Source: Trichosphaerium sp. ATCC 40318 (Eukaryota; Protista; Tubulinea). From it: a stretch of DNA of 64,000 bases. Shown here piece by piece: positions 1-64,000 of the stretch. The notes under the pieces are model-generated. The model was not told where the DNA came from. It made no database searches and saw nothing but the letters and a program-made list of their open reading frames with translations. Within the stretch, counting starts at the first letter, position 1, and each line of letters begins with the position of its first letter. The position numbers were made by a program, and so were the translations under genes. The stretch is from NCBI GenBank assembly GCA_038496445.1, contig JALMLS010000320.1, forward strand, positions 345,290 to 409,289, read 5' to 3'.

Positions 1-98
1 CAGCAAACACAAACAACAGAGCCCATAGTTTCAGTATCAGTGACATCATATAGTAGTACGTGCTCTATTATTTCAACTGGGAGATCTGTTAACGCCAT
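1..98 (-). CDS. F-box protein, 5' end (runs off window start)
   Basis: ATG at 98 (minus) reads MALTDLPVEIIEHVLLYDVTDTETMGSVVCVC, an F-box-like LxDLPxEIxxxI motif; not in ORF track. Confidence 0.7.
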   Translation of the reverse strand, partial: MALTDLPVEIIEHVLLYDVTDTETMGSVVCVC

Positions 99-515
99 TT
101 CCGCTGTATTTGATTCCATTTAGCCTCAGAATTAATACTTTACGCCCAAATAGCCTGTTTCTGTATCAATCGCCTACGCAATTCGTAAGCAAACGCGTTT
201 CTCAACAAATAGCTGAAAATACTGTCCAACCTTTTTACGATGATCTAGATGATGTTTTGAACGACAGGAAGCGTTTTGTAGTTGATTTGCGTTCAATAGC
301 GCCAAGTACGTTCGAAATAGATGGAGTTTTCGTTAGTTATGGTAAGGTTTTTCAAAACTCGTCAAAGACAACCTATTTTTAGGTTTGAAATCACGTGATA
401 GTTTAAGAGTGTTGGCGTACAATATTATGACTATTTTTAAGAGTTTCATGTGGTAATAAGCCTTTGGCGCAGTGGGTGTTAAGATGCGACATATAAGGTA
501 AGCTTGGTGTTCACG

Positions 516-1644
516 CTATTTATTTTCTTTGGAGTCACTTTTTTTTTTTCTGTTTTCGATTATGTTACCTTTAATGTCCAATAATTTTTGCTCTCCCTTG
601 ATTTTACCATTCTTATAAGTATAGTTTACCTTTAACATAATTTTGTTGTTGTTTATGTTGATTATTCTGATACCATTTACTAGTCTATCTTCAACATAAT
701 TGCATTGTGATCCAACATGGCTATTCTCATACCACTTACACTCGCCATGTTTTTTACCATTATTATAGTTTAGATGCGCTTTGGGCTGACCGTTCTCATA
801 CCACGATTTACATTCACCGTGCCTGTTGTCATTGAAATAATTCAAATGAAGTTTGAGCTGACCATTTTGAAACCACATTTTATAATCGCCTTGCAGTTTA
901 CCTTTAACATACCGACAAAATTCTTTTAATTGGCCATTGTCATACCACTCAGAACATTCACCTTCAGCTATTCCTTTTTTATAATTGTCGTAATACTCCA
1001 CTTTTCCGTTGTCATGCCACGTTATCCTGGGACCTGTTATTTCATTATTCTCATTCAACCAATGCCTACTAATTGTGTATCCATTTTTTGTTATATTTAC
1101 AGGTGTAAATTCTACACTAAGTAAGCAAGCTATCTTTGCAGAAACAATCTAGTACTAGTACGTACCTTCAACTGGACGAAAATCACCCATTTGTCTTCGC
1201 GAAGCACCATAGAACTCAAGATCGTTGTGCTCAAACACAGGCTATTACACTTTATCAACAACCATTTTTAACAAGAATGACTTGAAAAAATTGTGGTTTT
1301 ACGTACTGTAGAGTGTTGAAACGCTGGAGACTTATCTGTCGAACAAAACCCAATATTTCGTATTTTTACCATTGAAAACGCATCCAAACTTCGATATGTA
1401 TTGATCAACTGGCGTCTAGAAAGCGAACGCTTGCCTACATAAAAACGTAAACACTTATTTAGAATATGAACTCACAAAATCAAAGTGTAGAAACGGTAGT
1501 CTGACTTACAATTGAATATGGAGTACTGCTTGCTTCTAGTGCTTCTAGAACTTGTGGTTGGCAAGAATGTATTTGGTTTGCCTGTATTCAAAGGCTCATT
1601 GCGTTTAAATTGCGGATTACTTGTTGTAAAGGTATTTCTTGCGC
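516..1644 (-). CDS. MORN-variant repeat protein (spliced; further upstream exons likely up to ~2630)
   Basis: Last exon has repeated G.cK.WyeNGqlK units; in-frame GT-AG splicing traced to upstream exons (PVFEHNDLEFYG..., CKRSLSRRQL..., ARNTFTTSNP...). Confidence 0.7.
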
Positions 1645-3264
1645 CTAGAGTACGTTGTTAGCATCTTACAACATACACACTTTTTGAGTTCATTTCTTTG
1701 CAGTGCTAATCAAAATACGGAGAATACCTCGTAGCATTTTAATCACGTGTTGTTGTGGTTTTTATTGTACAATCTTCATCTTTTAGTGACCAATTCTTGA
1801 CTTTCAATGAATGTGTGAGTAAGTTAAATAAAAGTGTAAACTGAGGTAAACTTTGCCACTGACAGGCTATGGCAATCGCGACTTACAAACGCTAGATAGA
1901 GATACTATCTACACGGTCCGAACTCTTAACTGTAGGGTGAAACTTGCTTGGTATTAAAAATTACTCACGCAATATTACAAAGGAGATTAAATCTCGGTAT
2001 TGCGTCATGCCGAACATCGAATACAACATTTGTTTTTAACTTGTCAATATCATATTCAGTGTACACATCCTAGTCTCATTCCTGATTACTTCTGGCACGT
2101 TGGTAGTGGCATTACATAGATCTCCGAACAAGCGAAAATGTACTAAGGTCGAACCTACTCCTGCGAAGATAAAGTTGTGTTTCGAAACAAAAAAAGGTAT
2201 TTTCTAAAGCTGCCTTCCTTGGCATTTTAGTGTCAACCCTAGACAAATTTGTACTCCCGCAGTACTACCAATGTCACAATCTTCAGACAACGGAGTACAC
2301 AAGAAGACAAAATTGTTCTTTATGAATCTTCAACACAACTTCCGATGATTTCGTCATGGTTGTTGTTAAAACTATCATCAACACTTCCTATATCCTTTCG
2401 ACACTCACCCGAATGCGTTTAAACAGTATTACGCTATTCCGAGATAGACACGTGATACCTGAGCGCTAACACGTGATTTAGCGTCGTAGATACCGTAGGA
2501 ACAATATAAGTGGTATTCTAATCCTTTGCCTGCACGTGCTGCAAGGTTTGGTGTTTTTTGAAGCGATTGGCGTTTTATGACGCAAGGTTGGCTTTCACTA
2601 CCCAGACGCTGAACAATCATACATCAACATGTATAGTTTAAGCTTGCGGCACTATTATTGGCCGCGGTTTTGACTTATCCTATGCGTAACTTTGTGAGCT
2701 TACCAACATTTGGGAAGAAGTTTACCCGCTTGCTGATTGTAAGACTACAGAACCAAAACAGCAAGTTTTGATTTTTGGCAGTAGATGAAGATCCAAAATA
2801 ATAATTCTTGTAACGATCGCTTTAAAATATAATGATAGCATCACCATGGTTGTTTCAAAACTGCACTGACTTTTTTATACGCCACAACGATGAAGTGGTA
2901 TTTTCGAACTTTTAGAAAACAACACTTGCTTTAGTTACAGGTAACTCCATTATGTGAGTTTGGTAATCGTCGTTTAACAATCCAAACCTAGCCATAGGGT
3001 TCACGCTAAGACTCCGCTTATTTACCTTTTACGTGTTTTACGTCCGGAGAGTGGTGAACGAAAAAACGTGCATAAAATAAAATAACACCCAAACGATGAC
3101 ACAACAGATACAAGGTATAAAAAGTAGTGCCGAATAAAGCTACAATACTGTAGTATTTTATCATGCTTACAGCTGGCTTTGCCTTTTGCTTTAAACTGAA
3201 AAAAATGAGTCTCAAAGTCAAAACTTGGAAGATTGTTTAAAAACCGTTCGCCTTCTTTCTTCTT

Positions 3265-4633
3265 ATGTATGTAGGAGGTGATAAGTATAAGTTTGGTAAG
3301 ATTATTGGTGAAGGAGCTACTGCAGTTGTATACGAAGGAAAATGTTGCTGGAGCAAAAAACGATTCGCAATGAAAGTATTGAGGAAGAATCACGTGACAA
3401 ACTCTCCACGATTATTAAGAAAAGAAATAAAAGCACACAGTCTATTCTCACACCCAAATATTGCCAAACTTGAAGCAAGCTTCTTTATGCAAGGTAAGAG
3501 AGATGACAACGCTTAACGATTCGTTTTCTGTATTCTTCAAAACGCTACAGAAAAAGAAGAAGAAAAAAGAAAAAAATACCCAAGAATTTTTTTCCTACTT
3601 TTCCCTCGTTTTACCACAGCTTTTACTCTCTTTGGATTGCTGTTGAGTTTGTTTCACACTACACGTGATGTTTTCTTGTTAATTTACAACGTTTAGACCA
3701 ACTCGTTATTGTCATGGAGAAGGCTAAAGAAGACTTATTCGATGTCATTTCAAGACCTTCTTATAAGTGGAGCATAAAGAGAGTTAAATCTATTATACGA
3801 CAAGTAGCATGTGGTCTAGCGTGTATACATCGCAATGGATACATACATAGAGATATCAAGCTAGGTACGGAGCTTTTTTTAGCCCGAGAATTCACCAAAG
3901 TACAAAAAAGTTGTTTACCCAAATCATAAACAAGGCGTGACCCTTACAATTTCTTTGTTTAGAGAACATCCTCATATGTAAGAACGGTCTAGTAAAAATA
4001 ACAGATTTTGGTCTTGCGATAAAGACAAAAAACGCTCGGAATTGTAGAAAGAGTAAAGTAGGTGGCACTGTAGAGGTACGGACACCTTAAACGAACAAAC
4101 TCCATTGGATCTTTTTTTTTTTTTTGAACAAACTGAAACGTTTTACGTTCACGTTTTTTTAATCGGTTTTATCTAATATCACGTGTTAGTACATGCCTCC
4201 AGAATGTTTTTGTTCAAGAAAACCTGTATATAATGAAAAAGTTGATATATGGTCGCTTGGTATGCTTACACTGCGACTACTCACAAAAACATCACATGGG
4301 TTCAGAAAATATTTTAAAAAGAATGGAATTCCTCTTACAAATGAAGGTCGAATAGATTTTGTCAAGCTGGGCCAATTCTTTGATGATGATACCGTGGACT
4401 TTCTATCTAAAGTATTAGACGTCAGACCAAAGAAAAGACTTGCCGCTGTCGAATGTTTAACACACTGTTGGCTAAGTAGACCAACGCCTACTTTTCAATA
4501 CAAAAAAAAATCAAACAAAAAATCAATTGTAAAAAAGCTCAGAGGGGAAGCACTACATCGCGGAAAGAGACAGTTGAATCGAGTTTTATCTGTATCAGAC
4601 CTTATAAGATCAAATAAATTACGGCCAAGTTAA
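3265..4633 (+). CDS. Ser/Thr protein kinase (CAMK/Aurora-like), at least 4 exons
   Basis: GEGATAVV, AMK, HRDIKL|EN, TDFG, GGTVE|YMPPE, DIWSLG joined by GT-AG introns; exact start uncertain. Confidence 0.9.
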
Positions 4634-4940
4634 ATGCGAACGAGTTTTCGTTGGTTTTTTTCATACTATTTCTAGACTTGCTTCTGTACTCTGTTCCGTG
4701 CTAAATTTACCACTTTGTAGTTGTTAGTAGCTTGGTGTTATAAGGTTAAGTTGTTGTAATGAAAGGTGTGAATTGTTGAAGATGTAACAACTGTTGAATG
4801 ACTTCTATATCTCGTGTCAGGATTTCAGATGCTCAAAACACAAAGTGGTTGATTGTGAAGAATGTTTGGAATACGTGTTGATGAAGTATAATCCACGTGG
4901 ACGAAGGTGCAAGTTGTTTGATTTTACATTTATTAAACGT

Positions 4941-5918
4941 TTACTTGTTGAACCCAAACCAAGATTGTACACTTGAGAAGAAGGAAGGACGATTCTCTTC
5001 TTTTGGTACATTGGTAATAATTTTTACAGGAACTTCCTCTAATGCCGTCCTTCTTTTATGCATATATCTTCAGCTTTGCTTACCATTTTATCAAACATTT
5101 CGAAAACGCCTGTACCCTTTAAAACAAAAAGCAATCAGAGCAAGAACACTTTTTTTCTTGTTTTTTTCTCGTACTTCTTTTGCGCTCACTTCAAAGTATG
5201 AAACACCCCAAAAGTCTGCCAACTCACGTCCTTCTTTTGTAGATACCTCTCGTTTATCTTTCAAATCTATTTTGTTTCCTACAATGGCAATACAACATTG
5301 CTGATCGCTGGTTATCTCGAGTATCTTTTCATATCTGGCCAAGCTTTCAAAAGTGTATCGTTTGGTTACATCAAACACCACAAGTACTACATGGCTCCCT
5401 CTGACATAAGAACGCTCTATGTCTCTAATTAAATACTTAAACGTGAGGTAAAGATCTTACGGATGAGGGACAGACCACGCTCTCTTCCAGCAGTACTAAA
5501 CAACATTAAACAGTTGTTAAATATATCACCACATGCACAGCACGTGCTGGTTCTTATCAGTCTAAGAAGCTTATACGTACTCCCATATCTGTAGCTTGAT
5601 ATCTTTGACCACTTTCCCTCGTGTATGTCTAGAAAACTAAAGCAAAGTAGTTAAGATTATTTCATCAAAAACACAAGATGGCTCAGTAGGTATTTCACTG
5701 CGTACAAATTCGACACTCATTGTCATATCAGGTGTCTCCAAGAATGTATTTTCGATTTACCTTCTAATAATTGATGACTTACCCGTCTGTAGACCTACTG
5801 GACAGTCATATAACGGTGTTACGATGGCAAGTTTACCAGTGTCACCTAACAGTACTATTTTGGATATAACTGTCTTTTGTTTATGATTTCTTGGCGTATT
5901 TGGTGTTCCCTTTGGCAT
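4941..5918 (-). pseudogene. Rab-family small GTPase, probably disabled
   Basis: KIVLLGDT..GKSS, IKLQIWD|TAG, VGNKID, FEVSAK present; in-frame TAA at 5759-5757 (IIRR*IENTF), awkward P-loop splice and an apparent frameshift near 5065. Confidence 0.7.
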
Positions 5919-6274
5919 TCTTATTAGCTTTTTATTTGAAAAAACGGCTAGAAAATAACTGACTGAGAGTTGAACGTCTTCTATGTGATTTCTAAAATAC
6001 CCTAATTAAGAATGAGTCCCATACAGTTCTAACCTATTTTCAGGAAGTCTACCTTGCAGCGACGTCAAAAGGCGGTCCCGTGTACATATTGATAACGCGT
6101 TGCAGGTACACAAGTCAAAGAAAATTAATATATCACGTGGAACTCGCGACTCGTTTATCCTACGGACTTTACCAGCTAACATTTGGATAAGAGTTGAAAA
6201 CACGTGTTGTTTGTTGACCATTCATGAAAACTTGGTACGTTTTACCGCCAGAAAACAAAATTGTTTCTGGGAAG

Positions 6275-7758
6275 ATGCAGTACGCGAAGAGAAACTCTAC
6301 ATACTCTAACACCGTTAAATAGATTTCTGTACGCAATATTCGTAATAACGCTATTACACGCCTCCACAGCTTCAAGATGCTCTGGTAAAGCAAGCTGTCT
6401 TGGCTGTTTACAAAATAGCAGTTGTGTATGGTGCGTTGATTCTAGTGAGTGCCTACCTGGCCCAAACCCTTCGTGTTCTTGCTCTGGAAGCTGTAAAAAC
6501 TGCCTTCGACAAAAAGCAGCTGAATGTCCTGTTAATTACAAACAATGCTCAAACTATAAAAACTGCGAGGCTTGTGCTAAAGACAGCGCTTGTGGGTGGA
6601 GCTCTGAAGATGCAGTTTGTACTTGGGGTGATGTTAACGGCGCTTGCTATAGCTCACATGACGAGTCATGCTCAGGATCTGCGTCACGTGCTTATGCTTG
6701 GCAATATGGACAAAATGCGACTTGTCCAAAGTTTTTCGGGTCTTGTAGTCAGTATTTGGACTGTATGTCTTGTACACGTGATTCAGCATGTGGTTGGAAT
6801 GTAGAAGATCAAGTATGTACACCTGGAGATGCTAATGGAGCGTGTTTCAGTAGTAAAGATGATTCGTGTTCAGGCTCAGCATCACATCACTATTGGCAGT
6901 TTGTACGAACAATCTACAACACTTTCTATTGACAGCTTACATTTTAGGGCCCGTCAGCATTATGTCCAAGCAATTTCAGCACGTGATTTTTATTAAGGTA
7001 TTTTTCTAACGGTTAACAAGGTAAATGCGGTCAATACCTGAACTGTGGCGATTGTGTAAAAGATGTCGCTTGTGGATGGAATATCGAAGGCATACTTTTC
7101 TTAAGTTTGAACTCACAACTCACACGCTTGATAAGATAATATATGCACACCAGGAAATGATGATGGTGCATGTTTTTCATCCGAGGATGATACTTGCAGT
7201 GGATCAGGTACTAAAAAAGAAGCTATTAACTTCTAAATCCCTCCAGCATCTAAACGGTACTATTGGCAATTTGGCAAGTCGGCTATATGTCCTGAAAATA
7301 ATCAAGGTTGTTCACAATACGCTGATTGCGAGTCTTGTACTGCTGATACTGCCTGTGGATGGAATGTAGAAGGTACCAATGCAAATAGAAAGGTCCAATA
7401 CTAACGAATATTAAATAGATGTTATTTGTGTTCCTGGAGACGAAAATGGTGCTTGTCTTAGCTCTCAAGATGATAGTTGTAGTGGTATGGTTTATACAAA
7501 CATTACTAAAGTATTAGGCTTACAAATACATCAATAGGCTCTGCATCAAAGTACTTTTATTGGCAACGAGGAGCTTCTGCTATTTGTCCTAAAAATCATG
7601 GGACTTGTAACCAATACGACTCATGCTCAGAGTGTATTAATGATAAAGCTTGTGGATGGAATGGAGAAGATAGTGTTTGTACGCCTGGAGACGATAATGG
7701 AGCTTGTTTTAGTTCAGAAGATCCTTCTCCAAAACAATGGTTCTATACGACATGCTGA
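6275..7758 (+). CDS. Secreted Cys-rich protein with tandem PSI (plexin)-like repeats
   Basis: Hydrophobic N-terminus; about 6 repeats of C..Y..C..C..D.ACGW..ED.VCTPGD.NGAC; 6 short introns traced in frame, two of them GC-AG. Confidence 0.85.
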
Positions 7759-9700
7759 ACAAGATGTGTTTAATAAAAACAGAATCAAATGTTCACCTTT
7801 AATCCCAAGTCTGCAAACATATGTGACAACGAAGTGATCGTAATCATTCAATACCCTAACGCATAGTTTTTCATAGTGCCAACAGTGCTATGCGTAGGGG
7901 AAGGGAACAATGGGAATGTGTCTTGTACATTATAGTGAGAATCAGTTGGTAGCTGCAAATTGGGCTGGAACATAATTGTCTTATTCCGATGTTTGGGTAT
8001 GAGCTAGCTGTAGTGAATGGTCTGTAAATCATAGGAGACTATTTTGAATGTCTAACACAGGGCGTAAAACAGTTTCAGTAGGCTCACTGAGCCTGGTGAT
8101 AACCATTTCCGCAAGTATAACTTAAAAGTTGCAAAATAAAGAAAGAGTACAACAATGCACACACAATTGCTTAACAGAGCCAGAAGAACCGTTCAGATTT
8201 TGCTTGTGTCATCATCAATCACTGAGATCATCGATGCATATTCTGTACTTGAGGGTATTCTAATACCTCTAGGGTACAATCAGCTGGTCAAAAAACCAGG
8301 TAACTACTTTAAACTGTTTACATTCTTAGTGTACAAATCAGTTCTGAGGACAAGTTACAACTATTTTTTGGGCACCTTTCACTAAGTTCTATAATAGAAA
8401 AGCGGCTGCCAAACATAATATAAATGAATGGGACAATAACCAAAAAAAAAGCAGCCAGTGGAAAAGTCAAAAAGTAAATTGGCACAAACGGAAGGAGTGG
8501 TATAAAAATGGAGAACTGGTATGTGGCTTTACAAAGTCTTGTTTGACTAAATACCTATTTACCCTTTCTGTAGCTAGACATGATTTTGCTTAAAAGCCTC
8601 TACCAAAAAAAAGAAAGCGTAGCTGCAATGGGTTAACGACAATGATGAACGCCCAAAAAAGAAGCAGAAGCAGCATGCGAAAAAGCCGAAAAAGAAGCAG
8701 CCGGCAAAAAAGCCAAAATTAAAACATGGAAGGTAGGTGGAAGAAAAAGTAAGAAAACACCACAAGGTTGCTGTGTTGTATTCCTCTTGCTTTCAGAGAT
8801 CATTTTTATATTGTCTTCTTCCACCTATATACCTTGTTGTAGCTGATAATGCATTAGCTTTGAGACGTCATGCGGCCATTGGGTAAAGTACAAAAAATAC
8901 TTTCATGGAGAGAGTACTAACTATGTGCCCAAGACACATCCACTATGATCTTCTGCCTGGAGTTCTTTCGTCTAGAGGATATCCTACTCCCAACAAGCTG
9001 TAGCATGTAGATCAATAAAGCAAACCCTAAGATACGAGTGCCGTACCTTCATAGCATTGTACTAATATAGTACGCATAGTTTCATATCGTGAAGAGTTGC
9101 TGTTGTTATTAGATGAGCGGATAGAATTGTTACAATTATCACGCTTACACGTTTCACGTGTGAATCCTAAATCTAGGGTTGCACTCACAAATTACGAGTG
9201 TTGACCAAACCCCATGTTGAGAACCTTGTAAACGTGAACAACTACTTTAGAATATGCAACGTGAATCCTTTCATACAAAACACTGCCCAACCTACCTGTT
9301 CTTATTTTGCTTAGATAATACACTACCAAAAAATGTAATTGTGCTACACGTGAGTTTTTTTGTGCTGTGAACTTATGGTAAAATCGTTTTGACAAGTTTA
9401 ATCCAACATACGTTTTCACAAATCTCGTGAAATATAACACATCTCATTAGGTAGTACTACACATATTACTGCCCCGAACATAAACAGAAATTGTCAAAAG
9501 AAATGAGACATTATTTTGTACAACATTGAACATTGTAGTTAGTTCTTAGATCCAACGTAACCTATCCAACAATAATCTAAGCAGTATCTCATTTCTGCCT
9601 TTGGAAAACGATTTAATTGGAGTATACTAGCGCATAGTTTATTATTTTGTTTGTATGTACAATAAATGTTTGTGTTCGTGATGTATGTTTTAGTTATGTA

Positions 9701-12700
9701 TTATTTTGTGTTTTCTGCTGATGAAGACTTACTATCAGGTACATCCCAAACGTATTTTTGTATAGGATGCCATGGCTCAGGTAGTTTTTCAGCATCAACA
9801 AGGACTGTATTAACATCAAGAACTTCCGATCCTGAAATCTTAAAAAGAAAAAGGTAACCACCTGGAGAAGGAGGTGCATGAAAAGAAAATACAAATGTCC
9901 CATCTTCTTTATCGTACACACCTACAAAAAAAACATGTTAACAAAAAGAACACGGAAAAGACAAGCCCAAAAATGGAGAAACAGTGTCACTGAGAAAAGA
10001 AAAAAAAAAAAAAACAATAACAATAATCAAAACAACATATCACCAGCAACCAAGTTTGTGTTTGGCGTACATTAAATACTAATGGTTCTGAGGGGAAAAA
10101 AATCTAGTATTAACAACGCAAATATACAAACCTCACAAAGCATGCAGAACCGACAAACCAGAAATTTTTGGGAAAGCAAAAGAAAAAAAAATTTAAACAG
10201 TTGCAACAAACGTACCCAATACACGCTGTACTTTGCTTGGTTTTGGGAAAATACAAAAAATATCCAAGCTAGTTGATGTTCCTTCAGGTACAGAGTCTGC
10301 TGCATTATTCTTATCATCATGTAATGTAGCTCTAATCGAATGTGTATCATCTGAACTCATAGATCTTGGAAGATTTAAAGGAACCAACTTTACAGGTTCA
10401 GCTGCAGGTACAATCATCCTCGCTGGTGATCCAGAAACATTTGTACCATCTATTTCAATATTTATATCACATTCACCAGCCCATTGCCTTGCTTTAACCT
10501 CAACTAAAGCTTTCTTTTCATCCTTCTCAATGACCTTTGTGACAATGTGTGGATTTGATGATTTTACTGTAAGTTTTGATTCGTCCAAGTTAAGTAATGA
10601 TTCACCATCAGGTTTGATTGATATATATTGTGTTCCTGAATCTTTAACATCTTCCTTGCTTTTTTCAAACTCATAACCATATCCTGTACGAAAAAAAATA
10701 CATAAGAAACAAACAAAAAAAAATGCAAATCTTACGTTTAACTGTGAGCGTTTTTGCACAATCTTTGAAACGTTGTTTGTTATTAAGAATGTAGTCTTCT
10801 GTTCCTACTTTCATTGCTCTCAGTAGACTCTCATCTGATGCACTTAGATCCATATCACCTATACTTTTCGTTAGACAAAGAGGACTTGTAACGCTTGGTT
10901 AAACAATCACGTGCCTAATCCTCGTTCTGGGTTGAAACGATAATAGTAAGCACTTGGATGGTGTTTTTTTAGATACCAGTCTGATCGTAAGTGAATACTC
11001 TCAGTGTTTGTTGAATGAACGTATAGTAGTCTTGCTATATCTGTAAAGCTTGTTTTGTAATTATATTGATAAGAAGCAACACCTAAAGGGAGGTAAGTAC
11101 ACACGAATATATCTACTACAAGAAAGGCTTGCCTGCGCCAAGGGATACAACACAATCTATTGGTTTATCAGGCCATATTGTGGTAGCTTTTTGGAGCGCG
11201 ATAAGAACTACAAACGATGAGATACGCTCACAAGCTTAGAGAGAAGTTTTGTCTTTAAAACTTCAATGTACCAGGATTGTTCTCTAGAATACCACCATCA
11301 ATCAATTCGCGATCATTCCAAGTCATAGGCTTAAAGTATCCAGGTGCAGCAGACGTTGCTCGCGCTAGAAAAAGAGGAAATCATAAGCAAACGAGAACAA
11401 GTGAGCAATACCAAGAGCGTACCTGCTTCCCATAATTTGGCCTCTGCTGTAGTAGAATCAGCCCGAAAGTTATGAAATATAAACGGTAGAGATACATTAC
11501 TATTATTAGCACTAACAACAAGCACCTAATCCGCGAAGAAAGCGAGTTTAGAAAAATATACACACTTTGTAATTCAAAAAAAAAAATCGAAGGCGTGCTA
11601 GCTCACTCACCTTTGGTGAAGTCTCATTTTCATGCATCATCGTAGTGTCTTCTCCAAGGTATGTTTTAAAAATCTTTGTTAAATTGTCTGTATCGAAAGC
11701 AGGTTGCTGGTAAAGCATTGATGTAAGAGGTTGCGTAATCGCCTCAAAATACGTTTTCTAGAAGAAATGTCACTTGTTGACACGGCATTTGTTTAAAGGT
11801 CCTTACCGCTGGGAAAACCTTCTCAGCAAGGTCTAGGTATAGTTTTTCGCATGTAGAAGTATCTGCCTTGCATACACCTAGAAGTAGAGCTAAAATCCCT
11901 CCAGTACTTGCTCCCGCTATTATATCGAACATTTCGTGTATCTAAGCTATAATTAAGCATAGACAGACATGAAACGGGGTTTTTAGAGCGAAATTGCAAA
12001 TATAAATTGTATCCGTTATTGGCGTTCCGAGCGTTCTAATTTAGTGATTTTAGATACCTTTTGACCCGTTTGGCGCTCCAGATGACGTAGCATGATGATT
12101 TCCATGAGTCCTTTTACCCCGCCGCCATCAAGCGCTAAAATCCTCAATCCGCCTCTCTTTGAGACATCTCTGATTGGATAAACGCTACAAGTGTAAATTA
12201 GCGACCCAAACCTAAAGAACTCACAAATCGTACTCTGTATTACCGACAACGTCTTGCTTGCGCACAGTAGTACAATATGTGCGACGCACCGACCTTTTTA
12301 CTCTTGTAGGCCGTTGTGACACGCAAAAGCGTGACGCGCTGAATTTAGATAGCATAGTCGTTATAGTACGTTACAATTAAACACAATGGCGGTGAACTAG
12401 ACAACCAAATTCAACCTTAGCAAGTTCATCAAAAAACATTTTCCCAAAGTACTGTTTTTAGCCACTGAGTCTTTTCCCGTGTAAGGAACGTTACCTTGTA
12501 TCTAGTAAATGCATCCAGTTCTTAAGGCGAGGGTAAGATAATGCACAATAAACCCAAGTAGGATTTGTAGGCCAAGTTTTTTTGAAGTTTTGTTTGTTAT
12601 CAATACACGTGTTTTTTAGATTTTATTGTACATTTTTTAAGCGTTCTTCACGCCTTATTGGAATAATAGATACACTTATAGACCGTTGTAAATTTCGTCT

Positions 12701-14561
12701 TCCAGAAACAAGAGCTTTTCTTGCATCTAAAGAAAAATACAATTAGGTTTTTCAAAGATCATTGAAATTTTCAAATAGCGTTTGTTTTAAACTTACTGTT
12801 AGTTTCTAATGACTGTGTCTCTTCGTCAGTTTCTACATCTGAGGTAACGATCTATTAAAGGTGTCAAACAGATAACACGTGCGATAAAGAACGCGAAAAT
12901 TGTATACCTCTGAATACGAGTCATCAACAAAACTAAATGCAGGTAGCTTTCTTACTTTTTTAGAAGAAGCTGATGAAAATGACTTGGACCTGCTTCTAGG
13001 AGATGAAGATTGACTTGCACTCCTAGCTGCTTCTTGAGCACGCTTCTTTGCGCGCTTATAGAGCTCTTCAAGGTCTACTGCGGCCGCAGTAGCACAAACA
13101 GGTTGCCTTTGGCGTTGTATATTTGCTGCTTCTGTCATTGTTGATCTACGTTTCCGTAGAGTGTCAGTATCAAGCCTGCCTGAATCCATTGACCTCGAAC
13201 GCGACTTGTTTAAGTTTGGTTTTGGTTTTATATTGATAAATATCTGTTTTGCTGATTGACTGTTGAAAGTGTTCCTAAAAACAACAAAAAGTATTAGTTT
13301 GGTTTATCAATTTTTTTTTACTGAGACCCGAGATGGTCTACTATGTGAAAGAATTACTCTTGAATATTTTTCGTACCTCCGTTTACCCTTCTTACGCTTT
13401 GGTACAGCCAAATGAGTTTGTTTTACTTTTTTTTGCCTCGGAGGAGCAATAGTACCTCTAAATCACGTGTTATTTTGGAAAAAAAAGACGAAATTGTTTT
13501 AGCTGGTTGAAACTAATTTCTAAATACTATTGTTGTTTTTTTTTATGTATATACCCTTCAACGTACTCACTGGATATACCTACAGCGTGTTTATTTGTGT
13601 CTTCATCTTTTTTTTTCTTGCGGTGTCTACTGAACGCTGGAAACTTATATTTTAGTTTTTTCATCATTACGGCGAAGGTTTTCAACCTAACTTGCGGCCC
13701 GCAAACAAGCGCTTGCGTTAAGCGGAGCTGTCTTAGGTTTTCTTGATCAGAATTCAACAAAAAGTTCACGTGTTTTTCCGTGAGAGAAGACGACATATAT
13801 GACACCATCGTGCAAAAATAGTTTTTCCCTCCCGCTTTACGAGGACACACGGATCTCGAGGCACCCTGAAAGCAATTACGCTCAGTAAACGCGATTGATT
13901 AAGAGCGGAGATGTCAAACATCAAAAAAAACAATAAAGGGAAAAAACACTTAGACGTGATCTTGTTTACAACCTTTTTTGGTATTTATTTATGTGGAAAA
14001 ATTTGCTACTGTACAGTTCTTTTTTTTTTTGGATACAAGCGTTTAGCAGTATAGTGCTAAAGCTAGCTCCACGTTTTTTTGTTTGCAAACTTGAAACGAC
14101 AACACAGATTTTCGTAGAAATGCTGTGTAGTGTGACCTGGCTGCCTCAGGGAACAGAGACGATGTAGGTACCGGTCCGTTCTCCAAAATCATCTCATAGG
14201 CATCTTGCAACATTACATTGCTAACGCCTACAAAGTGCCATTCTCCGTACTCATCGGCTTCTGTGTCTTCCAAGTACTCGAAGAGTGCAAAGTGCAGGAG
14301 CGTTGATATGTGGTGAAGTGGGTCTGCCATGCTCCATTCGTGTGATCGGAGGCGTTTTATGAGTGCTGGGTACTCCGTATGGCCCGTTGATGCACGTTGT
14401 GTCTTGTTTGATCGTTTCAAAAGTTTTTCGGGTAGCGACGTGCTTTTTGTTGCTTTGTCGCTCTTTTGGAGCTGTTGAACATAGGTTACGCATGTTTTTT
14501 TAGGTTTTGTTGTTTGTTTGCGTTTTGAGGCGAAGAGTTTTGTAAAGATGCTTTTTATCAT
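9701..14561 (-). CDS. Patatin-like phospholipase with long basic N-terminus and C-terminal filamin/Ig-like domains
   Basis: RILALDGGGVKG, GASTGG (nucleophile Ser), DGG..NNP; splices in frame via a GC-AG intron (10914-10859) into filamin-like exons (IDGTNVSGSP; DKEDGTFVFSF); ORFs at 14043-14561, 13527-13850 and 12833-13189 appear to join as 5' exons. Confidence 0.8.
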
Positions 14562-16018
14562 GTTAAAGTAGTGCTGATGTGTGGTGTGTGCTGTTGAGAG
14601 TTGACTAAAATGGTATATTTGATGTTTAAGCTTAAAGAAACATTAGGAATTTGGATACCAAAAAACGAAACAACTTTCCTTTTTTGACAGGTGTTGCAAA
14701 ACGACAAGTTTATTTCAAGTGAAAAGGTTTTAGAGATTAAAGTAATTATTTAGTACGATTGTCCACCTTTGGGACAATCTTGTACAGACACCCCGACAGC
14801 AAAAAAACTGTTCTAATTTAGGATTTTTTCAAAACTACAACAGTTTATCGTATTTGAAAATACCGCTTCAAATAGCTGGCCTATGCATAGAGAATTAATT
14901 TGGAGGTTTTTAAAGAACTTTCTTATCAAACTTTTTTACTTGAGAAAAACAAAAGGTACCTAATCGAGAAAAAGGTTTTTTAAGAGTACTAGTTATGTGA
15001 GGTATGGAAAGTTTGTTAAATAATAGGAGGGAGCCAAAAATACATTTGATCTTTTTTTTTTTTTTCGATTTTGATGTTCCTGAATTGATTCGGTAACCAG
15101 TGATTTCTGGATGTTTTTGAAATGGAGAACAAAAATACCTGCGCCTTATGGCTATTGATGGCTGTTGTGTTAGCAAGAACAGCAGACCTGAAGGGCACTT
15201 GGGGGAAAATATTCAAATTGGCGCTAAGTCATTGAAGATGAACTTCACAAGCCCGTCCTTGGTAGAAACAATTGTAAGAACACTCAACTGTGTAGCACAT
15301 ACACTAAGCAACAATAATTGCAAAATCCGAAGGTTAAAACACGTTCAGATAAATCAACGTGTCAAAATGAGTGTCAGAAAAAAGACGGAATGTTTGAGCA
15401 TGTCTTCCAACATTTCTCGCGATACATGGTACTTAAATGTACAACACTCTCGCTTGGTTTGAGTTCAACACAAGCTGAGTGGAGACTGGTTCTCTCAGAA
15501 AAACAAAAAAACGGTCAAAGCAAGTTAAACGAGCCTAAACTTTAGAATCGAAACAACGCCAGCAAACACTACTATGCGTACGCAAACGACTACCATAACC
15601 AACTACGGGCAGATTTTTGCTATTCGGTGGCTTGCGTTCAGCCGCGGTGAACTCAAAGTGTTAAAGGCATCTCAAACATTGCTACATAGAACACCAACGT
15701 CACTGTAGCAGCCAAATGTCACTTTTTGCCGAAACGCGCTGAAAACTTGGTTTTACAACATAAATTGCCTCAAAATCTCTTCCATACACCCACAATAGGC
15801 TCGCAGTTTTCAGACGAAAAACGTCGCATCAAAAAACAAAAGTCAAGATTAATCGATATTTGGAGGGTTTTTTTTGTTCGTTTCTTTCAAATTTGCTTTA
15901 TTTAGCTTTAAAACTACCAAACGAACGCTTTTACAACACACACTATTTATTTTTAGGCGTTTTACAATACTAAACAAATTTTCTATTTACAATTCCACTG
16001 CGAAGGATACGCGTTATT

Positions 16019-16342
16019 TTACGATTTAGTGTACCAGAATGGCAGTAAAAACGTAAACGGCCAGCTATTAATGTCCTCGGAAATAAACCGCCTCGCACCC
16101 ACATCTGTGACTAACGGCTCGAAGTACAGGTTTTTGGAGTACGAAAATGGACCAACAACAACTATTTCTAGCGTTAGACGTAATTCAGGTAATTTAAAAC
16201 AACGGTACGTACTGTCTCGTCTGACCTTCCATGGAGTTATCGCTGGTGCAGTGTATGGCTTGGCCCGTGGGTCTACTAGTTTGGTATTGGGTCTCTGGTT
16301 CAGTTCGGAATTTATAACGTTTACTACAGCTACGCACGCCAT
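16019..16342 (-). CDS. Hypothetical protein
   Basis: 107-aa ATG-initiated ORF with no recognised motif; the opposite strand is also open. Confidence 0.25.
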   Translation of the reverse strand: MACVAVVNVINSELNQRPNTKLVDPRAKPYTAPAITPWKVRRDSTYRCFKLPELRLTLEIVVVGPFSYSKNLYFEPLVTDVGARRFISEDINSWPFTFLLPFWYTKS

Positions 16343-17074
16343 GTTGTTTCTTTGGGTTTATTTAGTTGGTTTGCGTTAAGTCGTTACTTGGAGTTTTGTT
16401 CATTGAAATTTCCGTCGCATTGTCAACCAATGGGTCTTCAAACACCTAAATTAAGCTGAAGTGAACCAACCGGAGTTTATTTGCACCTAAAACAAACCTT
16501 GAACTCCAAATCTGTTCTTCTTGCAGAAAAAGAGTTTCCTTGTGTACAGTATTGCACAGTACCAGCTTTGCATGTTGCTTGACACTAACCGATACAAGTT
16601 AGGTGCATAAATAGTTGCGTGTTTGTTGTTTCACTACTGAGCATTGTGGTACTATGTTTATCAAGCTGGTACTTTCGGAAGAGTTAATGTTGTCAGAATG
16701 ATTTTAGCACATGCCGGTACATATCACTTGTAACATAATAAACAAAGCTGTTCCAAGCGTCCATCAAAAGACCACTACCAGCTATACTCACATCGTATTT
16801 GCCTTAACATAGTAACACTCCTATAATTGAGTCAGCATCATACCAGCGCTTAAACTCCTTGTTTTCTACCATTGATGTTATGACTCAGATAAAATACTAC
16901 TCTCATACTAGTACTTGCTTTCTCATTCTCTAATACAATCAACATAGTTATACTCATCCAACTAATACGATGCCAATACACTGTTTTCCATTTTTCACTA
17001 GTGAAAGCCCAGAAAACAAAGTCACGTTTTTAAAGACTCAATAAGGTGTCACAAAGAAACTTCACTAGTTAAAT

Positions 17075-17903
17075 ATGACAAGTGAGGATTTACAAAGTCT
17101 CAAAGTTGTTGTGGAGGTTGTTGCAATGTGTGTTACTTAGTGCTAACCGAAAGGACTTAATCTCTCTATAAACTCACTGAATCCGGTCATGGGTAGCGGT
17201 TTATCGTCAACAGAAGGTGGTGCGTTATAATTCCTTATACTTTTAAACGCTTAGATGCCCTGTAGGCGTTTTCCCGCTGACATCTCTTAATAACTTTAAA
17301 CCAAGATGGGAATGGTTTTCTGACGAGCGATACGCGCTTTCAGACGCAGTACAACAAACGACGGAGATTTCTAAACCGCAATTTTACACAAACGCCATAA
17401 CAACCTGTGAGAGGGCTGTAAAGGCTGTATCATCGTTACTGCTATCAAAACCCGCTGCCTATGCTGCTGTCGCCGCTGTAATTGCGGGTACCGTTGGTGG
17501 CGTCATTGTGTGGTATAAACGAACATGCGCAGCGATGAGATACAAGGATGATCGCATTGCGTTGCTAGAAGCTGAAAATAACGAGTTGAAAGAGAAAATC
17601 AAGTCTCTGTCTGCACAGGAACTAGTAAAAGAGAACAAGGTTCTTGCACAGGATAACAGTAATTTAAGAGAAGATATAGAAAGGTTATCAAAGGATCATC
17701 TTGTCGCAGACAATAATGAGCTAGAAGCAATTGTCAGAGAGCTTCATGCACGTAATAAGGAGCTTGAATATGAGAATAATAACTTGGTAGATCGTGTTCA
17801 ACGATTAGAACAAGAGGTACGAAGAGAAACTAAAAATGAGAATCTCGTTTCGCTAACGATTTTTTTTATAGAAGTCATCATTGGATACGCAAGTAAAAGC
17901 TAA
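17075..17903 (+). CDS. Coiled-coil protein with hydrophobic segment
   Basis: Heptad-rich E/K/L/N ORF preceded in frame by a hydrophobic stretch (AYAAVAAVIAGTVGGVIVW); ends approximate. Confidence 0.55.
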
Positions 17904-18683
17904 CACAAACCGTATGGCCCAACTGGAGCAACTAGTATGCGTTTTTATGGGTTTTTTAGTTCTATTTGGTTTTAATTGATAGTATTTAGCTTAAACGTCA
18001 CGTGCGTGATCAAGAGGAAGCGAACCGTTGTGGTATTTGTTTAGATCATCCAAAAAACAGGTAACCTGTTTTTAGCTTTGTTCACAGTTATCCAGGTGAC
18101 TTTATTAACTGAGATCTCTTAGAACACTTTATCCTTGTGGCCATGGGATGTGCTCTGAATGCTGTGAGGCAATATCAGTGTGCTCGTACTGCAGGAGAGA
18201 CATTGAAAAAATTATACCTCGCTTCCATACTTAAATAGCTTTGAGGTGTAAACAGGAACTTGTACATAATTAATACGTTCCAATACCAAATAATCATACA
18301 AAATGAAGCGTTCGTAGTTGCAATTGTTGTAAAATCGTACTTTTTTGACAAAGTGCACATCACTAATGCTACTTTCCTACATAACTGATATCAGAATTAC
18401 CGCCTCTCCAGGAAACAATCACTGGCAATCATTGTTTTATCTCTAATGCTATGACATACGCACGTGCGAGGATATCTGCGTACATAGTCAGCACGTTGTT
18501 GTGTTTTAAAAATGTATCAGTTTTCTAAGGGTATAAGTTGTTTAATAAAAACTCCAGAGGATGAAACCGTGCGAGAAGGTTTACATAGAAATATTAAATC
18601 ATTGTTTCCAAAGTTACTCAGCATCAAACTTCGCATTACTACTCTGTTTATTTTTGACATTTAAAATACATGTGCAACTTGCT

Positions 18684-21600
18684 TTAAGTACTATTGGTAG
18701 TTTCTAGTATTTTATCGCTATTAACGAAAGCTCCTCTACTTATTTTTTCGAGTTTTCGTTTTAAGTCAACATTACGTTGTTTCAAGTCAGCATTGTTTTT
18801 TTTCAAGTTTTGTACGTTCTTTTTTAATGCGGCTACTTCTTGTTGTAAATCATCATTCTGAACTGATCCTTGAGTTGCATTGCCTTGAACAGTCATAGTT
18901 ATAGACCTTGGCCCATTACTGTTTGATATTTCAGCTTCTGTTTTTGTCATGTAATACATTCGAGGAACAAGCAATAACAATATTGAAATAAAAGGTCCAA
19001 GAACAAGACATAAAGATCGAAGAATGAATGCCACCTCACGATTGCTTGATGAAAACATCTAAAAAATGGTTTAGCACGTGAGGATATATAATTAGAATAT
19101 GGCTTGTACGCACTTGAATGATGATAATAATGATAATGAAGAAAGTAAGGTTGTAAACAGCAAATCCAATTACTCTAAGAATAAACGTCAACAAAAAAAC
19201 CAATTACGTAACAAATCCGTAAAAATCCAAGGCACCTTGATTCGTTGTAGAGAGTTGCTTTGAGTTTCCATATTTTATATATCCAGTAAAGTCCATATAC
19301 AAGAACACCCGCATTAAAGGCCATGAGAACAGCAAAAAATATTGTATCTGTTGTTGAGTTTGCACAAGTGATATAATCATCAGAATGAATAAATGGTGCT
19401 TCTTCGACAAGCTCAGCAGTGCCTCTACTTACTAATGTCCATATAGAAAGTACCACAATTTCTACTGCTAGAATGGCTGCAACAATGGGAATGATCATCA
19501 TATTCGTGACTTTGAAGACAGTCAATGACTTAACAAGGAATATTTGACCAATTCTGTAAATCCTCGCAAACATAGCTCCGTATGTTAACTACAAGCACTT
19601 AACTTGATATCACTACATAACTATAAACGTACACCAAAACCAATAGCTAGAAGCCATCTTGTAAGATTACAATGAAGGTCATCAGTGTGAAGAGTCCAGA
19701 AGAATACAGAACTATACATCAGAATAGTGCCAACCTATTCACTTGTTAGCGATTTTGTTCAGAAAATAAAACCTTTATTAACACCCGTACCAATGTAAGG
19801 ACAACAAACATTGGCTGGGAAGCGCGTATGACTGTATGTTCACGATAAATCAACACCCATACAATGATACTAACAGTTAGGAGAATTGCGCAAGCTACAA
19901 CACCTATAATAACAAGCTCACTTGTGTGCTCTAAAGTAACTTTATCAGTACAACTCCAAGAATGTCAGTAAATAAAATACGTACTGTACCAACCGTAAGT
20001 GGTCTCTCTTTCATCCCATTTAGGTGCTGGATATACGAACTGATCTGTGACAGCGAATAGAGGAGCTATTATTTGGTATTCGATATCCTCATCAATCTGA
20101 TGTGTTAAGCCTGCTCTTCCAATATTTTGACCGAACTGATCAAACTCGCACTCACCGCAAAACCCTGTTATATCGATAGAATTTATTACTTCCTGTAGTT
20201 TATCAACATCAAATGAACTAGAAACAAAATGTTGGTATCCAAAAAAAAAAAATAAAAAATCAGAATTTTCCTCATCAGCGAGAGCTCAATCTTTTTTAAA
20301 TTACAACTTTGAATGTGTTTAACACCAGAAAGTTTACGAATATTAACAGGCAAAGTTTATCAAATCAAAGTGAGCCGTGATCAATGCGTCATAATTCAAA
20401 TAAATTAGGAAAAAGCAAACAATTGAAATTCTCAAAATGACAAAATTATCACGTGCTTTGCTGTTTCAAAAGCGTATTGTATGATATATCCTGCACTGTA
20501 ACCGGCCATGCCTAAAAACATTTGATTAAATCTAAGAAGTAAGGTAGGCGAGGGTGTACCGTGGACTACAGGTTCAATACCATATTTAGCTTTGTACTGG
20601 TTGTTGAACATTAACGCTGAAGTTTCAGTTCCGTTGGTAATGAAATGATGGTAACGAACTCTTTCATCATATTCTTCATAACGCTCAGAACGTACTCTCT
20701 TGTCCCACTGAAAAGTTGGTCCATTAGCATTAAAAATGAATTACAAGTACGTACATTTGAGCCTCCAACCATTACGTATCGAGAGTCTTCTCCTGCCGCA
20801 TCAACAATGCATGGGTTTGACAGAACGTAAGCCTATTTGATTTGTAAGTACAGATATACATTGTAGAATAGGAAGTACATACTTTGGCATTGAAGTTCAT
20901 TCTCTTTGCTGTCTGCATGAAAGCCACGCAAGAAAACAAAGTTCCACCAAGAACAACATCTGTAATAATTGTGAGTTGTAATAAGGGAGCAGAAGCACAA
21001 AGGCTGGTTAGAAAAGGTTCGGGGACATACCAGGTTCCTTCTCTTTGAGCACTGTGATTAGTTTTTCAATATCTGGTTGTACTATTGTTAAATTCGAAGA
21101 AAATGCAATACTTGTGCTGTAAACAAGCTCCATCCCCAAAAACTCAACACTTCTTAGAGCACCATCAGCAATAGCCTCTGCGAAAGCAGTATCTACCAAG
21201 CGTAAATAAAGAAGAAAATAAGATATGGTTGTAAACATCCTACCTTCCCAAAAAATAGCAATTGTCTTAGCATTATTTGAAACAGCGAGTAAGTTCAATG
21301 CTTCAATCATGAACCTTGAATTTGGTTGTAACATGCTAGTGACATATTTAAATCTTCTCCCAAAAGGTAGAGTGCATGGAGGGCTTAGATCGTCATCACA
21401 AATGTAATTACTCGGAGTTGAAGCGCTGGCTAAAAACAACCGTTAACAGTCAAAAACGGATAAAAGTAAAGTAGCCTCTACAACGTTACCATCGTTTGAA
21501 ATAAACTTTTAAAAACACGTGATTTTTCAATTGTTAGCACTTGAAAGATTTTTTGCGTACGTAAAATAGAGTTTACTTTTAACTCATTCGCAACGATTGC

Positions 21601-22331
21601 CGCAGGGACTCCCAAGTGTGTTGTTAGTGGCTAATTAGAAAGGTTAGAAGGTTAGACTAAAAATGAAGAACATACCAACAAAAGGAAGTCGATATTTTCA
21701 TTCTCTATCAGATGCCTTGTAGCATTAGTCGTCGCGTCGCTGTTACCCTCTAAGCAAAGAGAAAATATGTTAGTTTCAAGTACACCTGCGATGGGAGTTT
21801 TACAAGTAGGACTCTCCCGTAGCTACAATGGACTGTTTTAAACTACTCAACGAGCCATACCTGTTTCTAATACAATAATTTCTACATTATAATTCGTTCC
21901 GTTCACTAGTATACCTCCTCGAGCGTTTACCTTAGCAAACAAGTAATTAGATATTGATCGATTTATGGGTTGGGTTAATTTATGTGAAGTTATTTGTAAA
22001 TATTGTAAACAGCGTTTTTCTCACTACAACATTGATAATCCAGCTCGAAAACTACCCAAAGGGAGGATACAGTGATGCATCACAGTCTAAAAGACTGATA
22101 ACTGAATTTGTAAATGCTGTGGTGAGAAATAGTACGTTTTAGAAATTCCGGATTTGTACCCCGGCCACGTACCGTTTCTTTCCACATTTGATAAGAGTTT
22201 CGAGCCCGAGTTTGAAAAATAACTGTGGAGCCTTCAGTAGGGTACACATGTCCGATGCGGATTACGTTTTGAGCAACTGAAGGTGCTATAATACATAATA
22301 TTACCAAGGTAATAATCGCATAGGAGCTCAT
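18684..22331 (-). CDS. Family C (GABA-B/Grl-like) GPCR, copy 1
   Basis: Signal peptide, periplasmic-binding/Venus-flytrap-like region (IRIGHVYP..G, GGILVNG..YNVEII), 7TM with family-C motifs (YNESR.IG, LLVPRMY), C-terminal coiled coil. Confidence 0.88.
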
Positions 22332-23395
22332 GTGTAATTGAGTGAATTGTAATAACTGCGAGTTAAGGAAGCACAATTTTCAATCAAAATTCCTAATGAC
22401 GTGTTATGTCGATTTTAAGCTGAAAGTTTCCCTTCTATCCCTTTTGTGTGCGTAGACTTACCATTCAGATACATTCTGAGTCGGCATTTTTTGGATACAA
22501 GCCAGGCGTGGGTTACGAAAGAATGAGTTTTCTGCAATACCTCACTTTGCAAAGAGTCGAAATATGCCAATGTAGCATCCTCTACGCTCAGTGATACCAA
22601 GCAAAGTCGGTGCGGTCCTGGAAACGTTCATAAAAATCGTCATGTAATGCATGAACACCTCAAACACTGTTTGTTGGGACATTTGGCTTATACGATTGAT
22701 GATTGGTATAATAGTAGTCACATGTGATTTGAATATCTGGGTTCAAACGTTAGGTATTCGCTTATAGTGATGTGTTCTATCATAACTCCAAAAATAGTTT
22801 AATTTAGTTACTTTTTTAAGTATAGTTTAGCTAAGTCGGTCTCAATGCAAATATCTTCATTTCGAGCTTTGCTACATTGTATAGGGTTGAAATTAATACC
22901 ATCACACGTTTCTGTTTTACAATTAAAAACACAACAAGTGGCTCACATATGGGAAATGTTGAATGAAAGTAGTTGAAATTTATTGTTTTCCCAACCTACG
23001 CGTGATGTTATATGTAGTGTTCTACACTTTCCTTGTTTTGAACTGAGTATATGACACGGTAGGATAACTATTACTAATTGTAAAAATACATACAATAGCG
23101 TTTGTGCCAAACACGGTCACTTTTTCCAATTTTTCCGCAACATCAACAAACAATATGCGTACCATGTGAGTGATACATTTTAGTCAGCACGTTGTGTTTT
23201 AAAATGCATCAGTTTTCTAAGGGTATAAGTTGTTTAATAAAAACTCTAGAGGATGAAACCTTGCACGAGGAGGTTTACATACTCTTGGATGTACCAAGAT
23301 GAAACAATCATTGTTTTCAAAGTTACTCAGCATTGCAAACTTCTTTAGAGCTACTCTGTTTATTTTTGACATTTAAAATACATGTGCAATTTGCT

Positions 23396-26300
23396 TTAAG
23401 AACTATTGCTTGTTTCTTGTATTTTATCACTATTAACGAAAGCCTCTTTACTCATTTTTTCGAGTTTTCGTTTTAAGTCAGCATTGTTTTGTTTCAAGTT
23501 TTGTACGTTCTTTTTTAAAGCGGCTACTTCTTGTTGTAAATCATGAACTGATCCTTGAGGTACATTCCCTTGAATACTAATGTTTATAGACCCTGTACGA
23601 TTACTGTTTGATATTTCAGCTTCTGTTTTTGTCATGTAATACATTCGAGGAACAAGCAATAACAATATTGAAATAAAAGGTCCAAGGACAAGACATAAAG
23701 ATCGAAGAATGAATGCCACCTCACGATTGCTTGATGAAAACATCTAAAAAATGGTTTAAGCACGTGATGGATATATAATTAGAATATGGCTTTACGCACT
23801 TGAATGATGATAATAATGATAATGAAGAAAGTAAGGTTGTAAACAGCAAATCCAATAACTCTAAAAATAAACGTGTCAACAAAAAACATTACGTAAGAAA
23901 TCCAAGGCACCTTGATTCGTTGTAGAGGGCTGATTTAAGTCTCCATATTTTATATATCCAGTAAAGTCCATATACAAGAACACCCGCATTAAAGGCCATG
24001 AGAACAGCAAAAAATATTGTATCTGTTGTTGAGTTTGCACAAGTGATGTAATCATCAGAACGAACAAACGGTGCTTCTTCGACAAGCTCAGCAGTGCCTC
24101 TACTTACTAATGTCCATATAGAAAGTACCACAATTTCTACTGCTAGAATGGCTGCAACAATGGGAATGATCATCATATTCGTGACTTTGAAAACAGTCAA
24201 TGACTTAACAAGGAATATCTGACCAATTCTGTAAATCCTCGCAAACATAGCTCCGTATGTTAACTACAAGCACTTAACTTGATATCCTCATTTATACTAC
24301 AAGAGCGTACACCAAAACCAATAGCTAGAAGCCATCTTGTAAGATTACAGTGAAGGTCATCAGTGTGAAGAGTCCAGAAGAATACAGAACTATACATCAG
24401 AATAGTGCCAATCTATTCATTTGTTAGCGATTTTGTTCAGAAAATAAAGCCTTTATTAACACCCGTACCAATGTAAGGACAACAAACATTGGCTGAGAAG
24501 CACGTATGACTGTATGTTCACGGTAAATCAACACCCATACAATGATACCAAGAGTTATAAGAATTGCGCAAGCTACAACACCTATAATAACAAGCTCACT
24601 TGTGTACTCTAAAGGAACTTGATCAGTACAACTCCAAGAATGTCAGTAAATAAAATACGTACTGTACCAACCGTAAGTGGTTTCTCTTTCATCCCATTTA
24701 GGTGCTGGATAAACGAACTGATCTGTGACAGCGAATAGAGGAGCTACTATCTGCTTTTCGATATTCTCATCAATCTGATGTGTTAAGCCTGCTCTTCCAA
24801 TATTTTGACCGAACTGATCAAACTCGCACTCACCGCAAAACCCTGTTATATCGATAGAATTTATTACTTCCTGTAGTTTATCAACATCAAATGAACTAGA
24901 AACAAAATGTTGGTATCCAAAAAAAAAAAAATCAAAAAAGTCAGAATTTTCCTCATCAGCGAGAGCTCAATCTTAAGCTTAATCTTTTTTCATTAAAACT
25001 TTGAATGTGTTTAACACACCAGTAAGTTTACGAATATTAACAGGCAAAGTCACAAAATTCTAAATGAGCCGTGATCAATGCGTCACAATTCAAATAAATA
25101 AGGAAAACCAAAAAAACAAAACTAATGCAAATTCTCGCAAATAACAAAATCACGTGCTTTGCTGTTTCAAATGCGTATTGTATGATATATCCTGCACTGT
25201 AACCGGCCATGCCTAGAAACGTTTGATTAAATCTAAGAAATAAGGTAGACGGGGTGTACCGTGGAGGACAGGTTCAATACCATATCTAGCTTTGTACTGG
25301 TTGTTGAACATTAACGCTGAAGTTTCAGTTCCGTTGGTAATGAAATGATGGTAACGAACTCTTTCATCATATTCTTCATAACGCTCAGAACGTACTCTCT
25401 TGTCCCACTGAAAAGGTGGTCCATTAGCATTAAATGAATTACAAGTACGTACATTTGAGCCTGTAACCATTACGTATCGAGAGTCTTCTCCTGCCGCATC
25501 AACGAAGCATGGGTTTGACAGAACGTAAGCCTATTTCATTTGTAAGTATAGATATACATTGTAGAAAGACGGCAGGAGAATAGGAAGTACATACTTTGGC
25601 ATTGAAGTTCATTCTCTTTGCTGTCTTCATGAAAGCCACGCAAGAAAACAAGGTTCCACCAAGAACAACATCTGTAATAATTGTGAGTTGTAATAAGGTA
25701 GCACAAGCACAAAAAGGTTTTTATAAAAGATTCGGGGACATACCAGGTTCCTTCTCTTTGAGCACTGTGATTAGTTTTTCAATATCTGGTTGTACTATTG
25801 TTGAATTCGTAGAAAATGCAATACTTGTGTTGTAAACAAGCTCCATCCCCAGAAACTGAACACTTCTTAGAGCACCATCAGCAATAGCCCTGGCGAAATC
25901 ACTATCTTCCCAAAAAATAGCAATTGTCTTAGCATTATTTGAAACAGCAAGTAAGTTCAATGCTTCAATCATGAACCTTGTATTTGGCTGTAACATGCTA
26001 GTAACATATTTAAATCTTCTCCCAAAAGGTAGAGTGCATGGAGGGCTTAGATTTTCATCACAAATGTAATTACTCGGAGTTGAAGCGCTGGCTAAAAACA
26101 ACCGTTAACAGTCAAAAACGGATAAAAGTAACCCCAACAACGTTGTGGTCATTTTAAATAAACTTGGTTTGGACCGTTAAAAAACACGTGATTTTTCGAT
26201 GAATGTAAAATTTGTAATGTAATACACCCTTATCATTTAATTGCATTGGTTAGCACTGAGGTATGTCCGTTTTAACGTACGTAAAATAGAATTTACTTTT

Positions 26301-27061
26301 AACTCATTCGCAAGGATTGCCGGAAGGATTCCCAAGCCTGTTAGTGGCTATTGAAAAAGGTAAGAAGGTTAGACTAAAAAAAGAAGAAAACGTACCAGCA
26401 AAAGGAAGTTGATATTTTCATTCTCTATCAGATGCCTTGTACCATTAGTCGCCGAGGCGCTGTTACCCTCTAAGCAAAGAGAAAATATGTTAGTTTCAAG
26501 TACACCTGCGGGAGTTTAACGCAGACATACTTGCGACGGAGTTTTACAAGTAGAGCTATCCCGTCTGCAAATGGACTGTTTTTAAACTACTCAACGAGCC
26601 ATACCTGTTTTTATTTCAATAATTTCTACATTATAATTCGTTCCGTTCACTAATATACCTCCTCGAGCGTTTACCTGAGCAATTTGAAATTAGATATTGA
26701 TCGATTAAGGATGAAGAGAAGTTATTTGTAAATATTTTAAACAGCGTTTTTCTCACTACAACATTGATAATCCAGCTCGAAAACCTCCCAGAGAGGGATG
26801 AAGTGTTGTGTCCGCAGTAGGATAGACTGATAACGCAATTTGTAGATGCTGTGGTGAGAAAAGAAGTTTTTCGAAATTTCAGAATTTGTACCAGCCACGT
26901 ACCGTTTCTTTCCACATTTGATAAGAGTTTCGAGCCCGAGTTTGAAAAATAACTGTGGAGCCTTCAGTAGGGTACACATGTCCGATGCGGATTACGTTTT
27001 GAGCAACTGAAGGTGCTATAATACATAATATTACCAAGGCAATAATCGCAGAGGAGCTCAT
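23396..27061 (-). CDS. Family C (GABA-B/Grl-like) GPCR, copy 2 (tandem paralog)
   Basis: Near-identical exons and introns to 18684-22331. Confidence 0.88.
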
Positions 27062-27666
27062 GCTGTAATTTAGTGAATTGTAATAACTGCAATAATTCCG
27101 CAAGTTAAGGCACAATTTTCAATCAATATTTCTTTGGAAATCTCTCCAAAAAATTCAGTAATATTCATGCAGTTTTGGTTCACGTCTTAGGTGAGCAAAA
27201 ATTATGCCAGTTGATAGGTTAATTGTAATATTTCAGAAATCCTACAATATGTAGTACTTTGAGCGCTTTCGTGGACTGTTATTAAAAAAACCATTTCTAT
27301 TAGCGCAAACGATCTGGCAATAAGTAGTTCTACGCACACAAAGTGATGCCAATAAGTTTCTGTGGCGTTTTAGGAGCACGTGACAAATATCGCTTTTTTG
27401 CTACCAAGTAACCGTCAACATTGCGTTTTGTGCTAGAGAACCTAGGGGGTGAAAGAAAAGCAATCATGTCAGGTCCAACAGCACAAGCGAAACAAAATCA
27501 AGATCCTCAAAACGCCGCGATCACCAAAACACCAATGAATATTAATGAATATGGCTTACATTACCATTGCTTATATTCATAATGGGAGAACATAAGGTGG
27601 ACGCAGCTTTCAATAGTCAGGTGTTTTCAAGTCCATAATATTATTGTAGAGTAAATTAAAAGCGTT

Positions 27667-29628
27667 ATGGCGTCGCCAGAAGCAAGGCAAGTTTATTAAA
27701 CTTTGTATAAAAACGTCGCCAACATTAGATTCCAAGTGCCCTCTTTTTTTGTTCTTTTACCATTAACACTGCTACATGTGTAAAGCTTACAAGCGCAACA
27801 AGTGTAAATCAGAGATTTAGTTGTTCTCGTTGCTAATATAAACTTTCTTCCAGGTTACAGTTGCTTGACTTGCCTGTTCAGATTATTACAGCAATACTTT
27901 GTTTACCTGGCATTGTACCTTTTGATATTATTCTTGTGTGCCATTTTTTATCACGTGTAATATGGGATCACGTCGGTTATAAGGAGCTTCATATATTTAC
28001 AAGAAAAGATATTCAATCGCTATGCTCTATTGGTGGTAACTTGAAAAGAAATACGAAACTAAATATTGGATATGATTTACAACAAATAATTTCAACAAAA
28101 GATATTAAAGACCTTTCAGGTACGTCACTGAGAAACTCTTTTTTAAAGCAAATCTGTCGTACCACTTCATAAATATACGTGGTGGTATTATTCCACAAAG
28201 TCAAGGGTTTTTTTGAGTCTACACAAGCTTTGCTTCGAAGTAGTACCCAATTTGAATTTGCTTTTCTTTCCGATTATTTTCTACCACGTGATAAACCCAT
28301 ACCTTAAAATACTGTCTCAAAAGCATGCCACGTTCCTCAGAAACTCTGCTTTTTTGAATATAAAATAGTTGGTAGATATATAAAATCTCGTTTATCAGAT
28401 TCCGATTTTAAGTTATTGTCCGGTGTACACACAATACAGATGCAGAAATGAGATGTTATTACTGATAAAGGTATTTGTCATTTGGCTGGTGCTCATACTG
28501 TTTTAATTTACCTGTACAGTAAAATAACTGATATCGGCATTTCTGCTCTTGCAGGTGTTCACAATATTTATCTAAGCACGTGCAATAATATTACTGATGA
28601 AGGTATATCAGCGCTTTCCGGTGTCCATACTATACATCTGTCACAACTGAATATAACAGACAAGTGCATAAGAAGTCTCGGTGGTGTTCATACAATAACA
28701 ATAACAGAGTGTAACAAAGTTACTGACTATGGCATTGAAGCATTACGTGGTGTTCACAAAATAACTTTATAGTATCTTTATAAAGTACATGATGGTATAA
28801 AAGCTCTCTCTGGTGTTCACAGTATAACTTTGGTAAGGTGTAACAACATAACTGTCAATGGTGTGAAAGGACTAATGTCAGGAAGAAAACCACATTATGT
28901 CCGTTTAGAGGAATGTTCAAATATCCCTAACAATGCAATACAAGCTCTAAAAGGTGTTCACACGATTGAACTGTCTGTATGTCACCAAGTCACAGATGAA
29001 GATATTAACTGCCTTGCTGGGGTTCACTCATTAGAACTAGCTGATTGTCCTCGTTTAACAGGAACTTGTTTTAAAAATCTCAAAGGTATTCACACTATTG
29101 ATATCTGTGATTGTTATGGTGTAACAGATAAACGTGTGTGATCTTTCTGGTGTAAGTATATTAAACCTTAGATGTTACACCTTTCAATGTAAGGGATTCA
29201 GCGCTTTAAAAGGTGTCAAAGAGGCTTTATTTGATGGTCACATGAGAGATGAAGGACTGATTGGTGTTGCTGGTTTATCAAAGTTATTACTTCCACGAGG
29301 TAACCGCTTTATAACTGATAAGGGTATCATGGCTCTTGCTGGTATTAAGGAACTAGTTATACCAGAATGTATTAATATAACAAACACTGGCATCAAAGCA
29401 CTTGTGGGCGTTCAGCATCTAAATATTTCTAGTTGTTGTAAAGTCTCTGATGAAGGTATTCAAGTTCTTGTTGGTATTAAGACTCTTGATATTTCACGTT
29501 GCATGTTAATAACAGACAATGGTATCAAGAACTTGGTGGGTTTAAGAAAGATAAAGTATAAATGTACTCAAGTTACAAAAGAAGGTGTTTATAAGTATCT
29601 CAACTTGAGAAACTACTTTGACTACTGA
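27667..29628 (+). pseudogene. F-box + LRR (GVHT-type repeat) pseudogene
   Basis: LLDLPVQII F-box-like start, repeats L.GVHTI.L..C..ITD.GI; in-frame TGA 28449-28451, TAG 28770-28772 and a frameshift in a GT run at ~29135. Confidence 0.8.
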
Positions 29629-30039
29629 ACTTCATTTAATGTAAGAAGTAGTAACAAGTTCACATTCAATAAACTACCTTAAGTCAATCTGTGGTTCCAT
29701 AACTCTGCAGGGGTTAGCTACTAACGATTAATTTTACACTTTTTATGTAAGACCTGTTTGCAGAAAATGCAGGTAATTGAATGCCATTTAATCTACAACA
29801 CAAAACCTACCACATTGAACATTCTACCTGCTGGGCCCAATGAATGGATGTACCACAGAGTCTACGGAGTAATGTCGGGTTCACTTCAAGCTAGGATATT
29901 TTGGACAAGGATGCAAAGGTTTCACGGAAACTTCGGAAGTAAATTCAGGTAGTTTGCTCAAAACTGTTGCACACCCCGCAAAAGGGTAGACGTATTTTAT
30001 TAAACTGCCTGTGACAATCGTCTTATACAACCTTCTCTA

Positions 30040-31977
30040 CCTATAAATGCTGGTGCTACTGGTGGAGGTGGAGGATTGAACTTAAACGCAGATAAAGCAA
30101 AGCTTGTTGGTGCAGGAATTTCGTAGGCTTCCATTGGGGTCACACCGGTAGTTAAGACTTCAGTGATATCAATAGATAAATAACTTCCGTCTTGGCAAGC
30201 AGCTATTAAAGTAGTCTCTGATATTGATGTTAAACCTAAACAAGAAAAACAACAATGAGTTGTACACAGTAAAAAAAAACAGGAGAATTTTTACCTGCGA
30301 CTCTACAACCTGTATCAATCCAGTCAGCTATCGTTGCACATGATCCAGATAAAAAGTCAACTATAACATCTGTCTCACGATCGGCAGCAAGGAATAGAAC
30401 ACCATCAACAATTTCTCCTGTTATAATTAAACGCCATGCTCTAAATATAGTTTCTCGACTAAAATTTTCGTACCAGCAAAAGCTGACCTGAGTTTATCAC
30501 TGCAAGCAATGCTAAGTTTACATGTCTCTACATCTAGCTCGTATGTAATAAATTCTCTACCCTCCATAAATATTCTTCCACTCGCATCATCTATCATCAA
30601 TCCAGTGAGGGAAATAGGGAAGAAACATGTTTTGTCCTAAAATGCGGAGTAAGTGTGATGGACTTTCATAAAGGCGCTTCAAAATCTGACGTACAACTTG
30701 ACATGTGTAAGGATCAATTGTGAATAGCTGCTGGTTTTTGTTCAAGTACAAGATTTTATCAAGTACAGCGCTGTATTCCATTGCATCTGGATCTGTTTCC
30801 AATTCTGGATTATCACATGCTATAAATGTATAAATATCCATGTAATATTTTGTAGTGGAGTACAAACAAAATTCGTACATCCAAGGATATTGGTTGTATC
30901 GGAAAGGGAGTAATAATCAAATCCTGGTATTCCGTCTCCTTTTCCTATGATTAAAGCATCAACAATACCACCTTGAGGAGCTACTGTAGGAGGAGGAGTT
31001 GCCACATCCGGAGGAGGTGTTATTTCAGGTGGAGGTGTTGTATCAAAAAATAGAGAAGAAATAGCACCACCAAGTATCGCTGGTAATGTTGTTACAAACG
31101 GAGCTATCGTTGAGGTGCCAATATTAAATGAATAATAGGTATTGTCGGTAGTTTTACCAATAATTTCATTATCCGATATTGCGGTAATATCTAGGAAGTA
31201 GATAATAAGTACTATTACAATAATAGAACAATATTGATCAGGAAAAATATGTACCTCCGGACGCAGGTACGATATAGTCCACTAGCTGAGTAACAACACA
31301 AGCCATAGGACCTGTTAGAGGTAATACAGCGAATTTCATACTGCCAGCAATGTATAATGTATCGCCGACTATCTCCACTGTTGTAGTGAATTAACACACC
31401 TTTCAACAAAAAAAAAAACCACGCACTCCCGCCGACAAATCCAATATCTGTTGTGTCTACTTTACAATAGTGACACATCGAGCAATCTGTTGGTCCAAGT
31501 ACAACCATATAACCCGAGCTCGTGATGCCGTATAATACGCCTGTTGCTTTATCCACAGCAAGGTACGGAATGCCAGTGTTAACGGGACATGAAGTCTGAA
31601 TGTAAAATTATTTTAACTTGATATTTGTAACCAAAACGATACCTGTATAGCACACGTGCGCGGATCCGCCTGAAACAGTAAGTCAAAAGTCTTTCCAATA
31701 AGTGTCTTAGTTGATGGCATGTATGTATACGAAATAGCGAAAAGGCCATCGGCTTGTTGGTATTCACATGCTAAACAAAGTGTTTGTCAATAAAAATTCG
31801 AGCGACTCTATTTGGGAGAAGAAAATGTCTATTACTTTGTATAACCATTGATGGATCAGCTTTCGATCGTATTTCAAAGCCTGGGAGAGGCGTGGTTGTA
31901 ATTACAAACGAATCTTGCGAGAGTGCGTATGCGAATAACGATAGAACAAGTAAAAAGATTGCTGTTGATGCGCTCAT
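30040..31977 (-). CDS. Secreted multi-exon protein with two beta-rich (propeller-like) modules and Pro-rich linkers
   Basis: Signal peptide MSASTAIFLLVLSLFAYALS; similar modules (VVLGPTDC / FTIDPYTC); linkers TTPPPEITPPPDVATPPP; 3' end approximate. Confidence 0.6.
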
Positions 31978-32507
31978 TGTATAATTTTGTTTGAATAAAA
32001 AAGTCTGTATCACAACAATACTACAACTACAATATCTCTTCAATGTGAATATTGTAATTGTTATTCAATGTCACGTGCGTGAATAAAGACATCAATAAGA
32101 ATTTCTTCCCGATAGAAAAAACAATGGGTGTAGATAAAACCCTACATTCGTGTTTACTGTTGTATAACTCTAGTAGTAGTAACCTTACCAAAAAAACAAC
32201 CTTTGGTGAGAAGTGACATATGTTCACATTGTTCTCATAACCATACTGGCGGTCTGTTTTTCTAAATATTGAACGTTTTACTACACCTTCCAAATGGCAC
32301 AACTAAAGCAAGGTTGGCACCACGCACACCAGTGCAAACAAGAAACCTATCAGTATGGCTCGTATGTGGAGTAGCGCTCAAACACGAAACTTACAACAAA
32401 AAAAAGTAAAGTATTGTACAAGCACTGCAAGTTTGCTGTTGGTCCTACCAATGCATTTTGAGGTTTTATTAATAAACAAGCTTTACCTCAACAACAAAAA
32501 AATAAAA

Positions 32508-35127
32508 CTAGTTTATAGTTGTATCAAAAGCAAGGTACTTCACTTCAAAGTTTCCACGCTTATAAATACGATATACTTGTACACAAAACTCAAGAGTCTT
32601 CTTTTTGATACTATTAAGTTTCAATATTAGATCACCAAGGACTTCTTGTTCTTTTTCCAAATCAACAATAGGCACACCATGAAAAAACTTGAAAAAAAAA
32701 AAAGAATAAGAAATCGCATAAAAAGAACAAAGTAAAGTAAAATTCTGGAGTTCATTAAGCGTTCTCTCTTGAAGTTATATTTTTCTCCACATCACACAAT
32801 AACTATGAAATGTGGTCTTATTCCTTTGTATATAAAAATGTTTTTATAACAGCGTGATGAGTGACGACTCAACTTGTTGTTGGTGTTGTGAGAAAAAACT
32901 GGTTTTAGGATAAATCGTAGTTGATTTTGCTTGCCAAATTCTATTGTAGAAAAGCTCCAATTCTTTTTGTTTGAAGTTTTTTACGTACTGGTTTATCTGT
33001 ATGAATCATAAGTGGTAGAATACTTGATGATTTCGGTTCTTCTATGAACAAAGTGAAGAAAAAAATACGTTTGTTATCTTTTTTACTGATAACAGTAAAA
33101 TTCTCTATTCTCTCCGGATACCAACCCTAGAACAAAAGAATGAATTTCCGAAAAAACAACTGAGCACTTAAAATAATTATACAGGAATAAAATCAGAAAC
33201 AAGATAAATATACTCAAAGGGGAATAAGAAAATAAGAAGCAGGCAAGTTATTGCTGTAAAAAATTAGAAAAAGTAACACTTTGGTGGTGTTTTGAAGTCA
33301 CATGTGCGAACTTGATATGCACGTGCCATGCAAAACATGATACTCAAGCACGTGTTATGGATACATGCTTATCATTTTTTGACTCAAACAAAAAGGTACC
33401 TTAATAATTCCACTTGAATGATACTTGTTTGGAAGCTTAGTGCTATTTAATATAGTACTAATAGGCGTAAATGGCATATGACTGAACTGATGGCACGCTA
33501 ATATATGACATTAACAATAAAGTATTTCAATAAATTGTCTTACTTGATACAACACGTGTAGCTGATACAGGTGGAGTGTAAACACTCAGCGATGCTTTTT
33601 TAGGCGTTGTTTTTCTTTCTTTCTCAGCAATCTTATTGTACTCACTAGAGACAGCTTAGAAGTCAATACCCAACAATTGCATCAACATACCTAATTAATT
33701 TAGCAACACGCTCATCTGATTCTTCAATAATTGCGACAACTGGCTTGTTATGATCGATTGTATGTAGCTCAAGATTGTCATAGTATTTTCCTAAAATATT
33801 CTTAGTTCAGAAAGTGATTTACAATGTTGTCAAGACACGTACTACTTCTGAGGAACTTTATGTTCACCCATAATCCTATTAAGTTATCTTCGAAATGATA
33901 TGAACCCTCCCAAGCTATGACAGGCATAATTTTACCGACACTAGGACGTTCAACAGCACCATAAGCCCTAAGACTTTTCGTCAAAAAAAACGTAAAAAGA
34001 AAAAAAAACGATGTATTCAAAAAGCCCCACTACGTACTCGTCTCCATTCTCTTGATCGCCTGTACCATCCCATATCATTACTTTTTGTTTCTTATCTTCA
34101 TTTTGGATATCAAGAATCTTTACAAGTACATCACATGAAACACCTTCAGTAATCTCTTCAAGTTTTTTTAAGTAATCACTCTGTTCATCGTTATGCCTTT
34201 CCTCGGATACTAAACCTCCCTGATTCTTAGCCCACGTGCGTAAAACATTAAGCCTCTTTTTGTCGTTATCTATAAATGTAGGAAAGTCTGAGGATTGCCA
34301 TAAAAAGCTAACTTCTTCTCCAGGTTTGTCCGAATAAACAGTTAAAGCGCTGATTGCTTGTTTGTAAATCAACCACATCTTTCCATTATAAGTATCAACC
34401 TAACCCCAAGAATAAGATTTTACACAAAACACGTTATTATTAACTTGATAAATTGTAATCAACACAAGGCGCTGTCTAGCACGTGCAACAGCCAAAAAAC
34501 TGTCAGAAAAAATTCTTGAAACTACAAGTTTTTTTGAAGCGAACTCTTTGACCACCACGCACCCAAACACGGTGCAGGCGCACCACAGATCCAAAAGGCG
34601 GAAATTTTGGAGGTGTAGGATATGACTGCCTATTAAAAAAAAGCCTCACAGCCATATCATTGCACGATTCATCGCATATATTCATATTCATGTACCAATC
34701 TATTTTAAATCAGAAAAAAAGTAAAAACAAACAGCAAGTTTTTGTGCACGTGTTGTCACAAGAACAATAAGGTTTTATAACTGAGAGTTCGTGTTTAGTG
34801 TTGCTTACCACTTCCACTAGTTGCCTTCCATTCTGTGTACGAGAGAAGAATACCCCAAACGTAGAATTTTTTTCTGCCTGGTTTGCTGGTACCAGCGTAT
34901 ATATCTCCTAGAGGTGTGTATTCGTATTGAGCTTCTTTTTTTCTTTTCTTTTGAGGTTTTCTGTTATCTTGCTATTTTGATGTAAACGAATACATTCAAT
35001 GGTTTATTTATTGCGTTTTTATGCGTATTATAACGGTTTTGTTGTATAAAATGTAACGTACATGTATTTCAAAAGTTCTTTTACCCAAAGTGGATACGAG
35101 AACATCTGACGCGTTTGTGAATGCCAT
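32508..35127 (-). CDS. POT1: Protection of telomeres 1 / TEBP-alpha-like ssDNA-binding OB-fold protein
   Basis: YEYTPL, ..ICDES, GSVVRLHRV (OB1); CDVLVKIL...IWDGT (OB2); TPISTIL...PNKY and terminal YLAFDT (C-terminal OB). Confidence 0.85.
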
Positions 35128-35307
35128 CTAGGTGTCAGTTACAACTTTCTTGATTTTGGCGGGTTTATAATTGTTTTAAGCGCCTTGGTATTTGTTTTAT
35201 TTAGTTTCTATGGTTGTGCGGCCATAACCGCCCGAAATGCCACGAAGCAAAAAAAATCCAAAATGAATTCGCGTTGACTTTCGCTGTTGCCACTACAGTT
35301 AGTCAGC
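35128..35307. promoter_or_regulatory. Probable bidirectional promoter POT1/TAF10
   Basis: Divergent start codons only 180 bp apart. Confidence 0.6.
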
Positions 35308-35881
35308 ATGACAGCAAATCGCCCAGTGGACGACATGGAAGAGTTTTTATCGCTTATGACAGAGTATAAACCAACGGTAATTCCAATCTTGTTTTATCAC
35401 TTGTTTTAATACTCTATAGATACCTGAAGAGGTAGTTGACTCTTGTTTAAAACGAACTGGCTTCGATTGTCCGGACGTTAGGGTGTACGGCAGTTTAATA
35501 CTGCATATTACGCGCATATAATTAATAATAACAATAGGCAAAGATTAGTAGCTGTAGCAGCACAAAAATTTATAGCGGATGTAGCAAATTCAGCTCTAAA
35601 CCATTGTAAAAAAAGACAACAATCTCAAACACTTCGTAACAAGGTGCGATATAAAAAATCACAGACGACGAAGAAAAAAAAAAAAACGTTTTTTTTGATG
35701 TTTTTGTTAAAAACAAACCCCTCTTTGTCGTCTATCTCATTTCAACTTTGACTGACACCATCAAAAGAACCGTAAATTAGTGATGAGTATGGACGATCTT
35801 TCAAAGGCATTGGCAGAATACGGAATAAACGTCGTTAAACCTGCTTATTTTGCAAATGATACATCGACTACTATCGTCTGA
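35308..35881 (+). CDS. TAF10: TFIID subunit 10
   Basis: 4 exons: YKPT|IPEEVV..GFDCPDVRV|QRLVAVAAQKFIADVA...LVMSMDDLSKALAEYGINVVKPAYF. Confidence 0.95.
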
Positions 35882-36439
35882 TATGTATAGTCACTGCTAT
35901 CTGATATGTGACCCCTCTCTCAGACTAAAGACCCAAGACCCTAGACCCAAGACACTAGACCCTCCCACGAATTTATTGTAGATATTAATGAACGTTGCTA
36001 AGTTCGTTGTAAGTAGCAGTTGCACTTTTTTACGTTTTTAGCGATTTTTTTATCTTTTTTTTTGAGCAAATAGGCTAGTATTATCGTGATACTATTAACA
36101 GGTATATGACGAGTTATTTGACGTAAGTATATTGCTCGTTATCGTTTCGTAGACGCAAAAATCGAAAAACGGCAAAAAAAAAAAAAACAGCCCGAAGCGA
36201 AACGTAAAACAGCTGGACTTGTAAAACCGCTTAGGTTCGCAGTATGTGCGCACATAATTTGCAAATTCGAAAAAAAAGTTCGGTTTAGTTTTTTGAGTGA
36301 TGACGAGATGCTGTTTTACATCACCATGTGTTGTAGTAATAGTCTAGTGTATAGCTGCTATTTTGAATGTAGTAGACTAATTATTTTACTGCACAGTTTT
36401 TGTGACAATAAGTTGTTGAAATAAGCCGGCTTTCAGTTG

Positions 36440-38480
36440 TTAACTAGTGTTGGAATCATTTTTAAACCATACCCTGGCAACTCCTTCTGCGTTACTGAAA
36501 ATACACAGATGCTCACTGAATAGTAAACCGTTTTCATACTGTTGTGCCTTGTACGGCAGTTCTTGTTCGTGGCAATGAATACTTTTGCTATGTATTAAAG
36601 TAACATTGGCAATGAGTTGTTTGTATTAGTCACACGAACAAGGAAGTTGCTATATTGTTTATTCAAAGTATGATACTTAACAACAAAGTAGCTACCAGTA
36701 CAATAATTGGAATCCTTTTTACACATACGTCGCTAGGCATACTCGGAGTATTATCAATTGTTTTACAATTTGTGATTGTAATTGAGATGATAGCAAATAA
36801 TCCTGTTGATGATCGTGTTGATTCCATACATTGTGTATCACGTAAGGCTACCTGCGAGTCAAATTGAGTTGTACAGGAACGTTGTTGTGAAACAATAAGA
36901 GTAATATTCTATGAACAAGTGAGCTTCCACAGTCGGAAAAAAGTAAGAATCGATTGTAGGTAGTAAAGTCTCAAAGAGAATATAATGTTGTTAAATCTGC
37001 ACGTACCTTTTCGGTAGTATCAACACTAAAAGAGCCTTCAACACATCCTCTTACGTCTATTATAGTTGTATCTGATTTAAATTTCAAAGGCGTATTGCTA
37101 CCTGTCAAATTTCCTTTAATAAACATTAGCAAACAAAAAGAAGCTTCATTTTCTTTGGTGGTGTGTACCAGCTACATAAAAATTTGAAATTATTTCAAAC
37201 TCTTTTTCATCTAACACGACATTACCTAGTGCTCATTATTAGCAAACACATAAAGGGTTTCGGTAAAGAGAATAAAAAAGTACTTTGTTTTCGTGTATCA
37301 CGTGGAATCTCACACAACCCTGTTGTTGCTGCAGAACCGACACACCTGATGTCTTCCCATCCGTCTCGCACTCCTCTATAACACGCTGTTAGCTTTTTTT
37401 ACTTCTCACAAAAGCTAGTAGTACATGGTAGCGCATTTCTCGTTCTTAAGTTTATTTGGTTGATTACCATGCCAAGGGCTACGAAAGAATTTTGTTCCGT
37501 ATTCTAATGGCTCATTAGATATTTCCTATGGTTATTAGTATCTGCGACTCAATACAAGTAATTGCACCCATTCGAATTGTCCTATATCTCTAAAGCCTAC
37601 AGTGAGACCTATCCATGAAGGAAGTTGTGACCCAACTACCGAATATGCAAACATGTTTTCTTCTTCAGAGTTTATAGAAATAAGATAGCCTCCTTGCATC
37701 ATACACAAACCTTTAAAACGATAGGTATTAGGGCTTGAAATCTCACGTTTGAATTGAGTACCTTGTGCTTGCAACCACGTGGTATCCTTCTGAAAAACGT
37801 TGTAGCAGTGACCTTTTTTAAGGTTTTAACAACTTTTTTACACAAACCAAACTAGTTCACCTGCAAATGAGTGTTCACAAGGTATGTCATCTGGTACTTC
37901 TATACAATTTAACGAAATATTAAGCATAGAAGGAGGCTTTAGGGATTCACATAAGTAATTTGGTTCGTCACAGAAGAAACTCTAACCACCTGTTAAAAAC
38001 CCGTCCAAAACTACATCTTGTTTGTGTACTGTATCCGAAAGTGACATGCATCTGTCGACTCCTTCGGTTCTGATTGTAGTAGCGGTAGTATAAAACTCAT
38101 TTACTAGAGTACCATCGAGCCACAAGTCATGAGTACCATTACTTTCTATCATTATACGTAAATCCTATGTTCATCAATTGAGCGAAAATTAAAAGTTGAG
38201 GTTCTGGACTTACAGCGAAAGTGGACATCGCAGCTCCCTCGACTACGCTAGTTAACACTAGCGGAATAGAGTCTATAATAAAGCACGAGAGTTAATATTA
38301 CAGTAAGGACGTGATAAAAAAGGGCGTTGAAGGTGTACCTCCTTCGCACGTGTCTATTCCGCCCATTGATTTATGGAGATGATAAACTGTGTTGTTCCAA
38401 ACGCACGAAGATACTAATTCGCTTACTACGACGCTCATACACGATAAAAATATTAAAGAATACAGAAGAGATGCTTTCAT
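36440..38480 (-). CDS. Secreted protein with C-type lectin domain
   Basis: Signal peptide; HCY..TW..AQ..C...GGYLISINSEEEN, WIGL, W...QPN, WEDIRC; 3' end approximate. Confidence 0.75.
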
Positions 38481-38749
38481 TGTTCTTAGGCGTATTTGAA
38501 GTAGACTAGCCACAAATAATGTGAACCAGACACAAATCACGTGAAAACCACACAATTTCACTGCAAATAACAGAACAACAGATTTAGAAGCTTAAAGAAG
38601 AAATTGGATCAAAAGTTATTAGTGTATCCTTGCTGAGTACTATACGTGAGCATATGAGCAGGAATAGTATGGCACAAATTAGGAGTGGTAGTTTAAAAGG
38701 AGTGGCAGCATCTCTTTTGAGACAGTTTCGAAAACTATTTTTGATTGTT

Positions 38750-39106
38750 GATATTTACTGGATTTCGAGAATGTTGAGACGTTTTTACTCATCTCATAAC
38801 CATCTTAAAGTTCAATTTCTGGTTTAGTCATGTAGCTAGTATTCTATACTTATTGGCATCAAAACCATTTTGCAATTTGTTCTTGCTGTGCTGAGGAAAA
38901 GTACCGACAGTCAAAGCAACTTTTTTCAAAACAAAATTTTTTATTTTAAATTTTCGGAATTTCTGTAACTGTCTCAAAGCGATGCTGCCCTTAACGTCAC
39001 ACTAAAATAGCCGGGTCAAAGCTAGCAAACTAACGCACTGATACAATTAGTTTAATTTATAACGCAATAATGCTACAAACTAGTAAATACACCGCTCAAA
39101 GGTAAA
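38750..39106 (+). repeat. ~355 bp dispersed repeat, copy A (upstream region + exon 1 of the F-box/LRR gene)
   Basis: Near-identical reverse complement at 62969-63322. Confidence 0.93.
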
Positions 39107-40279
39107 CTTATACTTCATTGCTCTATTTTTCGCTTAAAATATCTCTACAGCACGCAAATAAGCATCTTGGACTTCCCTACAGAGATTTTAGCTCATATAT
39201 TACGGCAACTTACAAAAGCGCGATTTACAGCTTGTCAAACCTGTCATAGCATTGCTTCTATCATACACGACATTATAGGATACGACAGCGTTACAATAAG
39301 TACTGTGGACCATGCCAAATCGCTTCTAAAACACACCAGCACTCTTACATACACTAAAATCAAAATGATTGGTAACATTCCATGTAGTATTATAAAAGAG
39401 TTTGCTGGTGTTCGCAACATTAGTATTGGAGTTTCTGAAGGTATAACAGATGAATGTATCAAATCACTTGCTGGTGTCCATACCATTAATCTGAGCAATA
39501 AAAACTGTAATGATGGGGATCTCACACTTTCTGCCTTGCTAGCAGGTGGTTGCTGCAAGTCTATTACAGATGAAGGGATAAAAGCTCTTGCTGGTGTTCA
39601 TGAGATTAACCTTTATAACTTAGATGTTACAGATGAAGGTATCAAATCGCTGGCTGGTGTTCATACCATTGACTTAAGTTGCTGTTACAACATTACAGAT
39701 GAAGGTGTAAAAGCTCTTGCTGGTGTTCATACCATTCACCTGTATGATTGTGATATTACAGATGAAGGTATCAAATCACTGGCTGGTGTTCATACCATAG
39801 ATTTAGGTAACTGTGATATTACAGATGAAGGTGTAAAATCTCTTGCTGGTGTTCATACCATTCACCTGTATGACTGTGACATTACAGATGAAGGTATCAA
39901 ATCACTGGCTGGTGTTCATACCATTAACTTAAGTTGCTGCCACTACATTACAGATGAAGGTGTAAAATCGCTTGCTGGAGTTCATACCATTTTTCTAAAC
40001 AATACTAGAGTTACAGATGAAGGTATTAAGAACCTTTCAGGAGTGCATACAATCGGCCTTCGTTTTTGTAAACAAATAACAAACGTCAATGCACTTTCAG
40101 GTGTTCATACTGCCATACTTGCAAATACTTCAGTAACAGATGAAGGCATACAATCGCTCTCTGATGCTTATAGGATAGATCTTTGTAATTGTATATACAT
40201 TACAGATGAAGGCATCAAATCACTTAATGGTGAGGTGTTGCATACGATGAATCTTGTTGGTGCATCGGCCACATATTAG
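39070..40279 (+). CDS. F-box + LRR (GVHT-type repeat) protein
   Basis: Exon 1 MLQTSKYTAQ, GT-AG intron, then ILDFPTEIL F-box and about 10 repeats of ITDEGIKSLAGVHTIxL. Confidence 0.88.
39440..40050 (+). repeat. Coding tandem repeat, 72-75 bp units
   Basis: Near-identical acagatgaaggt.t.aaa..ct.gctggtgttcataccat units. Confidence 0.9.
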
Positions 40280-40465
40280 CGAAGACACTGATCACTGATG
40301 GAAGGCTATTTGATCACATACTTTAACAAACACGGAAAAGGAAGCATGTAGAAATATTTTCTAAATAAAAACTTGTATCCTTGTTTATACCGAACACATC
40401 AACGTTGTGTTGATGAAAGATTATCAATAAAAAAGTATTTTTATTTCTTGTAAGATATTTTTACA

Positions 40466-42931
40466 TTATTCTTTGTTAGGTTCTCTCTTATGTATGGTAA
40501 GGAAGATATTTGATGGCATTGTTACAAACTGGAAAACCTTAAAAAAAAAATCATGTTCTAGTCGGTTTGGTTTATTTGAGTTTGCTCGTACCTTACACAC
40601 TTTCTTATCAATGTGAGATGGTCCAAATGACACCTAAATATTATGTCAATAGATACACGAAATGTTTTAAAAATGGACCGTATAGCGAGAGCAAAATAAA
40701 GCCAAAAAGACATTTATTTCCAACGAAGCCAAAGCTCTTCCAGGACAAACACGTGGTCCTCCACCAAAAGGTATCCACGCTTCTCTTCCATTCGCTTTGC
40801 CTTGATAGAACACTTAGGAGCAATACCAACATAAAAAAGCAACAGTTAAACAACACAAACGTTGTCAGTACAGCGATGAGTTCAAGTCACATTTAAAGAA
40901 AAAAAAAAGAAAATTAAGTACTTGGTCTATCCCATCTATATGGATCAAAAACATGTGGCTCATCATAGTACTTCGATGACATATGCATTGATTCTATGCC
41001 CACATGAACAATAGACTTCTTTTTTATGTGTATCTCTAAGTGGTATTACAACAAAAAACACCTTAAGGAAGAAAACAAAACGCACTTCCATGGTTCTTAG
41101 TTTCAAAAGAAAAGTCTTTAAACGCTTCTAAAACGACAACAGATGCTGGAGCTGCAATCCTTAATGTCTAAACACATGAAAATATTAGCCTCGGACATGA
41201 CGTTGGACACAAGGAGCAAATAAAATGATGTCAACCTCTTTGGCAAATTTTGAAGTAAAAGGAAGAGCTATTGCTTTCTTAAATTCGAGTCCATCTATAT
41301 CGCCACCAAAGGACTCAACAGCTTCTTTTCTTATGGCATCTTGATGTTCCGGATGCTTTGCAAGATAATACAAACACCATGCCTTTGTTATAGACGAAGT
41401 ATCAGTTCCTGCTGCGTAAAGTGTAAAAATTCCTCCCTAGAAATTTGATTTTAGATCTTGTTGGATTTTACAAAAAGCTGTTGTTACCAATAACTGTTTA
41501 TCTGTTAGTTTTGATTCACCGTCTGCAGCTTGGATCATAGACTAGTAGGTGGCCATTTTAGTGGTTTTGATTGATTGCGATTTGATGATGGTACCTGGAC
41601 AAGGGTAGGATCTTTGTTGCTTGATGTCTTAATATCGTTAATCGCTATGTCAAAGTTAAAGTGTTTTTTTGTAATAAAGCATTGTACTCTTTTTTATTCT
41701 AGGTAGCACAAAATTCTTAACATCCTTAAAGTATTGTTTTTCAAAATCAGGAGCCCAGAATTTATAGTATGGAAATCGAAAAACAATACGTTTTGCAACA
41801 ACCTATAAAAACAAAAAAGTTGATGAGATTTGAAAAGGAGTTTGGGAAAAGAAAGAAACGTTTCTTGAACACCAGGCGGTAAATTATACTCAGTGATAAC
41901 TTCATTAATTATCAGAGTAGTTACTCACATATTACAGAAAAGGGAAGGTGATCACATGAAATGTAATAACAACTGGTATAGTAAAGCCAAAAAAAAAAAA
42001 AGAAGAAAAAAGGTATTTGTTGATTGCATTCTATCACGTGGAGTTACTACGATGTTTACATACCTTAAAACCTGTATCTAGAATACTACAGAATTTATTC
42101 CCATCTGGATCACCACCTAAAACATTTGTACGCATTCCAAAACTAAGCAAACTGATGATATCAAAAGTAATCTTATTTGTTTCCGTCCTCGGTGCAAACT
42201 CTTTCTTTTTCTCAGCAAGTTCATCAAACCTATAGACACATAAGATAAGAACAATATTATGAGGTACCTAGTCAAAAAGTTTTGCATGATTTCCTTAATC
42301 AAGTGAAATTGTTTCAAAAGGTAGTTGTTACTAAAACCGGGCGCCATCAGCCTTCGTTGAACCTTCCAAGACTCTCCGTTAGCCCAAAACACACCATGAA
42401 CACCAACGAATCCCTGTAGAGTTAGTCAGCCTAAATTGAAAGAAGTAAAACGTACAGAATCAAGTAGTGGGTTTCTTTGTCTAGAAGGTCTTCCAAATGA
42501 TGCAGGACGCGCATTTAAGATAACACGTGCGTCATCTAGTCATATTAGCAACACTAAGGTGACAATAGAGAGGATTTGACATACCAGGGTCACAGAACTG
42601 AGTTATTTCAACGCCCATCACTTTATAAGCGAAACAATCGCCATACTCTTGTTGATACTACATTTATAAGCTAAATGAACCAATTTGTAGAGAACTGTCA
42701 CAAATATAGAAGCAAACGTAACAATTAAATGGGTTTTTTATCATAAAAAGGCCAAAAGCACCGTACCTGTACAAATTTATTCGCAATGTTGTTCAAATCA
42801 ATTACAAAGTCTAGTAATACGCCTATGAAAGGCAATCCAATAGGTCCAGGGAGATTAAAGCTACGGCTTGTTTTGTAGCCGTAAAAAGCAATGATGCTTA
42901 GTAATAAAAACAACAATACAAACCACAACAT
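40466..42931 (-). CDS. Cytochrome P450
   Basis: N-terminal anchor + PGP hinge, WKVQRR, AGTDT (I-helix), KE|TLR, PFGGGPRVCPG heme motif. Confidence 0.93.
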
Positions 42932-43726
42932 TATGGCTTGTTGTACATAACAAAAAAGCCTTCAAATAACGCTTACACATTTAGCAATTTTAGGTGAATC
43001 TACTCAGATACGTTACGTCTGCACTCACGTGTTGACAGTTCTTTATCACGTGTATTCTCGGAATGGTAATAAACCATTTAATACGCTTTACATGTAACTC
43101 AACAACTTCTAATAATTCTAATGAACAAATTTTGTGGACTATATTGTTGAAGACTTTCCATATCTTGGCACGTGACCACAGGCAATCTCTAAAGCTAAAT
43201 CTATACACGTTGAAAGATCCTTGTAATTCTAACCAATAGTTCCGAAGCAATAGGAATGATAAGGGAGTGACTGAGTTCGATGTTGAAAGAGGCACTGTTA
43301 ACTTGACAACAAAGAAAAAAACTTTCCAACTTGTTTAGTGTCGCAAAGCACGCGTAGAATAGCAATATGGTTGTTGCACCATTATGAAAAATTTTATAGC
43401 AAACTGTCGCTATTCAAAGCGTGAAAGAAAACGCGTAGTTGGCATACCAAAAGCGAAAAAAAAAAAGAAACGGAAAAAAAAAAATTGTTTTGTTTTTTCC
43501 TGCGTGCCGTACGCCATTATTATAAATCACGTAGCCTTTTTTAAGCTTTTTGCAATAGCCTTGTTTTTATTTACATGTGAACAATGCCACAGGTGCTTCT
43601 GAGTAGATTTTGATAATGTGACACATTGCAATAAAACGTACGAGTTTGCTTTAAAAACCGCGTATATTATACGCAATAAGTTCATTGGGCGAGCATCTGT
43701 CAAAACAAAAAAAAAGCTGGTTTTGT

Positions 43727-44196
43727 CTAATTTTTTCCTCCAGTGCTCATCATTAATGTAATGTTGTCTCCTTTGAGTAGTGTTCTGCCTAAAGTCTTCC
43801 TTGTTTTCTTTTTCAAAGAGATTTCAACAGCATCGTCTAAAACGAGGTTCATGTACTCGTCGAAGCCCTACACGCTATGAGGCGCTAAAATATAATATTT
43901 GGGAGTACTCACGATGATAATGCCCTCGATCCTTAGGTCTGTTTGCTCGTACATCCAAATCTGAACTGTGGCTTTCTAAAACACAATTAAACGCGTTCGG
44001 GGGTTATATACTATGGGCGTACGCTCTGCAAAAAGCGAAAGATCAGATTCTAAGCGAAAGTTAGTATTAGCGTGTATTAACAACGTAGGAATTTGCTAAG
44101 AGCGTTTATGTAAAAGAAAATTGCTTTAGATAATTTTTCACGTACGATCGGCTGAGTCATAATCTTCTTCACTTTAGGGCGCCTGTATCCTGACAT
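43727..44196 (-). CDS. SNRPE: Small nuclear ribonucleoprotein E (SmE)
   Basis: 4 exons: [10 protein letters not shown]|NLIFRFLQS|[21 protein letters not shown]|[13 protein letters not shown]...LKGDNITLM. Confidence 0.97.
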
Positions 44197-45304
44197 GGTG
44201 AGTGTCTATTCGTAGCGGCAAATCGAAACAATTGAGACAAATCTTAACAGTATTTAAGCGGGGAGATCTCAGAATGCGTATGCTAGCCTTGTGAACGTTG
44301 TATGTCTTAGACAGTGAGGAAGAATACCCAGTACATTACCTGAAAGCCAAATGAAAAGTTGAGTGCGCTTTTCGGTACTACACGTACTTTTGCAGCTTAT
44401 ATTACATGCGTTGTACGATGATTTGCGAAACAACAATAGTTTTGGCTTTGTGGGTCACTTCTATCGCTCAACCAACCAATTGTGTTTTTAAGGGCGCACT
44501 CTGAGCAAAAAAAGCAAAAATTTGATCGTTTACGCCTCACTGGCCTGAATAATTTGTCTTATATTTTTGAAGCATACGCATTGCGCTTCTTGGTTTGCGT
44601 GTGTGGCTGGGTGTTAGGTCAAATCTGCTTTGTAAACTTGAAAAGTGTGGAATTTATTCTACTGCATCCTACAGTGCCCATACTTTCGTCACATGCCGCT
44701 ATATGATGTAAATGCGTCGTTAGTAGTGAAAAGTTGGAGAAACAGGGAGATTCTGAGAAATCGGCTTTTACATTAAACCACTTTGTTTTGCAATTATACA
44801 AAGTCTACACCACGTAAAAGGGCAGACTATTTTTACATTTCAATGTTTTCACTTTCAAAATTGTTTTTGGTAGACTCAGCTGGCAGCTAGAGAGAATTAC
44901 ACAAATTTTTTTTTGGTTGTAAATTTTATCGAAATTTCTGATGGACTGGCTTACTAGAAGGCCTAATCTCTGGACATTATAGTAATAAGGCAAAAAGCCA
45001 CTGATTAGGATCTACGGCTGTTTAGCGTTTAATTACTGTTAACAGAATGGTAATTATTTTTCTTCAACACGTAAAGTACTGCCAATGTTTTAAATCAGAA
45101 AATTTGAGATTTGCATAGTCTAACCAGTAAAATTAGAGCATTGTGCGCTCCTAACTATTGTCATTTTGTGCATATTGCTTCAATGGGTGAGAATTGTTAC
45201 TTGGGGGGTGGCGCTATGAATCCACTTGTTGTTTGTTATAATAACCCAGTTCCACTCTCGCACGTGCATGTCACTTAACTTTCTTATTTTTCATTGTTCT
45301 CAAC

Positions 45305-48300
45305 ATGGAAGACTTCGTGCGTCTTTTCGCTGCCATGGAGGCTATCAATGCTGCTCAAAATAGCAGAAATGGGCGACTAAGCGATCATTTACAAGCCTTC
45401 AACACTTCTGTGATAAGTACGTTATTATTTAACCAACAATTAGTTAACATGTATTAAAACAGTACGTGGGGATACCGTACATTATCACAGCCCTTCTAGA
45501 GTACGTTTTAATAAAAAAAAATAAAGCAAAATTTACTAATAAGCGTTGATCGAATACCATAGGTGCCAACCGTTGTATTCGGTAGAAGACCTTGGTACGT
45601 TACCATCACACGACCATAGAACGTGTTTTACGTTGGGTCCTTGAGTTCCTGCATTGCCGGTTCCTATTACAACCTTATTTATGAAATAATAGGAGTGTTG
45701 GAGGTCTCAAAGAGATTGAGTATTTTGAGGTCACCTTCAAACTCACTCTGTCCGGTCTGAACGGTGCCATTTCTGTTGGCCTTGCTGGAGAGTCATTCCC
45801 TAAAAATGGTCAACATCCAGGATGGAAACCTGGTTCTGTAGCTATTCACAGTGACGATGGAAACTTGTAAGGAGTTTTCGGCATTTTTTCTTTGTTAACA
45901 GCACGATATGATTTAATTTATCTTCAATGTAGATTTCGGCAAGCTGGTATTGGTGTACCCTTCACCAAACCGTTCCACTACCATGGTACACGTGTTGGTA
46001 TTGCTATGGATACTACTTCAGGCCAAATTGTGGCTGTTTTGAATGGTGTTGTGGCGGGTTAGTTTTCGGTTAACTGGTCGCACCTTTATTGAAAGAGTTA
46101 GGTACTATGGGTACTATCTCAAGAGGAGAACAGTTTTTCCCTGTGATTGGGTTCTCCAATAGCGAAGCTGTTGTTTCCGTGAATATGACAGGACCAATAC
46201 AACCAAAGGAGGAAGAGTGCGCCAAACAAAATAAAATCGTTTTATTAATTAACAATTACAAGACCACAACTTCCCGACAATGCACTCCATGTCATGGCTG
46301 AAAGAGGTGACCTAGATGCTGTGGGTAAATTGCTTCTATTAGGGTAAGTGAATGATGTGGTTATTTGCCATGTTGACGAGTATTAGTACCGATGTGAATA
46401 GACTTGACGACGAAGGAAACACTGCTCTTTTTTACGCTATAAAGAATGGTCATGCTCAAACTGCCAAATGTCTACTCGAAAACGTACGCTTTTGAACCCA
46501 AAGACATCTTGATCAATGGAAAGAAATAATACTTCAAAAGGGTGCTAGAAAGAATATTACACGGAAAGGCTATAACATGTACTACATAGCAGCACAAAAT
46601 GGTAAACAAACTTTTCTTGTTTTTTTCTTTTTCTTCAGCTAAACTTACACTTTCCTGTTAGGTCATCATGCTGTTTTGATGATTCTTACACTCAAACATG
46701 TACCTGGTATAGATAGGGTATCACCAAGCGGATATACGGTTAGAAAAAATTGATGTGTTGATGCTAACACGAGCGTGATAGCCGCTTTGCATTGCAGCTC
46801 AAAAAGGACACATGCAATGCGTAAAAGTTCTTCTATCTACAGGCGCTGTTAATGTGATGTATAAGTTCCAAGGTCGTTGGACAGTAGCTGATATCGCAAG
46901 AGATAAGCATCACTTCAGTTTGGCAACCTTCTTGAGCTTGAAAATCAAAGGTAGTTGCCCTGTAACAATTCGAGCTGTTTTCGGTTAACAGCTTTTTTTT
47001 AAGAAAAACAGGCAAAAGAGCGCCCTAAGCCAGCACCAGCAAGAAAATACACACCTCCACAACAGACTTACAAGAAGAGTCAGCAATCGACATCAAATAC
47101 AAAAAAGTTTACTAGAAGTGAACTTCAAAGAATGTCAGTATCGAAACTAAAAAGTTTGGCTTCTGAGCGCAATATTTCATTGGCTGGTGCTTATGAAAAG
47201 TCAGATGTAATAAACAGAATCTTGGGTGGATCTAAAGCAATTCCAAATAATGCTTATCCACAAAAGAAGTCTGCCCCTAAGCCAAAACCGACAGGTGATA
47301 GTGTGGATGTTTGTATCGTAGTTGAGTTTTCAGGAAATAAGAAAAGAATGGATTTCAAAGCTACTACGATGTATGAAGTCAAGACAACTGTTGCAAGTAG
47401 ATTCCGTATTTCAGGAGATGTACGTCACTTTTAATATGTACATGAACTAAGCATATTATTCTAGACTTCAAAGTTCGAGTATTATGATGGTTTATTTGAA
47501 GAGTATGTTGATTTACCGGAGAAATTAGCAGAATTGAAAATGCCCGCCAAAATTAGAGTAACTGAGCTTCACGTGCGTGTTGTTTTTTCGTCCTGTGAAA
47601 TAACATCTAATACTGGGTACTTAGGATAAGGAACGTATGGCGTGGGATTTCTCGAGTGCACTTACGTCAAGTGATGGTTGGGTACAAAAAGGTAATTATT
47701 CTTATGTGTTGTAAAAAAAGTGTTTACATGATTCAAGGGTATGGTGATAACATTTACAATTCTTTGCTACTCAAGGACGGAAATAAAATAATATTCCCAA
47801 CGGAGCTTAAAAAACTAAAGAGCTTATTACGGAGGTTAGTACACTAAAGGGTTATAAAGCTTGAAAAGTAGTAATTACTAATTTTTAACACTTTTAATTT
47901 TTAACACTTTAAAGGTATCATAATGGAGATGGCTTGGATATTGTCAAAGCATATGCTATTGATAATCCTACATTAAACTCTGCATTCAAAGCTTATGCGA
48001 AGAGTAATTGGGGAAACAGGCGATCTTCACCAAATTTGTTTAACGTACACCTTTTTTTTCTCATTTTTTTCTCATTAGTATTGCGTTTTGTGGTGGCTAT
48101 TGCTACTGCGTTTAATGGGCGTAAAGAGAATTATGATATATATCTATCACTTAAACTTTAAAAGAGTTCTCAAAAACGTTTTTCATATGACTGAAGATGT
48201 CTTCTTTATCGATTAAGGGAATGTTAACAAAGTTGTAGTTAAGAACCTGGAAGAACGATCAGTATTCACATAGAGCGTGGACAATTAAGCCTCTGTTTAA

Positions 48301-49233
48301 AATGATTCAAGAATGCAATTGGAACGAAGGTACTGAAAGAGAACCTGTTGTACCTATGCTTCAAGGAACAAAGCTTGAGCAAGTATGGAAAATTTGCCAA
48401 AATGGTTACTCCACCACTGCAACACGTGATGCTGGATGGTTCGGTAAAGGTACACAGAAAAGTGATTGCCTTAATTGTTTTGAACTAAAATTTTGTTTCA
48501 AGGGATGTACTTTACGTCCTCTGCAGCGTATGCGTTGACTTATGCTGAGAAAGACGATAATGGTCACAAATGTATCACATTGAATTTGTGTATCCCTGGT
48601 AATGTATATCCTGTAATTGAAAGTCCTGTTGGAAAGGATTCTCTAAAGGGAAAGGCTTATGTAAACGGATACCAATCGCACTTTGTCCGTGTATCGTCTG
48701 GGATAAGTGGTGCGGTGAATTCTTTTTTTTTCTCAAAACTTTTTCGCTTTTTGTATCTAAAACTAAAAATAACTCTTGTTCAACTTTTCTAATGAGCTAG
48801 TAAAAGACAACAAGATTTTTTGATACTATTCAAATAACTTATTGTTGGCTTGTTTTTTATCGCTTTAATGTCATATACTGCAACTTCAATAAGTGGTATT
48901 AGCACCCTTTTTGGTTTCATGGTAGTCTTCACGACATCAACACTTTAGCATTGTTTTTGTAGACCGTTTTCTAATAAATTCATCAAGATATGGGATATCC
49001 TGCAAAGATTGATACAGAGGGATGTTATGACGAACTGGTAACGTTTCAGGTGTGTTTTTTGAGTAAAAAGCTTCAAAAATGGAAAAAAAAGAGGAATGCT
49101 TGTTTTAGAAATTTGAGTGTAACTTGCTGCTACCCTTTCAGTCATTTTTTTATTTATCTGGGCAGTCACTAACCTCGATTTTATTTAGAATTATCAAGTG
49201 CTCCCGAAATATGTTATTATAGTAAAAACATAA
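45305..49233 (+). CDS. SPRY + ankyrin repeats + SAP/HeH-like + PARP-catalytic-domain protein
   Basis: SPRY (YFEV..ISVGL..HPGW..SVAIHSDDG), ankyrins (TPLHV-like ..ALHVMAERG, GNTALFYA, PLCIAAQKGH), SVSKLKSLASERNISLAG, PARP signature LQGT..ICQNG..GWFGKGMYF..YA...YDELV..QVLPKYVI. Confidence 0.85.
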
Positions 49234-49592
49234 AGAACCGTTGTGTAATGTGTGATGGTATTATTAAAGCTGTAGCACTGTATAGATTACTAATTTACCA
49301 TAAAAGATATCCTTCAAATAAAAATTTCGATATTTATAGTTTTGGCATTCACCAGCTGGATGGATTTATTACAATGTATTTTTGCCTTTGAATTGGGTAC
49401 AAGAGGTTTAAACAACTGCTGAATAGCTTCTTGACAGAGACTTACCACTGTTGTTCCACAAAAATGGTAAACTAACAGCCATAAGGTAAAAGTAATAAAA
49501 TGTAACAAAAACGGTGATTGCGTCTCGTGCCTCCTATCAGTTACGACAGCCATTAGTACACCATCGAACACCTACAAGATACGAAGTATAAA

Positions 49593-49670
49593 ATTGAGCT
49601 CAAGTCAATCGCCTTAACCACTTGGCTACTCTCCTGTTGATAGGAGAGGCGGGATTCGAACCCGCGAGAG
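49593..49670 (-). tRNA. Circularly permuted tRNA-like gene (3' half upstream of 5' half), anticodon TGA
   Basis: Minus strand: GCGGG-TTCGAAT-CCCGC-CTCTCCT-A, spacer TCAAC, then AGGAGAG-TA-GCC-AAGTGGTTAA-GGC-G-ATTGA-CTTGAGC-TCAAT; all four stems pair perfectly. Confidence 0.7.
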
Positions 49671-50457
49671 TTTGTTTTTTGTTATTTGGTGTGACAGCAT
49701 ACTGGGGGTATGAGACACGGTGACTGAGATTATTGCACCGCACTGAAACAGAGAACCAACATGTTTAAGTACACGTAATAGTTGACAGAAAAAATGATTG
49801 TGGGATTTCATTCTGCTAAAATTAGCAAAACATCAAAGAACATGAAAATTACTTTTTTTTGCCACTGCTGGATTACTTTACCTATACGTAACGTGCATTT
49901 AATTGCGGGTTTAGTCAGTATCCATACTTTTAGTGAGTTCTCCAAAAGAGCCTAGCTATACAACAGAGTTTACCAGAACTAGAACTACCTAAAGTGACAA
50001 ACGCTGAAATACCAATTTATGTATATTTGATTCAAACACATAAGGAGTTGTCGAAATAAAAAGAATTAAATACTTCATCTCTACCTTCAACTTTTTTTCC
50101 ACATGTCCAAATAGATGAAACGTATTGTCCGTATCATTCAAGTTTGCATACCTTTGCAACTTTTTGCTGTTTGTGACTTTTGGTTTTCGTGTTTAGTCAG
50201 ATCTGACAGTTCTTGCAACTTCTGTAAGTTCTTACAAGATCTGACACTAGTGAAAGTGGTGGAACAAAAATGACAAAAAACGTTAAGTGTTGTAGTTGAA
50301 CTGCCATTAACCATCCACAAAACCAAATATTGCGTAGATATGGCCAGGTCACATATCTAGCTTTAAAAAAGAGTAAATTGACACATTTTTGTAGTTAAAA
50401 AACTGCGAAATTTCCCGATTTATGAGTGTAACTTAGTTTTCAAATAATTCTACGGAG

Positions 50458-51788
50458 ATGACAACCGCGGTAGTTAGCAATACCATAATAACACGTACTG
50501 TAACCACTCAGCACTCAAAAAGATGTAGAGCAAGCAGGAAACCGATGACATTTACTTTTCTAATTGACGTATCAGGCTCAATGGTGCGTATAAATCAACG
50601 CATAGTGACCTGCGAGTGCCTGTACCTTATGCTCACGTGTTTGTATAAAGTCCGGCTCAAGAATTAGAGCAACAACTCAAGCAGTACAAACAATGGCGAA
50701 AACAGTGCTAGAGAAGCAAGATCTTGTGGCTCTCAAAGTTTTTAATGATGACGACGCACGTACAATCTTTGGATTGAAACAACCTTCTAGCGTACGATGG
50801 AATGTAGCGAAATCTAAAATAAAGACAACTGGAGGTACGTTACACGTTTTTTGAAGCGTCGCGCTTGTGAAAAGTCTGTCAGAGACTTTTTATTAAAAGG
50901 CGTCTAAATGACTTCTCTTACCTCTAGGAACACGTCTATATGATGCTATTGATAAAACAATGTCAGTTATGCCTTATGGAGCGAAATACAAGAAATATCA
51001 CCGACAACTAGTTGTTTTGACTGACGGAGAAGACAACGGATCTAGAATGTCGTATGAAGATTTAAAAGCGCGTATCAAGGAGCCTGGTATTAAGAATTTT
51101 CACTTGATACTTATTGGTGTTAACGTCAGTCTGGAATACGAGACGAAACTCAGGTATTCATGGGTTTTTTGGAAAACGTGATATTTTGTGCTGACTTTCT
51201 TCTTTAGGACCCTTTGTAACAAGCCTCATTTCCGGTACCTTGATTGTGGTGCTAGTAGTGAAGATATCAAAAAATCTTTTGGTCGTGCGAAGAAAGTTGT
51301 TATGGAGTACATCACCACAACAACAACAGAAACTCGAGTATCAACTGTAACAACCATGAAAGGAAAAAATCAAAAAATGATATCGCCACCTCCTACGTCA
51401 ATACCTCTTGACAAGAACCTCATAACAAACTCTGTGCAATCAAACAGACAGCCACTGCGCAAGAAGAAGAATCCAACACGTAACAAGAAGGGAACCAGCT
51501 GCTTTGTAGGAGGTATAGAACACGAGGTACGGATGAGAGTGCTCATGAGTTCAACGGCTTACTTTTTTTTTTTTGAAAAAGTCAACAAAAAAGGAATTGG
51601 AAGATTTTTTCTCACCGTTTGATGCCAATTGTTGTGTGACCTCTGAAATAAGATATAACAAGAAACATCAAGCTTATTTTGCATTTATCAAGTTCTCAAC
51701 ATCAGTTGCAGCAGAGTTTGTGTCATCAACAGCTTTCATTGAAGAGAACAGGTTCAAAAAATCGAAGCTTACTATAAATATCGTTTAA
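50458..51788 (+). CDS. vWA domain + C-terminal RRM-like protein
   Basis: MIDAS DVSGS, GT.LYDAI, LVVLTDGEDN; C-terminal CFVGGI (RNP2-like) and YFAFIKF (RNP1-like). Confidence 0.8.
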
Positions 51789-51824
51789 CCTCTTCATTGG
51801 AAATGATTGAGAGTGTTATAAGCC

Positions 51825-52745
51825 TTAAATATCAAAGTTACAATGCACATGTAAGGGTTTTATTAATGTATTGAATACTTTAAAAGAAATATTCACCATA
51901 CAGTTCAAAGTCTTCCTCAACATTATTATTCTTAAGTATATTTTTAATTTCCTTGTGGCATTGTTCCAGGTCACCACTAAAAATACAAACTCCACGAAAA
52001 GCTGCACTTTTAAGCTTGTTTTTTCTAGATTCAATAATTAATCTCAACTGTTGTAATACCAAGCCACAACCAGGCAAAAACAATAACCCAAGTTTCTTCA
52101 ATCTCGGCAAAAAAAGTGGGTCAGCAAAACTCTTAAGTTCTGGTATGCTTAGTTTCATGTAAGTACATGAAAACACTTTTATACTTGATTTTGTGTTCCT
52201 TAATGCGTCAATAAGAGCTGGTGTGTACTCAGTCTTGAATCCTAGTTTACCTAACCTAATACGCAGTTAGCAACTAAACAGCCTTCTTAGTGATAGTACC
52301 CGAACCAAAAATGTATTGTAAGCTTTTCTAATGAAGTACACAACTTGACAGCATCCATCAGTTCAAACCAAGTGTTTTCACCAAAAAAAACACCTTGCAA
52401 ATCTAATGTAACCAGTTGGTTCATAGACATACGACAAGCAATTGCTCTGGAGATATTTTTCCATATAACAAGTCCGTCCATGTTACAACAATACACAGAG
52501 TTTATCTTCACTTTCACGTGGTACTTTAAAATAATTTGAATTATCTCCATTGGCAGTATTCCAAACAAACCATCTTGTTTATAATGAGATAGCAGTACTA
52601 GTCTTGTTGATGACCATCTTAAAGGTTGGTATTCCTCAAAACTCCTAAAATTCCATTCAAAGTGTTTAATGTCATCTGCATGAAACACACTTATGGCATC
52701 GACACGGACTGAAAGATCAAACCTGGGTATCAAATTAATAATCAA
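51825..52745 (-). CDS. F-box-like + RNI-type LRR protein
   Basis: GILPMEIIQIILKY motif followed by LxxLxL repeats; ends approximate. Confidence 0.55.
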
Positions 52746-52950
52746 CCAGAAAAAAAGCAGTAGAAAACCCTAGAATATATGCCATAGCAGCTGTGACGTT
52801 TTTCAGATGAGAATGATATTTTTTGAGTTTTACAATAAAATTTTGAGTTGTTAGCTTCATAGTTGTTTGTGCCCTTGAGGCATTCATTTTTTCAAGTTCT
52901 TAGCCCAAACGGAATTTTACTCATACATTCTAAATGAATTGAAAAATCAC

Positions 52951-53223
52951 TTACAGTTCTTCACAATGTGGTAGATCGTATGCGATTATTGCCTCTCCAA
53001 ATGTCGATCTGAATTCTTGTATAATTGGATGTCTTTCTGATGGTTTTGAGCAGCTCACAGTTAGGCAATGAACTCTACAGCTGTCCCAGATATAAATTGT
53101 ACTAATTGCGTCCAAATCATAGAACACGTATGTCTTTGTACGGTTTACTAGTACCAAACCGCTTAGAAAAGTCTTAGCATCCTGAATAGATACCAAGGTG
53201 GCCTTAGACAACGTCATACTCAT
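52951..53223 (-). CDS. Hypothetical protein
   Basis: 90-aa ATG-initiated ORF, no recognised motif. Confidence 0.35.
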   Translation of the reverse strand: MSMTLSKATLVSIQDAKTFLSGLVLVNRTKTYVFYDLDAISTIYIWDSCRVHCLTVSCSKPSERHPIIQEFRSTFGEAIIAYDLPHCEEL

Positions 53224-53390
53224 TGTGAAATGAACAAGTCTTCAACGGTCTTGTTTGCTTTTATGTGATACTGTTTGGAGCTATAACTTGAATCCAGATG
53301 TGGTAATACCTTAAAATAGCGGAGTTTAACAATAACACATCAAGTAGGAGAACAGAATGCTAGTGGAAAAAAAACAGCTTTACTTTTATT

Positions 53391-54680
53391 TTACATACGT
53401 AATCAAAGCTACTTGATGCTTTATCTTTTGATGGGAACATAGCTTGGTTCGATTCATTATGTTTTTCTGATCTATCATCTTTTTGTGGCCATGTTTGCAT
53501 AAACTCAGGGTCTGTTGGTAAGGAGACTCTTCAAAGTAAGCATGTCTTACAGCGTCTTTTGCTTTTATTCTTTTTTCAGGATTGTAGCATCATATTCATT
53601 AACAGTAAAAACCCTGTTTCACTAAGCCTGTCCTTGGCAATTTTAAAGTGTATGTTATTATACGGCTGATTTTAGTGATGTTATGCAACTTAATTGACTT
53701 CTATGAGGCCATTTTACTTTGTTATTGATTGCTTACTTTGTTTAAAACAAGTTGTAGTTAGAATAATGCTACATTGAAAAAAAGGTGCATCTTCATTTGA
53801 AGTGTACTAATCATACACTAAGCGCATGGTTTCTCGGAATTATGCTATCCCAGGCTTCTGTATTTTTTGTTTATCCAACTTCAATGACGGAAGTCATTGT
53901 TTGTTTAAAAGTCATTTAAAGTCGAGTCGCTAAACAAACACCACTAGCTGATTTTCGAATTGAATCTAAGTGTTTTCGTTAGTGGCAATATTGTTTAGTT
54001 GAACAAAACCTCAAAACCCCACATTCACGTAGTCTGTACGTATATGATTTAGCAATACAAATGTAGCTTGAGTGTAATGAAGTTGCCAAAAATAGAAAAA
54101 AACACATAATTACGTTTGGAAAAAACCGAGAAAATAACTTGCACGCTTTGAGCTGTATTTGTTCAACAAAGTCTCAATAACAACCCCATGTTCAACTAAA
54201 TATGGCGTACTTTTGTACATTAGGCAGTTTGGAAATCCAGGCCACAATTTCTCGTTAGGCGTTCCAAGTAGCTTGAACATCTGAAAAGAAAAAAAATTAG
54301 AAAATAATAAAAACACAAACCGAAGCTGTACTAGGACAAGCTGTTCGATTTCACTATAGCCCCATAAAAGAGGTTCTCCAATAAGTAGTTCTACAAAACA
54401 CATCTACAATATGTGGATTTTCCACTTTACGAAGACTTGTGAGTGGAAATCCTTCTTTTTCTTTTTGCATTTTTACTTTCTTTAATGCGCAACGATTTCG
54501 CCTGTTTGTTTATCCTTTGCTTTATCTGTTACTGTTTTAGCTTTGTGAGGGCATGTAAAAATCGTTTTTCGTACAGACAACACCGAATGTGCCTTCTTCT
54601 ATTTTATTCTCTTTAGAGAATGCGTCAACAGATATACATCCTCGTAATACCGCGTTGGCAGGCACTTTTGGCTGTCTATA
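53391..54680 (-). pseudogene. CDK11 duplicate, disabled
   Basis: High identity to 56287-57970 including introns; ~650 bp catalytic core deleted at ~54405, small frameshifts, MITE insertion in last exon. Confidence 0.93.
53673..53946. mobile_element. Non-autonomous hAT-like MITE, 274 bp
   Basis: 8-bp direct repeat GCTGATTT on both sides (53665-53672, 53947-53954), termini TAGTG...CACTA with degenerate TIRs; empty site in paralog at ~56565. Confidence 0.85.
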
Positions 54681-55217
54681 AACCTTTCTTTTCCATTCAG
54701 CTATAAACCCACTAATTGTGGCCGCTTTAATACGTAAAGTGTAACTCTGGCTTAATTTACCCAATTTCTTTTTCAATGACACGTTTATCAGTTCTGCTGA
54801 AAAACAGCTACAATTATGGCTGAGGAGTACAGTAGAACCCATCTTGGTGCTTTTTTTATTGATCACGTGTTAATATGGTTGTGATGTTGTCATAAAAAAC
54901 TCCAACCTTTTTCTTTTGGTCGAAACTATGATTGACAACTAGATGCGTGAAAACGAATGCTGTCTAATTTTTTCGAACTGTTTTTTCGAACTTGTTCGAA
55001 ACTTTTCGGACACCTTTGTACAAACAGTTTATTCGTTTAAAATTATTAAAGTGCTCCTGACAGCGTATGTTAACTCATCACATGTTGTCATTTTGTGTAC
55101 TGAGATTTTTGGTGTTTCACTTAATCTAATTCCAAGTCAGTTTCGCGAAAAAGGAGCGTTAAGATAAAAAGCAATACAAAAAAGAAATCAAAGTAAACAA
55201 ACACCAACAAGAATAAC

Positions 55218-55970
55218 ATGGCAGCAACAAAAATTAAAGTGGTTGTAGTAGGAGACAAAGCTGTAGGAAAAAGGTAAGATCCAAAGTACTAGCGATAAGC
55301 ACTTTCCTCACTTCTTTTTGTAGGGCTTTGCTATTTACATACGCAAAAGGAAAGTTCCCTGAAGACATACCGATAGTATTGTAAGTGCTTCACTTTTACT
55401 CATCCTTTTGACCACGTGTTATGAAGCAATTACTTACATTTACTTTAGTGATAATTATAAATGTAGTTTAAACACATCAACTGGAAAGAAAGTCAACTTG
55501 ACACTTTGGGATACAGCAGGGTACGCAAAAGTCTTTTTGATTCTGCACAATAAAAAACCTGTTTCAATGATTGTTGATCTAACCAGTTTTTTAGGCAAGA
55601 AAAATATGATAAACTAAGACCACTTTCATATGCCGATGCTGGGATTTTCCTAGTTTGTTATTCATGTGATAATAAGAAGTCATTATCAAATGTTAAAACA
55701 AAATGGATTCCAGAAATTACACATCATGCTCCTGATGTTCCTTTTATCTTAGTAGGAACAAAGTCAGACTTGAAACATATTACACCTGATGGAGTATCTA
55801 CACAAGAAGCTCAATCAGTTGCTAAAAAGCTGGGCGCAGTAACACACATGGAATGTTCAGCAAAAACTGACTATAACAGTATAGAAGATATATTTATTGG
55901 CATAGCACAAAGCGTTTTACAGTCAAAGAAAAAAAAGAACAAGAAACACAAAAAGTGCCGTATCTTGTAA
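55218..55970 (+). CDS. Atypical Rac/Rho-family GTPase
   Basis: VVVGDKAVGK, VFDNY, LWDTAG|QEKYDKLRPLSY, VGTKSD, ECSAK, polybasic tail + CRIL CaaX. Confidence 0.92.
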
Positions 55971-56046
55971 ATATACTCAAAAATAAAAAACTGTGTACAT
56001 AGTTTGCGTGAAGGTTTTTGACTGGGACGGTCGTTTTACTCGCCAA

Positions 56047-56178
56047 TGAGATAGCAGTAATGGTCTTGTTGATGACCACCCTTATTCCTTATAACTACGA
56101 AATTCCATTCAAAGCGTTTAATGTCATCTTCATGAAACACACTGGTACAAGACTGAAGCTGGGTATCAGATTAATATC
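56047..56178 (-). pseudogene. Degenerate remnant of the 51825-52745 gene
   Basis: Aligns with ~52586-52745 with indels. Confidence 0.75.
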
Positions 56179-56286
56179 ATAGACAAAAGGTCTTGCTTGC
56201 TTTTTGTAATAACATGTACACGTATTAGTCCTTGTGACCACATCAAGAATATTAGCAATGTAGAAAGTACTGATTTACTTCTTATT

Positions 56287-58058
56287 TTACATACGTAGTA
56301 CAAAGCTACTTGATGCTTTATCTTTTGATGGAAGCACAGCATGATTTAATTCATTACGTTTTTCTGATCTATCATCTTTTTGTGGCCATGTTTGCATAAA
56401 CTCAGGGTCTGTTGGTAAAGGAGACTCTTCAAAGTAAGCATGTCTTACAGCGTCTTTGGCTTTTATTCTTTTTTCAGGATTGTAGCATAACATATTCATT
56501 AACAGTAAAAATCCTGTTTCACTAAGCCTGTCCTTGGCTATTTTAGAGCGTATGTTATTATACGGCTGATTTTCGAATTTTATCTGAGTGGTAGTTAGTA
56601 TGCAAGTTGTTTACTTAGTGAAAAAAAACCCGTAAAAAGTAGGTTCATAAGTATGGTTTAGAGCAAGGCTAGTAGATTGACGTATCTTTTTCTCACTAAA
56701 AAATGATAGAAAACACGTGATTTGTGAGTTGGAAAAAAACGAGATTAACACCAAAAAATTGAGAATTTGAACGAGTGAAGTAAAATTCTTCAACCAATTG
56801 ACAATAAAAACCTGTTTGACTTAATATGACGTACTTTTTGTACATTAGGCAGTTTGGAAAATCCAGGCCACAATTTCTCGTTAGGCGTTCCAAGTAGCTT
56901 GAACATCTGAAAAAAAAAAAAATTGGAAAATAATAAAAACACAAACACGAAGCCGTACTAGGACAAGCTGTTCGATTTCACTATGGCCGCTTATAAGAGG
57001 TTCTCCAATAAGTAGTTCTGCAAAAACACATCCTACAGACCACATATCTATTGCTGTTGAATATATGCGTTGTCCAAGCAACAGTTCAGGGCAACGGTAC
57101 CTTAGTATGGGTTAGAAAGAACGTCACATCAAACTATCTTATTAAGTACCATAAGGTAACAACTGGCTGTGACATTGCTTCTAAAGGATCACTATAGGCT
57201 CTTGCAAGGCCAAAATCACATATTTTAATTACACCCTCGTTATTTAGAAGAAGATCTAGTGTTAAGGAATAAAAAAGAACTTGAAGTTTTAGCGGTAAAT
57301 GACCATGAAGAAAGAACGGATACTAGCTGTCTTGATATCGCGATGGATCAACCAACTTTCATGTAAATATTCAAGTCCTTGTAATAGACCTAGCATGAGT
57401 GTTTTAACCTGTGTAAAAGTATCAGTGAGCAAACTTGGTTCAGTGAAAAAAAATTCTGATTGCAAACGCTGTGACACTTCTGTGTACCTCTCCAATCTTA
57501 AATGGTGATTTCATATGTTCCATTAAACCCTTTAGATCATGGTCCAAAAATTCCATAACAATGAATATGCTACAAAAGGTAAGACGAGCTTGAATTGGAA
57601 AAATTTTTTCATTTTCTTTCTTTTGGCTTATTTATGCTTTACCTGTTGCCATTAGGACCTGTGACGATTTCTTTTACGTCTACAATATGTGGATGTTTAC
57701 ATTTGAGAAGTATATCCACTTCACGAAGACTTGTGAGTGGAAATCCTTCTTTTTCTTTTTGCATTTTTACTTTCTTTAATGCAACGATTTCGCCTGTTTG
57801 TTTATCCTTTGCTTTATCTGTTACTGTTTTAGCTTTGTGGGGGCATGTAAAAATCGTTTTCGTACAGACAACGCCGAATGTGCCTTCTTCTATTTTATTC
57901 TCTTTAGAGAATGCGTCAACAGATCTACATGCTTGTAATACCGCGTTGGCAGGCACTTTTGGCTGTCTATATACTAAAACTGCCTTTTCTTCCATTGGCG
58001 CTTCAGTTAGTTCATCTACCTTCTGTTTTTTTGACGTGTGGTCTGTTTTGTCTAACAT
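56287..58058 (-). CDS. CDK11: Cyclin-dependent kinase 11 (PITSLRE family)
   Basis: [42 protein letters not shown]|NLL, CDFGLAR, VVTLW|[22 protein letters not shown]; start approximate. Confidence 0.93.
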
Positions 58059-59010
58059 CTTGTTATATGTTCTCAAACTAAACCGAAATAACGTGGATGA
58101 TTAGAATACGTGCTTTCATCGTTTCTAGGGCGCTTTTCACCAACAATCTCTGCATTTTGCTCTGACATATGGTATGACACGGAGACAGTGGCAACAAAAC
58201 AGTGTTCACAATGTCAAGGGAGTGTACCAGGTAGTTTTCGGTGGATAAGCGGGTTCTAAGAGGTTATTAAGATGACAACTTTAAGTTGCATAGAAATGGT
58301 AAAAACAGGACTGACAGAAACGACAAGGTATTTCATTTTTAACAAGCTTTGATCAAGATGATCATGTTCTGCTTTTAGGACGAACACAACAGAGATATAA
58401 AAGATGAAAAATAAAGTTAAGTGCAAAATCTGTTCCTTAAGCCCCATAAATTATCGCGCAAAACGTGTGACACAAAATGCGTATTCTTTTGATATGTACC
58501 ATCCTCATAGTACTTAGTATTACTACGAAAGGGCAAATTGATTTTAGTGTACGTAAAGCCTGTAGTCGTTGCTCTTTTCGTCTTAATGTGCTTTAGATAT
58601 ACGAAGGAGCCTTTTGTGACGGCATACCGTTTAAAAATTTCACACGTGATTATAACACTTGTTATGGCGCTAAAAACACTATACCTGCTCTAAACCAAGA
58701 CATACAATACGTTAACTGCGAGAGCGATAAACAGTATTCAACTGTTAGCCTTAAAACCATAGAAATGCTATTAACGGGTACTTTAGTTGATATACAGGAC
58801 ATACAAGGACAATGCAACCAAGTGTCAAGAGTTTTTCGAAGAAGATACAATCTCTACAGACTTTTGCATTTCAGCTGGTCCTTTTGCGTACAAAATAACT
58901 TGTAAGCCTAACCCTGTACGTATATTTCAGTTCACTTCCAAAAAGGAAAGATGACTTTACACGTGTAAAGCGTAAGATAAACTTCTATTTATCTTTTTTT
59001 TTTAATTCAA

Positions 59011-59344
59011 GTCGCCTCCAGCTCCGTTGAAGATATCATCGTTGGGTTACTTAAACTCTGACTGTTCTGGTAACCCTGCTTATATTGCAAATTTTACTAG
59101 TGGTAAATGCTCTACGGATAAAAAAGGAACGGCGTTTAGTGTAACGTGCTATGGTGTACGTTTTAAATCCTTTTTTTTTCTTAGATTCTGCTCACTCCGA
59201 ATTAAGGGCTCTCTTCAACAAACCCAGTACTTTGATGCCGAATGTAAACAACCAATTGGAGGTGGCGGTTTTATGAATAGACAAAAATGTAGTACAACAC
59301 CTGGGATTGGTTTATCTAATAGCGTTGTTTGTACAGAAAAATAA
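59011..59344 (+). CDS. Small Cys-rich, probably secreted protein (partial model)
   Basis: Two similar Cys-spaced modules (YLNSDCSG..; YFDAECK..) separated by a GT-AG intron. Confidence 0.45.
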
Positions 59345-59808
59345 ATGGCTCACACAAACACTTGGTAGTTTGTTTCAAATACCCATGAATTGTAACACAA
59401 GCGAAATTAAACAGTATTGAAGTACACAACTTTGTTGCAGTCACGTGTCGAACTTAAAATTGAAAAGTATGGCAAGTTAGAAAGAACTTTCTGTGGTACG
59501 TTGCATGATACACATCTATAAACTTCTGCAAAAGTCTATTCACATTTGGAACTGATGAGGCTTTACACGACGCCTGTTTGTAACTGAATATTTTGTAAAT
59601 GCTTTGTGCGCATTACACCAGTACAGTTCAGGCAAAGCACAACCCTGAATGGGACTGAAATCACAATTTAGGCATTCTATTCTTTTCTCTTTACGCCTAC
59701 GTACAGCGTATAACTATTACTATTAAGTTCAATCACTTACAAAACTCCGGTTACACAATCTGATTATTGTTTTTACAAACAATAGTAATACACCACTTCA
59801 CTGCCACA

Positions 59809-61117
59809 ATGAGCTTGGTATTATTCCAATTATATATAATTGTGACTGCATGGCTTGTTTCTGGTTCGTTTAGGAATACAGCAATGAAATTAACAACCAT
59901 ACCGCAGACCACCAATTATACGCCCAACCGGTGTTACCTCAATCTCGTGGCTGTAAGTGTCAATGTGAGGCGTGTAATGGATGTATGTTTGAAGATTCGA
60001 CCGCTTGCCCGCGTCAAAATGGCGGTGGAGACAGTACGAACTTATTTCTGTAATAACACGTGTTTTGGTTAATGTTTTCCAAAAGTTGACCTTGGATCAC
60101 TTGGCGTAGATTGTGTCGTTGTTGACGCAAGTGCCGGTACAATCGTAGGAACGGATGGTGCTGATTGTATAATGATTACTGGAAGCTCTACAATTATATC
60201 TGGTGAAGTTACAGGAGAAAGAGGAAACGACTGTATCATAGTACAAGATAAAGCAACTGTGATGAATTTACGTGGAAGTATGTCAGTTTTGTAGCTATTT
60301 ATAGCTGACACGTGCTTACCAATCTATCAGACCAAGATGATGACTGTATAAGAGTTATTGATTCAACAACTTCTAGGGTAATCGGTAGCAATGGAGTGGA
60401 CGATATTATCTTCGAAGGAGTAAGAACAGATTCAACTGGCTCGTATGACTATGTACGAACATCACATTCTAACATTATCACAGGTTTGCGGACATAGAGG
60501 GTAGAGCAGGAGACGATTGTATACGAGTCTTACCCTACAATGGAGTACCTTCGATTCTTAGAGACATACAGGGAGACACAGAAAATGATTGCATTGAAGT
60601 ACAAAATAGCGTAATGGAACGAATAAGAGGTAATAATAGAATCGGGTCTTGAATAATGACCAAAATTATAGCTGGCGATGGCGATGACATAATAGATGCA
60701 AGATGTTCATCAATATTCTCTGCTGAAGGTAGAGGTGGAGATGACGTAATTATCTTATCTTCAATAACAGTTCGCACGTGGCAATTCCTCAATTAAATCT
60801 TATTTTGATCATAGCTGTGTCAGCATCAGAAGTTCGAATTGTACGCGGTGGTAATGATCGGGATTTGATTATAATAGAAGATGAGATTCAGAACTCAAGA
60901 GTTGATGGGCGTATAGATGGAGGAAACGGCGAAGATGTGTATGTAGACTATCTTTTAGTTAAACTAACACTATTTAAGGTGCTGTTTGGCAGATCAAATG
61001 GGTACTGAAATAAGAGACTGTGAGATTCCTACGACATGTGTATCACCTTGTCCAATGATGCGAACGCCTTCAATGTGCAATAGACGGCTTAGTACTTGTA
61101 TTGCATTGACAACCTAA
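59809..61117 (+). CDS. Secreted protein with RTX/hemolysin-type Gly-Asp Ca-binding-like repeats
   Basis: Signal peptide, Cys-rich ends, repeats GTDGADCI, GERGNDCI, GSNGVDDI, GDGDDII, GRGGDDVI, GGNDRDLI, GGNGEDV across about 7 introns. Confidence 0.75.
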
Positions 61118-61461
61118 GTGCAAATACTAAAACAAAAAATACAGTTCATTCTCTATGGGCGAATGTAATCATATCACGCACAGTGTAGTGTGCACACTTG
61201 AATTTATATACAGGCTCTTTCCTTCCTACTGGGATTAATATAATTATATCACTAACAGAGCAATGGTTGTTGCTTTAAGTAAGACAAATTCATATATTTT
61301 ACGGTGAGATTTTGGTGGGTATAGGCATTCGGTTTTTGTATCGAATTCTATTTTTTCGAATTTTTTCTTTCGAAAAATTTGGAAAAAACGTGGGTCGCAG
61401 TTTTAATGTTTGACAGCTTTTGACCAACAACACCAAGCGCTAGAAGTTATATTCGGCGTGA

Positions 61462-62650
61462 ATGGAACAGTTACCGCCTGAAATATTGCTTTACATCGTC
61501 GAATACATTAATAGTCCATCGTATTTAGCAAATACTATGCAAACATGCTCTTTGCTTGCGTCTGTTGCTAAATCATGTCCCTTATACAAAGTACAACATT
61601 ATAAAGCCAATTTTCGGCTTGTTTATTTAGTTTAGTTTATGACTAGTGACCACAAGGTAACGAGAGTAGCAGGGAGTGGAGAAGGATACCAAGATGGTAA
61701 TACTAATGCTTTGTTTAATTATCATCAACTCAATTATTTGTGGGTTAGGAGATGCTATTACAACTGCAAGGTTTGATTTCATATACGCTCTGGCATTTGA
61801 TAATAATGGTGACGTATGCCATAAATGTTTTAGATTGAAGTATTAAGATTATCATCAACTAACTTGTTTCTATGTAAGCTCATTATATCTGATAGTGTGA
61901 ATCAAGTGATACGAAAATTATGTATGAAGACAAATATAGTGAGTACATTTGAAGGCGTTCAGTATAAATTACGACATCCTGAGGGCATTGCAGTTGATGA
62001 ATGGAATACTATTTTTATAGTAGATGGTGCATATGTACAATATTGGGTGAACTCAAACCTTAATTTACGTAATATTTTTTAGCGGATAGTATACTTGGAC
62101 AGTCAGTCTGGAGAGCTCAAGGAACTTGTAAAATATCCTGGCAAATGGATAAGAAGAATTGCAATTGCTCACGGGTATGTTCTATACACCTCAAGAAACA
62201 GTTACTATGTAGAATCTACCAAACACCCTCGAATGACTCAATCCATATCAGTGAATACACTTGAATTTCCAAGAGCAAAAGACTATATTTGTTGCATCGC
62301 AGTTGATGATAATGAGAATATTTACTTCAGCTGCTACAAGTATATTTATAGAACAGACAACAACTTTGAAACAAAGATTATCTATGAGATGCCAGCTGAA
62401 GCAAGCGAGTTCTTTTCTTATGCAAAAGGTATGACGTGTAATCATAGAATGTATTTTGCTGATATCTTCTGCAGGGTGTTTATTTTTTGGTAGTACGGCT
62501 AACTTGTATTGTTTGTTTGTTGAATCAAAGGATTTGTTAAAGATTAAACTAGATGGAGTTTCCCATATTGATCACGTGACATATTACGGAGAATCGTTGT
62601 ATTTTACTCACGCTGGAACTCGCATAAGCAAGATTGATATGAACATTTAA
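61462..62650 (+). CDS. F-box + NHL-repeat protein
   Basis: MEQLPPEILLYI F-box; VAGSGEGYQDG, IISDSVNQVIRK, HPEGIAVD NHL motifs. Confidence 0.82.
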
Positions 62651-62968
62651 AGGTCAATACACATTGCTTTCAATAACCTTGATGTCTTCCTTGCAACCCT
62701 CCCTCATGTTTGGTCCAGAGACTGGCTACAGCCAGATTATGTAGTTACTCCCACTTTTAAAACAAATTTTGACGTTGAAAATAGTTTGTTATGATTAACG
62801 CTTGAGTAAATTGTATTACATACTATAAATAACATATATAGAGTATATAAAAATTCATTAATAGTAGCGTACTCTACAATGACTCTAAAAAATAGTTTAA
62901 TTCTGTGTGACTTAGCTGGTTTTTTTTTTGCACAGGATTTTGTACCCAAATTTAGAGCAATTAGAATT

Positions 62969-63322
62969 TTTACCTTTGAGCGGTGTATTTACTAGTTTGT
63001 AGCATTATTGCGTTATAAATTAAACTAATTGTATCAGTGCGTTAGTTTGCTAGCTTTGACCCGGCTATTTTAGTGTGACGTTAAGGGCAGCATCGCTTTG
63101 AGACAGTTACAGAAATTCCGAAAATTTTAAAATAAAAAATTTTGTTTTGAAAAAAGTTGCTTTGACTGTCGGTACTTTTCCTCAGCACAGCAAGAACAAA
63201 TTGCAAAATGGTTTTGATGCCAATAAGTATAGAATACTAGCTACATGACTAAACCAGAAATTGAACTTTAAGATGGTTATGAGATGATAAACGTCTCAAC
63301 ATTCTCGAAATCAGTAAATATC
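62969..63322 (-). repeat. ~355 bp dispersed repeat, copy B (inverted)
   Basis: Reverse complement of 38750-39106 with a few small indels. Confidence 0.93.
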
Positions 63323-63427
63323 AGATAGCAACCATTGGTAGTGTTTGCGGTTTTTTTTTTTGCTCCTTGTGTAGATTGAAATAAATATTATTAAGGAGAA
63401 CGAATAAATATTTCTATGTTGCTTCAG

Positions 63428-64000
63428 CTATTCTTCGGTCGTCATGGGTAGGTTATCATATAACCAATCAAATTCTTGCATATATTGTTGTCCTACTTGT
63501 AAATGTACATTTTCTTCTGATAGAGCGGAGCAGTCCACAAAATCAAAATTCTGCTGCTGGAAATCACGATATTGACACTGTCCATCAATACCAAGCTCAC
63601 GTTCGTCAAGACAGTTTGTCTCTTCTGTAGCGTGTGGGTATGTAGTGTCCATGGGGGTTGGTTCCAAACGATTCATCTGTGATGTTAAGGCGCTGTAGTC
63701 TTGGCCCATGTCATTGAGATTGAACGCCAGTTGAGTATTATAGGCTGTTTGTGTGGTATTAGTATCGAGCAATTGTTTATTTTCCTCCACTGACGTATCA
63801 TTTGCGTTTATTGTAACTGTTTGAAATCCTAGAGAGTGATAAGAAGTCAAGATTTTCTAGAAATGCTGTAAAACATCTTTTTTTAAGTACCCTTCATTAT
63901 ATGTTGCCTAACTAAGCTGAACGCACAAGGATTAAAATGCGACGTCATATCAGGTACTTCAGGATGGAATATAACGAACTGATATATGCATTGGCCACCG
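63428..64000 (-). CDS. 3' exons of an unidentified gene with acidic Q/T/N-rich C-terminus
   Basis: 140-aa open terminal exon and an upstream exon running off the window. Confidence 0.45.

Follow-up and report, generated by a model that had tools for sequence, protein, structure and literature searches.

The minus strand of the window, by which we mean the whole 64,000-nucleotide stretch of DNA analysed here, carries a real, structured RNA gene of 231 nt (about 49741-49511) that is expressed at the level of its family. The unit consists of a tRNA-like core in circularly permuted order and a closing helix, the rod, which joins both of its ends. Its best explanation, to which we give an even chance of being right, is that it is a rod-borne tRNA mimic, processed no further than by an opening of the acceptor end that leaves two pieces.

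The permuted tRNA-like core

On the minus strand, the parts of a tRNA follow one another in the order T arm, acceptor 3′ strand with A73, 5-nt linker, acceptor 5′ strand, D arm and anticodon arm. A pyrimidine tract ending in tRNA positions U47 and C48 (49666-49670) leads into the T arm with its B box (49649-49665), in which sequence and fold give five of five stem pairs and a canonical T loop. The acceptor 3′ strand (positions 66-72; 49642-49648) is followed by the discriminator A73 (49641), after which no CCA is encoded, by the linker that closes the acceptor stem (49636-49640) and by the acceptor 5′ strand (positions 1-7; 49629-49635); the two strands pair by Watson-Crick rules at 7/7 positions, beginning with A1-U72. 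U8, A9, a class II-type D arm with a 3-bp stem and the A box, and G26 occupy 49610-49628 (the D arm itself 49611-49626). The anticodon arm (49593-49609) has a 5/5 stem and the loop CT-TGA-GC, with the anticodon TGA at 49600-49602 and G37 at 49599. At the position of a variable arm lies a small hairpin of 4 bp with a 3-nt loop (49579-49589), preceded by an internal T4 run.

The permuted tRNA-like layout is confirmed as a real feature. A descriptor of the full layout, run on both strands, matched the 64-kb window at a single site, whereas 300 Markov-2 controls of 64 kb gave no match. A position check on the genomic pieces found U8, A14, G15:C48, G18G19, A21, U33, G53-T54-T55-C56, A58 and C61 all canonical, and C48, which can pair with G15, sits on the opposite side of the variable-region break from its partner. 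An exact B box lies upstream of an exact A box within the unit. Conventional searches of the window returned nothing: ARAGORN gave no tRNA or tmRNA, and Rfam gave no match at gathering score.

A sequence-only reading of this DNA had proposed a circularly permuted gene broken in the variable region, with neither half having its missing partner on the normal side. All three points stand: every element is present in permuted order, the break falls between positions 43 and 47, and no partner half is seen in the flanking DNA on either side. An interrupted normal tRNA gene was rejected on this last ground.

The rod and the limits of the unit

The same reading had confined the gene to 49575-49690, which proved too narrow: the closing helix adds about 55 nt on the 5′ side and 65 nt on the 3′ side. 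The predicted rod is formed by a 5′ arm at 49688-49741 (minus strand; pair probabilities mostly 0.8-1.0) and a 3′ arm at 49511-49572 (minus strand), the first bases of which resemble a decayed T-stem start. It leaves the core at the variable region; topologically, the fold can be modelled as a greatly extended variable arm open at its tip, with the acceptor stem closed by a loop. Between the rod and the T arm lie 22 unpaired bases, most of them in a single-stranded A-rich linker (49671-49687, minus strand; fold and RNA contigs), and about 20 unpaired or weakly paired bases, including the small hairpin, separate the anticodon arm from the rod.

The 237-nt stretch with the unit folds with z = -3.0. 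The duplex of the rod arms has an energy of -39.4 kcal/mol, a value reached in 26 of 2000 shuffles and in 2 of 5102 genomic pairs of the same geometry, one of which has the identical value and is presumably the unit itself. Constraining the unit to a cloverleaf costs only 1.6 kcal/mol.

From the fold, the transcript is predicted to start near 49741-49744, and the RNA contigs described below stop at 49732-49734. A TATA-like element, TTAAA (49764-49768, minus strand), lies 23-27 nt upstream of this predicted 5′ end and may serve as a promoter element. At the other end, a T5 run (49507-49511, minus strand) begins at the last rod pair, directly after the terminal helix, and is a probable Pol III terminator. 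T5 runs occur 4.7 times per kb on the minus strand, hence only the position of this one is informative; TTAAA-type motifs are likewise common in this AT-rich DNA, and only position counts.

The sequence-only reading had taken a CAA-rich leader, which is the A-rich linker above, and the T4 run after the anticodon stem as possible Pol III start and stop. Neither role could be upheld, both elements being internal to the rod-closed unit: the CAA tract was rejected as a promoter for that reason, and T4 was rejected as a terminator because the RNA contig of a near-identical copy reads through it.

RNA contigs over the unit

We compared the window with contigs from four runs, X6, X1, X3 and X7, none of which contained half of the sampled words. 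X6 is a probable RNA run whose RNA type was guessed by the tool and whose sample is possibly mixed; assembled contigs of this kind show neither strand nor transcript ends. The X6 contigs cover 49560-49734 and the spliced exons of the gene to the left, with none on its introns or on the immediate flanks of the unit. Their word depth, a poor measure of expression, is 309-1170 on the unit versus about 4 on the neighbouring mRNA. No contig of X1, X3 or X7 lies on the unit. The stretch 49511-49559 is without contig coverage, and the 3′ end of the unit is that predicted from the fold.

If X6 is RNA, the unit's family is expressed, through a 96%-identical copy with a UAG anticodon and an intact acceptor linker. 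The only contig over the core, 145 nt long, crosses both the acceptor linker and T4 uncut. Relative to the window it has five substitutions, four of them listed (window > contig: C32>A, G35>A, A36>G, C50>U), and one inserted A. Its loop reads A-U-UAG-G-C versus C-U-UGA-G-C in the window, which gives it a Leu anticodon. Because the neighbouring mRNA in X6 differs from the window at only 1 of 240 bases, this contig is most simply explained by a second gene copy, the alternative being a difference between strains or alleles. RNA editing and errors of reverse transcriptase are unlikely, given the low divergence of that mRNA and the kinds of change seen, among them G35>A, C50>U and the inserted A.

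The window's own TGA loop is absent from the contigs of all four runs, in which minor variants are dropped. Nor do these contigs list the backward joint that a rejoined form would produce; this is weak evidence, because ordinary RNA-seq contigs would miss a short, modified mature tRNA. They list no CCA end, a feature that contigs cannot exclude. A loose poly(A) end at 49671 may come from internal oligo(dT) priming on the A-rich tract or from tailing of a cut leader.

Leucine and serine identity

Leucine identity in eukaryotes depends on A73, C3-G70, A4-U69, G5-C68 and a long variable arm, and serine identity needs G73, with A73 blocking human SerRS (PMC9976931). The unit has A73, A4-U69 and G5-C68, together with G37. 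It has G3-C70 in place of C3-G70, and a 4-bp hairpin where a variable arm, possibly a long one, would lie; in place of the serine determinant G73 it has A73, the antideterminant for human SerRS. Judged by these positions, the body of the unit is of the Leu type. Of the mixed Ser/Leu identity proposed earlier, the Leu-like body therefore holds, resting on A73, A4-U69, G5-C68 and G37, but a serine tRNA does not: the unit is best read as Leu-derived, with an anticodon loop unlike that of the expressed UAG copy.

The 7-nt anticodon loop takes three of the five substitutions between the window and the UAG contig; a test made after the pattern was seen gives p about 0.0007 over 144 nt and 0.003 over unpaired bases. 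The expressed copy has the purine A32 where the window has C32; a purine at position 32 is unusual in tRNAs. An anticodon loop that changes more quickly than even the unpaired linkers fits a non-decoding molecule, diversifying pressure or anticodon shifts among working genes, and does not decide among them.

Comparison with known permuted RNAs

Permuted tRNA genes are known from Cyanidioschyzon, prasinophytes, the Bigelowiella nucleomorph and Thermofilum (Soma 2014, PMC3978253). The 34 published permuted tRNAs have junctions at 15/16, 20/21, 37/38, 50/51 and 59/60 and acceptor-end linkers of 1-74 nt, include class II tRNAs in excess, and mature by a cut at a bulge-helix-bulge (BHB) motif, circularisation and then opening by RNase P and RNase Z (PMC3978253). 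Like these genes, the unit places the 3′ part first, closes the acceptor with a short linker (5 nt, inside the published range), and has the full tRNA consensus (U8, R15:Y48, G18G19, U33, T54-T55-C56). It may also share their upstream TATA-like element and downstream T-run, which lie at fitting places but are common motifs in this DNA. It differs in its variable-region junction, its lack of a BHB motif, its amoeba-like host and its rod of about 55 + 60 nt, set off from the arms by unpaired linkers.

Enumeration of pairings between the upstream and downstream sides gave no strict BHB (3-4-3, with both outer helices) at a usable junction. Relaxed rules gave 86 BHB-like matches, of which the only leader-trailer match with a variable region of <25 nt is an all-A/U helix; its formation would abolish the small hairpin and yield a loop without structure. 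The earlier suspicion that the break lacks a BHB and represents a different type is thus sustained: we found no credible BHB motif, and a variable-region junction is absent among the 34 published permuted tRNAs. With neither the motif nor a published junction position, the unit is not a BHB-type permuted tRNA gene.

The best Rfam match of the unit is YrlA, the bacterial and phage Y RNAs (RF02553; PMC4201824; bioRxiv 10.1101/312249), with E=0.005 over model positions 23-88 and a score of 27 bits vs a gathering score of 69. The arm order is that of YrlA (T arm, loop-closed acceptor stem, D arm), in both RNAs the tRNA-like module sits on a stem made by pairing of the ends, and the acceptor stem is of 7 bp as in the RNase P-cleaved YrlA of M. 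smegmatis, whose acceptor is opened without ligation (PMC4201824; bioRxiv 10.1101/312249). The GNCGAA(N)G Ro60-binding motif is absent near the 5′ end of the unit, as is the vertebrate motif. YrlA has no anticodon loop and builds its anticodon stem from the 5′ and 3′ strands, whereas the anticodon arm of the unit is intact and its closing helix leaves at the variable region rather than at the anticodon stem. The unit is, moreover, eukaryotic and 231 nt long. YrlA lies within 4 kb of a Ro60 (TROVE) gene on the same strand; 25 exon-sized pieces around the unit, part of those present, gave no TROVE match in a scan whose sensitivity is limited by short exons. On score, Ro60 motif, anticodon loop, size and Ro60 neighbour, the unit is not a YrlA.

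In permuted tmRNA, tRNA-processing enzymes remove the acceptor loop and leave two base-paired pieces that are not ligated (PMC11915505). Its gene is permuted, as is the unit, and it offers a model for how the acceptor loop of the unit might be processed. The unit differs in having D and anticodon arms, which tmRNA lacks; we found in it no tag reading frame and no pseudoknots, and the Rfam tmRNA match (E=1.9) is confined to the T arm and acceptor. The unit has its gene order in common with permuted tRNA genes and probably works like YrlA.

Similar layouts in phage-like loci

Neither half of the unit has an exact match in viral contigs, its junction has none in metagenomes, and BLAST against phages gave only short, generic tRNA matches. 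A looser pattern, biased to the acceptor sequence of this unit, matched 4 viral, 13 metagenomic and 1 genomic locus, 18 loci with 17 distinct units. All 18 have a T arm, a loop-closed acceptor and a D arm, many are part of phage-like tRNA clusters, and none consists of two ordinary tRNAs side by side. The single match in bacterial and archaeal genomes is a YrlA-like locus without an anticodon arm. In L002-L018 there are often two such units per locus; those tested scored 34-62 bits on YrlA, below the threshold of 69, and an ACAGCAA motif lies upstream in L005, L011, L012, L016 and L017.

Two distinct units have an intact anticodon arm. One, L013 (about 110-290, minus strand, of contig Ga0315287_10274434), stands directly before a tRNA-His in a phage-like cluster and reproduces the layout in full: an A-rich linker is followed by the T arm, a closed acceptor (CTCTC/GAGAG), a D arm of class II type, an anticodon arm with the loop CT-ATA-AA and a variable hairpin, and a rod closes the unit. 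It has no Rfam match at E 0.05. The other (L001 4667-4704 minus, identical to L009 8223-8260 plus) precedes a large phage tRNA cluster, encodes CCA in its acceptor linker and has the loop TT-TTG-GC; none of 10 genes tested with Pfam beside it in L009 is Ro60. Both differ from the unit in their prokaryotic or phage context and in their anticodon loops (ATA, TTG). The likeness of L013 is that of one locus from a biased search, compared for the tRNA core alone, and does not imply homology with the unit. No BHB-type splicing endonuclease has been reported in bacteria (PMC4201824; bioRxiv 10.1101/312249), and L013 shows that the permuted layout occurs in a setting for which none is reported.

Two further observations were made at these loci. 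L009 has a ligase-domain gene 7 kb upstream of the permuted unit, and L013 contains at 1823-1932 (minus strand) a 110-nt tRNA match whose anticodon region has an additional hairpin, which may be an intron or insertion.

Interpretation of the unit

As a rod-borne tRNA mimic, the unit would be a nuclear gene of the Pol III type for a non-coding RNA, belonging to a small family that descends from a tRNA-Leu gene. Pol III would transcribe about 231 nt, from the upstream element or the permuted boxes to T5, and the RNA is predicted to fold as an L-shaped tRNA with a loop-closed acceptor stem and a variable region that runs into the rod. This would place a tRNA-shaped binding module, with its elbow and its D and T arms, on a handle, as in YrlA or two-piece tmRNA. 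Opening of the acceptor stem by RNase P and RNase Z, perhaps with addition of CCA, is plausible because these enzymes recognise a 7-bp acceptor stem and T arm (PMC3978253). The two pieces would then be held together by the rod, with the halves not ligated and no decoding; a Ser anticodon on a Leu body could be explained because the anticodon loop of a non-decoding RNA is free to vary. The gene may have arisen by tandem duplication of a tRNA-Leu gene and loss of the outer parts, an origin that has been proposed for permuted RNA genes and that the T-stem-like bases after the variable hairpin would fit. As to function, we can only guess at a scaffold or decoy for tRNA-binding proteins or anticodon nucleases. 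Several points speak against a mimic: the full tRNA consensus is intact, including a perfect anticodon arm, U33 and purine 37, more than a mimic would need; the features that define YrlA are absent; and the phage-like parallel rests on one or two loci from a biased pattern.

That consensus is instead what a true permuted tRNA gene with a new junction type would show, a reading we consider unlikely, though more probable than the other rivals. The RNA would be cut independently of a BHB, ligated in the variable region into a circle, and then processed by RNase P, RNase Z and CCA addition; the rod would hold leader and trailer, and the family would supply tRNA-Leu. In that case the TGA copy, its anticodon shifted, would place Leu at UCA/UCG codons or be poorly charged. 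The linker length, the TATA-like element and T-run placed as in algal permuted genes, the excess of class II tRNAs among permuted genes and the Leu determinants A73, A4-U69 and G5-C68 all agree with such a gene. The lack of a BHB does not, and the rod does not mark cut sites, because the 22 and about 20 unpaired or weakly paired bases noted above separate it from the arms. Against it, too, are the missing backward joint in the contigs of the four runs, the clustering of paralog differences in the anticodon loop with A32 in the expressed copy, and the occurrence of the same layout in a phage-like cluster, where no such splicing endonuclease is reported.

Another reading, which we consider improbable, takes the TGA copy for a duplicate of the expressed Leu(UAG) unit that is silent or decaying, its loop a mutation without function whatever the role of the family. 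Such a duplicate would explain why the only core contig has the UAG loop, C50>U and the extra A while the window's loop is in no contig. However, all stems, both boxes, the rod and T5 are intact in the window copy, its C32 and C50-G64 are more canonical than the paralog's bases, some contigs match its 5′ arm exactly, a low-depth contig lacks the extra A, and contigs drop minor variants. The sequence-only reading's own alternative, a fragment of an organellar or viral tandem tRNA cluster in the nucleus, in which one gene's 3′ half adjoins the 5′ part of its neighbour, was not borne out and is highly improbable: the bases after the variable hairpin do resemble a T-stem start and the acquisition of many giant-virus genes is reported for the lineage (PMC10521059), but the supposed neighbours are complementary at 7/7 positions, the rod encloses the core, no remnant of either missing half is seen, no contiguous viral match was found (the searches for halves and junction being negative and the phage matches short and generic), 0/18 loose-pattern loci are ordinary adjacent pairs, and the flanks are spliced nuclear genes.

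We also considered, with little confidence, that the unit belongs to a eukaryotic class, so far undescribed, of permuted tRNAs borne on rods. Phage tRNA clusters would contain such RNAs as well, and they would be opened at the acceptor and charged with Leu. Each would serve either as a two-piece RNA whose anticodon loop is hypervariable or, once ligated independently of a BHB, as a Leu-charged tRNA that reads Ser codons.

A literature search of incomplete coverage found no description of the permuted rod-borne layout for eukaryotes and no report of a YrlA-like or two-piece tRNA-shaped RNA from amoebae. If the unit is a mimic, it would be such an RNA in a eukaryotic nucleus; a tRNA-like domain is not apparent in metazoan Y RNAs (PMC4201824; bioRxiv 10.1101/312249). 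If it is a tRNA gene, permuted tRNAs would extend beyond algae and one archaeon, and maturation without a BHB would be required. This locus contributes three things: a Leu unit that bears a Ser anticodon, differences that cluster in the anticodon loop, and a parallel among phage-like loci. With near-identical copies that differ mainly in that loop, the question is directly testable; the case is weaker for the TGA copy alone, whose own loop is unseen in RNA.

Genomic setting

The window DNA is eukaryotic, with about 36% GC, short exons and GT-AG introns that are spliced in the RNA contigs, and its Pfam matches include MORN, PSI, family 3 GPCR, LRR and kinase domains. Its base composition and short introns agree with those published for the amoebozoan Trichosphaerium (37.7% GC; PMC10521059). 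The unit lies between two plus-strand genes: the left mRNA contig ends at 49330, and the right gene starts near 50456-50458. The left spliced gene (47000-49330, plus strand) has weak matches to SAP (E 0.004) and to the PARP catalytic domain (E 0.0025). The right one (50458-51620, plus strand) resembles by eye a stand-alone von Willebrand A domain, with no Pfam match on single exons. Between the unit and this gene, 50123-50236 is matched at about 94% by contigs of other loci in three runs and is a small dispersed repeat.

Elsewhere in the window, about 18600-27100 contains a tandem duplication of about 4.7 kb (91-98% identity) holding a family 3 GPCR-like gene, and an inverted repeat of about 320 nt (96-99% identity) is found at 38789-39106 and 62969-63287, 24 kb apart. 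Single-exon F-box/LRR and MORN-repeat genes lie at 39167-40279, 28500-29630 and 516-1058; these gene types are often common to amoebae and giant viruses.
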